A stretch of DNA of 62,968 nucleotides, counting the filler. It is 3 parts of 3 records of this genome, joined end to end, with 100 filler letters (N's around TTAATTAATTAA, not from the genome) between each part and the next. Parts side by side here need not be neighbours in the genome. Positions count along the whole stretch, not along the records: positions 49,762 to 62,968 come from DRR378314_77; 2 more parts are not named here. One strand, written 5' to 3'. The notes below the pieces were generated by a model. The model saw nothing but the letters and a program-made list of their open reading frames with translations, had not been told where the DNA came from and searched no databases. Position 1 is the first letter of the stretch. Every line of letters starts with the position of its first letter. The position numbers were made by a program, and so were the translations under genes. Of the stretch, positions 1-62,968 are shown piece by piece.

Positions 1-504
1 GCGGGCAATGGCGATCCGTTGGCGCTGACCACCGGAAAATTCATGCGGATATTTTTCAACATCAGTGGGCTTCAGCCCAACGGAGGAGAGAACTTCACGC
101 ACACGTGCGTCTTTTTCAGATGCGGAAAGATCATCAATCGCGGTCAGCGGTTCGGCCACGATGCGCCCCACAGTATGGTGTGGATCCAAAGAGCCATAGG
201 GGTCCTGGAAAACCATTTGAAAATGCTGTCGGTGGGGGCGAAGCTCGGCAAAGCTTTTGCCAACCACTTCTTCGCCTTGAATAACGACGGAGCCACTATC
301 TGTTGCTTCCAACGCCATGATATTGCGGGCTAATGTGGATTTTCCGCAGCCGCTTTCGCCGACAATGCCAAAGCTTTTACCTTCTTTGATTTCAAAGCTC
401 ACCCCGTTTAGCGCATAGACAAACCGGGGTTTGGAAAACAGGCTTTCTTTAGGTAAGGGGTAATGCCGCACAAGGTCGGTGACTTTAAGGACGGTTTTAC
501 TCAT
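1..504 (-). CDS. Dipeptide/oligopeptide ABC transporter ATP-binding subunit (DppF/OppF-like), runs off the window start
   Basis: Not in the ORF track. Manual translation from ATG at 504 gives [57 protein letters not shown] (Walker A). The ATG overlaps the stop of the upstream ATPase (ATGA coupling). Confidence 0.9.
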   Translation of the reverse strand, partial: MSKTVLKVTDLVRHYPLPKESLFSKPRFVYALNGVSFEIKEGKSFGIVGESGCGKSTLARNIMALEATDSGSVVIQGEEVVGKSFAELRPHRQHFQMVFQDPYGSLDPHHTVGRIVAEPLTAIDDLSASEKDARVREVLSSVGLKPTDVEKYPHEFSGGQRQRIAIAR

Positions 505-1496
505 GTATAAAGTCCCTTCCCACGGGCTTCGATGGCCTCTTTCAGGTGATGGCAGGCCACCTCATGACTGGCACTCATTTCCTGATTGCCGGGGATAGTG
601 GTTCGGCAGGTTTCGCTGGCAAGGGGGCAGCGGTCTGTAAAGGTACAGCCCGCAGGCAGATTGATCAGGTCCGGAACGGTGCCCGGGATCGTCACCAGAC
701 GACCTTTGCGGCCCATACCAACCTTTGGCATGGCGGCAAACAGTCCTTGCGTATAGGGATGTGTTAATTCTGCAAAAATTTGATCCGTATGGCCTGTCTC
801 AACGGCAGACCCGCCATACATGACCATGACCTTTTGGGTGTTTTCAGCAATCACGCCTAAATCATGGGAGATAAGGATCAGGGCCATGCCTTCTTCATCC
901 ACCAGATTTTGGATCAATTCCAGGATCTGATCCTGAATAGTGACATCCAGGGCCGTTGTTGGCTCATCCGCGATCAGCACATCAGGTTCACAGGAAAGCG
1001 CAAGCGCAATCATGACCCGCTGGCGTTGCCCGCCGGAAAGCTGATGCGGGTAATTATGCACCCGTTCGGACGGATTGGGTATGCCCACCCGATCCAGCAG
1101 TCTGACGGTTTCCTCAAACGCGGCCGATTTTGAAAGCCCTTTATGCAGGCGTAAAGGCTCCATAATTTGGCGGCCAACGGTATGTACCGGATTTAGCGAC
1201 GTCATCGGTTCCTGAAAAATCATGGCCATGCGATTGCCGCGCAGGGTACACATTTCCTTCTCGCTTTTAGTGAGAAGGTCCTCACCCTCAAGGAGGATCT
1301 CTCCGCTGGCGACACCATTTTCCGGCAGCAAACCCATCAGGGCAAGGGCGGTCATGGATTTTCCGCACCCACTTTCCCCAACGATGCCAAGTGTCTCCCC
1401 GCGCTGCAGTGAGAAATTCAGGTTCCGCACGGCCCGGGCCGGACCTTGCGCGGTTTGAAGATCAACGTTCAGGTTTTTGACGGTCAATAAACTCAT
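501..1496 (-). CDS. Dipeptide/oligopeptide ABC transporter ATP-binding subunit (DppD/OppD-like)
   Basis: GESGCGKS Walker A, LSGGQRQR signature, ADEPTTALD Walker B, C-terminal HPYT and Cys-rich extension. Confidence 0.95.
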
Positions 1497-1497
1497 G

Positions 1498-2346
1498 TTA
1501 CCGTTTCCTGCTTAAGCGAGGGTCAAGAACATCGCGAAGGCCATCGCCCAGCAGGTTAAGTCCAAAAACGGCCAGCGCAATGGCCGCTCCCGGATATACC
1601 GCCTGCAGGGGTTGCAGGAACATCAGGGTTTGTGCCTCGTTCAGCATTCTGCCCCAGGACGGATGCGGTGGCTGGGTGCCAAGTCCCAGGTAGGAGAGCG
1701 CGGCCTCTGCCAGGATGGCGATTGCAAACTGGATGGTTGCCTGGACAATCAGGATGGACAGGATATTGGGCAGGACATGTTCAATGGTAATTCTGAACTT
1801 GTTTTTGCCGGCGGCACGGGCTGCCATGACATATTCGCGCGCCCAGATGGAATTTGCGGATCCGCGCGTCAGCCGGGCAAACACCGGGATATTGTAGATA
1901 CCAATGGCCAGAATGGAATTGACGCCCCCTGGCCCCAGGATCGCCGTGATCATGATGGCCGACAGGATTGCCGGAAAAGCGAAAGAGAAATCACTGAGGC
2001 GCATGATCAATTCTTCGATCCATCCTCTTTGCGCCGAGGCATAAAGTCCCAGGGCGACACCGGCAAACACACCGATGGAGACAGCAACAACGCCTACAGT
2101 GATGGAGTTTTGAGTGCCGGACATCAACATTGATGCGATATCACGGCCAAACTGATCGGTTCCCAGCCAATGGTCAATCGACGGGGGAAGGAAGCGGGTG
2201 CTGATGGAAATATCAATGGTTCCGGGTGTCCAGAACAGGGAAATCAGCGCACAGGCCAGCAGGAAAAGTGTAATCATCCCGCCAACAACGAAACTGCGGC
2301 TTTTCAAGCAGCGCTGCAGGAAGGTTTGAGGCGATCCGCTACTCAT
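1498..2346 (-). CDS. Peptide ABC transporter permease (DppC/OppC-like)
   Basis: HWLGTDQFGRD motif, EAA-like loop, LSYLGLG, NLLGDGLRDVLDPR C-terminus. Confidence 0.95.
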   Translation of the reverse strand: MSSGSPQTFLQRCLKSRSFVVGGMITLFLLACALISLFWTPGTIDISISTRFLPPSIDHWLGTDQFGRDIASMLMSGTQNSITVGVVAVSIGVFAGVALGLYASAQRGWIEELIMRLSDFSFAFPAILSAIMITAILGPGGVNSILAIGIYNIPVFARLTRGSANSIWAREYVMAARAAGKNKFRITIEHVLPNILSILIVQATIQFAIAILAEAALSYLGLGTQPPHPSWGRMLNEAQTLMFLQPLQAVYPGAAIALAVFGLNLLGDGLRDVLDPRLSRKR

Positions 2347-3293
2347 ATGTCATGGGCCTTCAAACGGGGATCAATAATGGCATAGAGAATATCTACGATA
2401 AAGTTTGTGATAATGACCATACTGGCCAGCAGCAGCACCACATTTTCCACAACGATGGTGTCTCTGTTGTTAATCGCTTTCAGCACCGTTGAGCCGAGAC
2501 CGGGTAAATTAAAAACATTTTCAATAACAACACTGCCAACCAATAGATTTGAGAAATAAATGCCCATGACGGTCAGTACCGGGATCATGGAGTTTCGAAG
2601 GACATGTAGCCACAGGGTGGCCCGTTGGCTCAGCCCTTTGGCCCGGGCCGTTCGGACAAAATCCTCTTTATAGACTTCCAGAACAGACGATCGTGTATTT
2701 CGGGCCAGCATCGCACCAACCACTGTTGCCAGGGACACCGCCGGCAGGATCAAGGCATGAACCGATCCCCAGAAATCCTCTCCCCAGCCGGGAAAACCGC
2801 CAGCAGGGAACCACCGTAAAGACACGGCAAAATAAAGGATCAACAATACACCCAGCCAGAAATTGGGAACAGAGATGCCAAGCTGGCTAATCCCCATCAG
2901 GGAGACGTCACTGGCTTTGTTGTGGTTTGCTGCTGCATATAAGCCGATAATCATGGCAATAACCACGCTGAGGATCATCGCCATAATGGCCAGCGGAATT
3001 GTAATTCGCAGCGATCCCTCGACCAGTTCCCAAACCGGAACTTTATAGGCATAACTTTTGCCAAGTTCTCCTTGCAGGAGGCCGCCGATCCAATCGAAAT
3101 ACCGCTCTACTGGTGGGCGATCCAGCCCCAGCTCCTTGGTGAGCGCAAGAATTGCGTCATCCGTCGCATCAACACCCAGTATGACCAACGCCGGATCTCC
3201 CGGCAGGATTTCCATGACCAGAAATATGACGATTGAAGCGCCGATTAATGTCGCGATAAGCGTGAGAAATCGTTTCGCAAGAAATACGCTCAT
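2343..3293 (-). CDS. Peptide ABC transporter permease (DppB/OppB-like)
   Basis: LPGDPA N-terminal motif, DFVRTARAKGL loop, DILYAIIDPR C-terminus. Confidence 0.95.
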   Translation of the reverse strand: MSVFLAKRFLTLIATLIGASIVIFLVMEILPGDPALVILGVDATDDAILALTKELGLDRPPVERYFDWIGGLLQGELGKSYAYKVPVWELVEGSLRITIPLAIMAMILSVVIAMIIGLYAAANHNKASDVSLMGISQLGISVPNFWLGVLLILYFAVSLRWFPAGGFPGWGEDFWGSVHALILPAVSLATVVGAMLARNTRSSVLEVYKEDFVRTARAKGLSQRATLWLHVLRNSMIPVLTVMGIYFSNLLVGSVVIENVFNLPGLGSTVLKAINNRDTIVVENVVLLLASMVIITNFIVDILYAIIDPRLKAHDI

Positions 3294-3521
3294 GCTTGTA
3301 AAAAATATCCCTGTTAATACTCAGACTTAAACTATTCGTTTCTCAGTTTTGCCGCTCAATGTAATAAGAATATTGTTTGCAGTCAATCATTCCTGAGGGG
3401 GTCGAAAGGCTTCCTGATAAAATTAGATCATTTTCGGGAGCTGCATGCAAATTGAAAAGGGTGCTGATGGGAAAAGTTGAATTTTCTTGCCGTTTTTCCG
3501 CCCTTGAATTAGGTTGCAGCC

Positions 3522-3974
3522 ATGACGTTTTTAACAGCGACAGCATCCGTTTTTTATGCAATTGTCCGCCGCCAAACCTCGGGCGGGGTCCGGCGGAATC
3601 CGATCTTTGCCTGTGTTGCTGCGCTTGCCATTTTGATGAATTTGGCTGTGCCGGTATCTCCTGCAATCTCATCCGATGCCGCGGCTAATGACTATGTGGA
3701 GATTTGCACCTCTGATGGGGTTGATCTGGTCAGTCTTGCGGAACTGGGTTTAAACTCATCCCCACCTTCCCAGAACGAACATTGCCCCTCTTGTGCGGAT
3801 TGTGCTGAATGCCGTTTATCTGCCGCTTCCGGTCTTGCCTATATGTCCCCATCCGGGCCTCATGAGATTGAAATCTCAGAAGCTTTATCTGACTTTACCT
3901 CGGATCAGGACCTTTGGGTCTCTTCGCTGGATCAATGGCCGGAAAGTCGCGCACCCCCTTTTCAAACTTCCTGA
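3522..3974 (+). CDS. DUF2946-family protein, putative copper-responsive leader peptide (CutF/CruR-like)
   Basis: Hydrophobic signal-like segment, VEICTSDG, HCPSCADCAEC, C-terminal RAPP; lies directly upstream of two copper chaperone genes. Start codon uncertain. Confidence 0.8.
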   Translation: MTFLTATASVFYAIVRRQTSGGVRRNPIFACVAALAILMNLAVPVSPAISSDAAANDYVEICTSDGVDLVSLAELGLNSSPPSQNEHCPSCADCAECRLSAASGLAYMSPSGPHEIEISEALSDFTSDQDLWVSSLDQWPESRAPPFQTS

Positions 3975-4044
3975 TTTCGAACTCAGACAGTTGGGACTGT
4001 CTGTTTGATTAGACCGATTTTCTTCGGTGAAGTTTTTGAAGGTG
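3961..4044 (+). promoter_or_regulatory. Predicted multi-branch mRNA structure that may sequester the sco ribosome-binding site
   Basis: AAACTTC (3964-3970) is complementary to GAAGTTT (4029-4035) and TTC (3961-3963) to GAA (4038-4040). Inner hairpins are CAGACAGT/ACTGTCTG (3984-4003) and ACCGA/TCGGT (4013-4028). SD-like GAAGGTG lies at 4038-4044. Confidence 0.55.
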
Positions 4045-4049
4045 TTACG

Positions 4050-4661
4050 ATGAATAAAATATTTGCCTATGTGATTGGCGCGCTTGTCGTTGTTGGGATC
4101 GTCATTGCGATCTTTGTCATTTCCAATGAAATGCTGGGGGATAAAACCGGGGGTCGATCTGGCATTATTGCCGGTGCACCGCAAATTGGTGGACCCTTTA
4201 CTCTGATTAATCAGGATGGCGAACAAGTGACCGATGAAGACTATCACGGTAAATTAATGCTGGTCTTCTTTGGCTATACGTTCTGCCCGGACGTTTGCCC
4301 GACTGAGCTGAATGTTATGGCTCAGGTTATGCAGCAATTGGGAGCGGCCGGCGAAGAGGTGGCTCCGGTGTTCATCACCGTAGATCCCGAACGGGATACG
4401 ACCGACGTGATGAAGGAGTATGTCTCTGCATTTCATCCTTCTATCATTGGTCTAACCGGTGCGCCTGAGCAGATTGCAGCAGTTAAGAAGCATTACCGGG
4501 CCTATGGTCAGGCGGTGGATAAGGAGAAAGATCCGGATTTCTATCTGGTCGATCATACGTCTTTCACCTATCTGATGGACCGGAACGGCAAGTTGAGCAC
4601 TGTTTTTTCGTATGGAACTGAACCTGAGGAAATCGTCAAAACCATTAAAGAAACACTTTAA
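4050..4661 (+). CDS. SCO1/SenC family copper chaperone
   Basis: N-terminal TM anchor, GGPFTL, FGYTFCPDVCP (CxxxC), TVDPERDT, YLVDHT (Cu-ligand His). ATG 4050 follows GAAGGTG. Confidence 0.95.
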   Translation: MNKIFAYVIGALVVVGIVIAIFVISNEMLGDKTGGRSGIIAGAPQIGGPFTLINQDGEQVTDEDYHGKLMLVFFGYTFCPDVCPTELNVMAQVMQQLGAAGEEVAPVFITVDPERDTTDVMKEYVSAFHPSIIGLTGAPEQIAAVKKHYRAYGQAVDKEKDPDFYLVDHTSFTYLMDRNGKLSTVFSYGTEPEEIVKTIKETL

Positions 4662-4679
4662 ATTTTGAGGACCTCAAAA

Positions 4680-5183
4680 ATGAATATGATGAAAACTCTG
4701 AGTGTTGCCGTGATGGCAATATTTGTCACTGTATCTGCTGCAACCGCCATGGAGGGTGTCAAGGTGGATGCGGCCTGGGCACGTGCCAGCAAAGGAAAAG
4801 TTGCGGGTGCGTTCATGGTGATCCATAACCATGCGAAAACTGATGATCGCCTGATGTCGGCAGCTTCACCGGTTGCGCCGCGCGTTGAAATCCACAATAC
4901 CGAAATGAAGGATGGTGTCATGAAGATGATCCATCAACAGGCCGGTATTGCGATCAAGGCTGGCCAGTCACTGGAATTGAAGCCCGGTGGATATCACGTC
5001 ATGCTGATGGGATTGGCTCATCACCTGCAGGAGGGTAAAACCTTCCCGATCACGCTGACCTTCGAAAAAGCCGGAACCGTTGAAGTCACAGCGACCGTAA
5101 AGGCGGCTGGCGCTATGGGCGGCATGGGCCACGGCAAGAAGATGAAGCATGACGGCCATGGTATGAAAAAGACAACAAACTAA
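4680..5183 (+). CDS. Periplasmic copper chaperone PCu(A)C
   Basis: Signal peptide, AWAR, EIHNTEMKDGVMKM, LKPGGYHVML, His/Met-rich C-terminal tail. Confidence 0.93.
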   Translation: MNMMKTLSVAVMAIFVTVSAATAMEGVKVDAAWARASKGKVAGAFMVIHNHAKTDDRLMSAASPVAPRVEIHNTEMKDGVMKMIHQQAGIAIKAGQSLELKPGGYHVMLMGLAHHLQEGKTFPITLTFEKAGTVEVTATVKAAGAMGGMGHGKKMKHDGHGMKKTTN

Positions 5184-5191
5184 CCCCCAAG

Positions 5192-5225
5192 GAGGAAGCT
5201 GGCAGGTCCTGCTTCCTCTATTTAT
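5192..5225 (+). terminator. Possible intrinsic terminator after the copper module
   Basis: GAGGAAGC...GCTTCCTC stem followed by TATTTAT. Confidence 0.5.
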
Positions 5226-5306
5226 ACTTGCAAATAAACGGAATATTTATTTTCTTGGACTAGTTCATATTTATTGAAGGCGAAACAAAGAATTTGGATA
5301 CCGCAA

Positions 5307-6305
5307 ATGAAGCTGGATGAATTAGTTTCTTCGAGGGACAATAATTTCAACCTTTTAAGGTTTGTTGCAGCTTCTCTAGTTTTGTATTCACATTCATTTG
5401 CTCTTTTTTTTGGTGGCGGCGAGTTTGAACCTTTAAGAGAGTACGGCTTTACATGGGGTGCTATCGCAGTTGACATATTTTTTGTTACGAGCGGTTTTCT
5501 AATTTCAAGAAGCCGGGAGCGTTCGACCCTTATAAATTTTGTGTCCAAGCGTGTAATGAGGATTTATCCGGCTTTATTTTTGGCCATGATCCTGACGCTA
5601 GTGTTCCTTCTCCCAGATTTTAGCCACTTCCAAACATATAAATATTTTGTCAAAAATATTACACTTTTTCTGGGTGTTGAGTATTCGTTGCCAGGAGTGT
5701 TTGAAGATACACCCTATCCCAAGGCTGTTAATGGGTCGCTCTGGACTTTGCCATGGGAAGTACGCTGCTATGCACTCATCGCATTGCTGATGATGTTTAA
5801 ACCAAAGATTGGTGTCCCGGCTATCGCAATACTCTCGTTTGTATTGTTGCAAACAGTCGAAAAAGAGTATTTCAGATTGATATTTATGTTTTTTGTCGGG
5901 GGCTCAATATATTTATTTAGAGACTTTATAAGTCTCAAGACTTGGCTGTTTTGTGCAATGTCTCTTGTGTTTGGGATCCTTGTGTATTTTGACAGCTACT
6001 ATGAGCTTTTTTACCTAATTTTATTGCCGTACGTAACGTTGTATCTCGCTTACGTACCAGGTGGCTTTATCAGGAAATTCAATAGTTTCGGCGATTATAG
6101 CTACGGCCTTTATATTTATGCATTTCCCGTTCAGCAAATCCTTACCTATTATGTGTTTTCTATTGAGCTTCATATTGTTTCATCTTTTGTATGTACGCTC
6201 CTTCTTGCAATGATTTCTTGGCATTCTGTTGAAAAGAAATTTATCGGCAAAGATTTGTTGGGCGGTTTAGAGAGACGTTTCATTAAAACTGGGCAGTTGC
6301 CTTAA
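5307..6305 (+). CDS. Acyltransferase 3 (OafA-like) membrane O-acyltransferase
   Basis: NNFNLLRFVAASLVLYSH, VDIFFVTSGFLI, RVMRIYP, NGSLWTLPWE, GDYSYGLYIYAFP; polytopic membrane protein. Confidence 0.9.
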   Translation: MKLDELVSSRDNNFNLLRFVAASLVLYSHSFALFFGGGEFEPLREYGFTWGAIAVDIFFVTSGFLISRSRERSTLINFVSKRVMRIYPALFLAMILTLVFLLPDFSHFQTYKYFVKNITLFLGVEYSLPGVFEDTPYPKAVNGSLWTLPWEVRCYALIALLMMFKPKIGVPAIAILSFVLLQTVEKEYFRLIFMFFVGGSIYLFRDFISLKTWLFCAMSLVFGILVYFDSYYELFYLILLPYVTLYLAYVPGGFIRKFNSFGDYSYGLYIYAFPVQQILTYYVFSIELHIVSSFVCTLLLAMISWHSVEKKFIGKDLLGGLERRFIKTGQLP

Positions 6306-7122
6306 CGGCGAGTTGGCCTTCGGGGCCGGTTGCCCAGACTTCACATTGGTTGTCGTCCAGTTTGCGCCCGCAGATCCGAAACGGGTCTGTATCAAAAATC
6401 GGGCTGGAATTTCGGAATTCGAATGTCTTCAGGCTTTTGCCGCCCATATTGTCGATGGCCAGTTTCATCAACAGGGTGCCGATCAAGGGGCCGTGGACCA
6501 CGAGCCCCGGATACCCCTCAACGGATGTGACGTAATCCCGATCATAATGGATGCGATGCCCATTGAAGGTGAGGGCGGAGTAGCGAAAGAGGAGGACCGG
6601 ATCAGGGACAATCGTTTGTTCCCAATCCGCATCAATGGGCGCCATTTTCGGCTCAGGCGGGGTGTCCCCGGGCTGGGCGGCCTCCCGGTAGACGATGTCA
6701 TGTTCTTCCTGAATGTAGCAGTTGCCATCCTTGTTGAGTTCATGTTCGACGGTTACGAACACCAATTGTCCGGATCTGCCGGCTTTTTCGTCAACTGACT
6801 TGACCGTCGAAATCTTCTCAATCTCGTCACCGGCTTTGATGGGGCGCTGAAATTTGAGGCGACCACCCGCCCACATGCGCCGGGGCAAATCAACGGGCGG
6901 CAGAAAGTCCCCTTTCTTGCCATGACCATCCTGCGCCAGATTGGACTGGCGATCTGTTGGTAAGAAAAACATCCAATGTCCGCCGGCTGGCAGGAAGGGT
7001 GTCAGGGGGGCGTCCTCGTCCATCAGGGCTGAAAAGCCGTCTATGGCTTGTTGATGAATACGTTCGGTGCGTTTTTCGATATTTCCGATCCAGTCGGATA
7101 ATTTTATTTTAGTGTTTGTCAT
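6283..7122 (-). CDS. Double hotdog acyl-CoA dehydratase (HTD2 / mesaconyl-C4-CoA hydratase-like)
   Basis: PRRMWAGG, LFRYSALTFNGHRIHYD, LVVHGPL motifs. Confidence 0.85.
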   Translation of the reverse strand: MTNTKIKLSDWIGNIEKRTERIHQQAIDGFSALMDEDAPLTPFLPAGGHWMFFLPTDRQSNLAQDGHGKKGDFLPPVDLPRRMWAGGRLKFQRPIKAGDEIEKISTVKSVDEKAGRSGQLVFVTVEHELNKDGNCYIQEEHDIVYREAAQPGDTPPEPKMAPIDADWEQTIVPDPVLLFRYSALTFNGHRIHYDRDYVTSVEGYPGLVVHGPLIGTLLMKLAIDNMGGKSLKTFEFRNSSPIFDTDPFRICGRKLDDNQCEVWATGPEGQLAVKATAQF

Positions 7123-7276
7123 TCTATCCTACCACTATATCTAGTGTGATAAATAGATCATATCGGAGCGCAGAAAATTCGTAAATCTTTAACGTAACAT
7201 TATCATTTTGTGGTAAATACTACTAGATATCAAAACGAAACCACATAAATTGCGATTTTCGCTGAATTGAAACCGG

Positions 7277-8242
7277 ATGAAACCACAAAAACTACCATAC
7301 CTGGACCTTTCAAAGGCTGTTTCTGTTGAAGAAGCCGCTCGGTTGATCTTTATGGAAAATTTGCAGCATCTGCAGAATAATTGTCGCCTTTTCTTGAAAG
7401 TGAAAGATGACAATGCGCTGATGCAGATCCGGATTGCCACCCGGCGGATCCGTGTGGCGCTTCGCGTTTTTCGAAATTTTATTCCGCAAGTGACGCGCCA
7501 GCTCCTGAAAGAGGAGTTCAAATATTTCGGCCAGTGCTTGGGTCAGGCGCGCGATCTGGATGTTCTGTCCAATGGCCTTCTCAGTGACAAATGTCCGATC
7601 CCGGGGATTGAGGAAGACTATCAGGACTTACGCAAACGAATTGATAAGCGGCGCAACCGTGAATTTCAGCGGATGCAAAAGAAACTCAAATCCAAGCGTT
7701 TCAAATCTTTGATGAAGCATTATGGCAGTTGGTGTGAAGACCCCTTCGCCTCTCGTTTTGGCAAAATCGCTCTGCCCGAGTTGGACGAGTTCATGGTTGA
7801 GACTTTGAATGAAAGTCGTCAGGAACTGCTGCTCAAAGGGGAAAAGCTCGACGATTATTCAGTTGAGGAATTGCATGAGCTTCGAAAATATGTGAAGCGG
7901 TGCCGCTATCACATCCGGTTTTTCGCCTCGCGTCTAACCCCGGATGTGGTTGAACGGGGATATAATGTTTTAATCCCCATGCAGGACAGTCTGGGTCACA
8001 TTAATGATGTGCATGTGGGCGCGCGCTTGCTGAATAAGATCTGCGCCGATGTCTCAACCAAGAAAATGCACCGGTATCTGCATATGAACGCGCTGCTATT
8101 GGAATATCTGGGACGGCAGGCGGATGCGGAAATGGCAGCTTATGAGGCCTTTTGGACGCGGTTCAAGGAATTTGAAATCACGCCTCAGGACCTGCTTCGT
8201 CTGCCGGTTCCTTTTGGAACGGCATTGTTATCAGCCAGATGA
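7277..8242 (+). CDS. CHAD domain protein (polyphosphate-binding family)
   Basis: QIRIATRRIRVALRVF, LGQARDLDV, LHELRKYVKRCRY, QDSLGHIND. Confidence 0.88.
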   Translation: MKPQKLPYLDLSKAVSVEEAARLIFMENLQHLQNNCRLFLKVKDDNALMQIRIATRRIRVALRVFRNFIPQVTRQLLKEEFKYFGQCLGQARDLDVLSNGLLSDKCPIPGIEEDYQDLRKRIDKRRNREFQRMQKKLKSKRFKSLMKHYGSWCEDPFASRFGKIALPELDEFMVETLNESRQELLLKGEKLDDYSVEELHELRKYVKRCRYHIRFFASRLTPDVVERGYNVLIPMQDSLGHINDVHVGARLLNKICADVSTKKMHRYLHMNALLLEYLGRQADAEMAAYEAFWTRFKEFEITPQDLLRLPVPFGTALLSAR

Positions 8243-9008
8243 TATTTTGACGAAGCTTGCCCTGATACGGGGATAAGCCAATCGACATGTCTGTCCAGCT
8301 TTTTTCAGGTGCGGCCTTATAGGTGCCGAAAATGCGATCCCAACAGGACAGGTTAAATCCGAAATTTCGATGATGTTCGCGCGCCAGAACCGAATGATGA
8401 ACCCGATGCATATTGGGGGTCACAACAAGCAGCCGGACAAATTTATCCAAACGGATCGGCAGGTTGGCGTTGGCATGGTTGAACATGGCCATGGAGCTGA
8501 GAATGATTTCAAACAGAATAACAGCGAGCGCTGAGGGCCCCAGAAGAAATACCGTTGCCAGTTTTAATCCCATGGATAAACAGATTTCAACGGGATGAAA
8601 TCTTGCGCCGGTTGTCACATCATAATCCGGGTCGGCATGGTGCATTTTATGAAACCGCCAGAAGATCGGAGCATAGTGAAAAAGCACATGCTGGCCATAG
8701 ATCACCAGATCTTGGATTATTATGGCGATCAGGATTTCCAATATCGGCGGCAGCGATATCTGATTAAGCAACCCCCATCCGTTCTCGGCGCAAAGGACGG
8801 CAAACCCGGCGGCCAGGATCGGAAAGGCAAAGCGCAGCAGAAAAGCGTTGAAAAATGTTATGCCAAGGTTGTTGATCCATCGCCAGCTTTTGCGGACCCG
8901 AAGATCCCGGACAGGCATGGCAATTTCCCAAAGGGCCACCATTAGAAGTGTGCCGATAAAAAAAACCATCCGCACAGTTGGTTCATGCTGTAAAATAAAA
9001 TCGCCCAT
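8178..9008 (-). CDS. Sterol desaturase / fatty acid hydroxylase family protein
   Basis: Histidine boxes HVLFH, HKMHH, FNHAN, HRVHH with TM segments. Confidence 0.9.
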   Translation of the reverse strand: MGDFILQHEPTVRMVFFIGTLLMVALWEIAMPVRDLRVRKSWRWINNLGITFFNAFLLRFAFPILAAGFAVLCAENGWGLLNQISLPPILEILIAIIIQDLVIYGQHVLFHYAPIFWRFHKMHHADPDYDVTTGARFHPVEICLSMGLKLATVFLLGPSALAVILFEIILSSMAMFNHANANLPIRLDKFVRLLVVTPNMHRVHHSVLAREHHRNFGFNLSCWDRIFGTYKAAPEKSWTDMSIGLSPYQGKLRQNIIWLITMPFQKEPADEAGPEA

Positions 9009-9095
9009 TAGATCTTTCTCTCAAACTCGGATCCATTCTATAGATATGTCAGAAATCGCGCGATCACTTCTTTGTCAGTGAATAAAGGACCTAAA

Positions 9096-9713
9096 ATGAG
9101 CTTGTTGGAAAATGGAAATCAAAACGCACCGTGTAAGCTGATTTTGGCGCATGGGGCCGGTGCCCCCATGGATAGCCCGTTTATGATCTATTTTGCAGAA
9201 CAGCTGGCGGGTGATGACCTACATGTTATTCGGTTTGAATTTCCCTATATGGCCGCCCGGCGTCTTGAGGGCAAGAAACGACCACCAGACCGGCAACCCA
9301 AGCTACTGGAGGCGTGGTCAGAAATGATCGAAAAATTTGGTCCGGCTGATCATCTGATGATTGGCGGCAAATCCATGGGTGGGCGAATGGCATCGCTGAT
9401 TGCTGCTGAAAAACAGGTCAAAGGCCTTGTGTGCCTTGGGTATCCATTTCATGCGCCGGGAAAACAGGATAAACCCCGAATAGACCATCTTCAAACCCTT
9501 CAAACACCCACATTGATCGTCCAGGGGGAACGCGACAGTATGGGATCCAAAGAGACGGTTGACGGATACGTTCTGGATAAGCGGATCCAGTATTTCTGGG
9601 TCCCGGATGGGGATCACAGTTTTAAGCCGCGAAAAAAGTCTGGCTATACAGAAGCACAGAATTGGGCCACAGCCGTTGAAGCGGTGAAGTCTTTTGTGGC
9701 CTCTTTACCCTAG
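9096..9713 (+). CDS. Alpha/beta hydrolase (dienelactone hydrolase / KANSL3-like)
   Basis: LAHGAGA, GGKSMGG nucleophile elbow, QGERD, DGDHS. Confidence 0.88.
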   Translation: MSLLENGNQNAPCKLILAHGAGAPMDSPFMIYFAEQLAGDDLHVIRFEFPYMAARRLEGKKRPPDRQPKLLEAWSEMIEKFGPADHLMIGGKSMGGRMASLIAAEKQVKGLVCLGYPFHAPGKQDKPRIDHLQTLQTPTLIVQGERDSMGSKETVDGYVLDKRIQYFWVPDGDHSFKPRKKSGYTEAQNWATAVEAVKSFVASLP

Positions 9714-10261
9714 CCTGCCGGGGCCAGAATTCGGGTTTTTCCGGTGCCGCTGTCGCCGCCGTGCACAACCGCCTGCCCAAGTGCGTTGAGGATCGGCCTG
9801 GCCCGCTGAAACGCATCTGGTGTACCACCAGCGGAAATTTCCAGGGAGTCAACCGCTGAGGCGACATCTTCCCCGGTTATGGCCGCGTCAACCCAATGGA
9901 CCCCATGTTTGTTTGCTTCTGCTGTGAACTGTTTGGCGTCGGCGTCGGCTGCTGGGCTCATGTCAATGACGGTCGTTCCTTTTTTCAGGAGGGTGAGCAG
10001 AGCACCTTCTCCTTCCAGAAGATCAGACCGGTCAACGGGATTGGAAAGGGTCAGGACCAGCACGCCGTCATCGAGTTTGCTGACAATCTCTTTTGCTGAG
10101 GCGCAAAGGCTGATCCCGTTTCTGGCGGCCTCATATCTGGCAGAAGACAGGCCTTGAAAGGCATAAACCTCTGCCCCGGCTTTTCGGGTTTTAATCGCCA
10201 ATTTTTTGCCAAGCGGTCCCAGGCCGATGAACCCCACAACAGATCCACGGAGTGTATTCAT
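9710..10261 (-). CDS. Stand-alone NAD(P)-binding domain of the beta-hydroxyacid dehydrogenase family (C-terminally short)
   Basis: VGFIGLGPLG Rossmann motif, VIDMS, WVDAAITG, ISAGG; ends at 183 aa. Confidence 0.7.
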   Translation of the reverse strand: MNTLRGSVVGFIGLGPLGKKLAIKTRKAGAEVYAFQGLSSARYEAARNGISLCASAKEIVSKLDDGVLVLTLSNPVDRSDLLEGEGALLTLLKKGTTVIDMSPAADADAKQFTAEANKHGVHWVDAAITGEDVASAVDSLEISAGGTPDAFQRARPILNALGQAVVHGGDSGTGKTRILAPAG

Positions 10262-10354
10262 AGTTTCCCCCTGTTTAGTTTTTTATTATTTAGGATAATA
10301 TTATAAACAGGGGCGAGTTTCTACAGTTATGTTACGGGTTGGATTTTTCGGGTG

Positions 10355-10762
10355 TTAAAGCCGGGTATAGCGGGTCGCGGCACCGCGCTCAATGGCAGCC
10401 GCCGTCAGGCGATCCACATCCAGGCCATGGCGCAGGATCTCCAGCATCCGCAATTCTTCCTGGCTCAACTGACCGTCTGAAACGGCAACATCACAGGCGA
10501 GCGCATAGGCAGTGTCATAAATTTTCCGCGGCAGGACCGCCCGGATTTTTGACACCATGCTGGTCAGATCCGCTTCACCCCGCAGCAGTTCCATGCTGCT
10601 TCTGGCATCGTCCGGCAGATGTTCCTGATCGTATTCCTTGAAGATGGGAAGCTTTTTCACAATTTGGCCAATCGTTGTGAATTCACTGTCTGTCATATCC
10701 CCGTCTGAGGCCGAGACCATAACCATTGTGGAAATCAGCGCTGTGTGCAGAGTAAGTGACAT
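10355..10762 (-). CDS. TerB-family (tellurite resistance-like) protein
   Basis: SASDGDMTDSE and AVSDGQLSQEE repeated xDGxxxxxE motifs. Confidence 0.85.
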   Translation of the reverse strand: MSLTLHTALISTMVMVSASDGDMTDSEFTTIGQIVKKLPIFKEYDQEHLPDDARSSMELLRGEADLTSMVSKIRAVLPRKIYDTAYALACDVAVSDGQLSQEELRMLEILRHGLDVDRLTAAAIERGAATRYTRL

Positions 10763-10810
10763 TGTTTCTTCATCTCCTAAAATTCATTTATGTCTACAAG
10801 GATATGGGGT

Positions 10811-13600
10811 TCACCTGGCTTTATCCAATGAAATTTTTTGTAGTTCACTTTCTTTTTCGCCAAGGAAGTTTCGGGTCAGCGCGATAGCATCCCTTAATCC
10901 GACCCGCTCGATCGGGACATCTGGCGGAAATGCGCTGGTTAGCCGGGTCGGCATCATACTGTCCAGCATAACGAAAACGCCAAAATCACTGTCCCTGCGC
11001 AGCAGTCGTCCATAAGCCTGCTTTAACTTGAACCGGGTCAGCATGTCATCATAGCGGTTGCCGCCAAATGCTGCTTTGCGGGCTTTATGCTTCAAGTCGG
11101 GGCGAGGCCAGGGAACCCGGTCGAAGACAAGTAGGCGCAAAGATCGGCCGGGCACATCAACGCCGTCCCGGACCGCATCAGTTCCCAACAGGACCGAATT
11201 TTCCTCCTCGCGGAAAATATCCACCAGGGTCGCGGTATTCATGGCGTCCTGATGCTGGGCATAAAGATCAATGCCGTTTTCAGCAAGCGGCCCAATAATG
11301 TTTTTATAGACTTCCCGAAGACGCCAGATGGCAGTGAAAAGACCTAGCCCGCCCCCTTTGGAGGCCAGAAACAGCTCCCGATATGCGCTGGCCACTTCGC
11401 GGATGTGGTCCCGGCGAACATCCGTGACCACAATGATCCGGGTCTGCTCCTTGAACTTAAACGGGGATGACAGGCGGGTGCGCTTGGGCGGCAGGATCAA
11501 ATGGGACGCTCCGGTTCTTAAATCCGCACTTTGCCAGTCCAGATCTTCTTCGGATTGATCGCGCAATGTGGCTGAGGTGATCACCGCACCATGGGAGGGC
11601 TTGAGCAGGGTTTCCGCGAACGGTTTCGTCGGGTCGATCCAGCTTCGATAATACCCCAGATCCACATCGCGCCCGCCAGACCGTTCAATGCCCAGCCAGT
11701 CGACGAAGCTATCCGGGGTGGCCTCCTCCAGGTCTTTCAGGATCGATTGCCAGGGTTTGATGACCATGGTCGTTCGCCGGCTCAGACCCTGCACCGCTGC
11801 TTCAATGCGTTGGCGGTTGGCACTGTCCAATTCCTCCGCATCGTCTTCCAGTTTTTTGATCAGTGCTTTTGCCAGGTTCATCAGCGGATTTGCCAGATCC
11901 CCAAGGGCGCGCTCCAGCTCTTTGGCCGCGACTAGGGCTTCGGGCGTAAATTCGGTTGCCGGGCATTCGATGGAATAGGGGGTGTCCGGCGTGTGTGTTC
12001 TGGCTTTGACCAACTGGCGGATCTGCAGCAGAAAATTCTCCATCGGACCTTTGGGAAGGCCGTCTTCGATGCGTTTTTGCCATCCTTCACCGGTCAGGGC
12101 TCTGGCCGCCTGAATGGCATCCTGCAAGTGTTTAAGATTTTCGTCGTCTTCACCGATCAAGTCGGAAATCCGCTTTTCAAGACCCCGCATGCGGCCTTTA
12201 CGCGCGGTGTCACTTCCGGCGATCCAGCGGCGAAGTTCGGCGCCTTCCATTCCCGTAAGATGGGCCGCAAACGCGCTGTCCGCCGCATCAAACAGGTGAT
12301 GCCCTTCGTCAAATACGTGGCGTTTGGGAAGCTGTGGATCATCCGGACGGGCGGCGGCATTGATCATGACAAGCGCATGATTGGCAATGACAATTTCTGC
12401 CTTTCTGGCCTTGCGGGTCGATTTTTCAATAAAGCATTTTTTATAGTGGCTGCACGCGGAATAGATACATTCTCCCCGCCGGTCGGCCAGCCGGGTAATC
12501 CGCCCGCTTCCCGTCAGATCCATTAGCCAGCCGGGCAGGTCGCCGCCAATATCCCCATCCCGTGTTGCCAGTAACCAGCGGGCGATAATGCCAAGAATGA
12601 TTTTGTCCTGGGGTCTGGCGGCACCGCCTTGCAGCGCTTCTTCATAATTGAGCAGGCAGACATAATTCTCCCGGCCTTTTCGAATGACGGTTTTGGCTTC
12701 TTTTTCCGCCTTGTCGGGAAACAGGCTGTCCAGCTCTTCATCGATCTGGCGCTGCAGGTTCTTTGTGTAGGTGGAAATCCAGACGGCGGCGCCATTTTTC
12801 TCCGCCCAAAGGCTTGCAGGTGCAATATAGCCCAGGGTTTTCCCCGTCCCCGTTCCGGCTTCGGCAAGCACTATATGGGGCTGATCTTCCTTGTCGCGCG
12901 GAATGAAGGCGCCTGCGGCGGCGGCGGTGAAGTCAGATTGCTGGGGTCTTTCTTCGGCATCCACATGCAGCAATTCCCGCAGACGATGACGGGCTTCCAT
13001 TTCACTGACGGAAATATCATCCGGCGGCGGGTCGGGGGCAAAGTCGGGCCATTCCTTCAAGGATTTCCAGACATCCAGACCGCCGTATGGTCCCCCGCCC
13101 TCCACCAGCCCGAGGGCGGCCAGAACGCTCGGCCCCCAGTTCCAACCGGCCCGGGCCATGCTCATGGCGATCCGGCTGGCGCTTTTTTTGTCGGCTTGGG
13201 GTAACTTCGTCAGCAGGCCCAGCAGCAGGTTCATCGCCTCAAACAAGGTCATCGCTTGATCTTCGAGCGAGGCGGGCAGTTCCAGATCAAGGGCCCTTGC
13301 CAGACCCCGGGGGGTCGGCAGGCAGGGGCGCGCCGGACAAACAAATGCGTAGAGTTCCAGAATATCAAACGCGGTAAACGGATTAAGATCCAGTTTTCGG
13401 GCAACGGCCAACCGATGGATGAGGAGCGGCGGCTCTTTGGGGATGCGAAGGCGGGTTGCCGCGATTGATTCTTCCTCAATCTCCCCATCTGTACTGAGCC
13501 AGGTTGTTTTATTGCCAGCAGTTACCAGGACAGGGGCTTGGGGCAGGCGAATTTCCCCGCCGGTGGCTGTATTTCCCGCATCTTCAGTGTTTTCTGACAT
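10811..13600 (-). CDS. DinG/YoaA-family ATP-dependent DNA helicase
   Basis: EAGTGTGKT, KGRENYVC plus CIYSACSHYKKC (Fe-S cysteines), DEGHH, TSATL, GVDVPG, QAYGRLLR. Confidence 0.92.
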   Translation of the reverse strand: MSENTEDAGNTATGGEIRLPQAPVLVTAGNKTTWLSTDGEIEEESIAATRLRIPKEPPLLIHRLAVARKLDLNPFTAFDILELYAFVCPARPCLPTPRGLARALDLELPASLEDQAMTLFEAMNLLLGLLTKLPQADKKSASRIAMSMARAGWNWGPSVLAALGLVEGGGPYGGLDVWKSLKEWPDFAPDPPPDDISVSEMEARHRLRELLHVDAEERPQQSDFTAAAAGAFIPRDKEDQPHIVLAEAGTGTGKTLGYIAPASLWAEKNGAAVWISTYTKNLQRQIDEELDSLFPDKAEKEAKTVIRKGRENYVCLLNYEEALQGGAARPQDKIILGIIARWLLATRDGDIGGDLPGWLMDLTGSGRITRLADRRGECIYSACSHYKKCFIEKSTRKARKAEIVIANHALVMINAAARPDDPQLPKRHVFDEGHHLFDAADSAFAAHLTGMEGAELRRWIAGSDTARKGRMRGLEKRISDLIGEDDENLKHLQDAIQAARALTGEGWQKRIEDGLPKGPMENFLLQIRQLVKARTHTPDTPYSIECPATEFTPEALVAAKELERALGDLANPLMNLAKALIKKLEDDAEELDSANRQRIEAAVQGLSRRTTMVIKPWQSILKDLEEATPDSFVDWLGIERSGGRDVDLGYYRSWIDPTKPFAETLLKPSHGAVITSATLRDQSEEDLDWQSADLRTGASHLILPPKRTRLSSPFKFKEQTRIIVVTDVRRDHIREVASAYRELFLASKGGGLGLFTAIWRLREVYKNIIGPLAENGIDLYAQHQDAMNTATLVDIFREEENSVLLGTDAVRDGVDVPGRSLRLLVFDRVPWPRPDLKHKARKAAFGGNRYDDMLTRFKLKQAYGRLLRRDSDFGVFVMLDSMMPTRLTSAFPPDVPIERVGLRDAIALTRNFLGEKESELQKISLDKAR

Positions 13601-13686
13601 TTAGGGGCCCTAATTCCGCTCGTCGTCGTTGACGTTGTCACTTTGTACGCCTAAATTCCGCCGACCACAATTATTGGAGAGTAAAA

Positions 13687-15276
13687 ATGTCATCGGATGC
13701 TGAAATCGCATTGTCAAGTAACTCCTGGGCGTTTGCCGAGGCGAAAAAGCTTGTTGATCGTTATGCGAAGGAAGCGCCCAAGAAGGGATATGTCCTTTTC
13801 GAGACCGGCTATGGTCCATCGGGGCTGCCACATCTTGGCACCTTTGGCGAAGTGGCACGGACCTCATGGGTGCGTCACGCTTTCTCCCTGCTGTCTGACA
13901 TTCCAACAAAGCTGATCGCGTTTTCCGATGATATGGATGGCCTTCGCAAGGTCCCGGATAACATCCCAAATCCGGAGCTGCTGCAAGCCAATCTGGAAAA
14001 ACCGCTGACAGATGTGCCTGATCCTTTTGGCACCCATAACAGTTTCGGGGAGCATAACAATGCGCGCCTTATTGCGTTTTTGGATCAGTTCGGTTTTGAC
14101 TATGAATTTAAATCCTCCACGGACGCCTATAAATCCGGCGAATTTGATGAAACCCTGAAACTGGTTCTGGAAAAGTATGAGCAGGTCATCAATGTGATTT
14201 TGCCAACTTTAGGGCCGGAACGCCAGGCGACCTATTCACCGTTTTTGCCTGTCTGCCCGCGCACGGGCAAGGTGCTGCAGGTGCCGATTATCGCCCGCGA
14301 TGTGGCGGCGGCAACCGTAACCTATAAGGATCCGGAAACCGATGAAGACATAACGGTTCCGGTTACTGGTGGTCATTGTAAATTGCAGTGGAAAGTCGAC
14401 TGGGCGATGCGGTGGCATGCGCTGGACGTAGACTATGAAATGGCCGGTAAGGATCTGATCGAAAGCGTCACCCTGTCCAGCAAGATTGTCCGCATTCTTG
14501 GCAAGCAACCACCAGAGGGCTTTAATTATGAGCTGTTCCTGGACGCGGAAGGCAAGAAAATCTCCAAATCCAAAGGCAATGGCATCACCATTGAAGAATG
14601 GCTGACCTATGCGTCTCCGGAAAGTCTGGCCCTTTATATGTACCAGAACCCGAAGAAGGCGAAACGTCTGCATTTCGATGTCATCCCCAAAGCCGTCGAT
14701 GAATATTATACCTTCTTGCAGAAATTCCCGACGCTGGAGCCAAAACAGCAATATGGCAATCCGGTCTGGCATCTGCATAACGGCAACCCGCCGGCGGCCA
14801 ATATGCCGATTTCATTTGGCATGCTGCTGAACCTGGCGGCTGTTGTGAACGCTGATGAAAAATCCGTTCTGTGGGGGTTTATTACCCGCTACGCCGATGG
14901 CGCGACACCGCAAAATAATCCAGAGCTGGATCAGTTGGTTGGCTATGCCATTTCCTACTATCGGGATTTCGTCAAACCGGCCAAGCAATACCGTCTGCCA
15001 AACGCGCAGGAAAGCGCTGCCATGAAACAGCTGGTGGGCCTGTTAAAGGGCGCAGATCAGGAAACGCCAGCTTCGGATATCCAGAATATGGTTTTCCAGG
15101 TTGGCAATGATCAGGAATTTGAGAACTTGCGTGACTGGTTCAAGGCGCTTTATGAAACCCTGCTTGGCCAATCACAGGGTCCGCGCATGGGCTCTTTCAT
15201 TTCCCTTTACGGGATTGAGGAAACCATCTCCCTTATCGAGCGGGTTCTCGCCGGCGAGGATCTCGGCGCGGAATAA
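13687..15276 (+). CDS. lysS: Lysine--tRNA ligase, class I
   Basis: [14 protein letters not shown] (HIGH-like), KISKSKGN (KMSKS-like), GPRMGSF. Confidence 0.95.
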
Positions 15277-15297
15277 TGGAACCTTCGAAGACGATAG

Positions 15298-15325
15298 AAA
15301 AGGCTGCTCTTTAGCGGCCTTTTTT
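15298..15325 (+). terminator. Intrinsic terminator after lysS
   Basis: AAAAGGCTGCT-CTTT-AGCGGCC followed by a T tract. Confidence 0.8.
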
Positions 15326-15337
15326 AAGGCTGTGATA

Positions 15338-15378
15338 TTGACATTTGGCGTAAAATACTAAATATAATGACAAATGTC
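15338..15378 (+). promoter_or_regulatory. Sigma70-type promoter with inverted-repeat operator for the TA operon
   Basis: TTGACA (15338-15343) and TATAAT (15363-15368), 19-bp spacer. GACATTTG (15340-15347) and CAAATGTC (15371-15378) form an inverted repeat. Confidence 0.65.
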
Positions 15379-15395
15379 TTTTTCGGAGAGAGGTC

Positions 15396-15809
15396 ATGGC
15401 TAATCTAAAACTTGTCGAACAAACCGCCCCTTTTATGGGTAAGGGCTTTTCTGCTGATGAAGTGCGTGCCATGCAAAAAGCCATGGTGCAGCTTGCCGTC
15501 CGCTGGGATCTGACCGATGAGCAGATGGCGATCCTGTTGGGCGATATCTCGAAACGGACCTTTGCCCGTTGGAAGGAAGGAAAATTTGGCCGGGCCGGTG
15601 TCGATACCTGCGCCCGGATGTCCAATTTGTTGGGGATCCACAAAGCACTTCGGTTGTTGTTTAAGGATGCTGCACGCGGATATGGCTGGATCAAACGGGA
15701 CAATGATGCCCTGGGTGGGCGCACAGCTTTGTCTGTGATGTTGGATGGTCAGCTCACCGATATTATGCGCGTTCGCCAGTATCTGGATGGGCAGCGCGCA
15801 CCGTGGTAA
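15396..15809 (+). CDS. Xre/MbcA/ParS-type antitoxin
   Basis: HTH-like segment (LTDEQMAILLGDISKRTFARWK), RMSNLLGIHKALRLLF, W...N..LGGRTAL...VRQYLD C-terminal domain; overlaps the RES gene. Confidence 0.9.
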   Translation: MANLKLVEQTAPFMGKGFSADEVRAMQKAMVQLAVRWDLTDEQMAILLGDISKRTFARWKEGKFGRAGVDTCARMSNLLGIHKALRLLFKDAARGYGWIKRDNDALGGRTALSVMLDGQLTDIMRVRQYLDGQRAPW

Positions 15810-16501
15810 CTCAGCGTCAAAGCCATGTGCAATGGGTGCAAACCTTTCGGCTGATCAATTCGGCTCATCCTCCGATCAGCCTTTTTGAAGATATTGCGGA
15901 TCCTGAAGACTGGGAACTGCTGGGCTCGGCTGAAAGTAAAACCAACCCACGGATTTCCGAAACCATTGGCAATTTAGATCTGGTGCCCATGGATCGCCGG
16001 GTTGGCGGGCCGGGGGCCTCCTATCTGATGGCGCCCTTTACCCATGTCAGTCCTGAGGTGCAGGGTCGGTTTCATGATGGCACTTACGGTGCTTACTATG
16101 CGGCTGATTGTTTTGCGGCCGCGGTTGCTGAAACGGTTTTTCACACGGCCAGGTTTTTACACGCCACATCGGAGCTGCCGGGTTGGGTTGCCGACAAAAG
16201 AGAGCTGATCGGCGCAGTGGACGCCCATCTGATTGATGTTCGAAACGGGCCTGCAGAAGTCCTGGACCCTGACAGTTATGCGGCTTCTCAGCGATTTGCA
16301 CGTCATGTGAAAGACGAGGGGGCCAACGGGATCGTTTATCCCAGCGTTCGGCATGAGGGAAGCGCGTGTGTCGCGGTATTTTATCCGGATGTGGTCAGCA
16401 TCCCAAAACAGGGTCGGCATCTGAGCTATCACTGGAATGGCTCAGAAATTGATCTGATCCGTGACTATTCATCCGGTCAGGTCTACCGACTGGAACATTA
16501 A
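15803..16501 (+). CDS. RES-domain toxin (NAD+ phosphorylase / ADP-ribosyltransferase family)
   Basis: Conserved R (TFRLI), E (AVAET), S (YPSVR), plus GRFHDGTYGAYYAA and YAASQ. Confidence 0.9.
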   Translation: MVTQRQSHVQWVQTFRLINSAHPPISLFEDIADPEDWELLGSAESKTNPRISETIGNLDLVPMDRRVGGPGASYLMAPFTHVSPEVQGRFHDGTYGAYYAADCFAAAVAETVFHTARFLHATSELPGWVADKRELIGAVDAHLIDVRNGPAEVLDPDSYAASQRFARHVKDEGANGIVYPSVRHEGSACVAVFYPDVVSIPKQGRHLSYHWNGSEIDLIRDYSSGQVYRLEH

Positions 16502-16531
16502 AAAAGGCCACATAATCAGTGGCCTTTTTTT
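16500..16531. terminator. Bidirectional intrinsic terminator
   Basis: AAAAAAGGCCAC-ATAATCA-GTGGCCTTTTTTT between convergent genes. Confidence 0.85.
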
Positions 16532-16554
16532 GGGTCGATTTTACGCGCGTCAGA

Positions 16555-17403
16555 TTAGAAAATCTGGTTGGCTTTGGAAAATTCCATATACATATCGTGC
16601 AGCTTGCGAGCGACGGGACCGGGCTGAAATTCCTTGTCTCCGATCCGGGTGACGGGCATGACCTTGCCGTAGTTGCCGCTGTTGAAAACTTCATCAGCGT
16701 TCAGAATATCTTCCGGGCTGAGGAAGGTTTGAGAGACCTCAATACCTGCTTCATTACAGAGCTTGATCACCCGTGAGCGGGTAATGCCGGCAAGGAAGCA
16801 GCCAGTGGGGGCCGGCGTAAAGGCAACACCGTCTTTCATCATCCAGATGTTGGATGTGGCAAATTCGGCCACATTATTATTGGCATCCATCATGATGGCA
16901 TTGTCAAAGCCTGCATTTCGGGCGGCGGCAATGGCCCGCCCGGAGTTGGGATAAAGGCAGGACGCTTTTGCATTGGTTGGGGCCATGTTGCTGGCCGGGC
17001 GCCGGAAAGCGGAAAAATGCGCCGTGAAACCGGCTTTGGCATCGGGCATGGGGCTGTCATATACGGCCAGCACAAATTCCGCTGTTGCTGGATCCGGGTC
17101 AATAAACCCGCCCCGGGCAAAATACATGGGGCGGATATAAAGCTCAGATTCTTTGGGCAGCTTTTTAATTGCCGTTTTGCAAAGTTCAATAATCTCGCCC
17201 GTTTCCAGAGTGGGCGTCATGCCAAGAGCTTCCGCCGAGCGTCCAAGACGTTCGCAATGCAGATCCAGATCAGGGGCCATCCCCTGGTAAGATCTGGCAC
17301 CGTCAAAAACGGATGATGACATCCAAAAAGCATGATCGCCTGGCCCGGTAATGCGGGGGCTTTCGTCATACCAGTCACCGTTATAAAAGTAGACACCAGC
17401 CAT
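16555..17403 (-). CDS. Class IV PLP aminotransferase (branched-chain amino acid aminotransferase-like)
   Basis: SSVFDGAR, LYIRPM, AKASCLYPN (PLP Lys), EFATSN, LAGITR. Confidence 0.9.
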   Translation of the reverse strand: MAGVYFYNGDWYDESPRITGPGDHAFWMSSSVFDGARSYQGMAPDLDLHCERLGRSAEALGMTPTLETGEIIELCKTAIKKLPKESELYIRPMYFARGGFIDPDPATAEFVLAVYDSPMPDAKAGFTAHFSAFRRPASNMAPTNAKASCLYPNSGRAIAAARNAGFDNAIMMDANNNVAEFATSNIWMMKDGVAFTPAPTGCFLAGITRSRVIKLCNEAGIEVSQTFLSPEDILNADEVFNSGNYGKVMPVTRIGDKEFQPGPVARKLHDMYMEFSKANQIF

Positions 17404-17583
17404 AACAAAAATCCTAAAATGTGGGTGAAATAAAATTTCGTAGCCTTACCCATATCAGAAGACACTGTGCTTTCGCAAGTCACCTTAATTCGATCTGAGA
17501 AAGGGCATACAGATCCCTGTTCATTTGAAATCAGATCGGCTAAGTTCCGCTCACCCTTTTCAAAGCGGCAGCAAGGAACCATC

Positions 17584-17931
17584 ATGACCACAATCTTTCA
17601 TATGGCGGATCAGGACACATGGGACGCGGCGATCAAAACCGGCTTATATGCTGGAACGGAAAATGATCAGGCTGATGGCTTTATCCATTTTTCAACTGCC
17701 GAAACTGTTGTTGAAAGCGCGGCCAAACACCGGGCCGGCGTTAAAGGTCTCCTCCTGATCGCGGTTGATGCAGATGCCCTGGGGACTGATCTGAAATGGG
17801 AGGAAGCGCGCGGCGGTGTTTTGTTCCCCCATTTATATGCAAATTTGAAAACCGATCTCGTCTCCTCCGTCACCGCCTTGCCGCTGGGTTCCGATGGGCG
17901 GCATCAGTTCCCGGATCTGGAGGGGCTTTGA
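17584..17931 (+). CDS. DUF952 family protein
   Basis: IFH, DGFIHFST, LKWE, FPHLY motifs; translationally coupled (TGATG) to pyrD. Confidence 0.88.
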   Translation: MTTIFHMADQDTWDAAIKTGLYAGTENDQADGFIHFSTAETVVESAAKHRAGVKGLLLIAVDADALGTDLKWEEARGGVLFPHLYANLKTDLVSSVTALPLGSDGRHQFPDLEGL

Positions 17932-18995
17932 TGGGCGGCATCTATTCTGCGGGGTCCCGCCTTTTGTTCGCTCTGGATCCTGAAAAAGCACATAACCTGT
18001 CACTGACGGCTTTGAAATCGGGCCTGCTGCCGCGCAAACCAGCCGCCCTTGATCCGGTGTTGAAAACCAGCTTATTAGGGCTTGATTTTGCCAATCCCAT
18101 TGGGCTGTCTGCAGGCTATGATAAAAATGGCGATGTGCTGGATGCACTGCTCGGTCTTGGTTTTGGCTTTGTCGAGGCGGGCAGCGTTACCCCCAGAGCG
18201 CAGCCCGGTAATCCGAAGCCGCGGATTTTTCGCCTGACCGACGATAAGGCTGTGATCAACCGGCTCGGGTTTAATAACCAGGGACTGGACACCGCGATCC
18301 AGAATTTCTCGGCTCCCCGGCGGGCCGGTATCGTTGGGGCTAATCTGGGGGCAAATAAAGACAGCACGGATCGGATCGCCGATTATGTGACGGGTTTGAA
18401 GGCGCTTGCGCCTCTTGCTGATTATGTGACGGTCAATATTTCCTCCCCCAACACACCGGGCCTTCGCGCCCTGCAAGGGCGGGGGGAGTTGGAGGATCTG
18501 TTGGGCCGGGTTCTGGCCGCACGGTCAGAACTGCCCCTGCAGGCTGATCAGGCAAAACCGATCCTGCTGAAAATTGCCCCTGACCTCACGGATGAGGATA
18601 AAGAGGATATCGCCGCCGTTGCCAAAGCAGTCGGTCTGGATGGCCTGATCGCCACCAACACGACCATCACGCGTCCCGACAGTTTGAAAAATGCTCAGAA
18701 ATCTGAAATCGGTGGCCTTAGCGGGCGCCCGATTAAAGCCCTGTCTCTTGCCGTGGTGAAGGATATGTATGCGCTGACTGACGGGCAGATCCCGATTGTC
18801 GGGGTTGGCGGTATTGAAACGGCGGAGGATGCTTACGCACGCATTCGGGCTGGCGCTTCGCTGATCCAGTTTTATTCCGCCATGGTTTATCAGGGGCCCT
18901 ATCTTGCCTACGAAATTGCCACGGGACTGGCAAAACTTCTCAAAGCCGATGGTTTTTCATCTGTGTCGGCGGCTGTCGGTCAAGACAGGTTATGA
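17931..18995 (+). CDS. pyrD: Dihydroorotate dehydrogenase (quinone), class 2
   Basis: LDPEKAH, NPIGLSAGYDK, NRLGFN, VNISSPNTPGLR, LKIAPD, GGLSG. Confidence 0.96.
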   Translation: MGGIYSAGSRLLFALDPEKAHNLSLTALKSGLLPRKPAALDPVLKTSLLGLDFANPIGLSAGYDKNGDVLDALLGLGFGFVEAGSVTPRAQPGNPKPRIFRLTDDKAVINRLGFNNQGLDTAIQNFSAPRRAGIVGANLGANKDSTDRIADYVTGLKALAPLADYVTVNISSPNTPGLRALQGRGELEDLLGRVLAARSELPLQADQAKPILLKIAPDLTDEDKEDIAAVAKAVGLDGLIATNTTITRPDSLKNAQKSEIGGLSGRPIKALSLAVVKDMYALTDGQIPIVGVGGIETAEDAYARIRAGASLIQFYSAMVYQGPYLAYEIATGLAKLLKADGFSSVSAAVGQDRL

Positions 18996-19193
18996 GTGAG
19001 AAAAAACCTCTTCATTCTCATCGTCATATTTCACGTTATTGAGCTTTAACACCTCGGCGATCGCAGTGAATTCCGCCGCCGTTTTCACTTCGATCAATTT
19101 GGTCTCATTCGCGGCCGTGGACAGGATGATTTTGCCCGTGTCGCTCTTGTGAAACCAGGTAAGTGCATATCGGCTGATGTCATGAATGGCCAT
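18990..19193 (-). CDS. Small hypothetical protein (67 aa)
   Basis: ATG preceded by AAGGGAAAAGG, 12 nt after the stop of the lipoprotein gene; protein-like composition. Confidence 0.65.
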   Translation of the reverse strand: MAIHDISRYALTWFHKSDTGKIILSTAANETKLIEVKTAAEFTAIAEVLKLNNVKYDDENEEVFSHS

Positions 19194-19205
19194 TGACCTT
19201 TTCCC

Positions 19206-20117
19206 TTATTCTGAAACGGGCGGCAGATACCGCTGCTCAAGTTCGGATCTCAGCGGGTCATCTTTGGGTAGCGATTTGATCGACGAATTGGTTTTGATTG
19301 TTGTCTCAACGGTTTTATTTGCCAGATGCTTTTCACAAAACTTGCTTAAGGAATCGTTTCGCACATGGTTGATACAGGCTAACGTGATTTCATCGGTTTC
19401 GAAGGTCATTTTCACGATATCCTTAATGACATTGGCAACGGTTGCCACATCTTCGTTAGATGAAACAGTTTTCACAACAACCTGGCCATCCCCCTCTGCC
19501 TGGGTTTCAACGCTTTCTTCACCTTCATCTTCATCTTCGTTTTCGCCTGCACCGACTGCAGCGCCTTTGACCTTGGAGTCTGTTTTTGTACTGACCACCA
19601 CCATATTGGGCTGGATTGCACCGGTAAGCTGTTCAATGGCCAGGATAGAGACAATGATCCGCTGATCCCGCCCGGCCTGAATGGCAAACTCCTGCGCTGA
19701 AATGGCACCGTTCATATAGCGTTCGCAAAGTCGATACATCATATCGCGCAGGATCGTGATGGTCTGCGTGCGAAGGCCGATATTGGTTCCTGTCTCGGCA
19801 ATGGATCTGGACAGCTTGGCGGAAACATCGGCCTTTTGCGGAACGCTTAAGTTGGCCGATAAACCCAAAGAGGAGCTTAAAACGGTGAAGGCATCGGGAC
19901 TTGGTTCGGCGCAGTAGCGGGTAATGGTTTGTGTTTTGGATCCATCTGAACTTGGTTCGGTGATTTGATTGGAAAGGATCGCCCGTTGTTTGGCATCAAC
20001 AAACACGGCCTTGTTTTCTTTGAATTCTGCCGTCCGGAAGATGGAATGTTCGTTCGCCGCTCCGCAGGCCGTCAACAGGCCCACCGCGATCAAACTGCCG
20101 AATTTCAGTAATTTCAT
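19206..20117 (-). CDS. Uncharacterised lipoprotein
   Basis: Lipobox LLTAC, strong SD GGAGGGG, motifs DAKQR, CAEPSPDA, LRDMMYRLCE; acidic linker. Confidence 0.8.
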   Translation of the reverse strand: MKLLKFGSLIAVGLLTACGAANEHSIFRTAEFKENKAVFVDAKQRAILSNQITEPSSDGSKTQTITRYCAEPSPDAFTVLSSSLGLSANLSVPQKADVSAKLSRSIAETGTNIGLRTQTITILRDMMYRLCERYMNGAISAQEFAIQAGRDQRIIVSILAIEQLTGAIQPNMVVVSTKTDSKVKGAAVGAGENEDEDEGEESVETQAEGDGQVVVKTVSSNEDVATVANVIKDIVKMTFETDEITLACINHVRNDSLSKFCEKHLANKTVETTIKTNSSIKSLPKDDPLRSELEQRYLPPVSE

Positions 20118-20214
20118 TGTCCCCCTCCAACGCCAAATTTCTAAAAATTAGAGTTCCATAATGAAGGGGAATAATCAAGTGGAAAAGGGGTCGTTTTCCT
20201 CGCTTATTCGGTGT

Positions 20215-20763
20215 TTAAAAACTGGGTGGAGTGCAGGCGCTGACGACGACAGTGTCTTCATCGCCGATGCAGCGGAAACGGTGGGGTTGGTGGCTTTCAA
20301 AATAAAAGGCATCACCGGCTTTTAGGGTCTTGCGGTCACTGCCGACAGTGATCTCCAGTTTGCCTTTGACAACAACACCGGCTTCCTCCCCCTGATGGGT
20401 GAGCATGTTCCGGCCTGTGTCGGCGCCGGGTTTGTAGGTTTCATGCAGAACCTGTAACGCTTTTCCCGTCAGGTCCCGGCCAACCTGACGATATTCGATT
20501 TTGCCTTCTGAAATGCGGATCAGCTCTTCTTTTTCAAAGAAGATTTTCCGGCGGGAGGAGAAATCATGCGCAAAAAATTCGGACAGGGCGATGGGAAATC
20601 CATCCAGCACTTTTTTCAATGAACCAACGGACGGGCTGGTGCGGTTTTGTTCAATCATGGAAATGGTTCCGTTGGTCACCCCGGCGCGGCTTGCCAATTC
20701 GCGCTGGGACAGGCCTTGTTCTTCGCGCAGCGCCCGCAGGCGCGCACCAATATCGATGTCCAT
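20215..20763 (-). CDS. puuR: XRE-cupin transcriptional regulator (PuuR-like)
   Basis: LSQRELASRAGVTNGTISMIEQNRTSPSV HTH plus cupin HQGEEAG...PHRF. Confidence 0.85.
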   Translation of the reverse strand: MDIDIGARLRALREEQGLSQRELASRAGVTNGTISMIEQNRTSPSVGSLKKVLDGFPIALSEFFAHDFSSRRKIFFEKEELIRISEGKIEYRQVGRDLTGKALQVLHETYKPGADTGRNMLTHQGEEAGVVVKGKLEITVGSDRKTLKAGDAFYFESHQPHRFRCIGDEDTVVVSACTPPSF

Positions 20764-20788
20764 AATTTACCCTTTGATTCTCGTTTGT

Positions 20789-20808
20789 GTGTTTAAAATA
20801 TTAAACAC
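20789..20808. promoter_or_regulatory. Palindromic operator, candidate PuuR-like binding site
   Basis: GTGTTTAA-AATA-TTAAACAC with perfect 8-bp arms in the divergent intergenic region. Confidence 0.7.
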
Positions 20809-20919
20809 CAAAATCAAAATGAAAAGCGAAAAGTGGCAGAAAACCAGGGCATAATTTTTTGCTTGTTGTGAAGCCTGATCTTGATACCGTCAATTTATAC
20901 AGTTTAATGGGGAATAAAT

Positions 20920-22239
20920 ATGTCGAGCAATACAGCGAATAATTTAGATGCCTTCTGGATGCCGTTTTCCGCAAACCGGCAGTTCAAAGCCAACCCGCGC
21001 ATGCTGGTCAGCGCCAAGGATATGCATTATACCAATTCTGAAGGCCAGAAAATTCTGGACGGAACTGCGGGCCTGTGGTGCTGTAATGCGGGCCATGGAC
21101 GGCAAAAAATCGTTGATGCCGTCAGCGCCCAGATCGGCCAGATGGATTACGCACCAGCCTTCCAGATGGGCCATCCCAGGGTGTTTGAGCTGGCCGCGCG
21201 AATTTCGGCCATGATGCCAAACGGTCTGGATCATGTCTTCTTTACCAATTCCGGCTCTGAATCCGTGGATACGGCGTTGAAAATTGCGCTCGCTTACCAC
21301 CGGGCTAAAGGTGATGGCGCGCGGACCCGGCTGATCGGTCGGGAGCGGGGCTATCATGGTGTTGGTTTCGGCGGAATTTCGGTTGGCGGTATTGTCTCTA
21401 ACCGAAAGGCGTTTGGAACCTTGCTCACCGGTGTGGATCATCTTCCCCATACCCACCTGCCAGAGAAAAATGCCTTCAGTCGCGGCTTGCCCGAACATGG
21501 TGTGGAACTGGCGGATGAGTTGGAACGGATCGTGACCCTGCATGATGCCTCAACCATTGCCGCGGTAATTGTCGAACCGATTGCCGGATCAACTGGTGTG
21601 ATCCTGCCGCCCAAAGGATATTTGCAACGGCTGCGCCAGATTTGCGACAAGCACGGCATTCTGTTGATCTTTGATGAAGTGATCACGGGCTTTGGACGTC
21701 TGGGTTCCGCCTTCGCGACCGAGCATTTCGATGTACAGCCGGACATGATCACCATGGCCAAGGGGCTGACCAGTGGCACCATCCCAATGGGCGGTGTTGT
21801 CTGCTCCAAGGATATTTATGATACCTTCATGACCGGGCCTGAGAACATGATCGAACTGTTCCATGGATATACCTATTCCGGTCACCCTGTGGCAGCGGCG
21901 GCGGCCTTGGCCACTTTGGATATCTATCAGGAAGAAGGGTTGTTCGAACGGGCGAACGCTCTAGCTCCTTATTGGGAGGATGCTGTACATTCCCTGAAAG
22001 ATTGCCCGAATGTGATTGATATTCGAAACCTTGGCTTGATCGGTGCCATCGAACTCGCACCGATAGAGGGCAAGCCAACAGCACGGGCGTTTGAGGCGTT
22101 TTTGAAAGCCTATGAAAAAGGGCTGATGATCCGGACCACCGGCGATATTATCGCACTCTCCCCGCCATTGATCTGTGAAAAAGAACATATTGATCAGATC
22201 TTTGACACCCTTAGGACTGTATTACACGAGGTGGCCTGA
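20920..22239 (+). CDS. Omega-amino acid:pyruvate aminotransferase (class III, BauA-like)
   Basis: FWMPF, DGTAGLWCCNAGH, NSGSES, DEVITGFGRLG, TMAKGLT (PLP Lys), HGYTYSGHP. Confidence 0.92.
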   Translation: MSSNTANNLDAFWMPFSANRQFKANPRMLVSAKDMHYTNSEGQKILDGTAGLWCCNAGHGRQKIVDAVSAQIGQMDYAPAFQMGHPRVFELAARISAMMPNGLDHVFFTNSGSESVDTALKIALAYHRAKGDGARTRLIGRERGYHGVGFGGISVGGIVSNRKAFGTLLTGVDHLPHTHLPEKNAFSRGLPEHGVELADELERIVTLHDASTIAAVIVEPIAGSTGVILPPKGYLQRLRQICDKHGILLIFDEVITGFGRLGSAFATEHFDVQPDMITMAKGLTSGTIPMGGVVCSKDIYDTFMTGPENMIELFHGYTYSGHPVAAAAALATLDIYQEEGLFERANALAPYWEDAVHSLKDCPNVIDIRNLGLIGAIELAPIEGKPTARAFEAFLKAYEKGLMIRTTGDIIALSPPLICEKEHIDQIFDTLRTVLHEVA

Positions 22240-22267
22240 CAGCACCTCACAACTGGGAGACAAAGTT

Positions 22268-23176
22268 ATGTTAATTGGTGTACCTGCCGAAATTAAGACA
22301 CTGGAGTCGCGGATCGGACTGACCCCGGCTGCGGTTCGCGAAGCCGTCGCCAATGGCCACCAGGTGGTGGTTCAGCGGGACGGAGGCCTTAAAATCGGAC
22401 TGACCAACGAAGAATATGAGGCGGCGGGCGCAAAAATTGCCGATACTGCTGAGGAAATTTTTGCAACTGCCGACATGATCGTCAAAGTGAAAGAGCCGCA
22501 ACCGCAGGAATGTAAAATGCTGCGCGAAGGCCAATTGCTGTTTACCTATTTGCATCTGGCCCCTGATCCGGCGCAAGCCAAAGGCCTGATGGAGTCCGGT
22601 TGCACGGCCATTGCCTACGAAACGGTTACCAGTCCTCGTGGCGGCTTGCCGTTGCTGGCCCCGATGAGTGAGGTTGCCGGTCGCATGTCCATTCAGGCCG
22701 GTGCGCATTGCCTTGAAATGCGTCAGGGCGGCGAAGGGGTGCTGCTTGGTGGTGTTCCGGGCGTTCCGGCGGCTGACGTTGTGGTGCTTGGCGGCGGTGT
22801 TGTCGGCATTAATGCAGCCCGTATGGCAATGGGTCTTGGGGCGTCGGTGACCGTTTTGGATAATTCCATTCCCCGGCTGGCGGAACTGGATGCTTTATTC
22901 GGCCCACAACTGAAAACCATTTATTCCAGCCGTGATACGGTCGAAGAATATGTGACCCGTGCGGATCTGGTCGTTGGTGCGGTGTTGATCCCGGGGGCTG
23001 CGGCGCCAAAACTGGTGCGCAAATCTCATTTGGCAAATATGAAAAACGGATCCGTTGTGGTGGATGTGGCCATTGATCAGGGCGGCTGTTTTGAAACGTC
23101 GCATGCCACCACCCATATTGAGCCAACTTTTGTGGTCGATGGGGTTGTGCATTATTGCGTTGCCAATATGCCGGGC
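22268..23176 (+). CDS. ald: Alanine dehydrogenase, truncated by the contig end
   Basis: [55 protein letters not shown]. Confidence 0.95.
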
Positions 23177-23276
23177 NNNNNNNNNNNNNNNNNNNNNNNN
23201 NNNNNNNNNNNNNNNNNNNNTTAATTAATTAANNNNNNNNNNNNNNNNNNNNNNNNNNNNNNNNNNNNNNNNNNNN
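23177..23276. other. Artificial contig spacer
   Basis: N run with central TTAATTAATTAA (23221-23232), which gives stops in all frames. Confidence 0.98.
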
Positions 23277-23306
23277 ATTTTAATCCGCAAAGGTCAACAG
23301 ACCCTA
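23277..23306. mobile_element. Terminus of a MITE-like repeat
   Basis: ATTTTAATCCGCAAAGGTCAACAGACCC-TA; nearly identical to 49763-49790 and to the reverse complement of 49565-49594. Confidence 0.8.
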
Positions 23307-23380
23307 ATAAATACGAAGGCATACTAAAATTAATAAGGTTTGAATAAAGTAAGTGTAATAGGTTTATTGTTTTAAACAAT

Positions 23381-23410
23381 AAAGAATACCAGCCTAAGCT
23401 GGTATTCTTT
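23381..23410 (-). terminator. Intrinsic terminator after the AbgT gene
   Basis: AAAGAATACCAGC-CTAA-GCTGGTATTCTTT perfect stem. Confidence 0.85.
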
Positions 23411-23418
23411 CACTGGTA

Positions 23419-25017
23419 TTAAGGCGTGTAATAAATAGGGGAGCCAGGGCCAACGGGTAACCCTAAAACAAAGACCCATAAATAAAACAGTACAACCCAA
23501 CCAACAAAGAAGAACATGCTATAAGGCAGCATTGTGGCAACAAGTGTACCAATACCCATGTCCTTTTTATATTTAGTTGCAACAGCGAGGATGAGGCCAA
23601 AGTAACTCATCATAGGCGTAATTAAGTTTGTTACCGAGTCTCCAATTCTGTATGCCGCTTGAATTGTTTCTGGCGCGTAACCGATCAACATTAGCATTGG
23701 AACAAATATAGGTGCGGTAACAGCCCACTGAGCAGAGGAAGAGCCTAGGCTTAAATTGACAAGCGCGCACATGAAAATAAACAATACAAACACCTCAGGG
23801 CCAGTCAAATTAAGTGCTTGAAGTAGCGCTGCGCCATTAATTGCCAAAATAGTACCTAGATTTGTCCATTTGAAGAATGCAACAAACTGTGCAGCAAAGA
23901 ATACAAGCACAATGTACATACCCATTGAACTCATGCTCTTGCTCATAGCATCAATGACATCTTTATCGTTCTTCATGGTACCGACCACACGACCATAAAC
24001 AAAACCTGGGATACCAAACGTCACGAATATAAAGACCACAATGCCTTTCAAAAACGGAGAGTGCGCAACAAGGCCCGTCTCTGGGTTACGTAAAATGCCA
24101 TCAGCCGGTACGATAGTCCACGCCAATAAAAGAGAAACTAAAAGTAAAGATACCCCAGCCCACTTCAAGCCTGTTTTTTCTAATGCAGTTAACCCTTCTA
24201 TATTGTTATCAGCTAAATCGGCGCTGGCGTCATCAGGGTTATACTTTCCTAGACGTGGTTCGACAATTTTTTCAGTAACAAAGGTGCCTAAAAGCGCAAT
24301 AAGCAATACCGATATCATCATAAAATACCAGTTGGCCTCAGCGCCTACTTGATATGTAGGGTCAATCATTTGTGCGGCTGGAGTGGTAATACCGGCAAGA
24401 AGTGGATCGATAGTTCCGAGTAATAAGTTTGCACTGTAACCACCCGATACACCAGCAAACGCGGCAGCTAAGCCAGCAAGAGGGTGGCGGCCTAGGCTAT
24501 GGAAAATCATTGCGGCTAGTGGAATTAATACAACATAGCCAAGCTCAGATGCTGTATTTGACAATATGGCAGCAAAGACCACCATAAATGTAACTAATCG
24601 CTTAGAGGCGCCCATCACCATGCCACGCATTGCTGCAGATAAAAGGCCTGAATGTTCGGCAACACTCACGCCAAGTAATGCAACGAGTACGGTGCCCAGT
24701 GGAGCAAAACTTGTAAAGTTAGTCACTAAACCTGTGACGATACGCTGCAGACCTTCGGCGCTTAATAAACTTACAACCTCAATAACCCCATCAGGATCGC
24801 GCCCTGCAGAACCAACAGGACGAGGGTCTATAGCGCTTAAGCCAAACCAATCGGCTATACCGCTGAAGACGATGATCGCCACACAAAACATCGCAAATAA
24901 AGTGATAGGGTGGGGCAACATATTCCCCAAAAACTCAACAGTAGATAAAAATCGGTTAAATAAGCCCGATTCTTTTTTTGTTTCCGTTGAGTTTGCAGTG
25001 TCAACTGCTTTAGACAT
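23419..25017 (-). CDS. AbgT family transporter
   Basis: VEFLGNMLPHP, FTSFAPLG, GRHPLAG, GGYSANL, YRIGDS, PVGPG. Confidence 0.93.
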   Translation of the reverse strand: MSKAVDTANSTETKKESGLFNRFLSTVEFLGNMLPHPITLFAMFCVAIIVFSGIADWFGLSAIDPRPVGSAGRDPDGVIEVVSLLSAEGLQRIVTGLVTNFTSFAPLGTVLVALLGVSVAEHSGLLSAAMRGMVMGASKRLVTFMVVFAAILSNTASELGYVVLIPLAAMIFHSLGRHPLAGLAAAFAGVSGGYSANLLLGTIDPLLAGITTPAAQMIDPTYQVGAEANWYFMMISVLLIALLGTFVTEKIVEPRLGKYNPDDASADLADNNIEGLTALEKTGLKWAGVSLLLVSLLLAWTIVPADGILRNPETGLVAHSPFLKGIVVFIFVTFGIPGFVYGRVVGTMKNDKDVIDAMSKSMSSMGMYIVLVFFAAQFVAFFKWTNLGTILAINGAALLQALNLTGPEVFVLFIFMCALVNLSLGSSSAQWAVTAPIFVPMLMLIGYAPETIQAAYRIGDSVTNLITPMMSYFGLILAVATKYKKDMGIGTLVATMLPYSMFFFVGWVVLFYLWVFVLGLPVGPGSPIYYTP

Positions 25018-25120
25018 AGCAAATTACTCAAAATTATAAAAATTGCCGCAATTTACCATTTTTAGGCTGAGGTATCACCTATAAACGATGGCTTACTTGT
25101 TAGGTACGTTGAATGTGTAT

Positions 25121-25420
25121 TTAATTGACCACACCTTTAAATAAAAGAGGGTAGCGCCTTAACCTATTGCCTATATAATCGTCAGCCAAAATTTGTTCAC
25201 AAACCTGGTTAACATCATTACTTGCTTCAAATACCCAGTCAAACCGTTCTATAGCTAATAAAAAACCACGTTTCAAAAATTGTTGTTGCCTGTACTCATC
25301 AAGATTATTGCGAATAATGCTGAGCTTACTAGGATCAGCTTTTAAGTTATCAACAACTTGATTGATAAAAAGGGAATGTCTGCGCGATGTTGGACGTTGT
25401 CTTCGCTGTACTCTAGGCAC
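25121..25420 (-). CDS. Hypothetical protein (99 aa)
   Basis: GTG start with AGGAGG SD overlapping the upstream stop codon. Confidence 0.75.
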   Translation of the reverse strand: MPRVQRRQRPTSRRHSLFINQVVDNLKADPSKLSIIRNNLDEYRQQQFLKRGFLLAIERFDWVFEASNDVNQVCEQILADDYIGNRLRRYPLLFKGVVN

Positions 25421-25428
25421 TTTACCTC

Positions 25429-25686
25429 CTAAACATTTGCCAGTATGTTTGATAGCTTTTTGAGAAAGTCATCTTTGTGTTTATCGTGCTCATAATCTAG
25501 GTGATATGTGTTATGAAAACCAAAGCGCAATAGCACGCCACTGCCTTTAAGATAAATAGTATACCCATCAATATCAGAATAAGCAGTTAACCCCATGTAA
25601 AGCTTACCTTCTTGCGTATTCTCGCCGTGTTGAATGATTTGCTCATAAACAGCTAAAATTTGTTTACCTTCAATTTCGTTTTTCAT
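25429..25686 (-). CDS. Small conserved protein (DUF3081-like)
   Basis: AGGAGG SD; DIDGYTIYL...FGFHNTYHLDY motif. Confidence 0.75.
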   Translation of the reverse strand: MKNEIEGKQILAVYEQIIQHGENTQEGKLYMGLTAYSDIDGYTIYLKGSGVLLRFGFHNTYHLDYEHDKHKDDFLKKLSNILANV

Positions 25687-26456
25687 GATTCCTCCTTTTT
25701 TATTAATACGTTGAAAACGTCGCTTTGGTTTAATATTGGCTAATCTATAGTATATAAAATAAACCTACTTATGATTTAGATGTTTAATGGGGATAAAAAT
25801 ATCAAGGGCTAGTTTTTAAGCAAAAATGTCAGTAAACCCTATTAATTGATAAAGCATATTACTCACAACGTGATTTAGGTTTTGTTTCAAGTGAATCGCG
25901 CAAAGCATTTTCAGATATGAACCGCACTATTTTCAGCCAACTTTATCAACTGAACTCTATATTGCAATACATGAACAAATTGTGCACAAAACATACTGCT
26001 ATTTTAATTATAATCGATTACAGAAGTACTGGTGTGTTTTGTGACTTACTTGGGAGCTATGAGGTCACTCTAAAGATCTGTATCATGCAGTTGAGCCGCC
26101 ATTAACCGAACTTGCAAATATAATAAAAGTGCTGCCATGGGACTTATTAGCTGCTGATATTATAAAGGGCTGGTTTATAATTTTATTTGTGTTGCAACGC
26201 AGCTTAGTATGAGAGAACAACTGGATCTGCTGTTAGTTGATAAAATATCGATTGATGATTATTGATTAATCTCTCAACCATCTGATTTTTATGTAAAAGA
26301 CTATCTAAATTAGTGCCACCCTATTTAAGGCTTACGGGGCATGACTGAGTTTTGGCCGTTTTATTGGTGAGTTATCTTTTAAGTGTTTGAAAATAACGAT
26401 ATCCCTTTATTCTTATAACTGTTATTTAACCCAACGTTTTAAAATTGATTTATGCA

Positions 26457-26489
26457 AAAAAAACCTCACTAAATTAGTGAGGTTTTTTT
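26457..26489 (-). terminator. Intrinsic terminator of the ast operon
   Basis: A tract-CCTCACTA-AAT-TAGTGAGG-T tract. Confidence 0.88.
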
Positions 26490-26511
26490 ATGTCGCTATT
26501 TATGTGCTGTA

Positions 26512-27315
26512 TTAACGTGCGTTCGTGCTTTCAAATATCTTATCTGCCGAAGCTGCAACGAAACCAGTATAGAGCTCACCATCTGGTTTGTTATAACGAA
26601 GGGCAAACTCATAAAAACAGCTTGGTACACTCATTTTTGTGTCACTAAACTGAACTGCAAAGTCATCAGCCAGTGTTGATGATTGTTCAAGTAATACCTC
26701 AGGAGAGCCTTTTACTTCGCCACCAGAAGTATTTAATGCAAATCCAGCATCTTTAAGTGCTGTATTTACGGCTTCAATATTATCAAACTGGGCAAGTTCA
26801 TTAATGCTAACTGTAAAATGGTTTGCACGGTAACCCCAGGCAGACATCCATGCAGCGTATTCACTCTCTGCAAGTAGTTTTTTATAGGTATCAGAAGTTA
26901 CTTGCCAGTGTGTACCTGAATATAAGAAGTTCTCTGCCGTGACAGCACTTTCATCAATGCTGTTAACCATGTCACTCACGATAGCCTGTAGCTCTGGTGA
27001 GCATTTTTCTACTAGCAACTCAGAAATAAACACTTTTGGTTGGGTCGTATCTGGATGCTCATAATGTTTTGCATAAAGTTTTTTAGCTTCAAAATGGTAC
27101 TCGCCACATTCTTTATATCCTAACGCTAAAAAATGAGCTGCTAATTTTTCAAGGCCAATTTTTTCATGGTTAAAAGTGCGCAGTGCAATGTGATCATTTA
27201 GGATGTCATCTTTTTGAGTCGAGCCAAGTAACTCATGAACTTTTACGGCTGATGGAGTAACAGCTAAATAGTTTTGCCATAAGTTTTCAAATAATGTATT
27301 TACGTTTGTGTGCAT
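26512..27315 (-). CDS. DUF1338 family protein (HglS-like, VOC-fold metalloenzyme)
   Basis: NDHIALRT, PKVFISEL, ESEYAAW, ANHFTVS, LEQSST, FYEFALR, GFVAASADKIFEST. Confidence 0.88.
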   Translation of the reverse strand: MHTNVNTLFENLWQNYLAVTPSAVKVHELLGSTQKDDILNDHIALRTFNHEKIGLEKLAAHFLALGYKECGEYHFEAKKLYAKHYEHPDTTQPKVFISELLVEKCSPELQAIVSDMVNSIDESAVTAENFLYSGTHWQVTSDTYKKLLAESEYAAWMSAWGYRANHFTVSINELAQFDNIEAVNTALKDAGFALNTSGGEVKGSPEVLLEQSSTLADDFAVQFSDTKMSVPSCFYEFALRYNKPDGELYTGFVAASADKIFESTNAR

Positions 27316-27352
27316 TATAATTCCTTAATTTTTTGAGTATAGCGTCTGCTAA

Positions 27353-28834
27353 TTATTCGATGATTAAGCCCGGCGCAAGGGTCGAAGGTAAATTAACGTG
27401 TTCAGCTTCCACGGATGCAACAGGGTATGCGCAATAATCAGCTGCATAATATGCGCTTGCTCTGTGGTTACCACTTGCACCTATACCACCAAAAGGCGCA
27501 GCACTAGAAGCGCCAGTGATAGGTCTGTTCCAGTTAACAATACCGGCACGAATACGTTTTAAAAAGTGTTGATAGTCAGCGTGTGAATCGCTCAATAAGC
27601 CTGCAGATAAGCCAAATGAGGTGTTGTTTGCTTGTGCTATCACAGTATCAAAATCGTCATAGCGATATACTTTTATAAGTGGGCCAAAGTGCTCCTCGTC
27701 AGGTATATTGCTAATGTCGGTGACATCAATAATACCTGGGCTTACAAATCCAGTGCCAGCTTTCAAGTGTGTTAATTCAACTAATGAGTTTGCACCTAAA
27801 TCAATTAAAGCTTGTTGTGCTGAAACCATGCCTAAAGCAGCTTGTTCGCTGATCATTGCGCCCATAAATGGTTGAGGATCAGCAAAACTTTCATCGACAA
27901 CAATGTCCTTCGTTGCGCTAATAAGCTTAGCTAAAATAGCATCACCATTTTCTCCATTTTCAATGAATAGCCTGCGTGCACAAGTACATCGTTGACCCGA
28001 CGTTATAAAACCTGACTGGATAATATCGTGAACAGCTGCATTTACATCAGCAACATCTTTGACGATTAATGGGTTATTCCCCCCCATTTCAAGTGCAAGA
28101 ATTTTCCCCGGATGGCCTGCAAACTGCTTATGCAATAGATGCCCGGTGTTTGAGCTACCGGTGAAGAATAATCCATCAATATCTTGATGACTGGCAAGTG
28201 CTTTACCTGTTTCGACTTCACCTTGAACTAAATTAATTACGCCAGCAGGTAAGCCCGCTTTCAGCCACAATTCAAGAGTAAATTGTGCAACATAAGGAGT
28301 CAGTTCAGAAGGCTTAAACACCACCGTATTACCCGCTAAAATTGCTGGTACAATATGGCCATTAGGTAAGTGGCCTGGGAAGTTGTACGGGCCAAATATT
28401 GCCACAACGCCATGAGGTTTATGGCGAATGAAGGCTTTAGCACCTGGCATGGGGTTTTCAGTGGTGCCCGTACGTTCGTTGTAGGCTCTAACTGAAATAG
28501 CCACTTTACCCGTCATAGCACCCACTTCAGTGCGTGTTTCCCAAATGGGCTTGCCTGTTTCTTTTGCAATAATGGTGGCGAATTCTTCACTGTGTTTTTT
28601 TAACAAAGAGGCAAAATTTTCAAGTATGCTAATGCGTTCATCAAGCGGCGTATCAGCCCAATTAACCTGAGCGTTACGTGCAGCTTTAATTGCGTTGTCA
28701 ACTTGCTCTGGCGTTGCGCTTAAGCCTTGCCATAGTACCTCACCATTACTTGGGTTTATTGAGCTGAAGCTATGACCTAGACCTATTTGCCATTGGTTGT
28801 TTATCAGTTGATTGTTTTGTGATTCAAGACTCAT
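27353..28834 (-). CDS. astD: Succinylglutamate-semialdehyde dehydrogenase
   Basis: [48 protein letters not shown]. Confidence 0.95.
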
Positions 28835-28850
28835 AGAATTCCTACTTTGT

Positions 28851-29885
28851 TTACAGGCGAAAAAATCTCGCCGCGTCGCCTTGTTTTAGTTCAAGGGCGT
28901 GTGCAACGTCTTTACTTACGATTAATGTATGCTTAGCATGATTATAATGCGCATGTTTGGTAAACGTGGCTCTAAAATCTGCTACTCCTTGATTGCAAAT
29001 TGCCAACGTATCAGAGCTTTGTTCATCTACATAATCAAGCTCGCCGATAGAAATTGGACATACAATTGAATCCCTTACACTGCGAATATTACCAAGCTTT
29101 GCTTCTACCGTAGGGCCTGCATCAAACAGGTCGACGTAACCTCTGTGTTCAAACCCTTCTTTTTCTAGTAATTTAAGTGCAGGTTTAGTTTTATCATGCA
29201 CTTTACCAATCACGTCTTGCGCTTTTTTACTGAGTAAATTCGCATAGATAGGGTATTTAGGCATTAGTTCGCTGATAAAAACCTTATCCCCCAAACCAAC
29301 TAAATGATCTGCTTGTGGAAATTCGATACTAAAAAAATGCTCTTCTAACCACTGCCAAAATGGAGAATGGCCGTTTTCATCGCTCACCCCACGCATTTCG
29401 GCGATAATTGTGTCAGCAAAGCGTTCACTATGCTGTGCCATAAATAGAAAACGTGAACGAGATAAGAAACGTCCAGCTAGCCCTTTACGACTATCTTCAC
29501 GTAAGAATAACGTACAGATTTCAGAGCAACCGGTGTAGTCATTACACATACTCAGGATATCGACTGTGTTATAAACTTTTAAAGTAGGTGAGTGATGGAC
29601 TGTTTTACCTAAATGGTAATGATACAGAGGAACATTAAGACCCACAGCCGCTTCAATAGCTGTTGTACCAATGACCTCTCCAGTGTTGGTGTCCTCAAGG
29701 ACAAACAAATAGCTCTCATCAAGCGGTTGGCTAATGTCTTTAGAAAAGCTACTTTCTGCGCGGGCAATTTTTTCAAGTAACAATGTATCGTCAACGGGTA
29801 GCGATGTGAAACCATGACCAGATTCAATAGCGATTTGTTTTAACGCTTCAAAATCAGTGTTCTTGATAGGGCGTAATACATGCAT
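28851..29885 (-). CDS. astA: Arginine N-succinyltransferase
   Basis: [46 protein letters not shown]. Confidence 0.95.
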
Positions 29886-29899
29886 TTATTAAAGCTCCA

Positions 29900-29927
29900 T
29901 TAGCGCTCTTTAAATAAAGAGCGCTAA
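29900..29927. other. Intra-operon stem-loop between astC and astA
   Basis: TTAGCGCTCTTTA-AA-TAAAGAGCGCTAA inverted repeat next to the astA SD. Confidence 0.65.
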
Positions 29928-29933
29928 ATTAAA

Positions 29934-31184
<1,251 letters not shown>

Positions 31185-31320
31185 CTAACTATCTTTTAAC
31201 TGCTATAAGCAGTATTTCATTGTTATTTATCTATTATCTAGCTTCGTTAGTTAAATTTGCAGTGCTAAATTGTTAAAAATGACTATAATAAAAGTCATAT
31301 TAACGATTAGGGTTAGCAAA

Positions 31321-31749
31321 GTGATAGGAAAGCAAGATGAAAAGCTACTTGCAATTTTAAGAACAAACGCCCGTGCAAGTATTTCTGATTTAGCAAGAGC
31401 GCTGAATTTATCCCGTTCAACTGTACAAAGTAGAATGCTTAAGTTAGAAGAAACAGGAGTTATCAAAGGCTACAGTGTTGATTATGGTGAAGCGTATCTT
31501 AATGCAATGGTTGCGGCACATGTGTCAATTAAAGTGAAGCAAAAGCTAACTACGAAAACAAATTTAGAGCTTAAGCAAATTGATGCTATTTCACAGTTAT
31601 ATGCAATAAGTGGTGAATTTGATTTAATTGCAGTCGTACAGGCACAAAACTTAGAAAAGTTAAGTCATTTACTTGATGATATTGGTAATTTAGATGGCGT
31701 TGAGCGAACAACGTCTTCAGTTATTTTAGAAACTAAATTTAATCGTTAG
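31321..31749 (+). CDS. Lrp/AsnC family transcriptional regulator
   Basis: DEKLLAILRTNARASISDLARALNLSRSTVQSRMLKLE HTH; ISGEFDL RAM domain. Divergent from the ast operon; GTG start inferred. Confidence 0.9.
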   Translation: MIGKQDEKLLAILRTNARASISDLARALNLSRSTVQSRMLKLEETGVIKGYSVDYGEAYLNAMVAAHVSIKVKQKLTTKTNLELKQIDAISQLYAISGEFDLIAVVQAQNLEKLSHLLDDIGNLDGVERTTSSVILETKFNR

Positions 31750-31901
31750 TGTAATAGTAAATTAATCACTATACTAAGTTTAAAATATTCATTAAATTTA
31801 GTGTAAATAGCTTTTATAGGTACTGTTATTAGTATAATTAAAGCTTAATAATATTAGTGTCAAATAGTGTTCTTACACAAAGATTTGGCTTTTGAGGGCT
31901 T

Positions 31902-32927
31902 ATGCAAGTCGGTTTACTAAATTCAATTATTAAGATAACGAAAAACAAGGATGTAGACTCTCTTGAGTATACGATAATCTCAACGATTCAAGAGTTCGTT
32001 AAGTGCGAAGAAATATCGATATATAAAGATTTAGAAGTTGCTGGAGAATTGCGGATTGAACGAAGCGCTTCTTTAAAGTTTTTATCTCAAAATGATTTTA
32101 TTTGGCAAGATAAAGATGTCATAAAAGAGCCCGATGCTGAACTAGTTTCATGTATCAGTTCTTCCTGCATTATCACTGTTAAATCAGATAACAATAAAGA
32201 ACGTCGGTGGCTTCCTATCAATGTGCGTGATAAACCCGTTGCTGTTATTGCTATTTTATCGGAACATTTAGAAAGTGAAGATCAAGTGTTGCTGAATGCT
32301 TTTTGTCGCATCTTTGAAAATTACTTAGCAATTTTACATGAAAGTGAAACGGATAAACTGACAGGGCTGTTGAATCGTCAAACGTTTGATAAGAAGATCA
32401 AGCTACTGATAGAAAAGCAAATGGCGAAGCAGCATCAGAACATCAAAACAGATGAAAAACGCTCTAAACACTCAGGTTCCTCCTCCTGGCTCGCGATTGT
32501 TGATATTGATCACTTTAAGCAAGTCAATGATGAATACGGCCATGTCTGTGGCGATGAAGTTTTATTAGTGTTAGCACAAAAAATGAAAAGCTATTTTCGT
32601 TCATCAGATTTAATATTTCGATTTGGGGGAGAGGAGTTTGTATTAGTATTTGAACCAACAAATTATGATTTTATCCACGCTAAGTTAAATACATTTTTAG
32701 ATTTAGTGAGAAATACAAAATTTCCATTCGTCTCAAACCTATCTTTGAGTATTGGCTTATCTAGGATCAGCCCCTACGACTTTCCTATTTCTGTTGTAGA
32801 AAATGCGGATAAAGCACTTTATTACGCTAAACGAAATGGGCGTGACCAATTATGTTTTTATGATGAATTAGTCACAAAAAATTTGATAGATACCAAAGAA
32901 AAACAATCTGATATTGATTTATTTTAA
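31902..32927 (+). CDS. Diguanylate cyclase (GGEEF) with a GAF-like N-terminus
   Basis: DKLTGLLNR, DIDHFKQVND, RSSD I-site, GGEEF, ADKALYYAK. Confidence 0.92.
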   Translation: MQVGLLNSIIKITKNKDVDSLEYTIISTIQEFVKCEEISIYKDLEVAGELRIERSASLKFLSQNDFIWQDKDVIKEPDAELVSCISSSCIITVKSDNNKERRWLPINVRDKPVAVIAILSEHLESEDQVLLNAFCRIFENYLAILHESETDKLTGLLNRQTFDKKIKLLIEKQMAKQHQNIKTDEKRSKHSGSSSWLAIVDIDHFKQVNDEYGHVCGDEVLLVLAQKMKSYFRSSDLIFRFGGEEFVLVFEPTNYDFIHAKLNTFLDLVRNTKFPFVSNLSLSIGLSRISPYDFPISVVENADKALYYAKRNGRDQLCFYDELVTKNLIDTKEKQSDIDLF

Positions 32928-33842
32928 CTGAAGATGTGATTTTTTAATTACCTTTTTTGTTGCCTCATCCAGCTTAATGACATAGGCATTACCTCCTATA
33001 CCCTTAAATTCCTCATCGGTAAATACTAGCGTATTTTCATCGTAAAAGGTTATGGCTTCTTTTTGAGTCACAATTCCTAAGTCAATTTGAGATACGTCAC
33101 CAGAGAAAAATTTATCACCTTCAAAGTTTTCAAATAGCCAGATACTAGTTGAGTCGAGTAAGACGAGTTTTTTTCGGTTTGGGCTTAAAGCTGCCGATGT
33201 TATCCAGCACAACTTTTCCATTGTGGTACACGTTTGAAATGAATCAATTAATTGTGCATCAAAGTTAGCAGCATGGTCGCCCACTTTATATACATTGGTT
33301 ATGCCATCAAATGGTTTAGTTCTGTTTTTTGTAAAAAGGTATAAATGTCTGCCAAATGCAACAAAAGCCTCTAAGTCATAATTTCGTTTATTAGGAGCAA
33401 CTGGTTGGTCATTGAGTTCAGGATAGGTAAATTTAATAATTTCTGCTTGTGTAGAGTTACCTTTTATATCAATGGGGTTTTCAATTTTATAAATAGTCAG
33501 CCATCGACGCTCTTGTTTGTTATTGCCAAAATCACCTAAGAAAAAATGGCCAAAGTCATTTTGAGTTATGTCTTCCCAGTCAATATTTTTAGCGTTGGTA
33601 ACAAGTACTTCTTTTGAGATAGAGCCATCTTCACTTAGGCGGTAAAGTTTTGCATCATCGCCACCATCATTGATGGCCCAAAGTTGATTTGATTTATCAA
33701 ATTCGATACCGGATATTTCTTTAAGACGCGCATCTACAGTAAGTTTCTTTTTACTGTAAAGGGTATAGATAGATGAACCAATAGTAATAGCTGTGATCAG
33801 TACGGCAAATATGATGAGAGACAAGAAACTTTTTTTGAGCAT
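32919..33842 (-). CDS. Exported protein, probable beta-propeller
   Basis: N-terminal hydrophobic anchor; EISGI, WAINDGG, DWEDIT, GDFGNN motifs. Confidence 0.7.
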   Translation of the reverse strand: MLKKSFLSLIIFAVLITAITIGSSIYTLYSKKKLTVDARLKEISGIEFDKSNQLWAINDGGDDAKLYRLSEDGSISKEVLVTNAKNIDWEDITQNDFGHFFLGDFGNNKQERRWLTIYKIENPIDIKGNSTQAEIIKFTYPELNDQPVAPNKRNYDLEAFVAFGRHLYLFTKNRTKPFDGITNVYKVGDHAANFDAQLIDSFQTCTTMEKLCWITSAALSPNRKKLVLLDSTSIWLFENFEGDKFFSGDVSQIDLGIVTQKEAITFYDENTLVFTDEEFKGIGGNAYVIKLDEATKKVIKKSHLQLK

Positions 33843-33911
33843 TGGTTTTATAAAAAGATAGTAATATCCCGCTATTATGCTGTATTTAGCTAATAATTAC
33901 TACTTGGAGGC

Positions 33912-35831
33912 TTAACCATTTGATTCAATTTGCCACACCCCCGTGCCTGTAGCAGCTACGTGGTTAACGTTACCTTGTAAAACTTTGTTCCCTACATTAA
34001 TCGACGATTCTGGTCGGCTGACTAAATACCCTTGCACACTGCTGATCCCTAAGCGCTTAACAAGGTCAAATTGTGCGAGCTCTTCAACACCTTCAGCCAC
34101 TATCTTCAGCCCTAATTTAGTACCTAGTTCGCTGATTGAATTTAAAATTTCATTATATTTAGGGTTTTCATTTGCTTGAGCAATAAAGAGCCTATCTATT
34201 TTTAAAACATCGATAGGTAAATCAGCCAATGTACTTAAAGAACTAAATCCGGTACCAAAGTCATCAATAGCGATAGTAACACCTTTTGTTCTGAGTTTTT
34301 CTAATTCTCTGATTATGCTATTGCTAGCTGTAATCAGTGTTGATTCAGTTATTTCGAGCATAAGTGCAGAAGGTGGTAAGCCTGTTTTATCAAGTTTTTG
34401 CATTACCCAGTCATGCAGTGGTCGGTGTTTTAGTTGAATTCCCGAGACATTGACTGAGATTTTTACTTTACGCATACCTGCATTATGCCAAGCTGACATT
34501 TGTCTACATGATTCAAGCATAATCCAATCACCAAGCTCTAATATGAGGTTAGACTCTTCAGCAATAGGAATGAATTCAACGGGAGATATCATTCCTTCAA
34601 CCGGATGATCCCAGCGAACCAATGCTTCGAAATAGTCTATGGCACAATCTTCAACATGAACGATTGGCTGAAATGAAAGGTGAAAGTTTTGACACGCAAT
34701 AGCTAATCGCAACTCTTCAAGAAGATAGTGATAGCGGCGCATCTTATTACCCATTTCAGGTGAGTAAACTTTAAAAATTCCACGCCCGTCAGTTTTTGCT
34801 CTATACATTGCAACATCAGCCATTTGTAATAAAGCATGAGGAGTAGATGCACTGTCAGGGTAGACTGCCACACCCACGCTAGCACTTATTTTTATCAGTT
34901 TATTACCTAAAACAAAATCTCGTTCTATTTCACTCAATACATTTTGCGCAACGTCTAGTGTCTTACTTTCACTATCAATGTTATTGATAAATATAGAAAA
35001 TTCATCTCCCCCTAAACGCGCTAAGTTTTGCTCTAGCATACTGGTTGGATTAATATCATTTAGTTTGTGATTACGTAAAACGCTTGCAAGTCGCTCAGCA
35101 ACTTGGATTAAAACTTCATCACCAAAGCTATGGCCAAAAGAATCATTAACTTGTTTAAAGCCATCTAAATCAATAAACAGCAAGGCACAGTGCATATTTT
35201 CAAGTTCGGCACTATTTAATTGTCGGTCAAGATGTTCAATGTAAGCATGACGGTCAATTAACTGTGTTAGTTTATCTTGGCTAATACTAGTTTGTGTTTC
35301 TCTGGTATATGTTGCGATATGTGTGTTTAAGGCTGATAACCCCTGACTTAACCGAGTCACAGGATTAATAATTTCTAAAGACGGTAACTGAATTTTAAAC
35401 GAACTTAATAATTTATCGGTTTGAATGTTTAATTGTTCGATTACTTTTTGTTCACGGCGAGCGCGCTGTAGACTCCCCAAATACCAAGTTAACCAAAAGC
35501 CCATCAAAATTAAAATAATAAGGTTGGCTGGAGAAAGAAGCGTGGCCACTAATAATGACGAATATTGCACAGTAACAAATTCAGCATCTGTAATTTTTAT
35601 CAGTAAATAATCATGCTCGTTGGTTGATATTAGACTGTGTCCACTTAATACAGGGTTATACCAAGAAGGTATTTCTAACTGAGTTTGCGCTATGGGAAAC
35701 GTTCGAATAGCGACATTCGACTGTTTTGGATTAATACTATTAACTTGTTTTGTCAGCAAAATATTTAAGCCGTAACAAAAGACAATTAAAGTAATTAAAG
35801 CAATACTGATTACACGAAAAAATTTAGTCAT
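33912..35831 (-). CDS. Membrane-anchored GGDEF-EAL protein
   Basis: Two TM segments, DLDGFKQVND, GGDEF, EALVRW, DDFGTGFSSL, EGVE, QGYL. Confidence 0.93.
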   Translation of the reverse strand: MTKFFRVISIALITLIVFCYGLNILLTKQVNSINPKQSNVAIRTFPIAQTQLEIPSWYNPVLSGHSLISTNEHDYLLIKITDAEFVTVQYSSLLVATLLSPANLIILILMGFWLTWYLGSLQRARREQKVIEQLNIQTDKLLSSFKIQLPSLEIINPVTRLSQGLSALNTHIATYTRETQTSISQDKLTQLIDRHAYIEHLDRQLNSAELENMHCALLFIDLDGFKQVNDSFGHSFGDEVLIQVAERLASVLRNHKLNDINPTSMLEQNLARLGGDEFSIFINNIDSESKTLDVAQNVLSEIERDFVLGNKLIKISASVGVAVYPDSASTPHALLQMADVAMYRAKTDGRGIFKVYSPEMGNKMRRYHYLLEELRLAIACQNFHLSFQPIVHVEDCAIDYFEALVRWDHPVEGMISPVEFIPIAEESNLILELGDWIMLESCRQMSAWHNAGMRKVKISVNVSGIQLKHRPLHDWVMQKLDKTGLPPSALMLEITESTLITASNSIIRELEKLRTKGVTIAIDDFGTGFSSLSTLADLPIDVLKIDRLFIAQANENPKYNEILNSISELGTKLGLKIVAEGVEELAQFDLVKRLGISSVQGYLVSRPESSINVGNKVLQGNVNHVAATGTGVWQIESNG

Positions 35832-36304
35832 TCTATTAAGCCATTATGACCCCCTATTTTATTATGATTATAGCGAAGGGAGTTGGTACTTTTTTTCAGT
35901 ATATAGTGTGTGAGTTCAAGAGACAAACTTTTCACAAGCACGGTATTAAAAAAACATGATTTTAAGAATTAGAGTACTTAATCTACTGTGTTTGTTGAAT
36001 TTTTCGCTTGTTTCAAATTTAGTTTATTTCACTTTACGAATCTTTATATGTTATCTATTTTGTTTACTGTTAGTTGTTTGATAAGTGAACTATGGTTTAG
36101 TTCTTGCAGATTTCAATTTAACGTAAAAGATAGCCTCATATAGAGCTGTTTTGCACCATACTTGTGCGGTGGATTTTTTAATGCACTGTCATAAAGCATA
36201 AATATAAGTTTGATTAACTTATAAACACCCCCCGGCATATGTTGAGTAGTTGAACTGGCACGGTGGCAAGGATAAATAAACATAAAGTTTAGCTGGAGCC
36301 CGCT

Positions 36305-36604
36305 ATGTTGAGTAAACGTTTTTTTAAAACCAAAGAAGAAGCTGAAGTAACGTTCGAATTTAGTCACCCTGATGCACAAGATGTGCAACTTGTTGCTGAA
36401 TTTACAGATTGGCAGCCTGTTGCAATGAAATTTAATAAGAAGCAGCGCTGTTTTAAATTAAAACAACGCTTACCTAATAATCAACAATTCCACTTTAGAT
36501 ACCTTATAGACGGTACTATTTGGGATAACGATCATCAAGCAGATGGTTACGCTGCTAATAATTACGGTACTGAAAACAGCATTGTAAATACTCAACGTGT
36601 ATAA
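36305..36604 (+). CDS. Stand-alone glycogen-binding (CBM48 / isoamylase early-set) protein
   Basis: EVTF, LVAEFTDW, FRYLIDG..WDND; first gene of the glycogen operon. Confidence 0.85.
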   Translation: MLSKRFFKTKEEAEVTFEFSHPDAQDVQLVAEFTDWQPVAMKFNKKQRCFKLKQRLPNNQQFHFRYLIDGTIWDNDHQADGYAANNYGTENSIVNTQRV

Positions 36605-36613
36605 GGTAATATA

Positions 36614-38596
36614 ATGGATTTACTTTCGCAGTTGTTTTATCTGCATGGTATTGGTTACGAATACACAAAATATACTGGGGAACAGGTATTTTTTGAACAC
36701 GATACACGTTCAGCGGCACTTCGCTGTTGTGGCGTAGATACTGAAAACCTTCAGCAAATAGAGCATTTAAATATCTCATTGGATGCTGCAAAATGGCTAG
36801 AATATGTGCCTAGCTGCAGCCTTGTTCAAAGCGATGCACCAGCTTTAAAAGTGAGGGTTGATAAACGGCTAATACATCATGCTTGCACTATTTCTTTTGA
36901 AAGTTTAGATATTGAGCCAATAGTTTCTGATTTACACACTCTTGAGTGTACTGGAAATTATACGTTTAATGATGTCGTTTATGTAGAATTGCAGGTTTGC
37001 TTGCCTAAACTCCCTGTTGGTTATCATGATGCTAAAGTTTCTATTAATAGCAAAACAGTCTTGACTGAAATTTGGGCAACCCCTAAACAAAGTTATCAAA
37101 TTCCTGATAAAAAACGCACAGGCCTATCAATACAGCTATATAGCTTAAAAAATAAAGCAGGGTTAGGGATTGGTGATTTTGCCGATTTAATGGAATTGAC
37201 TTGCCACAGTGCTGCTTTGCAACTTGATTATATATTGCTTAATCCATTGCATTTACTTTTTGTAGACGAACCCGAAAGAGCAAGCCCTTACAGTCCAAAC
37301 AATCGTGCTTTACTTAATCCATTATATATTGCGGTGTCACTTAGCGAAGATGCACATGCTAACACTTCGTTGAATCAACTTCTTAAAGAATCTGAACACC
37401 TTGATACTGATAGTCAATATATTGATTATACCTTGGTTACTCAATACAAATACCAACTACTTAAATGTCTGCATAACAAGTTTATAGCTGATGGAAGTGA
37501 TGAGCGAAAAGCTCAATACGCACTCTTTTGCCAAGAACACAGCACAACGCTGGCAACCCTTGAACAACAAGGTTCTGAGTTTGCTTACTATCTACAATGG
37601 CAAGCGCATACTCAGTTAAAGCAATGTCAAAACGTAGCGAGAGACAGCGGGATGGCAATTGGTTTAATCAATGACTTAGCCGTAGGATGTGCCGGCGATG
37701 GTGGTGAGTTTTCAACCCAACAGCAGCTATTTGCTAAAAATGCACATGTAGGTGCTCCGCCAGATCCGTGGGCTGAGCAAGGCCAAAACTGGGGCTTACC
37801 TGCTCTGAACCCAGTTAAAGTAGGTGACAATAATTTCGCATTTTACCGTGCACTCATTAAATCTAACATGGAAGATGTGGGTGGATTGCGTATTGATCAT
37901 GTAATGGCCATACGTAGATTATGGTGGTGCTTCGAGATTAATGGACAACAAGAAGGGTGTTATGTGTATTACCCGTTTGAATACTTACTGGCAATTGTAA
38001 CTATCGAATCGCACTTGAATGAATGTATTGTGATTGGTGAAGACTTAGGGGTTGTACCTCAGGAGGTAAAAAAAGCGCTGGCAGAGAAAGCAATTTTTTC
38101 AAATAGCTTATTTTACTTTGAGAAAGATCAATATGATGAGTTTTTACCTGCCGACGCTTTTGACCCCCATTGTTTATTAATGATTGCTAATCATGATGTC
38201 CCTCCATTTTTCGCTTGGTGGGAAGGCCGCGATATAAATTTAAAGATTCAATATCAATTAATAGATGAACTGCAACAAGTTAAAGATTTAGAAGTCCGTC
38301 AAGTTGAAAAACAACGAATGTTACGATTTTTAGAGCAAAGTGGTCATCATGGCTATACGCTTAATACGCAAACTAAAGATATATATACCGCTTTAACATT
38401 AAGTTTAGCACAGTCACCAGCTCAACTTTTCGCAATTCAATTAGATGACTTGGATCAGCAAATACTCCCTGTAAATATCCCAGGTACAGATAAAGAGTAC
38501 CCCAATTGGCGAAGAGTGCTTTCTAAGCCATGTACAGAAATACTAAAACAACATGCTAATTTGCTTAGTGAAATAAATTCAATAAGGACGTATTAA
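36614..38596 (+). CDS. malQ: 4-alpha-glucanotransferase (GH77)
   Basis: GIGDF, SPYSP, DLAVG, GAPPD, GQNWG, RIDH, GEDLG, NIPGT..EYPNW. Confidence 0.95.
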   Translation: MDLLSQLFYLHGIGYEYTKYTGEQVFFEHDTRSAALRCCGVDTENLQQIEHLNISLDAAKWLEYVPSCSLVQSDAPALKVRVDKRLIHHACTISFESLDIEPIVSDLHTLECTGNYTFNDVVYVELQVCLPKLPVGYHDAKVSINSKTVLTEIWATPKQSYQIPDKKRTGLSIQLYSLKNKAGLGIGDFADLMELTCHSAALQLDYILLNPLHLLFVDEPERASPYSPNNRALLNPLYIAVSLSEDAHANTSLNQLLKESEHLDTDSQYIDYTLVTQYKYQLLKCLHNKFIADGSDERKAQYALFCQEHSTTLATLEQQGSEFAYYLQWQAHTQLKQCQNVARDSGMAIGLINDLAVGCAGDGGEFSTQQQLFAKNAHVGAPPDPWAEQGQNWGLPALNPVKVGDNNFAFYRALIKSNMEDVGGLRIDHVMAIRRLWWCFEINGQQEGCYVYYPFEYLLAIVTIESHLNECIVIGEDLGVVPQEVKKALAEKAIFSNSLFYFEKDQYDEFLPADAFDPHCLLMIANHDVPPFFAWWEGRDINLKIQYQLIDELQQVKDLEVRQVEKQRMLRFLEQSGHHGYTLNTQTKDIYTALTLSLAQSPAQLFAIQLDDLDQQILPVNIPGTDKEYPNWRRVLSKPCTEILKQHANLLSEINSIRTY

Positions 38597-40819
38597 ATGA
38601 ACAGCTCTGTTCAAATTAAATCAGTATCCGATCAGTATAATCAGCAAGTATCTGCGTTAGAGCGTGGTTGTTTTAAAGACCCATTTAGTTTTCTAGGTGT
38701 ACATACTGATTCAAATGGTAAGCAATGTATCCGTTGTTTTTTACCCGCAGCCAAAAGCGTCAGTGTTAAATCAAAAGGCACAGTAATTAATTGTTCACGA
38801 TATATGGATTCGGATCTATTTATTGCACACCTTAATTCTGTACTGAGCGATGACTACGAACTAGTTATTAAATACTCTGATTGCACCGTTTCGCAGCGTG
38901 ATATATACAATTTTCCAAGTGCCTTAGATACGCATGCAATGTATTTATTTAATGAAGGTACGCTTGAGCATGCGTATCGTCACTTAGGCGCTCATTTTAT
39001 TACTCTTAATGAGACTGATGGAGTTCGCTTTAGTGTATGGGCTCCAAATGCAAGCAGTGTTTCAGTCATTGGCGAATTTAATCACTGGCAGCGAAATCAT
39101 CACTTTATGCGTTTTAACCCAGGTTCAGGGGTATGGGATATTTTTATTCCAGCTCTTACAGCAGGGCAGTGCTATAAGTTTGCTATTACAACAACGAGTG
39201 GTGATGTACTCGAAAAAGCCGATCCATTTGCATTTAAAATGCAACAAGCGCCCGGTACCGCTTCTGTATTGCAACCCCAATTAGGTGCCATCAAGTTAAC
39301 TGATAAAATGCTAAAGCAAAAAGCGAAGCGAAATGCTATTGATGCACCCATCAGCATTTATGAAGTTCATTTAGGTTCTTGGCAACGAAAGATTGATAAT
39401 TGCTACTTAAACTATACTGAATTTGCTGAGCATCTCATCTCTTATGTTAAAGAAACGGGGTTTACTCACATTCAATTAATGCCGATAAGTGAGTATCCGT
39501 TTGACGGTTCTTGGGGTTATCAACCTGTTGGTCTATTTTCGCCAACAAGTCGTTTTGGCAGTGTTGATGACTTCAGATATTTCGTGCAACGCTGTCATGA
39601 AGAAAATATTGGGTTGTTAGTTGACTGGGTTCCGGGACACTTTCCAAGTGATCCGCACGGGTTACATTGTTTCGATGGCACACACCTATACGAACACGCA
39701 GATGCAAGACAAGGGTTTCATCCTGATTGGAACACGTATATTTATAATTATGATAGGCCTGAAGTACGCAGCTTCTTAGTTGCAAACGCGATGTTTTGGC
39801 TTGAGGAATTTGCTATAGATGGTTTGCGTGTTGATGCTGTTGCCTCGATGTTATACCTAGACTACAGCCGTGAAGAGGGACAGTGGGTACCTAATTGTTA
39901 TGGTGGCAGAGAAAACCTTGGTGCAATCGAATGTTTAAAGCAAGTTAACCTGCGTAGTTATGCAAATAACCCCGGTATTATGATGGTTGCAGAAGAGTCA
40001 ACTGCGTGGCCAGGAGTGACCCGCCAAGTGGATCATGATGGTTTAGGCTTTGGTTATAAGTGGAATATGGGCTGGATGAATGACAGTTTGCATTATATGC
40101 AACGAGACCCACTCTATAGACAGCATCATCACCATGAAATGACATTTTCTATGGTCTATGCATTTAGTGAAAACTACATTTTACCGTTAAGTCATGACGA
40201 AGTGGTGCATGGCAAGGGCTCATTAATTGAAAAAATGCCAGGAGATGATTGGCAGCAATTTGCAAATTTACGCGCATATTATGCCTTTATGTGGGCACAC
40301 CCGGGTAAAAAGTTACTTTTTATGGGCGGAGAGTTTGCACAGCGCAAAGAATGGAACCACGACCAATCCCTTGATTGGCATCTGTTAGAGCACCAAAGCC
40401 ACAATGGTATTCAAAACACTGTTAAAACATTAAACGAAGTTTATACGTCTACACCTGCTTTGTATGAATTAGATTCAGAGCCAGCGGGTTTCAGTTGGAT
40501 TGATAATCAAAACGCACAACAAAGTATTTTTAGTTTCGTTCGTTATGCTAAAAAAGCGTCAGATTATGTGGTGGTGGTGTGTAACTTAACACCGAATGTT
40601 TACCAGGGGTATCAAATAGGTGTGCCGTCAAATGGGCATTTTGAAGTGGTGCTTAATACGGATGATGAGTTACTTTTTGGCTCCGGGGTTAAGGTGAGTG
40701 ATGGTTTAATTGCAACAGAAGCATCGCCGAGTCATGGTCATCAAAACAGTGTATTAATAACGTTACCACCGCTTGCGACAGTTTATCTGAAAAAGGTGTG
40801 CAATGAGTCTATCAATTGA
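38597..40819 (+). CDS. glgB: 1,4-alpha-glucan branching enzyme
   Basis: VWAPNA, YEVHLGSW, WGYQP, DWVPGHFP, DGLRVDAVASM, AEEST, LSHDEVVHGK. Confidence 0.97.
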   Translation: MNSSVQIKSVSDQYNQQVSALERGCFKDPFSFLGVHTDSNGKQCIRCFLPAAKSVSVKSKGTVINCSRYMDSDLFIAHLNSVLSDDYELVIKYSDCTVSQRDIYNFPSALDTHAMYLFNEGTLEHAYRHLGAHFITLNETDGVRFSVWAPNASSVSVIGEFNHWQRNHHFMRFNPGSGVWDIFIPALTAGQCYKFAITTTSGDVLEKADPFAFKMQQAPGTASVLQPQLGAIKLTDKMLKQKAKRNAIDAPISIYEVHLGSWQRKIDNCYLNYTEFAEHLISYVKETGFTHIQLMPISEYPFDGSWGYQPVGLFSPTSRFGSVDDFRYFVQRCHEENIGLLVDWVPGHFPSDPHGLHCFDGTHLYEHADARQGFHPDWNTYIYNYDRPEVRSFLVANAMFWLEEFAIDGLRVDAVASMLYLDYSREEGQWVPNCYGGRENLGAIECLKQVNLRSYANNPGIMMVAEESTAWPGVTRQVDHDGLGFGYKWNMGWMNDSLHYMQRDPLYRQHHHHEMTFSMVYAFSENYILPLSHDEVVHGKGSLIEKMPGDDWQQFANLRAYYAFMWAHPGKKLLFMGGEFAQRKEWNHDQSLDWHLLEHQSHNGIQNTVKTLNEVYTSTPALYELDSEPAGFSWIDNQNAQQSIFSFVRYAKKASDYVVVVCNLTPNVYQGYQIGVPSNGHFEVVLNTDDELLFGSGVKVSDGLIATEASPSHGHQNSVLITLPPLATVYLKKVCNESIN

Positions 40820-42857
40820 GTTAAGCCAAGGGGAAATTACCTCTTTAGGTGCGTCAATCAAAGATAATGGCGTCAACTTTGCTGTTTATGCCCCATTGGC
40901 AAAGCAATTGTATCTCTGCTTATTTGATGCCAGCGGGCATACCGAAGTGCTTAAATTAGCGATGAACAAAAATGAAGGTGGAGTGTGGAGCTTATTTATT
41001 AGCCCACTGCCTGTCGGTACGTTATATGGGTATCGAGCGGAAGGTGAGTATCAGCCTAGTAAAGGCCTGCATTTTAATAGTCAAAAACTTTTAATAGACC
41101 CATATGCAAAAGACTTATTTGGTGAATTCACTTGGAGTGAACGTCACTACAGTCAAATGCCCATTGGTACATTAAGTGCCGTGAATAATGCCATTGATAT
41201 GCCAAAGTCAAAAGTGACACAGCTACAACCTTATCAAGGTGTTAAACCGAATCATAATTGGGGCAAAACGGTCATTTATGAATGCCATGTTAAAGGGGCA
41301 ACTGCGCGCCACCCTAGTATACCAGAGCATTTAAGAGGTAAATATTTAGGGTTAAGCCACGCTGTATTTATTGAACATTTGCGAGATCTTGGTGTGACAA
41401 CACTTGAATTGTTACCAGTGCATAGTTTTATCAGCGAACAATTTTTAACAGGAAAAGGCTTACAAAACTACTGGGGCTACAACACGTTAAACTTTTTCAC
41501 CCCCCATAAAGATTACCTTGTTGATGATGAAATAGCTGAATTTCAACAAATGGTCTCAGAACTGCACAATGCTGGGATCGAAGTCATACTTGATGTGGTT
41601 TATAACCACACTGCTGAAGCTGGAATTGACGGCCCCTTGTTATCATGGCGCGGGTTAAATAATCCTGGTTACTATCGCGCTGTTGAAGGAGATCCTAAAG
41701 TTTATATTAATGATACAGGCTGCGGCAACACACTCAATATTGACAATCCATATAGCTTAAAAATGGTCCTAGATAGCTTACGTTATTGGGTAGAAATAAT
41801 GGGAGTTGATGGCTTTAGGTTCGACTTAGCTTCAATTTTAGCTAGAACCGCACACGGTTTTAATCAGCAACACACATTCTTACAAGCAATTAATCAAGAC
41901 CCTGTTTTATCAAAAGTTAAACTGATTGCAGAGCCATGGGATATTGGCCCAGGTGGTTACCAATTGGGCGCGTTTCCTGCACCGTGGCGGGAGTGGAATG
42001 ACAAATACCGTGATGTTGTAAGGCGTTTTTGGTGTGGTGAGCAAAACATGTTACCTAAATTAGCTAAGCGATTACATGGCTCATGCGATTTGTTTGATCA
42101 TAATTTAAGAGGCCCGCTTAATAGCATCAATTTTATTACAAGCCATGATGGTTTTACGCTTGCGGACTCGGTCAGTTATGAAGAAAAACATAATGAAGCC
42201 AATGGTGAGCAAAATAGAGATGGGCACAGTGCTAATTATTCCTTCAATTGTGGTGTTGAAGGATTTAGTAATGACCCAAAAATTACTGCTGTTCGTCTGC
42301 AACAGCAAAAAAATATGTTGCTCACATTATTATTGTCTAAAGGCGTGCCAATGCTTGCATCCGGCAGTGAAATGGGCCATTCACAAGGGGGTAACAATAA
42401 CGCTTATTGTCAAAATAATCGCACGAGTTGGCTTGCTTGGAAAGGCTCTCAACGTCGACACCCGCTAACACGATTCATTGATGACGTTTTACGGTTACGT
42501 AAACAACATTGCGTATTTAAACACCGCGTATTTTTGCATGACACAGATAAACGATTCGCAGTTCATTGGTTTAATGAACTGGGCATGCCAATGCAAGAGG
42601 ATGATTGGCATGATGGCAGTAAGCAATTTTTGATGTATAGCTTGCACGATGAACAATTAAAATCTGCATTATTAATTATATTAAATGCAAGTGACGTAAC
42701 GGTAGACTGCATGCTTCCAGAAGCCGAAGAAGGTGATTGGCAGCTAAACATAACAAGCGTTGAAGCAGGTGTTTTAAAAGACACAAAACAATTTGAAGTT
42801 GCTGCGCATAGCAGTTGGGTATTTTCAGCTAATTTAGAAGGCGAAGGTCATGGCTAA
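40803..42857 (+). CDS. glgX: Glycogen debranching enzyme
   Basis: GVNFA, LIDPYAK, NYWGYN, DVVYNHT, DGFRFDLA, AEPWD, HDGFTL. Confidence 0.96.
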   Translation: MSLSIELSQGEITSLGASIKDNGVNFAVYAPLAKQLYLCLFDASGHTEVLKLAMNKNEGGVWSLFISPLPVGTLYGYRAEGEYQPSKGLHFNSQKLLIDPYAKDLFGEFTWSERHYSQMPIGTLSAVNNAIDMPKSKVTQLQPYQGVKPNHNWGKTVIYECHVKGATARHPSIPEHLRGKYLGLSHAVFIEHLRDLGVTTLELLPVHSFISEQFLTGKGLQNYWGYNTLNFFTPHKDYLVDDEIAEFQQMVSELHNAGIEVILDVVYNHTAEAGIDGPLLSWRGLNNPGYYRAVEGDPKVYINDTGCGNTLNIDNPYSLKMVLDSLRYWVEIMGVDGFRFDLASILARTAHGFNQQHTFLQAINQDPVLSKVKLIAEPWDIGPGGYQLGAFPAPWREWNDKYRDVVRRFWCGEQNMLPKLAKRLHGSCDLFDHNLRGPLNSINFITSHDGFTLADSVSYEEKHNEANGEQNRDGHSANYSFNCGVEGFSNDPKITAVRLQQQKNMLLTLLLSKGVPMLASGSEMGHSQGGNNNAYCQNNRTSWLAWKGSQRRHPLTRFIDDVLRLRKQHCVFKHRVFLHDTDKRFAVHWFNELGMPMQEDDWHDGSKQFLMYSLHDEQLKSALLIILNASDVTVDCMLPEAEEGDWQLNITSVEAGVLKDTKQFEVAAHSSWVFSANLEGEGHG

Positions 42858-45360
42858 GAACAGTGAACAAATATGTGTTGCAAAGGGTTGGCAAGATGCT
42901 CCTTTGATTGATGAAAGTACATTGGAAGACGATTTATCGCGGCACTTTTACTACACTTTGGGGCGTGACAAAGTGGGCAAGTCTCAGTTGTATTTATACA
43001 ACGCACTGGCGTTTACTATTCGCGATCGGTTAGTTGCTCGGTGTCGTGCTACCAAACAGCAAATGAACAGTGAAAAGCGTCGTAAAACAGCTTACATCTC
43101 GCTTGAGTTTTTAATGGGCCGAGCAATGGGCAATGCAATTTTAAATCTAGATTTAGACGACCAAGTTAGCCAAGCACTGCAACAATATTGTACTAATATT
43201 GAAGATGTCGCCCAAGCAGAGCATGATGCGGGGTTAGGTAATGGCGGATTAGGGCGCCTAGCTGCTTGTTTTTTAGATAGCTGCGCAAGCCTTGCATTAC
43301 CCGTTGTAGGTTATGGTATACGTTATGAGTACGGTATGTTCAATCAAGCCATTGAAAACGGCCACCAAGTAGAGCAACCGGATAACTGGCTTCGCGAAGG
43401 GCATCCTTGGGAATTAAGCGCGCCAGAGCAATCTAAACGGGTAAAATTCTTTGGTCACGTTGAGTGTTACACAGATAAAAATGGTCGTGAACACCGTCAA
43501 TGGTTAAATACACATGATGTACTTGCAGTTCCTTATGACGTTCCTATTCCTGGCTATAAAAATGATATCGTAAATACCTTACGTTTATGGAAATCAGAGG
43601 CCACCGACGAATTTGATTTAAGTGAGTTCAATGCCGGTAGTTATTCTGAAGCTGTTGCCCATAAAAATCTAGCTGAACAAATTACAATGGTGTTGTACCC
43701 TAATGACAGTAGTGAAAATGGTAAGGAACTAAGGTTACGCCAACAATACTTCTTATCGTCTGCGAGCCTACAAGACACCATTGCTAGTTGGGTATCACAG
43801 CATGGCGAAGACTTTAGTGATTTTGCTGATTATCATGTTTTTCAGCTTAATGACACACACCCAAGTATTGCTGTTGCCGAGCTAATGCGCTTACTCATTG
43901 ATGAGTATGAGCTCGATTGGGATAAAGCATGGCAAATCACAACTGCCACAATGGCGTATACAAATCATACATTATTACCTGAAGCGCTTGAAAAATGGTC
44001 AGTATCGCTATTTTCTCGCTTATTACCGCGCATTTTAGAAATCATTTATGAAATAAATGCCCGTTTTTTAGCTCAAGTGGCGCAAGCATGGCCAGGGGAT
44101 GTAGCTAAACAGCAAGCACTTTCACTTATTGAAGAAGGCCCTGAGCCGCAAATTCGCATGGCGTATTTAGCTATCGTAGGCAGTTATTCTGTTAATGGTG
44201 TCGCCGCGTTACATACAGAGCTGTTAAAAGAAGGGTTGTTTAAATCATTCTTCGAGTTGTGGCCTGAAAAATTTAATAATAAAACCAATGGGGTAACACC
44301 AAGGCGTTGGCTTGCTCATTGCAATCCCAAATTGACCCAGCTTATTAGTGACAAAATTGGGTGTGAGTGGGTGGGTGAGTTCGCTCAAATTAGTCAATTA
44401 CGTCGTTACTTTGATGATGAACAATTTCATACGCAATGGCAGCAAGTAAAGCTTGAAAACAAACAGCGCTTAGTTGATTTAGTCAAAGAACGCTGTGATG
44501 TTGAATTTGATAAACATATGTTGTTTGATGTGCAAGTAAAGCGAATACATGAGTACAAGCGTCAACTATTAAACGTACTGCATGTGATTCACCTTTATGA
44601 CCGTATCCGCCGCGGCGATACTGACAACTTAGTACCTCGTTGTGTACTGTTAGGTGGTAAAGCTGCACCGGGTTACTACATGGCAAAACGCATTATTAAG
44701 TTAATAAATAATGTGGCAGAAGTCATTAACAAAGACCCACTAGCCCAACCTTATTTACGTGTTGCGTTTTTACCTAATTATAATGTGACTGCAATGGAAA
44801 CTATTTGTCCTGCAACGGATTTATCGGAACAAATATCAACTGCAGGTAAAGAAGCATCAGGAACAGGCAATATGAAGTTCATGATGAATGGTGCATTGAC
44901 GATAGGTACCTTAGATGGTGCTAATATCGAAATCAGGGATGCGGTGGGTCAAGATAACTTTTTCTTATTTGGTGCCAAAGCACAAGAAATAGAATCTATT
45001 AAGCAAAACTATAACCCTTTGCATATCATTCACTCTACACCTGATTTACTTAATGTAATGCAACTACTTGAAAGTGGGCACTTTAACTTATTTGAACCAG
45101 GCTTGTTTGATGACATTATCGGCGCGATTAAAAGCCCGCATGATCCTTGGTTAGTCGCTCATGACTTTGAGAGCTTTGTTAAAGCGCAGCGTGATGTAGA
45201 GGGCGCTTATCAAAACCAACAACACTGGACACAAATGAGTATCTTAAATACGGCAGCAAGTGGCGTATTTTCAAGTGATAGAACAATTGGCCAATACAGC
45301 GATGAAATTTGGCATTTGACACCTTTAACATCAAATAAAACGAACATCAGCACAGATTAA
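42850..45360 (+). CDS. glgP: Glycogen/maltodextrin phosphorylase
   Basis: GLGNGGLGRLAACF, LYPND, QLNDTHP, KRIHEYKRQ, EASGTGNMK. Confidence 0.97.
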   Translation: MAKNSEQICVAKGWQDAPLIDESTLEDDLSRHFYYTLGRDKVGKSQLYLYNALAFTIRDRLVARCRATKQQMNSEKRRKTAYISLEFLMGRAMGNAILNLDLDDQVSQALQQYCTNIEDVAQAEHDAGLGNGGLGRLAACFLDSCASLALPVVGYGIRYEYGMFNQAIENGHQVEQPDNWLREGHPWELSAPEQSKRVKFFGHVECYTDKNGREHRQWLNTHDVLAVPYDVPIPGYKNDIVNTLRLWKSEATDEFDLSEFNAGSYSEAVAHKNLAEQITMVLYPNDSSENGKELRLRQQYFLSSASLQDTIASWVSQHGEDFSDFADYHVFQLNDTHPSIAVAELMRLLIDEYELDWDKAWQITTATMAYTNHTLLPEALEKWSVSLFSRLLPRILEIIYEINARFLAQVAQAWPGDVAKQQALSLIEEGPEPQIRMAYLAIVGSYSVNGVAALHTELLKEGLFKSFFELWPEKFNNKTNGVTPRRWLAHCNPKLTQLISDKIGCEWVGEFAQISQLRRYFDDEQFHTQWQQVKLENKQRLVDLVKERCDVEFDKHMLFDVQVKRIHEYKRQLLNVLHVIHLYDRIRRGDTDNLVPRCVLLGGKAAPGYYMAKRIIKLINNVAEVINKDPLAQPYLRVAFLPNYNVTAMETICPATDLSEQISTAGKEASGTGNMKFMMNGALTIGTLDGANIEIRDAVGQDNFFLFGAKAQEIESIKQNYNPLHIIHSTPDLLNVMQLLESGHFNLFEPGLFDDIIGAIKSPHDPWLVAHDFESFVKAQRDVEGAYQNQQHWTQMSILNTAASGVFSSDRTIGQYSDEIWHLTPLTSNKTNISTD

Positions 45361-45374
45361 TACGGAGATAAATT

Positions 45375-46676
45375 ATGCCAAGTTATGCAAATCGTTACAT
45401 AAGTAGTTTAACAAGAGAAACCTACGCGCTCATTTTAGCAGGAGGGCGAGGATCGCGACTCCATGAATTAACTAATTGGCGCGCTAAACCTGCTGTTTAT
45501 TTTGGTGGTAAGCATCGAATTATAGATTTTCCGCTGTCCAATTGTATTAACTCAGGTATCAGGCGAGTGGGTATTGCGACACAATATAAATCGCACTCAT
45601 TAATACGCCATGTTAACCGTGCTTGGGGTCATTTTAAAAAAGAGCTTGGCGAATCGGTAGAGATATTACCAGCATCTCAGCGTTATGGTGACGAATGGTA
45701 CTGTGGCACTGCGGATGCTGTTTTTCAAAATATGGATATAATTCGTCATGAATTACCAAAGTATGTGATGATTTTGTCAGGCGATCACGTTTATCGTATG
45801 GACTACGGTGCATTATTAGCAAAACATGTTGAAACTGGTGCAGATATGACAGTTTGCTGTATAGAAGTTGATTGCGAAGAAGCGGCAGACACCTTTGGTG
45901 TAATGACAGTCGACGAAGAAAAGCGTGTAAAGCGTTTTGATGAAAAACCAGCGTCTCCAAGTTCTATTCCGGGTAAACCTGGCACGTGTTTAGCGTCAAT
46001 GGGTAATTATGTATTTAATACCGATTTTTTGTTTGAGCAATTGAAAAAAGATGCTGAAAATGAAGGATCTGGACGTGACTTTGGTCATGATATAATTCCA
46101 TCAATTATTGAGGAACATAACGTTTTTGCTTTCCCATTTAGAGATCCCGCACATGAAGGTCAACCTTATTGGCGTGATGTAGGTACACTTGATTCATTTT
46201 GGGAAGCTAATATGGAACTTGTTATGCCAGAACCACAATTAGATTTATATGATCCAACGTGGCCTATCTGGACTTATCAAGAGCAATTACCACCGGCTAA
46301 ATTTATTTTTGATAATGACGATAGAAGAGGTATGGCTGTTGATTCAACCGTATCAGGTGGCTGCATAATTTCAGGTTCAGTAGTCAGAAAATCCTTGTTG
46401 TTTTCTAATGTTCATATTCGTTCATATTGCGAAATTGAAGAGTCAGTCATTTTACCTGGGGCAATTATTCATCGTAACTGTAGAATACGCCGTGCCATTA
46501 TTGACCGTGGGTGTGAAATTCCTGAAGGTGTGGAAATTGGTTTTGACGAAAAAGCGGATAAAGAAAATGGCTTTAGGGTGTCTAATAAAGGTATTGTGCT
46601 AGTTACAAGAGATATGTTGACAGAGCTTGCCAAAAAAATAGAACGCCAAGAGCAAGAAAAAAAACGATTAGCTTAA
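45375..46676 (+). CDS. glgC: Glucose-1-phosphate adenylyltransferase
   Basis: [46 protein letters not shown]. Confidence 0.97.
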
Positions 46677-46697
46677 GTTGTAGGAAGTAAATAAATA

Positions 46698-48236
46698 ATG
46701 CATGTATTGATGGTTGCGGCCGAAAATGACGCGTTACCTAATGCCAAGGTTGGGGGAGTTGCTGATGTAATACGCGACTGCCCAAACGCATTAAGTAATA
46801 AAGGGATTTTTGTTGATGTAATAATTCCTGATTATGGGTTTAGTCAACTAGACAGAGAACGGTTAGGGACACTGAACGTGGCATTTGCAGGTCATAGCCA
46901 TCAAGTTGATGTATGGCAAGTACATATTGCCAACTCATCATCAAGGCAACTGGTTTTGTCGCATCATTATTTTAGCCAACACAATGGCAATGTGTATTGT
47001 AATGATGAACCTGGTCGACCTTTTGCAACAGATGCGACTAAATTTGCGTTCTTTGGCGCGGCGGTGTGTGAAGGATTACTGCAAGGGATTATTCCATGCC
47101 CTGATGTTATTCATCTACACGATTGGCACAGTGCATGTGTTGCTTTGCTATTAAAGTTTGATAAACGTTATGAAACTCTGCTGCAAACAAAACTTGTGTT
47201 CACTGTGCATAATATTGCATTACAAGGGATCAGACCTTTTAAAGGCGATGAATCAAGTTTAGAGGCTTGGTTTCCATCACTTGGTTATGATGGTCATGTG
47301 ATATGCGACCCACGTTATCCGCATTGTTTTAATCCAATGCGTAGTGCCATTAACCTCGCTGATAAAGTTCACTTAGTATCACCTAGTTATGCTAAAGAGG
47401 TAGTATTACCTAGTGAACCAGATAAAGGGTTCTTTGGCGGTGAGGGATTGGAAAAAGACTTACAAAAAGCGGCTGATATGGATAAAGTCGTGGGTGTTTT
47501 AAATGGTTGCGAGTACACACCAAACGATGAAAATCCCCCTAGCTTCGAGGCTTTGTATGACGCTATAGAAACAGAACTGTTTATATGGCTAGCTAAAAAT
47601 AAGCAATTAGAGTCAGGTTATTATATTGCACATCAACGTTTATTATCGTTTATTAAACATGATGACAAAGGGCCACTGCTGACAAGTGTAGGGCGCTTAA
47701 CCGATCAGAAAGTATTATTATTACGCCAACCATATAACAACAAACTACTTGTAGATGAACTATGTAAAGAGTTGTCAAAGTTTAATGGCAAGATCATTAT
47801 TCTAGGCTCTGGTGACAGTGAATTAGAAGATGTGTTTACTCAAGCCATGGCAAGAAATACTAATCTTTTATTTTTAAAAGGTTATGGGCAGAAGATTGGC
47901 GAATTACTTTATCAACTAGGGGATTTGTTTTTAATGCCTAGTTCATTTGAGCCGTGTGGTATTAGTCAAATGTTAGCTATGCGTGCGGGACAGCCATGTT
48001 TAGTTCATCAAGTTGGTGGACTTAATGACACGGTGACACATTTAGAAAACGGCTTCTGTTTTGATGGCAACACGCTAGAGCTGCAATGTAAAAATCTCCT
48101 GAATTGCTTTATTGAGACTCTTACACTATATAGTAAAGAGCCAAAGAAATGGCAGCATATTGTTAATAATGCGCGCAATGCCCGATTTACCTGGGATGAT
48201 GTCGCACAACAATACATAGAGACTATGTACAAATAG
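46698..48236 (+). CDS. glgA: Glycogen synthase
   Basis: KVGGVADV, HLHDWH, TVHN, GRLTDQK, MPSSFEPCGISQ. Confidence 0.93.
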   Translation: MHVLMVAAENDALPNAKVGGVADVIRDCPNALSNKGIFVDVIIPDYGFSQLDRERLGTLNVAFAGHSHQVDVWQVHIANSSSRQLVLSHHYFSQHNGNVYCNDEPGRPFATDATKFAFFGAAVCEGLLQGIIPCPDVIHLHDWHSACVALLLKFDKRYETLLQTKLVFTVHNIALQGIRPFKGDESSLEAWFPSLGYDGHVICDPRYPHCFNPMRSAINLADKVHLVSPSYAKEVVLPSEPDKGFFGGEGLEKDLQKAADMDKVVGVLNGCEYTPNDENPPSFEALYDAIETELFIWLAKNKQLESGYYIAHQRLLSFIKHDDKGPLLTSVGRLTDQKVLLLRQPYNNKLLVDELCKELSKFNGKIIILGSGDSELEDVFTQAMARNTNLLFLKGYGQKIGELLYQLGDLFLMPSSFEPCGISQMLAMRAGQPCLVHQVGGLNDTVTHLENGFCFDGNTLELQCKNLLNCFIETLTLYSKEPKKWQHIVNNARNARFTWDDVAQQYIETMYK

Positions 48237-48355
48237 GCTAAAAAGATTACTTTTTATAATTTTACTAGTTATAATGTTTGGATACATAAAGTGATTTAAT
48301 GATTTTTTACTATTTATTTTGTAAGTAGTAAAAAATCCAGAAGAAGGGCAATCTA

Positions 48356-49567
48356 GTGCAAGTATTTGTTGCGCGTCAAGCAATATTCAATCGTCGCCAA
48401 CATGTTGTTGCGTATGAATTGTTGTTTCGTAATAGTACAGACAATTTTTTTCCTAATATCGACGAAAGTGTCGCTACTGCAAAGCTTATTATGGAAAATC
48501 AGCTTAACTTTGGCACTCGTCACATTACTTCAGGTAAGAAGGCATTAATAAATATTGGTCCCGATTCATTAAAAATGGATTTATGTACATTTTTACCCTC
48601 CAATGATGTTGTTCTTGAACTACTAGAAGATATAGAGCCAACAGAAGAAAACTATCAGCTTTGCCGTGACTTGTTTCATAAAAATTATATCTTAGCACTC
48701 GATGATTTTGTCTACGAGCCCAAGTGGGATCGTTTCCTAAAGTTTATAAAACTAATTAAATTTGATATTCAAATCACCCCACTTAAACAATTAAATGGTT
48801 TAATTACAGAACTCAAAAAACATAAAAAAATTAAACTGTTAGCAGAGAAAATAGAAACCATTGATGACTTTCAATTAGCGCATAAAATGGGCTTTGATTA
48901 TTTCCAAGGCTACTTTTTTGCTAAACCTAAAGTAATTGAACAAAAAGACATTGATATGAATCATGCGCTGGCTTTGTCTATTTATGCGCAAGCGATGAAA
49001 GAAAACCCAAATATCAACACGATTGCAAGCTTATTCCAGTTAGACACCGCGCTTGCGTTTAAATTGTTAAGGTTGATAAATAGCGGTGTCTTTCCGGTGC
49101 AAAAAGAAATTGAATCCATCAGGCAGGCCTTAGTTTATTTAGGGCATGAGCATATTCGAAAATTTGTTAGTTTAATTATTACTGCACACGTGTCTAAATC
49201 TAAACCCGCTGAATTAGTAAAGATGTGCATCATTCGCGCTAGATTTTGCGAACTAGTCGCTCAGAAAGTGGCACCTAGCCATGCTAACAGTGCATTTTTA
49301 ACCGGTTTATTTTCTTTACTGGACGCTATTTTAGACAGGCCGATGGCACAATTGCTGGATAAATTACCTTTCCCAGAAGAGATTAAATTGGCACTGATGG
49401 CGGAAAAAAATACACTTTTCTATATATTAGAAACAGTTAAAGCGTATGAGTCTGGAAGCTGGTGGGCATTGGAAAAAGCAGTGGTGTTTTTAAATACTTC
49501 AAGTGATGGTTTACCTAAGTTATATGAAAATGCGTTAAGCTGGTCAAATACTCAAAAATATCATTAG
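48356..49567 (+). CDS. EAL-HDOD domain protein (YuxH/CdgJ-like phosphodiesterase)
   Basis: ARQAI, YELLFR, ALDDF, LAEKIE, FQGYFF, then HDOD motifs LLRLINS and GLFSLLDA. Confidence 0.9.
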   Translation: MQVFVARQAIFNRRQHVVAYELLFRNSTDNFFPNIDESVATAKLIMENQLNFGTRHITSGKKALINIGPDSLKMDLCTFLPSNDVVLELLEDIEPTEENYQLCRDLFHKNYILALDDFVYEPKWDRFLKFIKLIKFDIQITPLKQLNGLITELKKHKKIKLLAEKIETIDDFQLAHKMGFDYFQGYFFAKPKVIEQKDIDMNHALALSIYAQAMKENPNINTIASLFQLDTALAFKLLRLINSGVFPVQKEIESIRQALVYLGHEHIRKFVSLIITAHVSKSKPAELVKMCIIRARFCELVAQKVAPSHANSAFLTGLFSLLDAILDRPMAQLLDKLPFPEEIKLALMAEKNTLFYILETVKAYESGSWWALEKAVVFLNTSSDGLPKLYENALSWSNTQKYH

Positions 49568-49661
49568 GGTCTATTGACCTTTGTGGATTAAAATTGGTTC
49601 AAACTAGGGTCGGTTTAATCGCGGGGCGAGGTTTGTAACCTAGTGGGCTAAGTTAAAACCG
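49565..49661. mobile_element. Partial MITE-like repeat (97 bp visible)
   Basis: TA-GGGTCTATTGACCTTTGTGGATTAAAATT... terminal repeat; internal imperfect hairpin at 49630-49660; the contig breaks inside it. Confidence 0.8.
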
Positions 49662-49761
49662 NNNNNNNNNNNNNNNNNNNNNNNNNNNNNNNNNNNNNNN
49701 NNNNNTTAATTAATTAANNNNNNNNNNNNNNNNNNNNNNNNNNNNNNNNNNNNNNNNNNNN
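49662..49761. other. Artificial contig spacer
   Basis: N run with central TTAATTAATTAA (49706-49717). Confidence 0.98.
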
Positions 49762-49790
49762 AATTTTAATCCGTAAAGGTCAACAGACCC
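49762..49790. mobile_element. Terminus of a MITE-like repeat
   Basis: AATTTTAATCCGTAAAGGTCAACAGACCC, followed here by TC rather than TA. Confidence 0.78.
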
Positions 49791-50019
49791 TCGTTACTGC
49801 TTTTTATTATTATTCATTTTATTAGTATAACCTTTCGTTTAAATTTAACTTGTTAAAAATTGTAAATTTTGCAAATTTAAAATTAAAAAAGGAGCCTTTT
49901 TTTGTTGATAGTAATGTTTTTGTAAATATGTAAAAACAACTTTTTATAAATTAAATACATGAAAACAAAGTGGTATTTATTTTGTTGGTTTGTTTTGATG
50001 TTTATTTTGTTAATGCGGT

Positions 50020-50034
50020 GTACAAAATGCTACA
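50020..50034 (+). promoter_or_regulatory. Direct-repeat box GTACA-AAAT-GCTACA (TACA-N6-TACA), copy 1
   Basis: About 110 bp upstream of the S8 protease ATG; the same motif occurs at 56076 and 59655. Confidence 0.7.
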
Positions 50035-50143
50035 CGTTTTAGCGTCACTTTTAACCCTGCTTATGGTTGAATTGTTTGTACAAGCTTTGAATTACTATTC
50101 AGATTGCTTGAATAAATATAATCTAATTATCCAGGGGACACTT

Positions 50144-53100
50144 ATGCAAGTGAAGACAATTTCAATTGCTGTTGCTGCTGCAATATACAGCGCGAGTGCA
50201 GCTCATGCTGCTGACATTGAGAGTTATACAAAAGAGAATGTACTAAAAGCGCCTAATTTCACTTTAGAGCAAGTTCAGGCATTACAGAAAGAAATAAACT
50301 CAGTTGAACAACCAATCACTGAAGTAGCTGATCTTAACGTTCAAGTTAACGCACGTGGTGCGAAGTTCGTAGAAGAGAACTTAGAGGGTGAGCATATCTA
50401 CATTGTTCGGTTACGAGATGCATCAGTGAGTGTTGCTGCCAATACCCCGAACTCTCCACTAACTCGTGCGCTAACTGCTCCAAATTCAAAGTTATTTGAA
50501 CGAGGCCAAGCAACAAGTCGAGCGGTTATAACATATGAGAATGAACTAAAACAAAAACAACAACAGGTTTTTTCTGAAGTAAGCTCAGTTACTGGACGCA
50601 CTGAGATACGGCGTCAATTTACTAAAGCCATCAATGGTTTTTCTGTCAAAATGACAGAAAGTGAGGCCGCGCGCGTTGCAAACCTAGGCAGTGTTGCCTC
50701 TGTAATGCGTTCAAAGCATTACGATTTATTATCAGATGAAGGCCCAAAACAGATCAAAGCCGATGAGGTTTGGTCTGGTGCTGCCTCAAGTGCAGGCTTG
50801 AAGCTCAAAGGTGAAGGGCAAATTATTGGTATCATTGATTCAGGTGTCAATACTGATCACCCATCATTTGCCGATATCGGTGGCGATGAATACGATCACG
50901 AAAATCCATGGGGTAATGGCCAATATGTGGGGGATTGTGTTGAAGAACCTGAGCATGTTCAGTGTAATGATAAATTAATTGGTGTTCGTTCGTACGATGT
51001 AATTACTGATTCATATTCGGCAATGATCCCTGGTTGGCCTGCAATAGGCGAAGATTACGGTGGTCATGGTTCACATGTCGCATCAACGGCAGCGGGTAAC
51101 GTTATTAATAATGTGCCGTATATGGTTGCCGGCACTGGTGAAGAAATGGATGGTAAGGTGATCAAAGCAGATCTATTCCCTGAAATTTCGGGTGTTGCCC
51201 CTCATGCGAATATTATTTCATATCAAGTATGTCATTCAACAAATGAAAGTGATTACAGAGGGTGTCCTGGTGAAGCACTGGTTGCTGGGATTGAGGATGC
51301 CATTGGTGATGGGGTTGATGTTATTAACTTCTCAATTGGTGGTGCAGACTCAAATGTATGGGCTGATCCTGTGCAGTTAGCATTTTTATCGGCGCGCGAA
51401 GCGGGTATTAATGTCGCGGCGGCTGCAGGTAACTCTGGCGCTGATGTTTGCGGTGCAGCAGAATGTTTAGGTTATTTAGATAATTCATCACCTTGGCTTA
51501 GCCAAGTTGCAGCAACCACTCATGCTCGAAGTGTTGCAGTAGAAACGGCTGTTGAATATGCTGGTTTTGCAAATGATGAGTTTGGTTCAGAGATACCTAC
51601 TTGGTCGGACGCAGGTCTTGTAGGCGGTTCTATTAATGATCAAGAAATCACCGGCGTAGTGGTTTGGGCAAAAGATTACGAAGATTCAAATGGCGAGAAA
51701 GATTACAATGGATACTGCGTCAATGAATTCCCAGCCGGCACGTTTGATTTTTATAAAGATGGTACTGCAATCGATGGAGCTGCTGAAGGAGATACGAAAG
51801 TCCTGGTTGTTTGTCAGCGACATGCACCCAATGATCCTAACGGTAATGCTCGTACAGCGAAGTCTGATAACATAAAGTTGGGTGGTGCAGATGGCTTCAT
51901 CATGTTTAACCGTGATTCAGATCAAGGGACAGTTGCAGAGAGTTACTCTTTACCAAGTGTGCATTTTACATATGACCAATGGAATGGTGTGTGGCCAGAA
52001 GAAGGGCTAGCTGATTGGGTTGATAGCTATTCAGAAAAAGGCCATATGATCACAATAAAGCCAACCGTTATTGAACGCCGCATTAATGAAGAAGATGCTG
52101 ATTGGTTGGCTACATTCTCTTCGCGTGGACCTTCTTATTCAAATATTGAAGTACTTGCACCAACACTTTCAGCACCTGGCGTGAGTATATATGCAGCATA
52201 CTCAGACGAACACCCGTTTGTATCTACTCCTTATGGTGCAGATTACTCAATGAGCAGTGGTACATCAATGGCTTCACCTCATGTCGCTGGTGCTATGGCG
52301 CTGATCCGTCAAGCACATCCTGAGTGGTCTGCCGCTGAAGTACAATCGGCCCTCACAATGACTGCTGATAATGATGTTCAATATTATCGTTTAAATCAAG
52401 TTGGTGGTGATTCCGATAAAGCACAGATTTATCGTGCGGGTGCAGGGCGAATTAATGTTGCTAATGCCGTTCAATCTGGCTTGGTAATGGATGAAAGTGC
52501 AGAAAACTTCTTAGCAGCAGATCCATATAATGGTGGTACGCCACATAAGCTTAACTTACCAAACTTAGTTAACTTTTCATGTGCACCTGAGTGTCAATGG
52601 GTGCGTACGGTTAAAGCAACCAAAGATGGCACTTGGACAGTAAGTCACGAAGATGTGGTTAACTGGAGCTTTGATATGCGTAATCAAGCTGCGCAAAATG
52701 GTGTAAATATAGAGATCACGCCGAAGAGCTTTTCTCTGAAAGCAGGTGAGACTCAGACGATTGTTGTTAAAGCTTCTGTGATGGATACGCAAGATTGGTT
52801 TAGCAATTCAGAGGTTGAACTACACAGTAACTTAATCTTTGAAGCACAAGAAGTGGGTACTCCAAATGCGCATTGGCCAGTTGCATTTAAGTATGATCGT
52901 GGTGATCTTCCTTCAAGGTTAAACGCAGTAGCGCATGCTGACAATGACTCAATGATTGTAAAAGGCATAACAATACCTGCACTAGATGCGCCTGCTGCAA
53001 AGGCTTATAAGCCTGTTAAAGCAGAGCGTAAATCAGTGACACTTGAAAAAGATGACGACCGGGTATTCCCATGGGCACTTAATAGAAATGATGAAGTAGC

Positions 53101-56002
53101 GGCTGAAGAAATTATTGATGAAGCTGTACACTCAGGTTTTGTAACCGTTGAAGCGGGTGCTAAGCGGCTAATTGTCGAAGTGTTAGATGTTATCGAGTCA
53201 GAACTTGAAGGAAAGATTAATATCGGCAACCCTGGTGTGTATATCGGGAAAGACTACAATGGTGATGGTATTATTCAGCCTCAGGATGAAATTTTATGTG
53301 TTTCAACTCATACCATTTATGCCAACTTCTGTAATATCAATAACCCTGAAGAGGGTGAGTATTGGTATATGATTCACAATAATTACGAATCAAACTTAGC
53401 GGGTGTAGAAGAAACGTTTGAGTATGCGGTTGGGGTTGTAGGATCTGAAACTGCTGAGACGATAGACATTGCTCTTCCTGCAAGTGATGGTATTAATACT
53501 GTGAACATGAATATCACGTGGGATATGAAAATGGACCAAGGTGATGTTTACTACAGTATAATCGATGTAGGTACATCAGCTGTTAACGTTGGTAATTTAG
53601 GTTCTATTGCGTTTAAGCTCGAGCGCGATGTTAACCGAGTTCATCTTGATGTGCCGCAAACAAAAGCGAGTATGGGCGATACAGTACCCTATACTTTTGA
53701 AGTATTGGCCAATACTTCGGGCATAGATCGTAACTTCACCTTTACTGCAGATATTCCAGATGGCTTAACAATTAATGCTGAAAATGTGATGAGCTCACGT
53801 AAAGATTTGGACATTGAGGTTTCAGATGGGCAACTTATTATCTCTGGAGTGCAAGAAAATACAGCGGATGTAGCACCTGATTATATTGTAACAAACAACA
53901 TTACAGATGAGATGTGTCGTACACCTGATTTTGGTGGAAGTTCATCTGGGGGTTATGTAGATTTAAGCCAGTTTGGCTTATCGCCTATTCTGTCTGGTTT
54001 TGATGAACAAAATAATGTGACTTATCAGCGAGGTTATGCACTTCCAGTAGGAGCGTTATTTAGCGGAGTTGATCAAATTAGTTTGTATAACAATGCAGAT
54101 GCAAAAAATCTTAAGTATGGCATGTTAACCATTCGCGGTAACGGTAAAGTAGACTTCTCTGTCGGTAAGCACTTTTTCCCATTCCATGATAAATTTCCAT
54201 ACGATAATCAACCATACGAAGGCATTGGTGCACTTTGGCGTGGATGGTTCCCAGATTTTAGCAATGACTTCATGAGTGTTGGTTTAAGCAGCAATGAAGG
54301 GATTACGCTTGCAACAACAGGAACAGGTTGGGGGATTGTTGAATGGGATAATGCTGCAGATTACGGTGATCCAATTCGCAATCGTCAGACAGGTCAATAT
54401 GAATGGACAAAACGTGATAACTCATTTGATTTTGAAGTTATTTTCAATGCTAACACCCGCTTTGGAGATAATGAACATGAAATCTATTTGGCTTACGACA
54501 ATATAGATTTTGGTTCGACTGATACGCGCGGGAGTGTCGGTATTCAAGGCTTCAAAGGGCAACTATATTCATATGGTCCATTAGAAGGTTATTTAGGTCG
54601 TTCAATCGCATTTAATGATGTTGATAGCGTAGTCAAAGACGGGATGGTAATTTGCATGGATTACGTCGGTCCTGAGTCATCACAGTTTGAGGTCACTGCA
54701 TGGGCTGATGTAACTGCTAAATCGGCAGGTAAAGACTTAACCTTCAGTGCAAACATAGATGTTGAAGGCATGGAAACAATGCAATTGAAGCATATACTAT
54801 CAGTACCAAGTAATATCACTGTTGTTGAAATTGAAAATATGGCTACAACCGAAGAAACTGCAGTTTCATTTGACGTCCACCACATTGATGAAATGAATTC
54901 GAAGAATGAAATTTCAATTATCTCAGCTGATGTAACGTATGAAGTTGACGGTAACACAGTGACAATCACGCCAATCGATAATTTCTTTGGTGAGACTGAA
55001 ATTGAGGTTGTGGTATCAGATATCGAAAACCCAGCAGATAAAGCCAGCACCACGTTTATATTAACAGTGACAGGTGTGAGCGATGCACCGGTGGCAGAAG
55101 TCGCTACAACGGATGTGGTTATCACTGAGGGTGAAACAGTAACACTGGATGCATCAAGTTCACGTGATGCCGATGGCGATGAAATAACCTTTGCGTGGTC
55201 AGGTGCAGGTGTAATTGCTGATGCAACGGCTGCAATGACGACAGTATCTAGCTTAACAGCAGGTGATCATGTGTTTACGGTAACAGTGTCAGACGGTGAG
55301 CTTGAAGCAACAGCCATGGTCAATGTGAAAGTTGTCACAGTGGCAGAGCGCTTAAGCATCAGCGATATCAGTGCACTCACAGTGGATGAAGATAACACCG
55401 CAGAAGTTGCCGTTAACTTTGATAACCAACTTGGTAAAGAAACCGTTATTTCAGCGATGGCAGATAATGCAAGCGTTGAAGTGATGGGCCATGAAACTGG
55501 TTCAATGCTGAAGCTAACACCGGATACGAACTTTAATGACGACATTGAAGTAACAGTCATGGTTGCCTATGCCGATGAGCCAACAGCGGTTGCACAAACC
55601 ACATTTACATTAACAGTGAATGCTGTGAATGATGCACCTGTGGTAGAGTTAAGCGAGACGCATATCTATGTTCGTGAAGACCAAGTACCCACGTTAACAG
55701 CGTCAGCGACAGACCTTGATGGGGATGAGTTAAGCTTTACATGGCAAGGTCCGGGTAACATTGCAACGCCAAATGCTGCAAGTACACAAATCTCAGGTTT
55801 AGTACCGGGTGATTATGTGTATACAGTGACAGTAAGCGATGGCAGCGAGAGTGTATCGCAAAGCATGCAAGTGTCAGTGACAGCAGCCCCTGAAGTTGAT
55901 GACTCAGATGAAGATAACAACGACAGTGGTTCATTAGCCTGGTTAACCGTGTTAATGGCGGGCTTTGCAGGTCTAAGGCGCCGAGCTGCAAAACGTAAAT
56001 AA
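50144..56002 (+). CDS. Large extracellular S8 subtilase with I9 propeptide, PA domain, Ig/PKD-like repeats and GlyGly-CTERM-like anchor (1952 aa)
   Basis: Signal peptide MQVKTISIAVAAAIYSASAAHA after a GGGGA SD. Catalytic triad IIDSG / GHGSHVAST / SGTSMASPHVAG. DADGDEITFAW and DLDGDELSFTW repeats. C-terminus DSGSLAWLTVLMAGFAGLRRRAAKRK. Confidence 0.93.
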   Translation: MQVKTISIAVAAAIYSASAAHAADIESYTKENVLKAPNFTLEQVQALQKEINSVEQPITEVADLNVQVNARGAKFVEENLEGEHIYIVRLRDASVSVAANTPNSPLTRALTAPNSKLFERGQATSRAVITYENELKQKQQQVFSEVSSVTGRTEIRRQFTKAINGFSVKMTESEAARVANLGSVASVMRSKHYDLLSDEGPKQIKADEVWSGAASSAGLKLKGEGQIIGIIDSGVNTDHPSFADIGGDEYDHENPWGNGQYVGDCVEEPEHVQCNDKLIGVRSYDVITDSYSAMIPGWPAIGEDYGGHGSHVASTAAGNVINNVPYMVAGTGEEMDGKVIKADLFPEISGVAPHANIISYQVCHSTNESDYRGCPGEALVAGIEDAIGDGVDVINFSIGGADSNVWADPVQLAFLSAREAGINVAAAAGNSGADVCGAAECLGYLDNSSPWLSQVAATTHARSVAVETAVEYAGFANDEFGSEIPTWSDAGLVGGSINDQEITGVVVWAKDYEDSNGEKDYNGYCVNEFPAGTFDFYKDGTAIDGAAEGDTKVLVVCQRHAPNDPNGNARTAKSDNIKLGGADGFIMFNRDSDQGTVAESYSLPSVHFTYDQWNGVWPEEGLADWVDSYSEKGHMITIKPTVIERRINEEDADWLATFSSRGPSYSNIEVLAPTLSAPGVSIYAAYSDEHPFVSTPYGADYSMSSGTSMASPHVAGAMALIRQAHPEWSAAEVQSALTMTADNDVQYYRLNQVGGDSDKAQIYRAGAGRINVANAVQSGLVMDESAENFLAADPYNGGTPHKLNLPNLVNFSCAPECQWVRTVKATKDGTWTVSHEDVVNWSFDMRNQAAQNGVNIEITPKSFSLKAGETQTIVVKASVMDTQDWFSNSEVELHSNLIFEAQEVGTPNAHWPVAFKYDRGDLPSRLNAVAHADNDSMIVKGITIPALDAPAAKAYKPVKAERKSVTLEKDDDRVFPWALNRNDEVAAEEIIDEAVHSGFVTVEAGAKRLIVEVLDVIESELEGKINIGNPGVYIGKDYNGDGIIQPQDEILCVSTHTIYANFCNINNPEEGEYWYMIHNNYESNLAGVEETFEYAVGVVGSETAETIDIALPASDGINTVNMNITWDMKMDQGDVYYSIIDVGTSAVNVGNLGSIAFKLERDVNRVHLDVPQTKASMGDTVPYTFEVLANTSGIDRNFTFTADIPDGLTINAENVMSSRKDLDIEVSDGQLIISGVQENTADVAPDYIVTNNITDEMCRTPDFGGSSSGGYVDLSQFGLSPILSGFDEQNNVTYQRGYALPVGALFSGVDQISLYNNADAKNLKYGMLTIRGNGKVDFSVGKHFFPFHDKFPYDNQPYEGIGALWRGWFPDFSNDFMSVGLSSNEGITLATTGTGWGIVEWDNAADYGDPIRNRQTGQYEWTKRDNSFDFEVIFNANTRFGDNEHEIYLAYDNIDFGSTDTRGSVGIQGFKGQLYSYGPLEGYLGRSIAFNDVDSVVKDGMVICMDYVGPESSQFEVTAWADVTAKSAGKDLTFSANIDVEGMETMQLKHILSVPSNITVVEIENMATTEETAVSFDVHHIDEMNSKNEISIISADVTYEVDGNTVTITPIDNFFGETEIEVVVSDIENPADKASTTFILTVTGVSDAPVAEVATTDVVITEGETVTLDASSSRDADGDEITFAWSGAGVIADATAAMTTVSSLTAGDHVFTVTVSDGELEATAMVNVKVVTVAERLSISDISALTVDEDNTAEVAVNFDNQLGKETVISAMADNASVEVMGHETGSMLKLTPDTNFNDDIEVTVMVAYADEPTAVAQTTFTLTVNAVNDAPVVELSETHIYVREDQVPTLTASATDLDGDELSFTWQGPGNIATPNAASTQISGLVPGDYVYTVTVSDGSESVSQSMQVSVTAAPEVDDSDEDNNDSGSLAWLTVLMAGFAGLRRRAAKRK

Positions 56003-56028
56003 ACACCTCCTAAAGTATGTTATGAACC

Positions 56029-56053
56029 AAAGGGCCCTTAGAGGCCCTTTTTT
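56029..56053 (+). terminator. Intrinsic terminator after the S8 protease
   Basis: AAAGGGCC-CTTAGA-GGCCCTTTTTT. Confidence 0.88.
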
Positions 56054-56075
56054 ATTGCTATTACTGCGCAACGTA

Positions 56076-56090
56076 TGTAGCAAAATGTAC
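56076..56090 (-). promoter_or_regulatory. Direct-repeat box GTACA-TTTT-GCTACA, copy 2
   Basis: Plus strand reads TGTAGCAAAATGTAC; intergenic, about 176 bp upstream of the MipA-family gene. Confidence 0.7.
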
Positions 56091-56266
56091 CCTAAATTCC
56101 CTTTTTTAACTGGTGTGTTACATTAAAAGGAGAATAGACTAGGTGACGTAGCTAAATTATTTACATTCTTTTTTAGCTAAGGGTACTTTCAAAGAGTATT
56201 ATGTTGGTAGTTACAGATATAAGCATCAGCTGTAGATACACTGAAAAATAGGTGATTTGAAATTTT

Positions 56267-57112
56267 ATGTTAAAGCTTTTTGGCTTAATGTGTCTAGTCT
56301 CAATGGGAGCCAATGCGACTGTTCAAGATACGTTAAAGCAACAACAGTTAATAAAAAAATCGACATTACACGCCAGTATAACTGTGGGAGTTGGTGGTAT
56401 TCAAAATCCAGTCTTAAATTCAAAAAACTTCATATCCCTTATTATGCCTAATTTTTCATATTATGATGATAATTGGTTTATCGATAATTTTGCTGTTGGT
56501 TATAGCCTCTTTGAAAAAAATAACTTCTACTTTGATGTGGCTGGACGATTTAATGAGGATGGCTTTTTCTTTAAGTTAGACGGAATTGAGAAGCTGTTTG
56601 CCGCTGGGTCAGTTTCAGGTGGTTTTAAAGACAAAGCAAAGCCGTTAGTACCTGAAGAGCTATTAACGCCTATTGACCGTGATTTATCATATTTAGTGGG
56701 ATTGTCGTCAGGCTATGTTCTCTCTAATGGGTTGTTAGTTGAGCTTTCCTTGATGCATGACATTACAAATGTGCACAATGGGTATGAAGGACAGCTCAAT
56801 ATGTTCAAAACCTTTAGATTTGGTGAGTCATTATTTGGCCTCGAATTAGGTGTTACGTATAAAAGTCGTGATTTAATTGAATATTATTACACCGTAGGGC
56901 GCACTGAAGGATTGGTTAGAATACCTGACTATCATTCAGAAAAAGCTGTAAATTATCATTTAAAAGCCAGTTATACATACCCTTTATCGGATAGTTTTAG
57001 CGTTGATATTAATGTAAAGCATACCTGGCTAGATAGTGATTTAGTGCTCAAGCCAATGATCACAGATAATGCTTACTTTTCTGGTTTTGCAGGTATTACT
57101 TATCACTTTTAG
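56267..57112 (+). CDS. MipA/OmpV family outer-membrane protein
   Basis: Signal peptide, VGVGGIQNP, MPNFSYY, HDITNVHNGYE, LIEYYY, PMI, C-terminal aromatic beta-signal GITYHF. Confidence 0.85.
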   Translation: MLKLFGLMCLVSMGANATVQDTLKQQQLIKKSTLHASITVGVGGIQNPVLNSKNFISLIMPNFSYYDDNWFIDNFAVGYSLFEKNNFYFDVAGRFNEDGFFFKLDGIEKLFAAGSVSGGFKDKAKPLVPEELLTPIDRDLSYLVGLSSGYVLSNGLLVELSLMHDITNVHNGYEGQLNMFKTFRFGESLFGLELGVTYKSRDLIEYYYTVGRTEGLVRIPDYHSEKAVNYHLKASYTYPLSDSFSVDINVKHTWLDSDLVLKPMITDNAYFSGFAGITYHF

Positions 57113-58283
57113 GCCAGCGAATGGCAATATCAGCTCCCCCGGTTTCGACACTATTATCAAGTGAAATAAAGCCGCCATGCCAGCTAATTATTTGTTTTAC
57201 AATGTATAGCCCCAATCCGTAACCGCTAGCAAGGTTGTCTCTCTCACCTTGTTGAAATGGCTCAATCAAGGCCCTTGCATTGTTGGGTAAGCCTGAACCA
57301 TCATCAATAACATGTATAGTATAAAACTCATCGCAGGCACTAGTTGCGACTATAATTTCAGATTTTGCATACTTTGTTGCATTGATAAGCAGGTTCTGCA
57401 TTGCAATAGCCATAAAGCTTGCTTCACAATTAACCATGGCTAAATTGTTTCTTAAAATAAAATTTAGCCCATAAAGATCAAACTTATTAACTTCAGTCTC
57501 AATTAATTGGTTGAGATTAGTTGTGTATTGACTAAATACGCTGTGTTGATGCTCTAAGCGCGCAAATGAGAGGTACTGCTCTAAACGCAACTCAATTTCT
57601 TCAATATCTCGTTCTAACTGATCACGCTCTTCATCATTGTAATTTGAAATTGAAAGCGCGAATTGCATTCTAGTTAAAGGTGTACGAATTTCATGAGAAA
57701 TAATGCGGGATAAATCACTATGTAATTGAATAAAGTTTTCGATTCGCTCAGACATTTCGGTGAATGTGCCTGCAAGTGGTGCAATAGACGAGCTGGGCTT
57801 AATGGGTAGATTAAATTTTTCAGGTTTTTTACTAAAGCGCTTGGCAGCATTTTGTAAGATACTTAAATCACGGAAAACTGGGCGTATGAACAATAGAATA
57901 AGCCCACCTAGTAACAAGTAAAAGGTAATAAAGGCGAGCCAGTTTGTTGTTTGCGTAGGCGTTAAATTTATAGGGCCGATGCGGAAGTTTTTTTGTTTAT
58001 CACCCTTTAAGTAAACATATTGCTGCTGCTCTAGCGTAACCGTTAATATACCTTCATTCTCAAATTTTTCCCTCAAGTTACCCGAAAGGAATAGCTGAGA
58101 ATCATTTAATTCTTCTATTTTTTCTTCCTTATGCTCAATAAGCAATCTCAATTCTTTAACGCTCAACTGCACACTAAGAGGGGGGGATGAGAATAGATGG
58201 TTATAAAGTTGTCCAAATGCTAACACGAGGGCTATTAAGCTAATTGTAATGACAATATAGAGTTTTAAAAACTGTCTATTCAT
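57096..58283 (-). CDS. Membrane sensor histidine kinase (RstB-like)
   Basis: Two TM segments, HAMP, SHEIRTPLTR H-box, NLLINATKY, DDGSG, GYGLGL. Confidence 0.93.
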   Translation of the reverse strand: MNRQFLKLYIVITISLIALVLAFGQLYNHLFSSPPLSVQLSVKELRLLIEHKEEKIEELNDSQLFLSGNLREKFENEGILTVTLEQQQYVYLKGDKQKNFRIGPINLTPTQTTNWLAFITFYLLLGGLILLFIRPVFRDLSILQNAAKRFSKKPEKFNLPIKPSSSIAPLAGTFTEMSERIENFIQLHSDLSRIISHEIRTPLTRMQFALSISNYNDEERDQLERDIEEIELRLEQYLSFARLEHQHSVFSQYTTNLNQLIETEVNKFDLYGLNFILRNNLAMVNCEASFMAIAMQNLLINATKYAKSEIIVATSACDEFYTIHVIDDGSGLPNNARALIEPFQQGERDNLASGYGLGLYIVKQIISWHGGFISLDNSVETGGADIAIRWPKSDK

Positions 58284-58960
58284 GGCTCAGTTATGTCCAA
58301 GCTATACCCTTTGCCACGAACTGACTTAATATCTAAGGATGCGTGTTGGTTTTCAAATAGCTCTTTAAGCTTTTTGCGTAACCGGCTTATTTTTAAATCA
58401 ATGGCTCTGTCTAGACCATTATATTCACGACCAATTACATGTTTAAATAATACTTCTCTCGATACCGGTTGAGGGCTATTTTTTACTAAAAATGAAATGA
58501 TTTCAAACTCGTTTTCATTTAGCTTCAGTGGGGTATTTAGAAATACGGCGTCGCGCTTTTTGGCATCAATATATAAATTTTGTGAGTCTTTATTAAACTC
58601 TTGTTGTTGGCTGATAATATTTTTCACTTTTGCCAACAATAATTCTGGTCGGATAGGTTTAACTAGGTAGTCGTACGCGCCTAATTCTAGTCCCTTAATT
58701 TGTGATTGAATGGAATCCAGTGCTGTTAAAAATATCACCGGGCACTGATGATTTTTTCTCAAATCTTCAATTAGTGCAAAGCCATTACCGTCAGGGAGCA
58801 TTACATCGCAGATAATTAAAGTGGGGTTAAACATAATGTCATGGTCATTGTAGCTTTGTGCGGTATTAAATACATCAACCGTATATTTTTGTTTTAATAA
58901 AAATTTTTTTATTAAAGTGGCAAGCTTTAAGTCATCTTCAATAACAAATATATGGTGCAT
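58280..58960 (-). CDS. OmpR-family response regulator (RstA-like)
   Basis: IEDD, CDVMLPDG, FLTA, DYLVKP, REYNGLDRAIDLKISRLRKK, SVRGKGY. Confidence 0.93.
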   Translation of the reverse strand: MHHIFVIEDDLKLATLIKKFLLKQKYTVDVFNTAQSYNDHDIMFNPTLIICDVMLPDGNGFALIEDLRKNHQCPVIFLTALDSIQSQIKGLELGAYDYLVKPIRPELLLAKVKNIISQQQEFNKDSQNLYIDAKKRDAVFLNTPLKLNENEFEIISFLVKNSPQPVSREVLFKHVIGREYNGLDRAIDLKISRLRKKLKELFENQHASLDIKSVRGKGYSLDITEP

Positions 58961-59394
58961 TATAAACTCCAGCCAAATCGGCGCTTGATGCGATAATCAC
59001 TTGCTTTGTAACGAGCAATTGATAACTCTTGCTCTTTAACAACTTTGTTGGTCAGAGGATCAATAAGTTGTATTTTTATAGAGTGAGAGGTTTGTAATTT
59101 TAAGTGCTCTTTAATTACCCCTTTTTTAGTGTAGCACTGTGTGTATTGTGGAAGGTTTGTTATTTCAAGACATAGTTCTTTAAAGGGCGCCAAAGTAAAA
59201 TTAATTTTTATGTTGAATTGGCAAATTTTTTGTTCTGATTCGGTCACACATACTGATGGAGAAACCTCTAAATAAGGTTTATCAACAGGCTTTGCCAAAG
59301 CGTACATGCTACAAAATACACTACATAATACTGTAATGTAGTAGATTGACTTTTTAATTTTATCGAAGATTTTAAAACCCTTAGGGTAATTCAA
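58960..59394 (-). CDS. Exported Cys-containing protein (DUF3019-like)
   Basis: TTG start 8 nt after AGGTG, signal-like segment, VSPSVCV...C...LC...C, basic RRFGWSL tail; TAATG-coupled to the response regulator. Confidence 0.75.
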   Translation of the reverse strand: MNYPKGFKIFDKIKKSIYYITVLCSVFCSMYALAKPVDKPYLEVSPSVCVTESEQKICQFNIKINFTLAPFKELCLEITNLPQYTQCYTKKGVIKEHLKLQTSHSIKIQLIDPLTNKVVKEQELSIARYKASDYRIKRRFGWSL

Positions 59395-59654
59395 AACTGA
59401 TACACCTAAATAATTGGCAGCAGAGTTTCTAATAATGGACTTGCTGCCTACGTCTCTTTCTATTATTTATTCTTAACGTATTATCAAATAATGCTAGTTA
59501 ATCCGACTTAAATATCCGAAGGAAAAATAGTTTTCCTATTTTTCACACGTGTATTCAAGCTAGCGAACTTATTGTACTTCCACCAATAGGCTTATATTAC
59601 GCAACTTGAATAGAGAACCAGTGTCACCTATTTTCCGCGAGTTGTTAACTACTT

Positions 59655-59669
59655 GTACAAAAAGCTACA
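59655..59669 (+). promoter_or_regulatory. Direct-repeat box GTACA-AAAA-GCTACA, copy 3
   Basis: In the divergent intergenic region between the DUF3019-RR-HK operon and the DUF3581 gene. Confidence 0.7.
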
Positions 59670-59848
59670 TTTTATTATACGCAGTGCTAATTAATAATAT
59701 TTATTTTAGGCGTTGGCCATACTGTATTTTAAGTTATGCAAGAAAGTGACTGTAAGGTCATAAACAAAACTTTAACAGATTCGACCTCTATTGTATTTTT
59801 ATCTGGTAGTATAGTCAGGTTATAAGCAGTTTAAGTAGTGAACAAACA

Positions 59849-60553
59849 ATGTTAAGTCCTTATTATCAGCAACATGCTGACTATGTCTCTATTTCTCGCG
59901 AGCAAGGTTGCCGCTTTGCTAAGTGTGTAGCTGATGATTACAACCCGCTTCATGATAAAGACGCAAAGAAATTTTGTGTACCCGGAGATCTATTGTTTTC
60001 GTTGGTATTAAGTAAGTATGGTATCAGTGAAAGAATGGAGTTCACCTTTGCAGGTATGGTGGATGAAAATTCAAAACTTCATTTCCCACCCGGAGCAAAT
60101 GAGTTTGATATTACAAGCGGTGAAAAAGTCATGCTTAAAGTTAAGCGTGAAGGGAAAACAAGCCAGTGTGAAACACTCACTAACAGTCTGATAAAAAATT
60201 ATGTAGAGTTTTCTGGCACTACGTTTCCACATGTCATCATTCCACTTATGGGTAAGCAAGATGTTATGATAAACCCGGCTAGGCCGATGGTTATTTATGA
60301 GTCTATGTTGATAAACCTCGATACATTGGATATCACAGCACCAACATTAGAATTTGCTGAACCTGATTTCGAATGTGCTGGTAAGCGAGGTAAAATAACC
60401 TTGCGATTTAATTTGCTTGAAAATGGCAGTAAGGTGGGATCAGGAGAAAAACATATGGTCGTATCAGGCATAAGAGAATATTGCCAAGCGACCGTTGACG
60501 ATTTGATTGCATTTTACAACGAGCGTAAAGAAACGCTTAAGCCCGTAGCTTAA
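59849..60553 (+). CDS. DUF3581-like protein
   Basis: FAK.VADDYNPLHD.DAKKFCVPGDLLF, YV.FSG..FP, MINPARPMVIYESM. Confidence 0.78.
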   Translation: MLSPYYQQHADYVSISREQGCRFAKCVADDYNPLHDKDAKKFCVPGDLLFSLVLSKYGISERMEFTFAGMVDENSKLHFPPGANEFDITSGEKVMLKVKREGKTSQCETLTNSLIKNYVEFSGTTFPHVIIPLMGKQDVMINPARPMVIYESMLINLDTLDITAPTLEFAEPDFECAGKRGKITLRFNLLENGSKVGSGEKHMVVSGIREYCQATVDDLIAFYNERKETLKPVA

Positions 60554-60578
60554 AACCGCAGTTATTTAAACATCTCTA

Positions 60579-60602
60579 AGAAGGCGCGTAAGCGCCTTTT
60601 TT
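60579..60602 (+). terminator. Intrinsic terminator
   Basis: AAGGCGC-GTAA-GCGCCTTTTTT with a GNRA loop. Confidence 0.85.
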
Positions 60603-60657
60603 GTTGCACGTTTTGCGCGTACAATAATGCTAATATTTGTCATTCCAAGTCTATCTT

Positions 60658-61902
60658 ATGTCTGCTGCAACCTTTACTGATCTTCATCTAGACCCTTTAT
60701 TACTCAAAAGCCTTGAGCTAACTGAATACCAAACTCCTACAGCAATTCAGCTACAAACAATCCCACTCATTTTGGCAGGTCATGATGTCATGGGAAGTGC
60801 GCAAACAGGTACCGGTAAAACAGCTGCCTTTGTATTGCCTTTATTACATAAATTAATCACAAGTGATAAAAAAGATGAGCAAGGCACTGTAAGAGTTTTA
60901 ATTTTAACGCCAACCCGAGAGCTTGCTCAGCAGGTATTTGCTAGTTTCGAAAAATATGCACAAGGCTGTGATATCAAAGGTGCCCTAGCATATGGCGGAG
61001 CCAGTATTGGCCCTCAAGTCAAAGCGATGAAAGAGGCGCAAGTGGTGGTTGCAACCCCTGGGCGGTTACTTGATCACATTATCAAAGGCAGCATTACATT
61101 ATCAAGCGTAGACTCGCTGGTATTTGACGAAGCTGATCGCATGCTAGATATGGGCTTTATTGACGAGATTAAACGTATTTTGCGCCATGTGCCACGTGAC
61201 CGTCAGACTTTATTATTTTCAGCCACCTTTGATGATAGCGTGTTTGAATTGAGTAAAAAGTTACTTCAGGACCCTAAGCTTGTTGAAGTTGATAAACGCA
61301 ACTCCGCTGCCGTAGAAGTGGAACAAGTGATTTATGCCGTTGATGAAGATCGTAAGCGAGAGCTGGTCTCCCACATGATAGGTATGAAAAACTGGCGCCA
61401 AGTACTTATTTTTACGCGTACAAAACAAATGGCAGACAAGTTAGCCAAAGAAATGTGTAAAGACGGGCTTAAAACGGAGTCTATCCACGGCGATAAATCA
61501 CAAGGTGCGCGTGATAGAGCACTACAAAACTTCAAAGAGGGGACCACTCGTGTGCTTGTTGCAACGGATGTTGCTGCGCGAGGATTAGATATTGTCTCAT
61601 TAAAGTATGTGATCAATTTCGAGCTCCCTTATATAGCTGAAGATTACGTTCACCGAATTGGTCGAACGGGCCGAGCGGGTGAGCAGGGCCTTGCAATGTC
61701 ATTAGTAAGTCTTGATGAGCAGTGGCTTCTTGAAGAGATTGAAGTCCTTTTAGATACTCGCCTAACGCCACAATGGCTGGCAGGCTATGAACCTGACCCA
61801 AACAAAAAGCCTAAAGATAACCGTAAAAATACGAATAAATCGCGAAAAGACCGTGATAAAAAACGAATTCTAGGTAAAAAAAGTTCAAACCGCCGCCGAT
61901 AA
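60658..61902 (+). CDS. DEAD-box RNA helicase (RhlE-like)
   Basis: Q motif PTAIQ, AQTGTGKT, PTRELA, TPGRL, DEAD, SAT, ARGLD, HRIGRTGR, basic tail. Confidence 0.95.
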   Translation: MSAATFTDLHLDPLLLKSLELTEYQTPTAIQLQTIPLILAGHDVMGSAQTGTGKTAAFVLPLLHKLITSDKKDEQGTVRVLILTPTRELAQQVFASFEKYAQGCDIKGALAYGGASIGPQVKAMKEAQVVVATPGRLLDHIIKGSITLSSVDSLVFDEADRMLDMGFIDEIKRILRHVPRDRQTLLFSATFDDSVFELSKKLLQDPKLVEVDKRNSAAVEVEQVIYAVDEDRKRELVSHMIGMKNWRQVLIFTRTKQMADKLAKEMCKDGLKTESIHGDKSQGARDRALQNFKEGTTRVLVATDVAARGLDIVSLKYVINFELPYIAEDYVHRIGRTGRAGEQGLAMSLVSLDEQWLLEEIEVLLDTRLTPQWLAGYEPDPNKKPKDNRKNTNKSRKDRDKKRILGKKSSNRRR

Positions 61903-61945
61903 GTCTTTTATACTTAATTTTAAGTAGTCAGCGCGGGTGCCCAGT

Positions 61946-62920
61946 ATGTTTAAAGCTAATCAGTGGATGTTCTCAGAAAAAGATAATCATATATCTTTAC
62001 AAAAGTGGCAGAAAACAGTCGATTTAATGACTGAGTTGTTTTCTGCTCCTGCGGGTTTTATTGTGCAGTCTGTTGATAAAGGTTATCGGGTAGTGATTGC
62101 CAGCGAACAGCAAGAAAACCCCTATGATGCAGGCACCTTTATACCCAATGATGTAAATATATTTTGTAAAAAGGTGGTCACAGACAATAGTGCGCTCTAT
62201 GAGAAGCATGCTAGCAAAGAAACGCATTGGCTTGATAACCCCGAAGTCGTTAAAGATGGTTTTGAGTCATACCTCGGTTTGCCCATCCATTGGCCCGATG
62301 GTGAGGTGTTTGGCACATTATGTGTAATGGATTTCGAACCGACAGATTATCAACGCAACTATTTAGAGTTAATCAAGCAACTAAGAGACATGGTCGAAGA
62401 TGACTTAGAGATGGTTAATAGTTTCGTGCAAATGCGTGAAATAGCCATGCTAGACCCGTTGACGAATATTTATAACCGCCGTGCATTGAGTTTACTGGCT
62501 CAACAAAAGATTAACTTGGCTAGGCGGTTGGGCTTTGATGTATGTTGCTTGTTCATAGACATTAATGACTTTAAAAAACTAAACGATCGTTTTGGTCATG
62601 AAGTGGGTGATAATGCACTTATTACATTGGCTGAAACATTGCGAATGCGTTTAAGGGATGCCGATATTATTGGCCGTTTAGGTGGTGACGAATTTATCGC
62701 GGTGATTCAGATTACCGACAAATCACTTATTGATAATGTGCTTAATAAAATATGCGACGGCTATAAAACGGCATTAGCTGAGAAAGACTTACCACGTTTA
62801 AGTTTAAGTATTGGCTATAGCTTTAGCTCTGTGCAAACAGAGCCCTTTGAGGTATTGCTAGATAAAGCAGATCAAGACATGTATAAAAACAAACAAGCAC
62901 TGAAACTCTCAAATGAGTGA
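61946..62920 (+). CDS. GAF-GGDEF diguanylate cyclase
   Basis: GAF motif YLGLPI.WPDGEVFGTLCVMD, DPLTNIYNRR, RDAD I-site, GGDEF. Alternative GTG start at 61937. Confidence 0.92.
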   Translation: MFKANQWMFSEKDNHISLQKWQKTVDLMTELFSAPAGFIVQSVDKGYRVVIASEQQENPYDAGTFIPNDVNIFCKKVVTDNSALYEKHASKETHWLDNPEVVKDGFESYLGLPIHWPDGEVFGTLCVMDFEPTDYQRNYLELIKQLRDMVEDDLEMVNSFVQMREIAMLDPLTNIYNRRALSLLAQQKINLARRLGFDVCCLFIDINDFKKLNDRFGHEVGDNALITLAETLRMRLRDADIIGRLGGDEFIAVIQITDKSLIDNVLNKICDGYKTALAEKDLPRLSLSIGYSFSSVQTEPFEVLLDKADQDMYKNKQALKLSNE

Positions 62921-62939
62921 GTAATGCTTGCTGCATTGT

Positions 62940-62968
62940 TAGGGTCTGTTGACCTTTCAAGGTTAAAT
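62940..62968. mobile_element. Opposite-type terminus of the MITE-like repeat
   Basis: TA-GGGTCTGTTGACCTTT then CAAGGTTAAAT: same terminal inverted repeat, different subterminal sequence. Confidence 0.78.

Follow-up and report, generated by a model that had tools for sequence, protein, structure and literature searches.

Genes and features at the locus

The locus lies toward the end of the window, by which we mean the whole 62,968-nt stretch of DNA that was analyzed. Because the run of N's at 49662-49761 marks a contig join, genes to its left need not be neighbors. An earlier reading made from the letters alone (the sequence-only reading) had placed five genes here, namely a giant S8 subtilase with a GlyGly-CTERM tail, a MipA-family barrel, a DUF3019 protein, a response regulator and a sensor kinase, and Pfam and NCBIfam profile matches recovered all five where it had put them.

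The S8 subtilase (50144-56002, plus strand; 1952 aa) likely starts at the ATG at 50144, where a signal peptide is found and where homologues begin alike; the same evidence led us to set aside an alternative GTG at 49970. This start leaves the first of three copies of a 15-bp box (50020-50034, plus strand) upstream of the gene, 110 bp 5' of its first codon, and the box is kept before orthologous S8 genes. The protein contains an I9 prodomain, a PF00082 domain (133 bits) with an intact Asp-His-Ser triad (D232/H308/S708; motifs at 230, 308 and 705), PKD/Big_9 repeats and a C-terminal GlyGly-CTERM (TIGR03501, 22.3 bits against a cut-off of 15.5). Surface sorting by rhombosortase is established for the GlyGly-CTERM family, and the nearest genome, G001, encodes such an enzyme (TIGR03902, 149.5 bits against a cut-off of 84). 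The closest PDB matches to the protease are 7eox and plant cucumisin-type subtilases.

A terminator-like hairpin between the S8 gene and mipA (56029-56050, plus strand) is a consensus match only, and terminator scans of this type did not exceed chance in this region. The second box (56076-56090, minus strand) lies 5' of mipA and is kept in orthologous loci. The mipA gene (56267-57112, plus strand; 281 aa) encodes a MipA/OmpV-family outer-membrane protein that scores 96.9 bits against PF06629 (gathering cut-off 24.2) and 65.2 bits against the Vibrio OmpV model NF045789, below the equivalog cut-off of 400. Its predicted structure is a 12-stranded barrel (pLDDT 87) with one short hairpin (53-56/59-66), and a fold search gave Tsx and FadL as the best PDB matches, at about 10% identity. 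The short hairpin resembles the lateral gate proposed for published relatives. The protein has a net charge of -8 (family median -12) and two conserved acidic residues, D56 and D73 in mature numbering, position 56 being acidic in 94% and position 73 in 68% of 82 rows.

The remaining genes form an operon on the minus strand, consisting of DUF3019 (58960-59394; 144 aa), an RstA-like OmpR-family response regulator (58280-58960; 226 aa) and an RstB-like sensor kinase (57096-58283; 395 aa), with the third box (59655-59669, plus strand) 5' of it. The gene junctions are TAATG and ATGA overlaps, which bear out the translational coupling proposed in the sequence-only reading. The kinase has two transmembrane helices with a periplasmic domain of about 89 aa between them. 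The best NCBIfam matches of the pair are RstA (NF007977, 142.1 bits against an equivalog cut-off of 330) and RstB (NF007898, 162.2 bits against 478); since both scores fall below the equivalog cut-offs, we regard the two proteins as paralogue-level relatives with a small private regulon.

The DUF3019 protein

The DUF3019 product (PF11456, 59.5 bits) has a signal peptide, no lipobox, a mature form of 110 aa and four cysteines that are invariant in 150/150 rows. It is modeled as an Ig-like beta-sandwich with a free C-terminal tail (pLDDT 82). This tail is basic: across 150 rows the last 14 residues have a mean net charge of +4.9, position 103 is basic in 81% and position 105 in 76%, and a sub-terminal Trp is 98% conserved. 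In the window, the codons for mature residues 99-110 lie at 58963-58998 (minus strand).

A fold search with DUF3019 gave no match at E<=0.001, and structural comparison retrieved only generic Ig-like sandwiches (best Z 9.0, rmsd 10.1 over 97 aligned residues; Z 8.6, rmsd 2.9 over 87). The idea that DUF3019 corresponds to a C-terminal barrel of MipB, the periplasmic partner of MipA in Pseudomonas aeruginosa, thus found no support. An Atlas search retrieved only DUF3019 clusters and one unnamed lead, and fused forms of 273-2000 aa were absent from the 8,000 candidates scored, which is weak evidence. The family comprises 1,189 clusters at 50% identity, with matches in 61/61 genus genomes (2 to 6 each), 92/121 family genomes and 8/400 class genomes. 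No paper naming DUF3019 or describing PF11456 was found in the literature searched, mostly the main texts of openly available papers.

The shared promoter box

The sequence-only reading had noted a common 15-bp box upstream of all three transcription units, and the pattern GTACAWWWWGCTACA indeed has three exact matches in the window (50020 plus, 56076 minus, 59655 plus), compared with a chance mean of 0.10 and with 0/100 shuffles reaching three. Allowing one mismatch yielded no further sites in the whole window. As the pattern was derived from these same three sites, independent support comes from its conservation in other genomes. The box is oriented forward with respect to the S8 gene and reversed with respect to both mipA and the DUF3019 operon. 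It fits the published RstA box, which the available text of PMC4117788 defines as TACA-N6-TACA in target promoters. The likeness to RstA/RstB comprises both the best NCBIfam matches and the box.

A related pattern had exactly three matches in the whole 4.5 Mb of G001, all at the cassette locus, compared with none for the control, and a one-mismatch scan of that genome added no further sites (2, against 5 for the control). A box-linked metzincin of the kind described below was not found in G001 either. The regulon of the nearest genome therefore appears limited to the S8-cassette locus, the wider regulon being seen only in relatives. G001 has three cassettes in all, two of them paralogous and RstA-like, and these two might read the same box too; many paralogous cassettes carry their own TACA-N6-TACA variants 5' of mipA.

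Among genus genomes, the strict box was found in 39/140, a reversed control box in 18/140. Its distribution follows the window-type cassette, with 29 of the 31 cassette-bearing genomes having it compared with 10 of the 109 others. Cassette-bearing genomes have 28 sites beyond the cassette loci whose DNA was fetched, and we examined 22 of them. Fourteen of the 22 precede secreted proteases: four precede giant S8 genes (two of these probably being the cassette's own S8 on broken contigs), two an operon with a different S8, and eight an operon encoding a protein of 203 aa and a metzincin-like one of 873 aa. Two more precede TonB-dependent receptors, five lie in a pilE/rplI gap, and one is within an ORF. 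No efflux or lipid A modification gene was found 3' of the box at any of the 22. The metzincin-like protein matches PF00413 at E 6e-5, just under the cut-off, and has the zinc motif; it was found in 13/140 genomes, every one among the 31 with the cassette. The proteases behind distal boxes belong to unrelated families. Footprinting and phylogenetic profile thus give good support to the earlier proposal of regulator control over the protease and over the regulator's own genes, and it is highly probable from these patterns that the regulator acts through the box on S8, mipA, its own operon and further secreted proteases.

Conservation of the cassette

To survey gene order, DNA was fetched around a chosen subset of DUF3019 hits in which accessory copies were favored. 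A MipA gene lies within three ORFs of 142 of 143 distinct DUF3019 genes (the remaining one is truncated where the fetched DNA ends) and immediately upstream of 118; the regulator and kinase are present as well in 125. Ten distinct mipA-DUF3019 loci have no adjacent regulator and kinase. The S8 protease is only one of several cargoes accompanying the MipA-DUF3019-regulator-kinase cassette, which vary by clade and include PF00144 serine hydrolases, PF09826 beta-propellers, S8 proteases and others. The PF00144 hydrolases beside paralogous cassettes have intact SxxK, YxN and HxG motifs.

Orthologues of the window's MipA gave 33 matches at E<=1e-30 in 31/140 genus genomes. The giant S8 gene adjoins 28 of these 33 loci and is absent from three (L054, L081 and L084), the remaining two being on truncated contigs. 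In 13 loci the S8 gene is divergent from a mipA-DUF3019-regulator-kinase operon, and the box, weak in L097, lies in the promoter that they share; another 16 have the split arrangement of the window, with DUF3019 still translationally coupled to the regulator and kinase; three have DUF3019 beside mipA and the orthologous kinase about 25 kb away; and one lacks the S8 gene. Undivided loci mostly have a single box, in the shared divergent promoter, and split loci have three. Among the 15 split loci other than that of G001, the box precedes DUF3019 in 13 and mipA in 14; no box was seen at either place in L068, and the L075 sequence ends short of the DUF3019 promoter. Where the S8 gene is duplicated in tandem, each copy keeps a box.

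The survey was also run in reverse, from the best 76 of 417 S8 relatives. Of these 76, the 34 close loci (at least 49% identity) include 29 with MipA, 26 with MipA and DUF3019, and 30 with the box; the corresponding numbers for the 42 distant loci are five, five and five. Five close loci lack MipA: four of them run out at the edge of a contig or of the fetched DNA, and the fifth, L133, has the box and no cassette within 10 kb. The close loci come from Pseudoalteromonas, Shewanella, Thalassotalea, Colwellia, Rheinheimera and Pseudidiomarina, plus one unclassified genome, so the co-occurrence of the genes, which the sequence-only reading had made a condition of its proposal, is seen across six genera. 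We would like to note that several reverse-test loci repeat genomes already counted, and that the conservation counts overstate support because related genomes are not independent samples. The tree of the regulator was built by a quick method and has long branches, and no order of events was drawn from it. SO_3302-3306 of Shewanella oneidensis is presumably another such locus; a literature search with these locus tags found no papers.

A predicted contact between MipA and DUF3019

The sequence-only reading had called for a predicted interface between MipA and DUF3019, and one was obtained: the complex model reached an ipSAE of 0.75 in three runs, compared with 0.00 for the best of three controls. 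The pass mark is one that 51/78 solved complexes, 2/108 mismatched pairs and 7/44 blind neighbor pairs reach. Agreement of contacts between runs is 68% or higher, and partner pLDDT is at least 75. The model was built without our own alignments, and recall of a solved complex is unlikely because the fold search found no close solved relative of the MipA barrel.

The confident part of the interface joins DUF3019 residues 99-106 (with 16, 93 and 95) to the MipA N-terminus and to alternating residues of several strands, a register from which we infer that the tail would enter the lumen of the barrel on its periplasmic side. MipA 56 is predicted to contact DUF3019 103 and 104, and MipA 73 to contact DUF3019 104. 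The contacting positions are conserved in charge, with acids on the barrel and basic residues on the tail. On this modeling, MipA very probably binds DUF3019. The model supports binding without telling which paralogue binds. Over 126 paired cassettes, clade-defining columns dominated the inter-protein covariation, which was uninformative for both DUF3019-kinase and DUF3019-MipA. Distance correlations after removal of the regulator signal were modest (0.15, 0.28 and 0.52), values that cannot separate binding from co-inheritance.

Relation to published systems

The proposed relay would work in a way similar to two published systems. In P. aeruginosa, according to the available text of PMC10936184, MipA is a 12-stranded acidic barrel whose gene is activated by the linked OmpR-type pair ParRS; its partner MipB, a lipoprotein of about 600 aa that combines an inactive beta-lactamase fold with two C-terminal barrels, uses a basic surface to dock onto MipA from the periplasm; MipA binds polymyxin, and the output is MexXY efflux. 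The same text states that two-component genes adjoin most mipA loci. The window's cassette shares the MipA-family barrel, a (predicted) periplasmic partner and the linked OmpR-type pair. It differs from the system so described in that its partner is a 110-aa Ig-like DUF3019 protein without a lipobox, the contact is a predicted linear basic tail, and the putative output is secreted proteases rather than efflux. No MipB-like gene for an inactive beta-lactamase-fold lipoprotein was found at the window locus.

The second system is carR-carS-ompV-virK of Vibrio cholerae, which in the available text of PMC12012098 comprises a regulator, a kinase, a MipA/OmpV barrel and a putative mediator, VirK; the short strands of OmpV are proposed as a lateral gate, and the outputs are almEFG and vexAB. 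An acidic pocket is proposed for polymyxin binding in both MipA and OmpV in the portions available of these two papers. The four-gene arrangement and the short barrel strands are alike, but DUF3019 (PF11456) takes the place of VirK, the putative output is proteolysis rather than almEFG and vexAB, and the cassette occurs in multiple copies with variable cargo. None of the seven window proteins scanned matched the VirK family. The cassette would work like both systems yet, having neither MipB nor VirK and scoring below the OmpV and RstA/RstB equivalog cut-offs, belongs to neither.

Other resemblances are more limited. The available text on VesB-type GlyGly-CTERM/rhombosortase clients (PMC3237569, PMC6219818) describes proteins that share with the window protease the TIGR03501 tail and, in the nearest genome, a rhombosortase; the window protein differs in being an S8 enzyme closest to 7eox and cucumisin-type subtilases. 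A MipA/OmpV gene also lies within the Burkholderia BesRS regulon, per the accessible part of PMC9426598.

The sequence-only reading had proposed the system as a candidate undescribed one. This holds for the adaptor and the protease output, which we did not find described (no link between such a cassette and proteases appeared in the literature searched, again mostly openly available main texts); it does not hold for the activation of RstAB-like pairs with the help of a barrel, which is in print in the available text of PMC10936184 and PMC12012098. The best reading of the sequences is a relay from barrel through adaptor to kinase, akin to the two published ones, in which the new parts are a DUF3019 adaptor and a proteolysis regulon, and the five genes look like a conserved marine-bacterial signaling unit. 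Neither published system, as far as the available text of those papers goes, settles how a MipA/OmpV barrel sends its signal across the periplasm. That question becomes testable, in a harmless marine bacterium, with an adaptor of 110 residues whose predicted contact is specific (two conserved barrel acids facing a basic tail) and with protease activity as a simple read-out. DUF3019 also gains a candidate function, surface proteases of marine protein degraders gain a candidate inducer pathway, and sensing through a barrel, a design previously linked to resistance against antibiotic peptides, may extend to surface proteases.

A model for signaling and its alternatives

On balance, we lean toward MipA, DUF3019, the kinase and the regulator being one trans-envelope signaling module whose window copy controls extracellular proteolysis. 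DUF3019 would be exported to the periplasm, where its basic tail is predicted to dock into the acidic interior of the barrel. A peptide cue from outside may then bind the barrel and displace or shift the tail, by analogy with polymyxin on P. aeruginosa MipA; the analogy makes a peptide cue plausible, if a little short of probable. DUF3019 would next alter kinase activity through the kinase's periplasmic domain, and the coupling of the genes makes it reasonably likely that the relay reaches the linked kinase. The phosphorylated regulator would bind TACA-N6-TACA and activate S8, mipA and its own operon; footprints in relatives suggest that its targets there include TonB receptors and additional secreted proteases. 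Rhombosortase would place the S8 protease on the surface, where it may yield more peptide and so close a positive feedback loop.

A more specific version treats MipA-DUF3019 as a general ligand-displacement receptor. The DUF3019 tail would be a built-in mimic of a cationic peptide and would sit in the pocket of the barrel until a peptide from outside drives it out, the freed DUF3019 then activating the kinase. Paralogues in marine Alteromonadales, with different barrels and cargo hydrolases, would detect different substrates, and the window copy would detect protein breakdown products and induce a regulon of protease and uptake genes, using neither TonB nor a sigma factor to do so. Taken as a whole, this version is tentative and rather unlikely.

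The main rival to the signaling module is co-regulation without any relay, in which the kinase senses directly, and MipA and DUF3019 are regulon outputs forming a plugged channel or a barrel with an assembly or stability factor. Both mipA and DUF3019 carry the box and are thus regulon targets in any case, and the ten loci without an adjacent regulator and kinase fit this view. So do two observations in the available text of the published work: almG of V. cholerae was still induced when ompV was missing (PMC12012098), and ParRS was activated by indolicidin even though MipA did not bind it (PMC10936184). However, 125/143 cases keep the four genes together with changing cargo, as would be expected of a sensing module more than of an effector; DUF3019 is translationally coupled to the regulator and kinase in 16 split loci; and deleting mipBA had the same effect on mexXY induction in P. 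aeruginosa as deleting parRS (also in the available text of PMC10936184). We consider co-regulation alone unlikely.

A relay could also serve defense, the barrel sensing cationic antimicrobial peptides or envelope damage and the proteases being induced to destroy the peptides. Both characterized relatives respond to polymyxin (available text of PMC10936184 and PMC12012098), MipA is net acidic and its short hairpin resembles the lateral gate that was proposed, and paralogous cassettes flank serine hydrolases with intact motifs. Nevertheless, the absence of efflux and lipid A modification genes behind all 22 distal sites, together with the proteases and TonB receptors found there, suits feeding, and we judge the defense relay distinctly unlikely. 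Because of this regulon make-up, with proteases of unrelated families and TonB receptors, a feeding cue is weakly favored for the module.

Finally, the box might be read by another RstA-like regulator, paralogous or global, with the protease a hitch-hiker of a mobile cassette, as the three cassettes of the nearest genome and the similar boxes of paralogues would allow; this is very improbable, as all 61 genus genomes surveyed for DUF3019 have copies of it and yet the box is at background in the 109 genomes without the window-type cassette, and the link to S8 persists in six genera and under several gene orders.

Box sequences beside other genes

Boxes of the RstA type (TACA-N6-TACA) were also found in front of two further protease operons in related genomes. 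The first, at L218:3100-6332, encodes an unannotated 203-aa secreted protein followed by an 873-aa metzincin-like protein; it is present in 13 of the 140 genus genomes searched, all 13 of which carry the cassette, and in some genomes it occurs in tandem copies (up to three), in some with a variant box. The second encodes an unannotated protein of 179-184 aa and an S8 protease of another type (1,323-1,326 aa), and lies at L105:7075-11685 and L230:3086-7668. By eye, the 179-184-aa protein resembles the N-terminal region of this S8.

In five genomes (L219:3003, L223, L228, L232, and L233), the box also occurs in its exact form between rplI and a neighbouring gene for a pilE-like minor pilin, where it is reversed relative to the pilin gene, as the mipA box is relative to mipA. 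Judging by this placement, a link to type IV pili is possible. Within the window, box 3 is also situated 180 bp upstream of a DUF3581 gene, in forward orientation (59655-59849), and that gene may, from its position, be regulated via this box.

Variation in cassette arrangement

The cassette is not always contiguous. In three genomes (L069-L071, L107, and L108), the regulator and kinase genes are located about 25 kb away from S8-mipA-DUF3019, and DUF3019 is still beside mipA. Other mipA-DUF3019 pairs have no adjacent regulator or kinase gene (L028, L031, L039, L051, and L208-L210); several such pairs are followed by an intact PF00144 lipoprotein gene, and in L208-L210 a box is located between DUF3019 and the next gene. 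A large clade of cassettes is divergently oriented from a PF09826 beta-propeller gene (L019-L027, L029, L030, L032-L035, L041-L045, L056, L057, L064, and L103), with many members having a distinct box variant. In L093 the S8 gene is broken into two ORFs, as is the regulator gene in L062; decay or assembly error may be the cause.

Surroundings in the window

The N linkers between the separate contigs occupy positions 23177-23276 and 49662-49761. The ORFs of the first ~23 kb give the impression of another organism. Upstream of S8, the genes of G001, the genome nearest to the window, differ from the window's EAL and glycogen genes.
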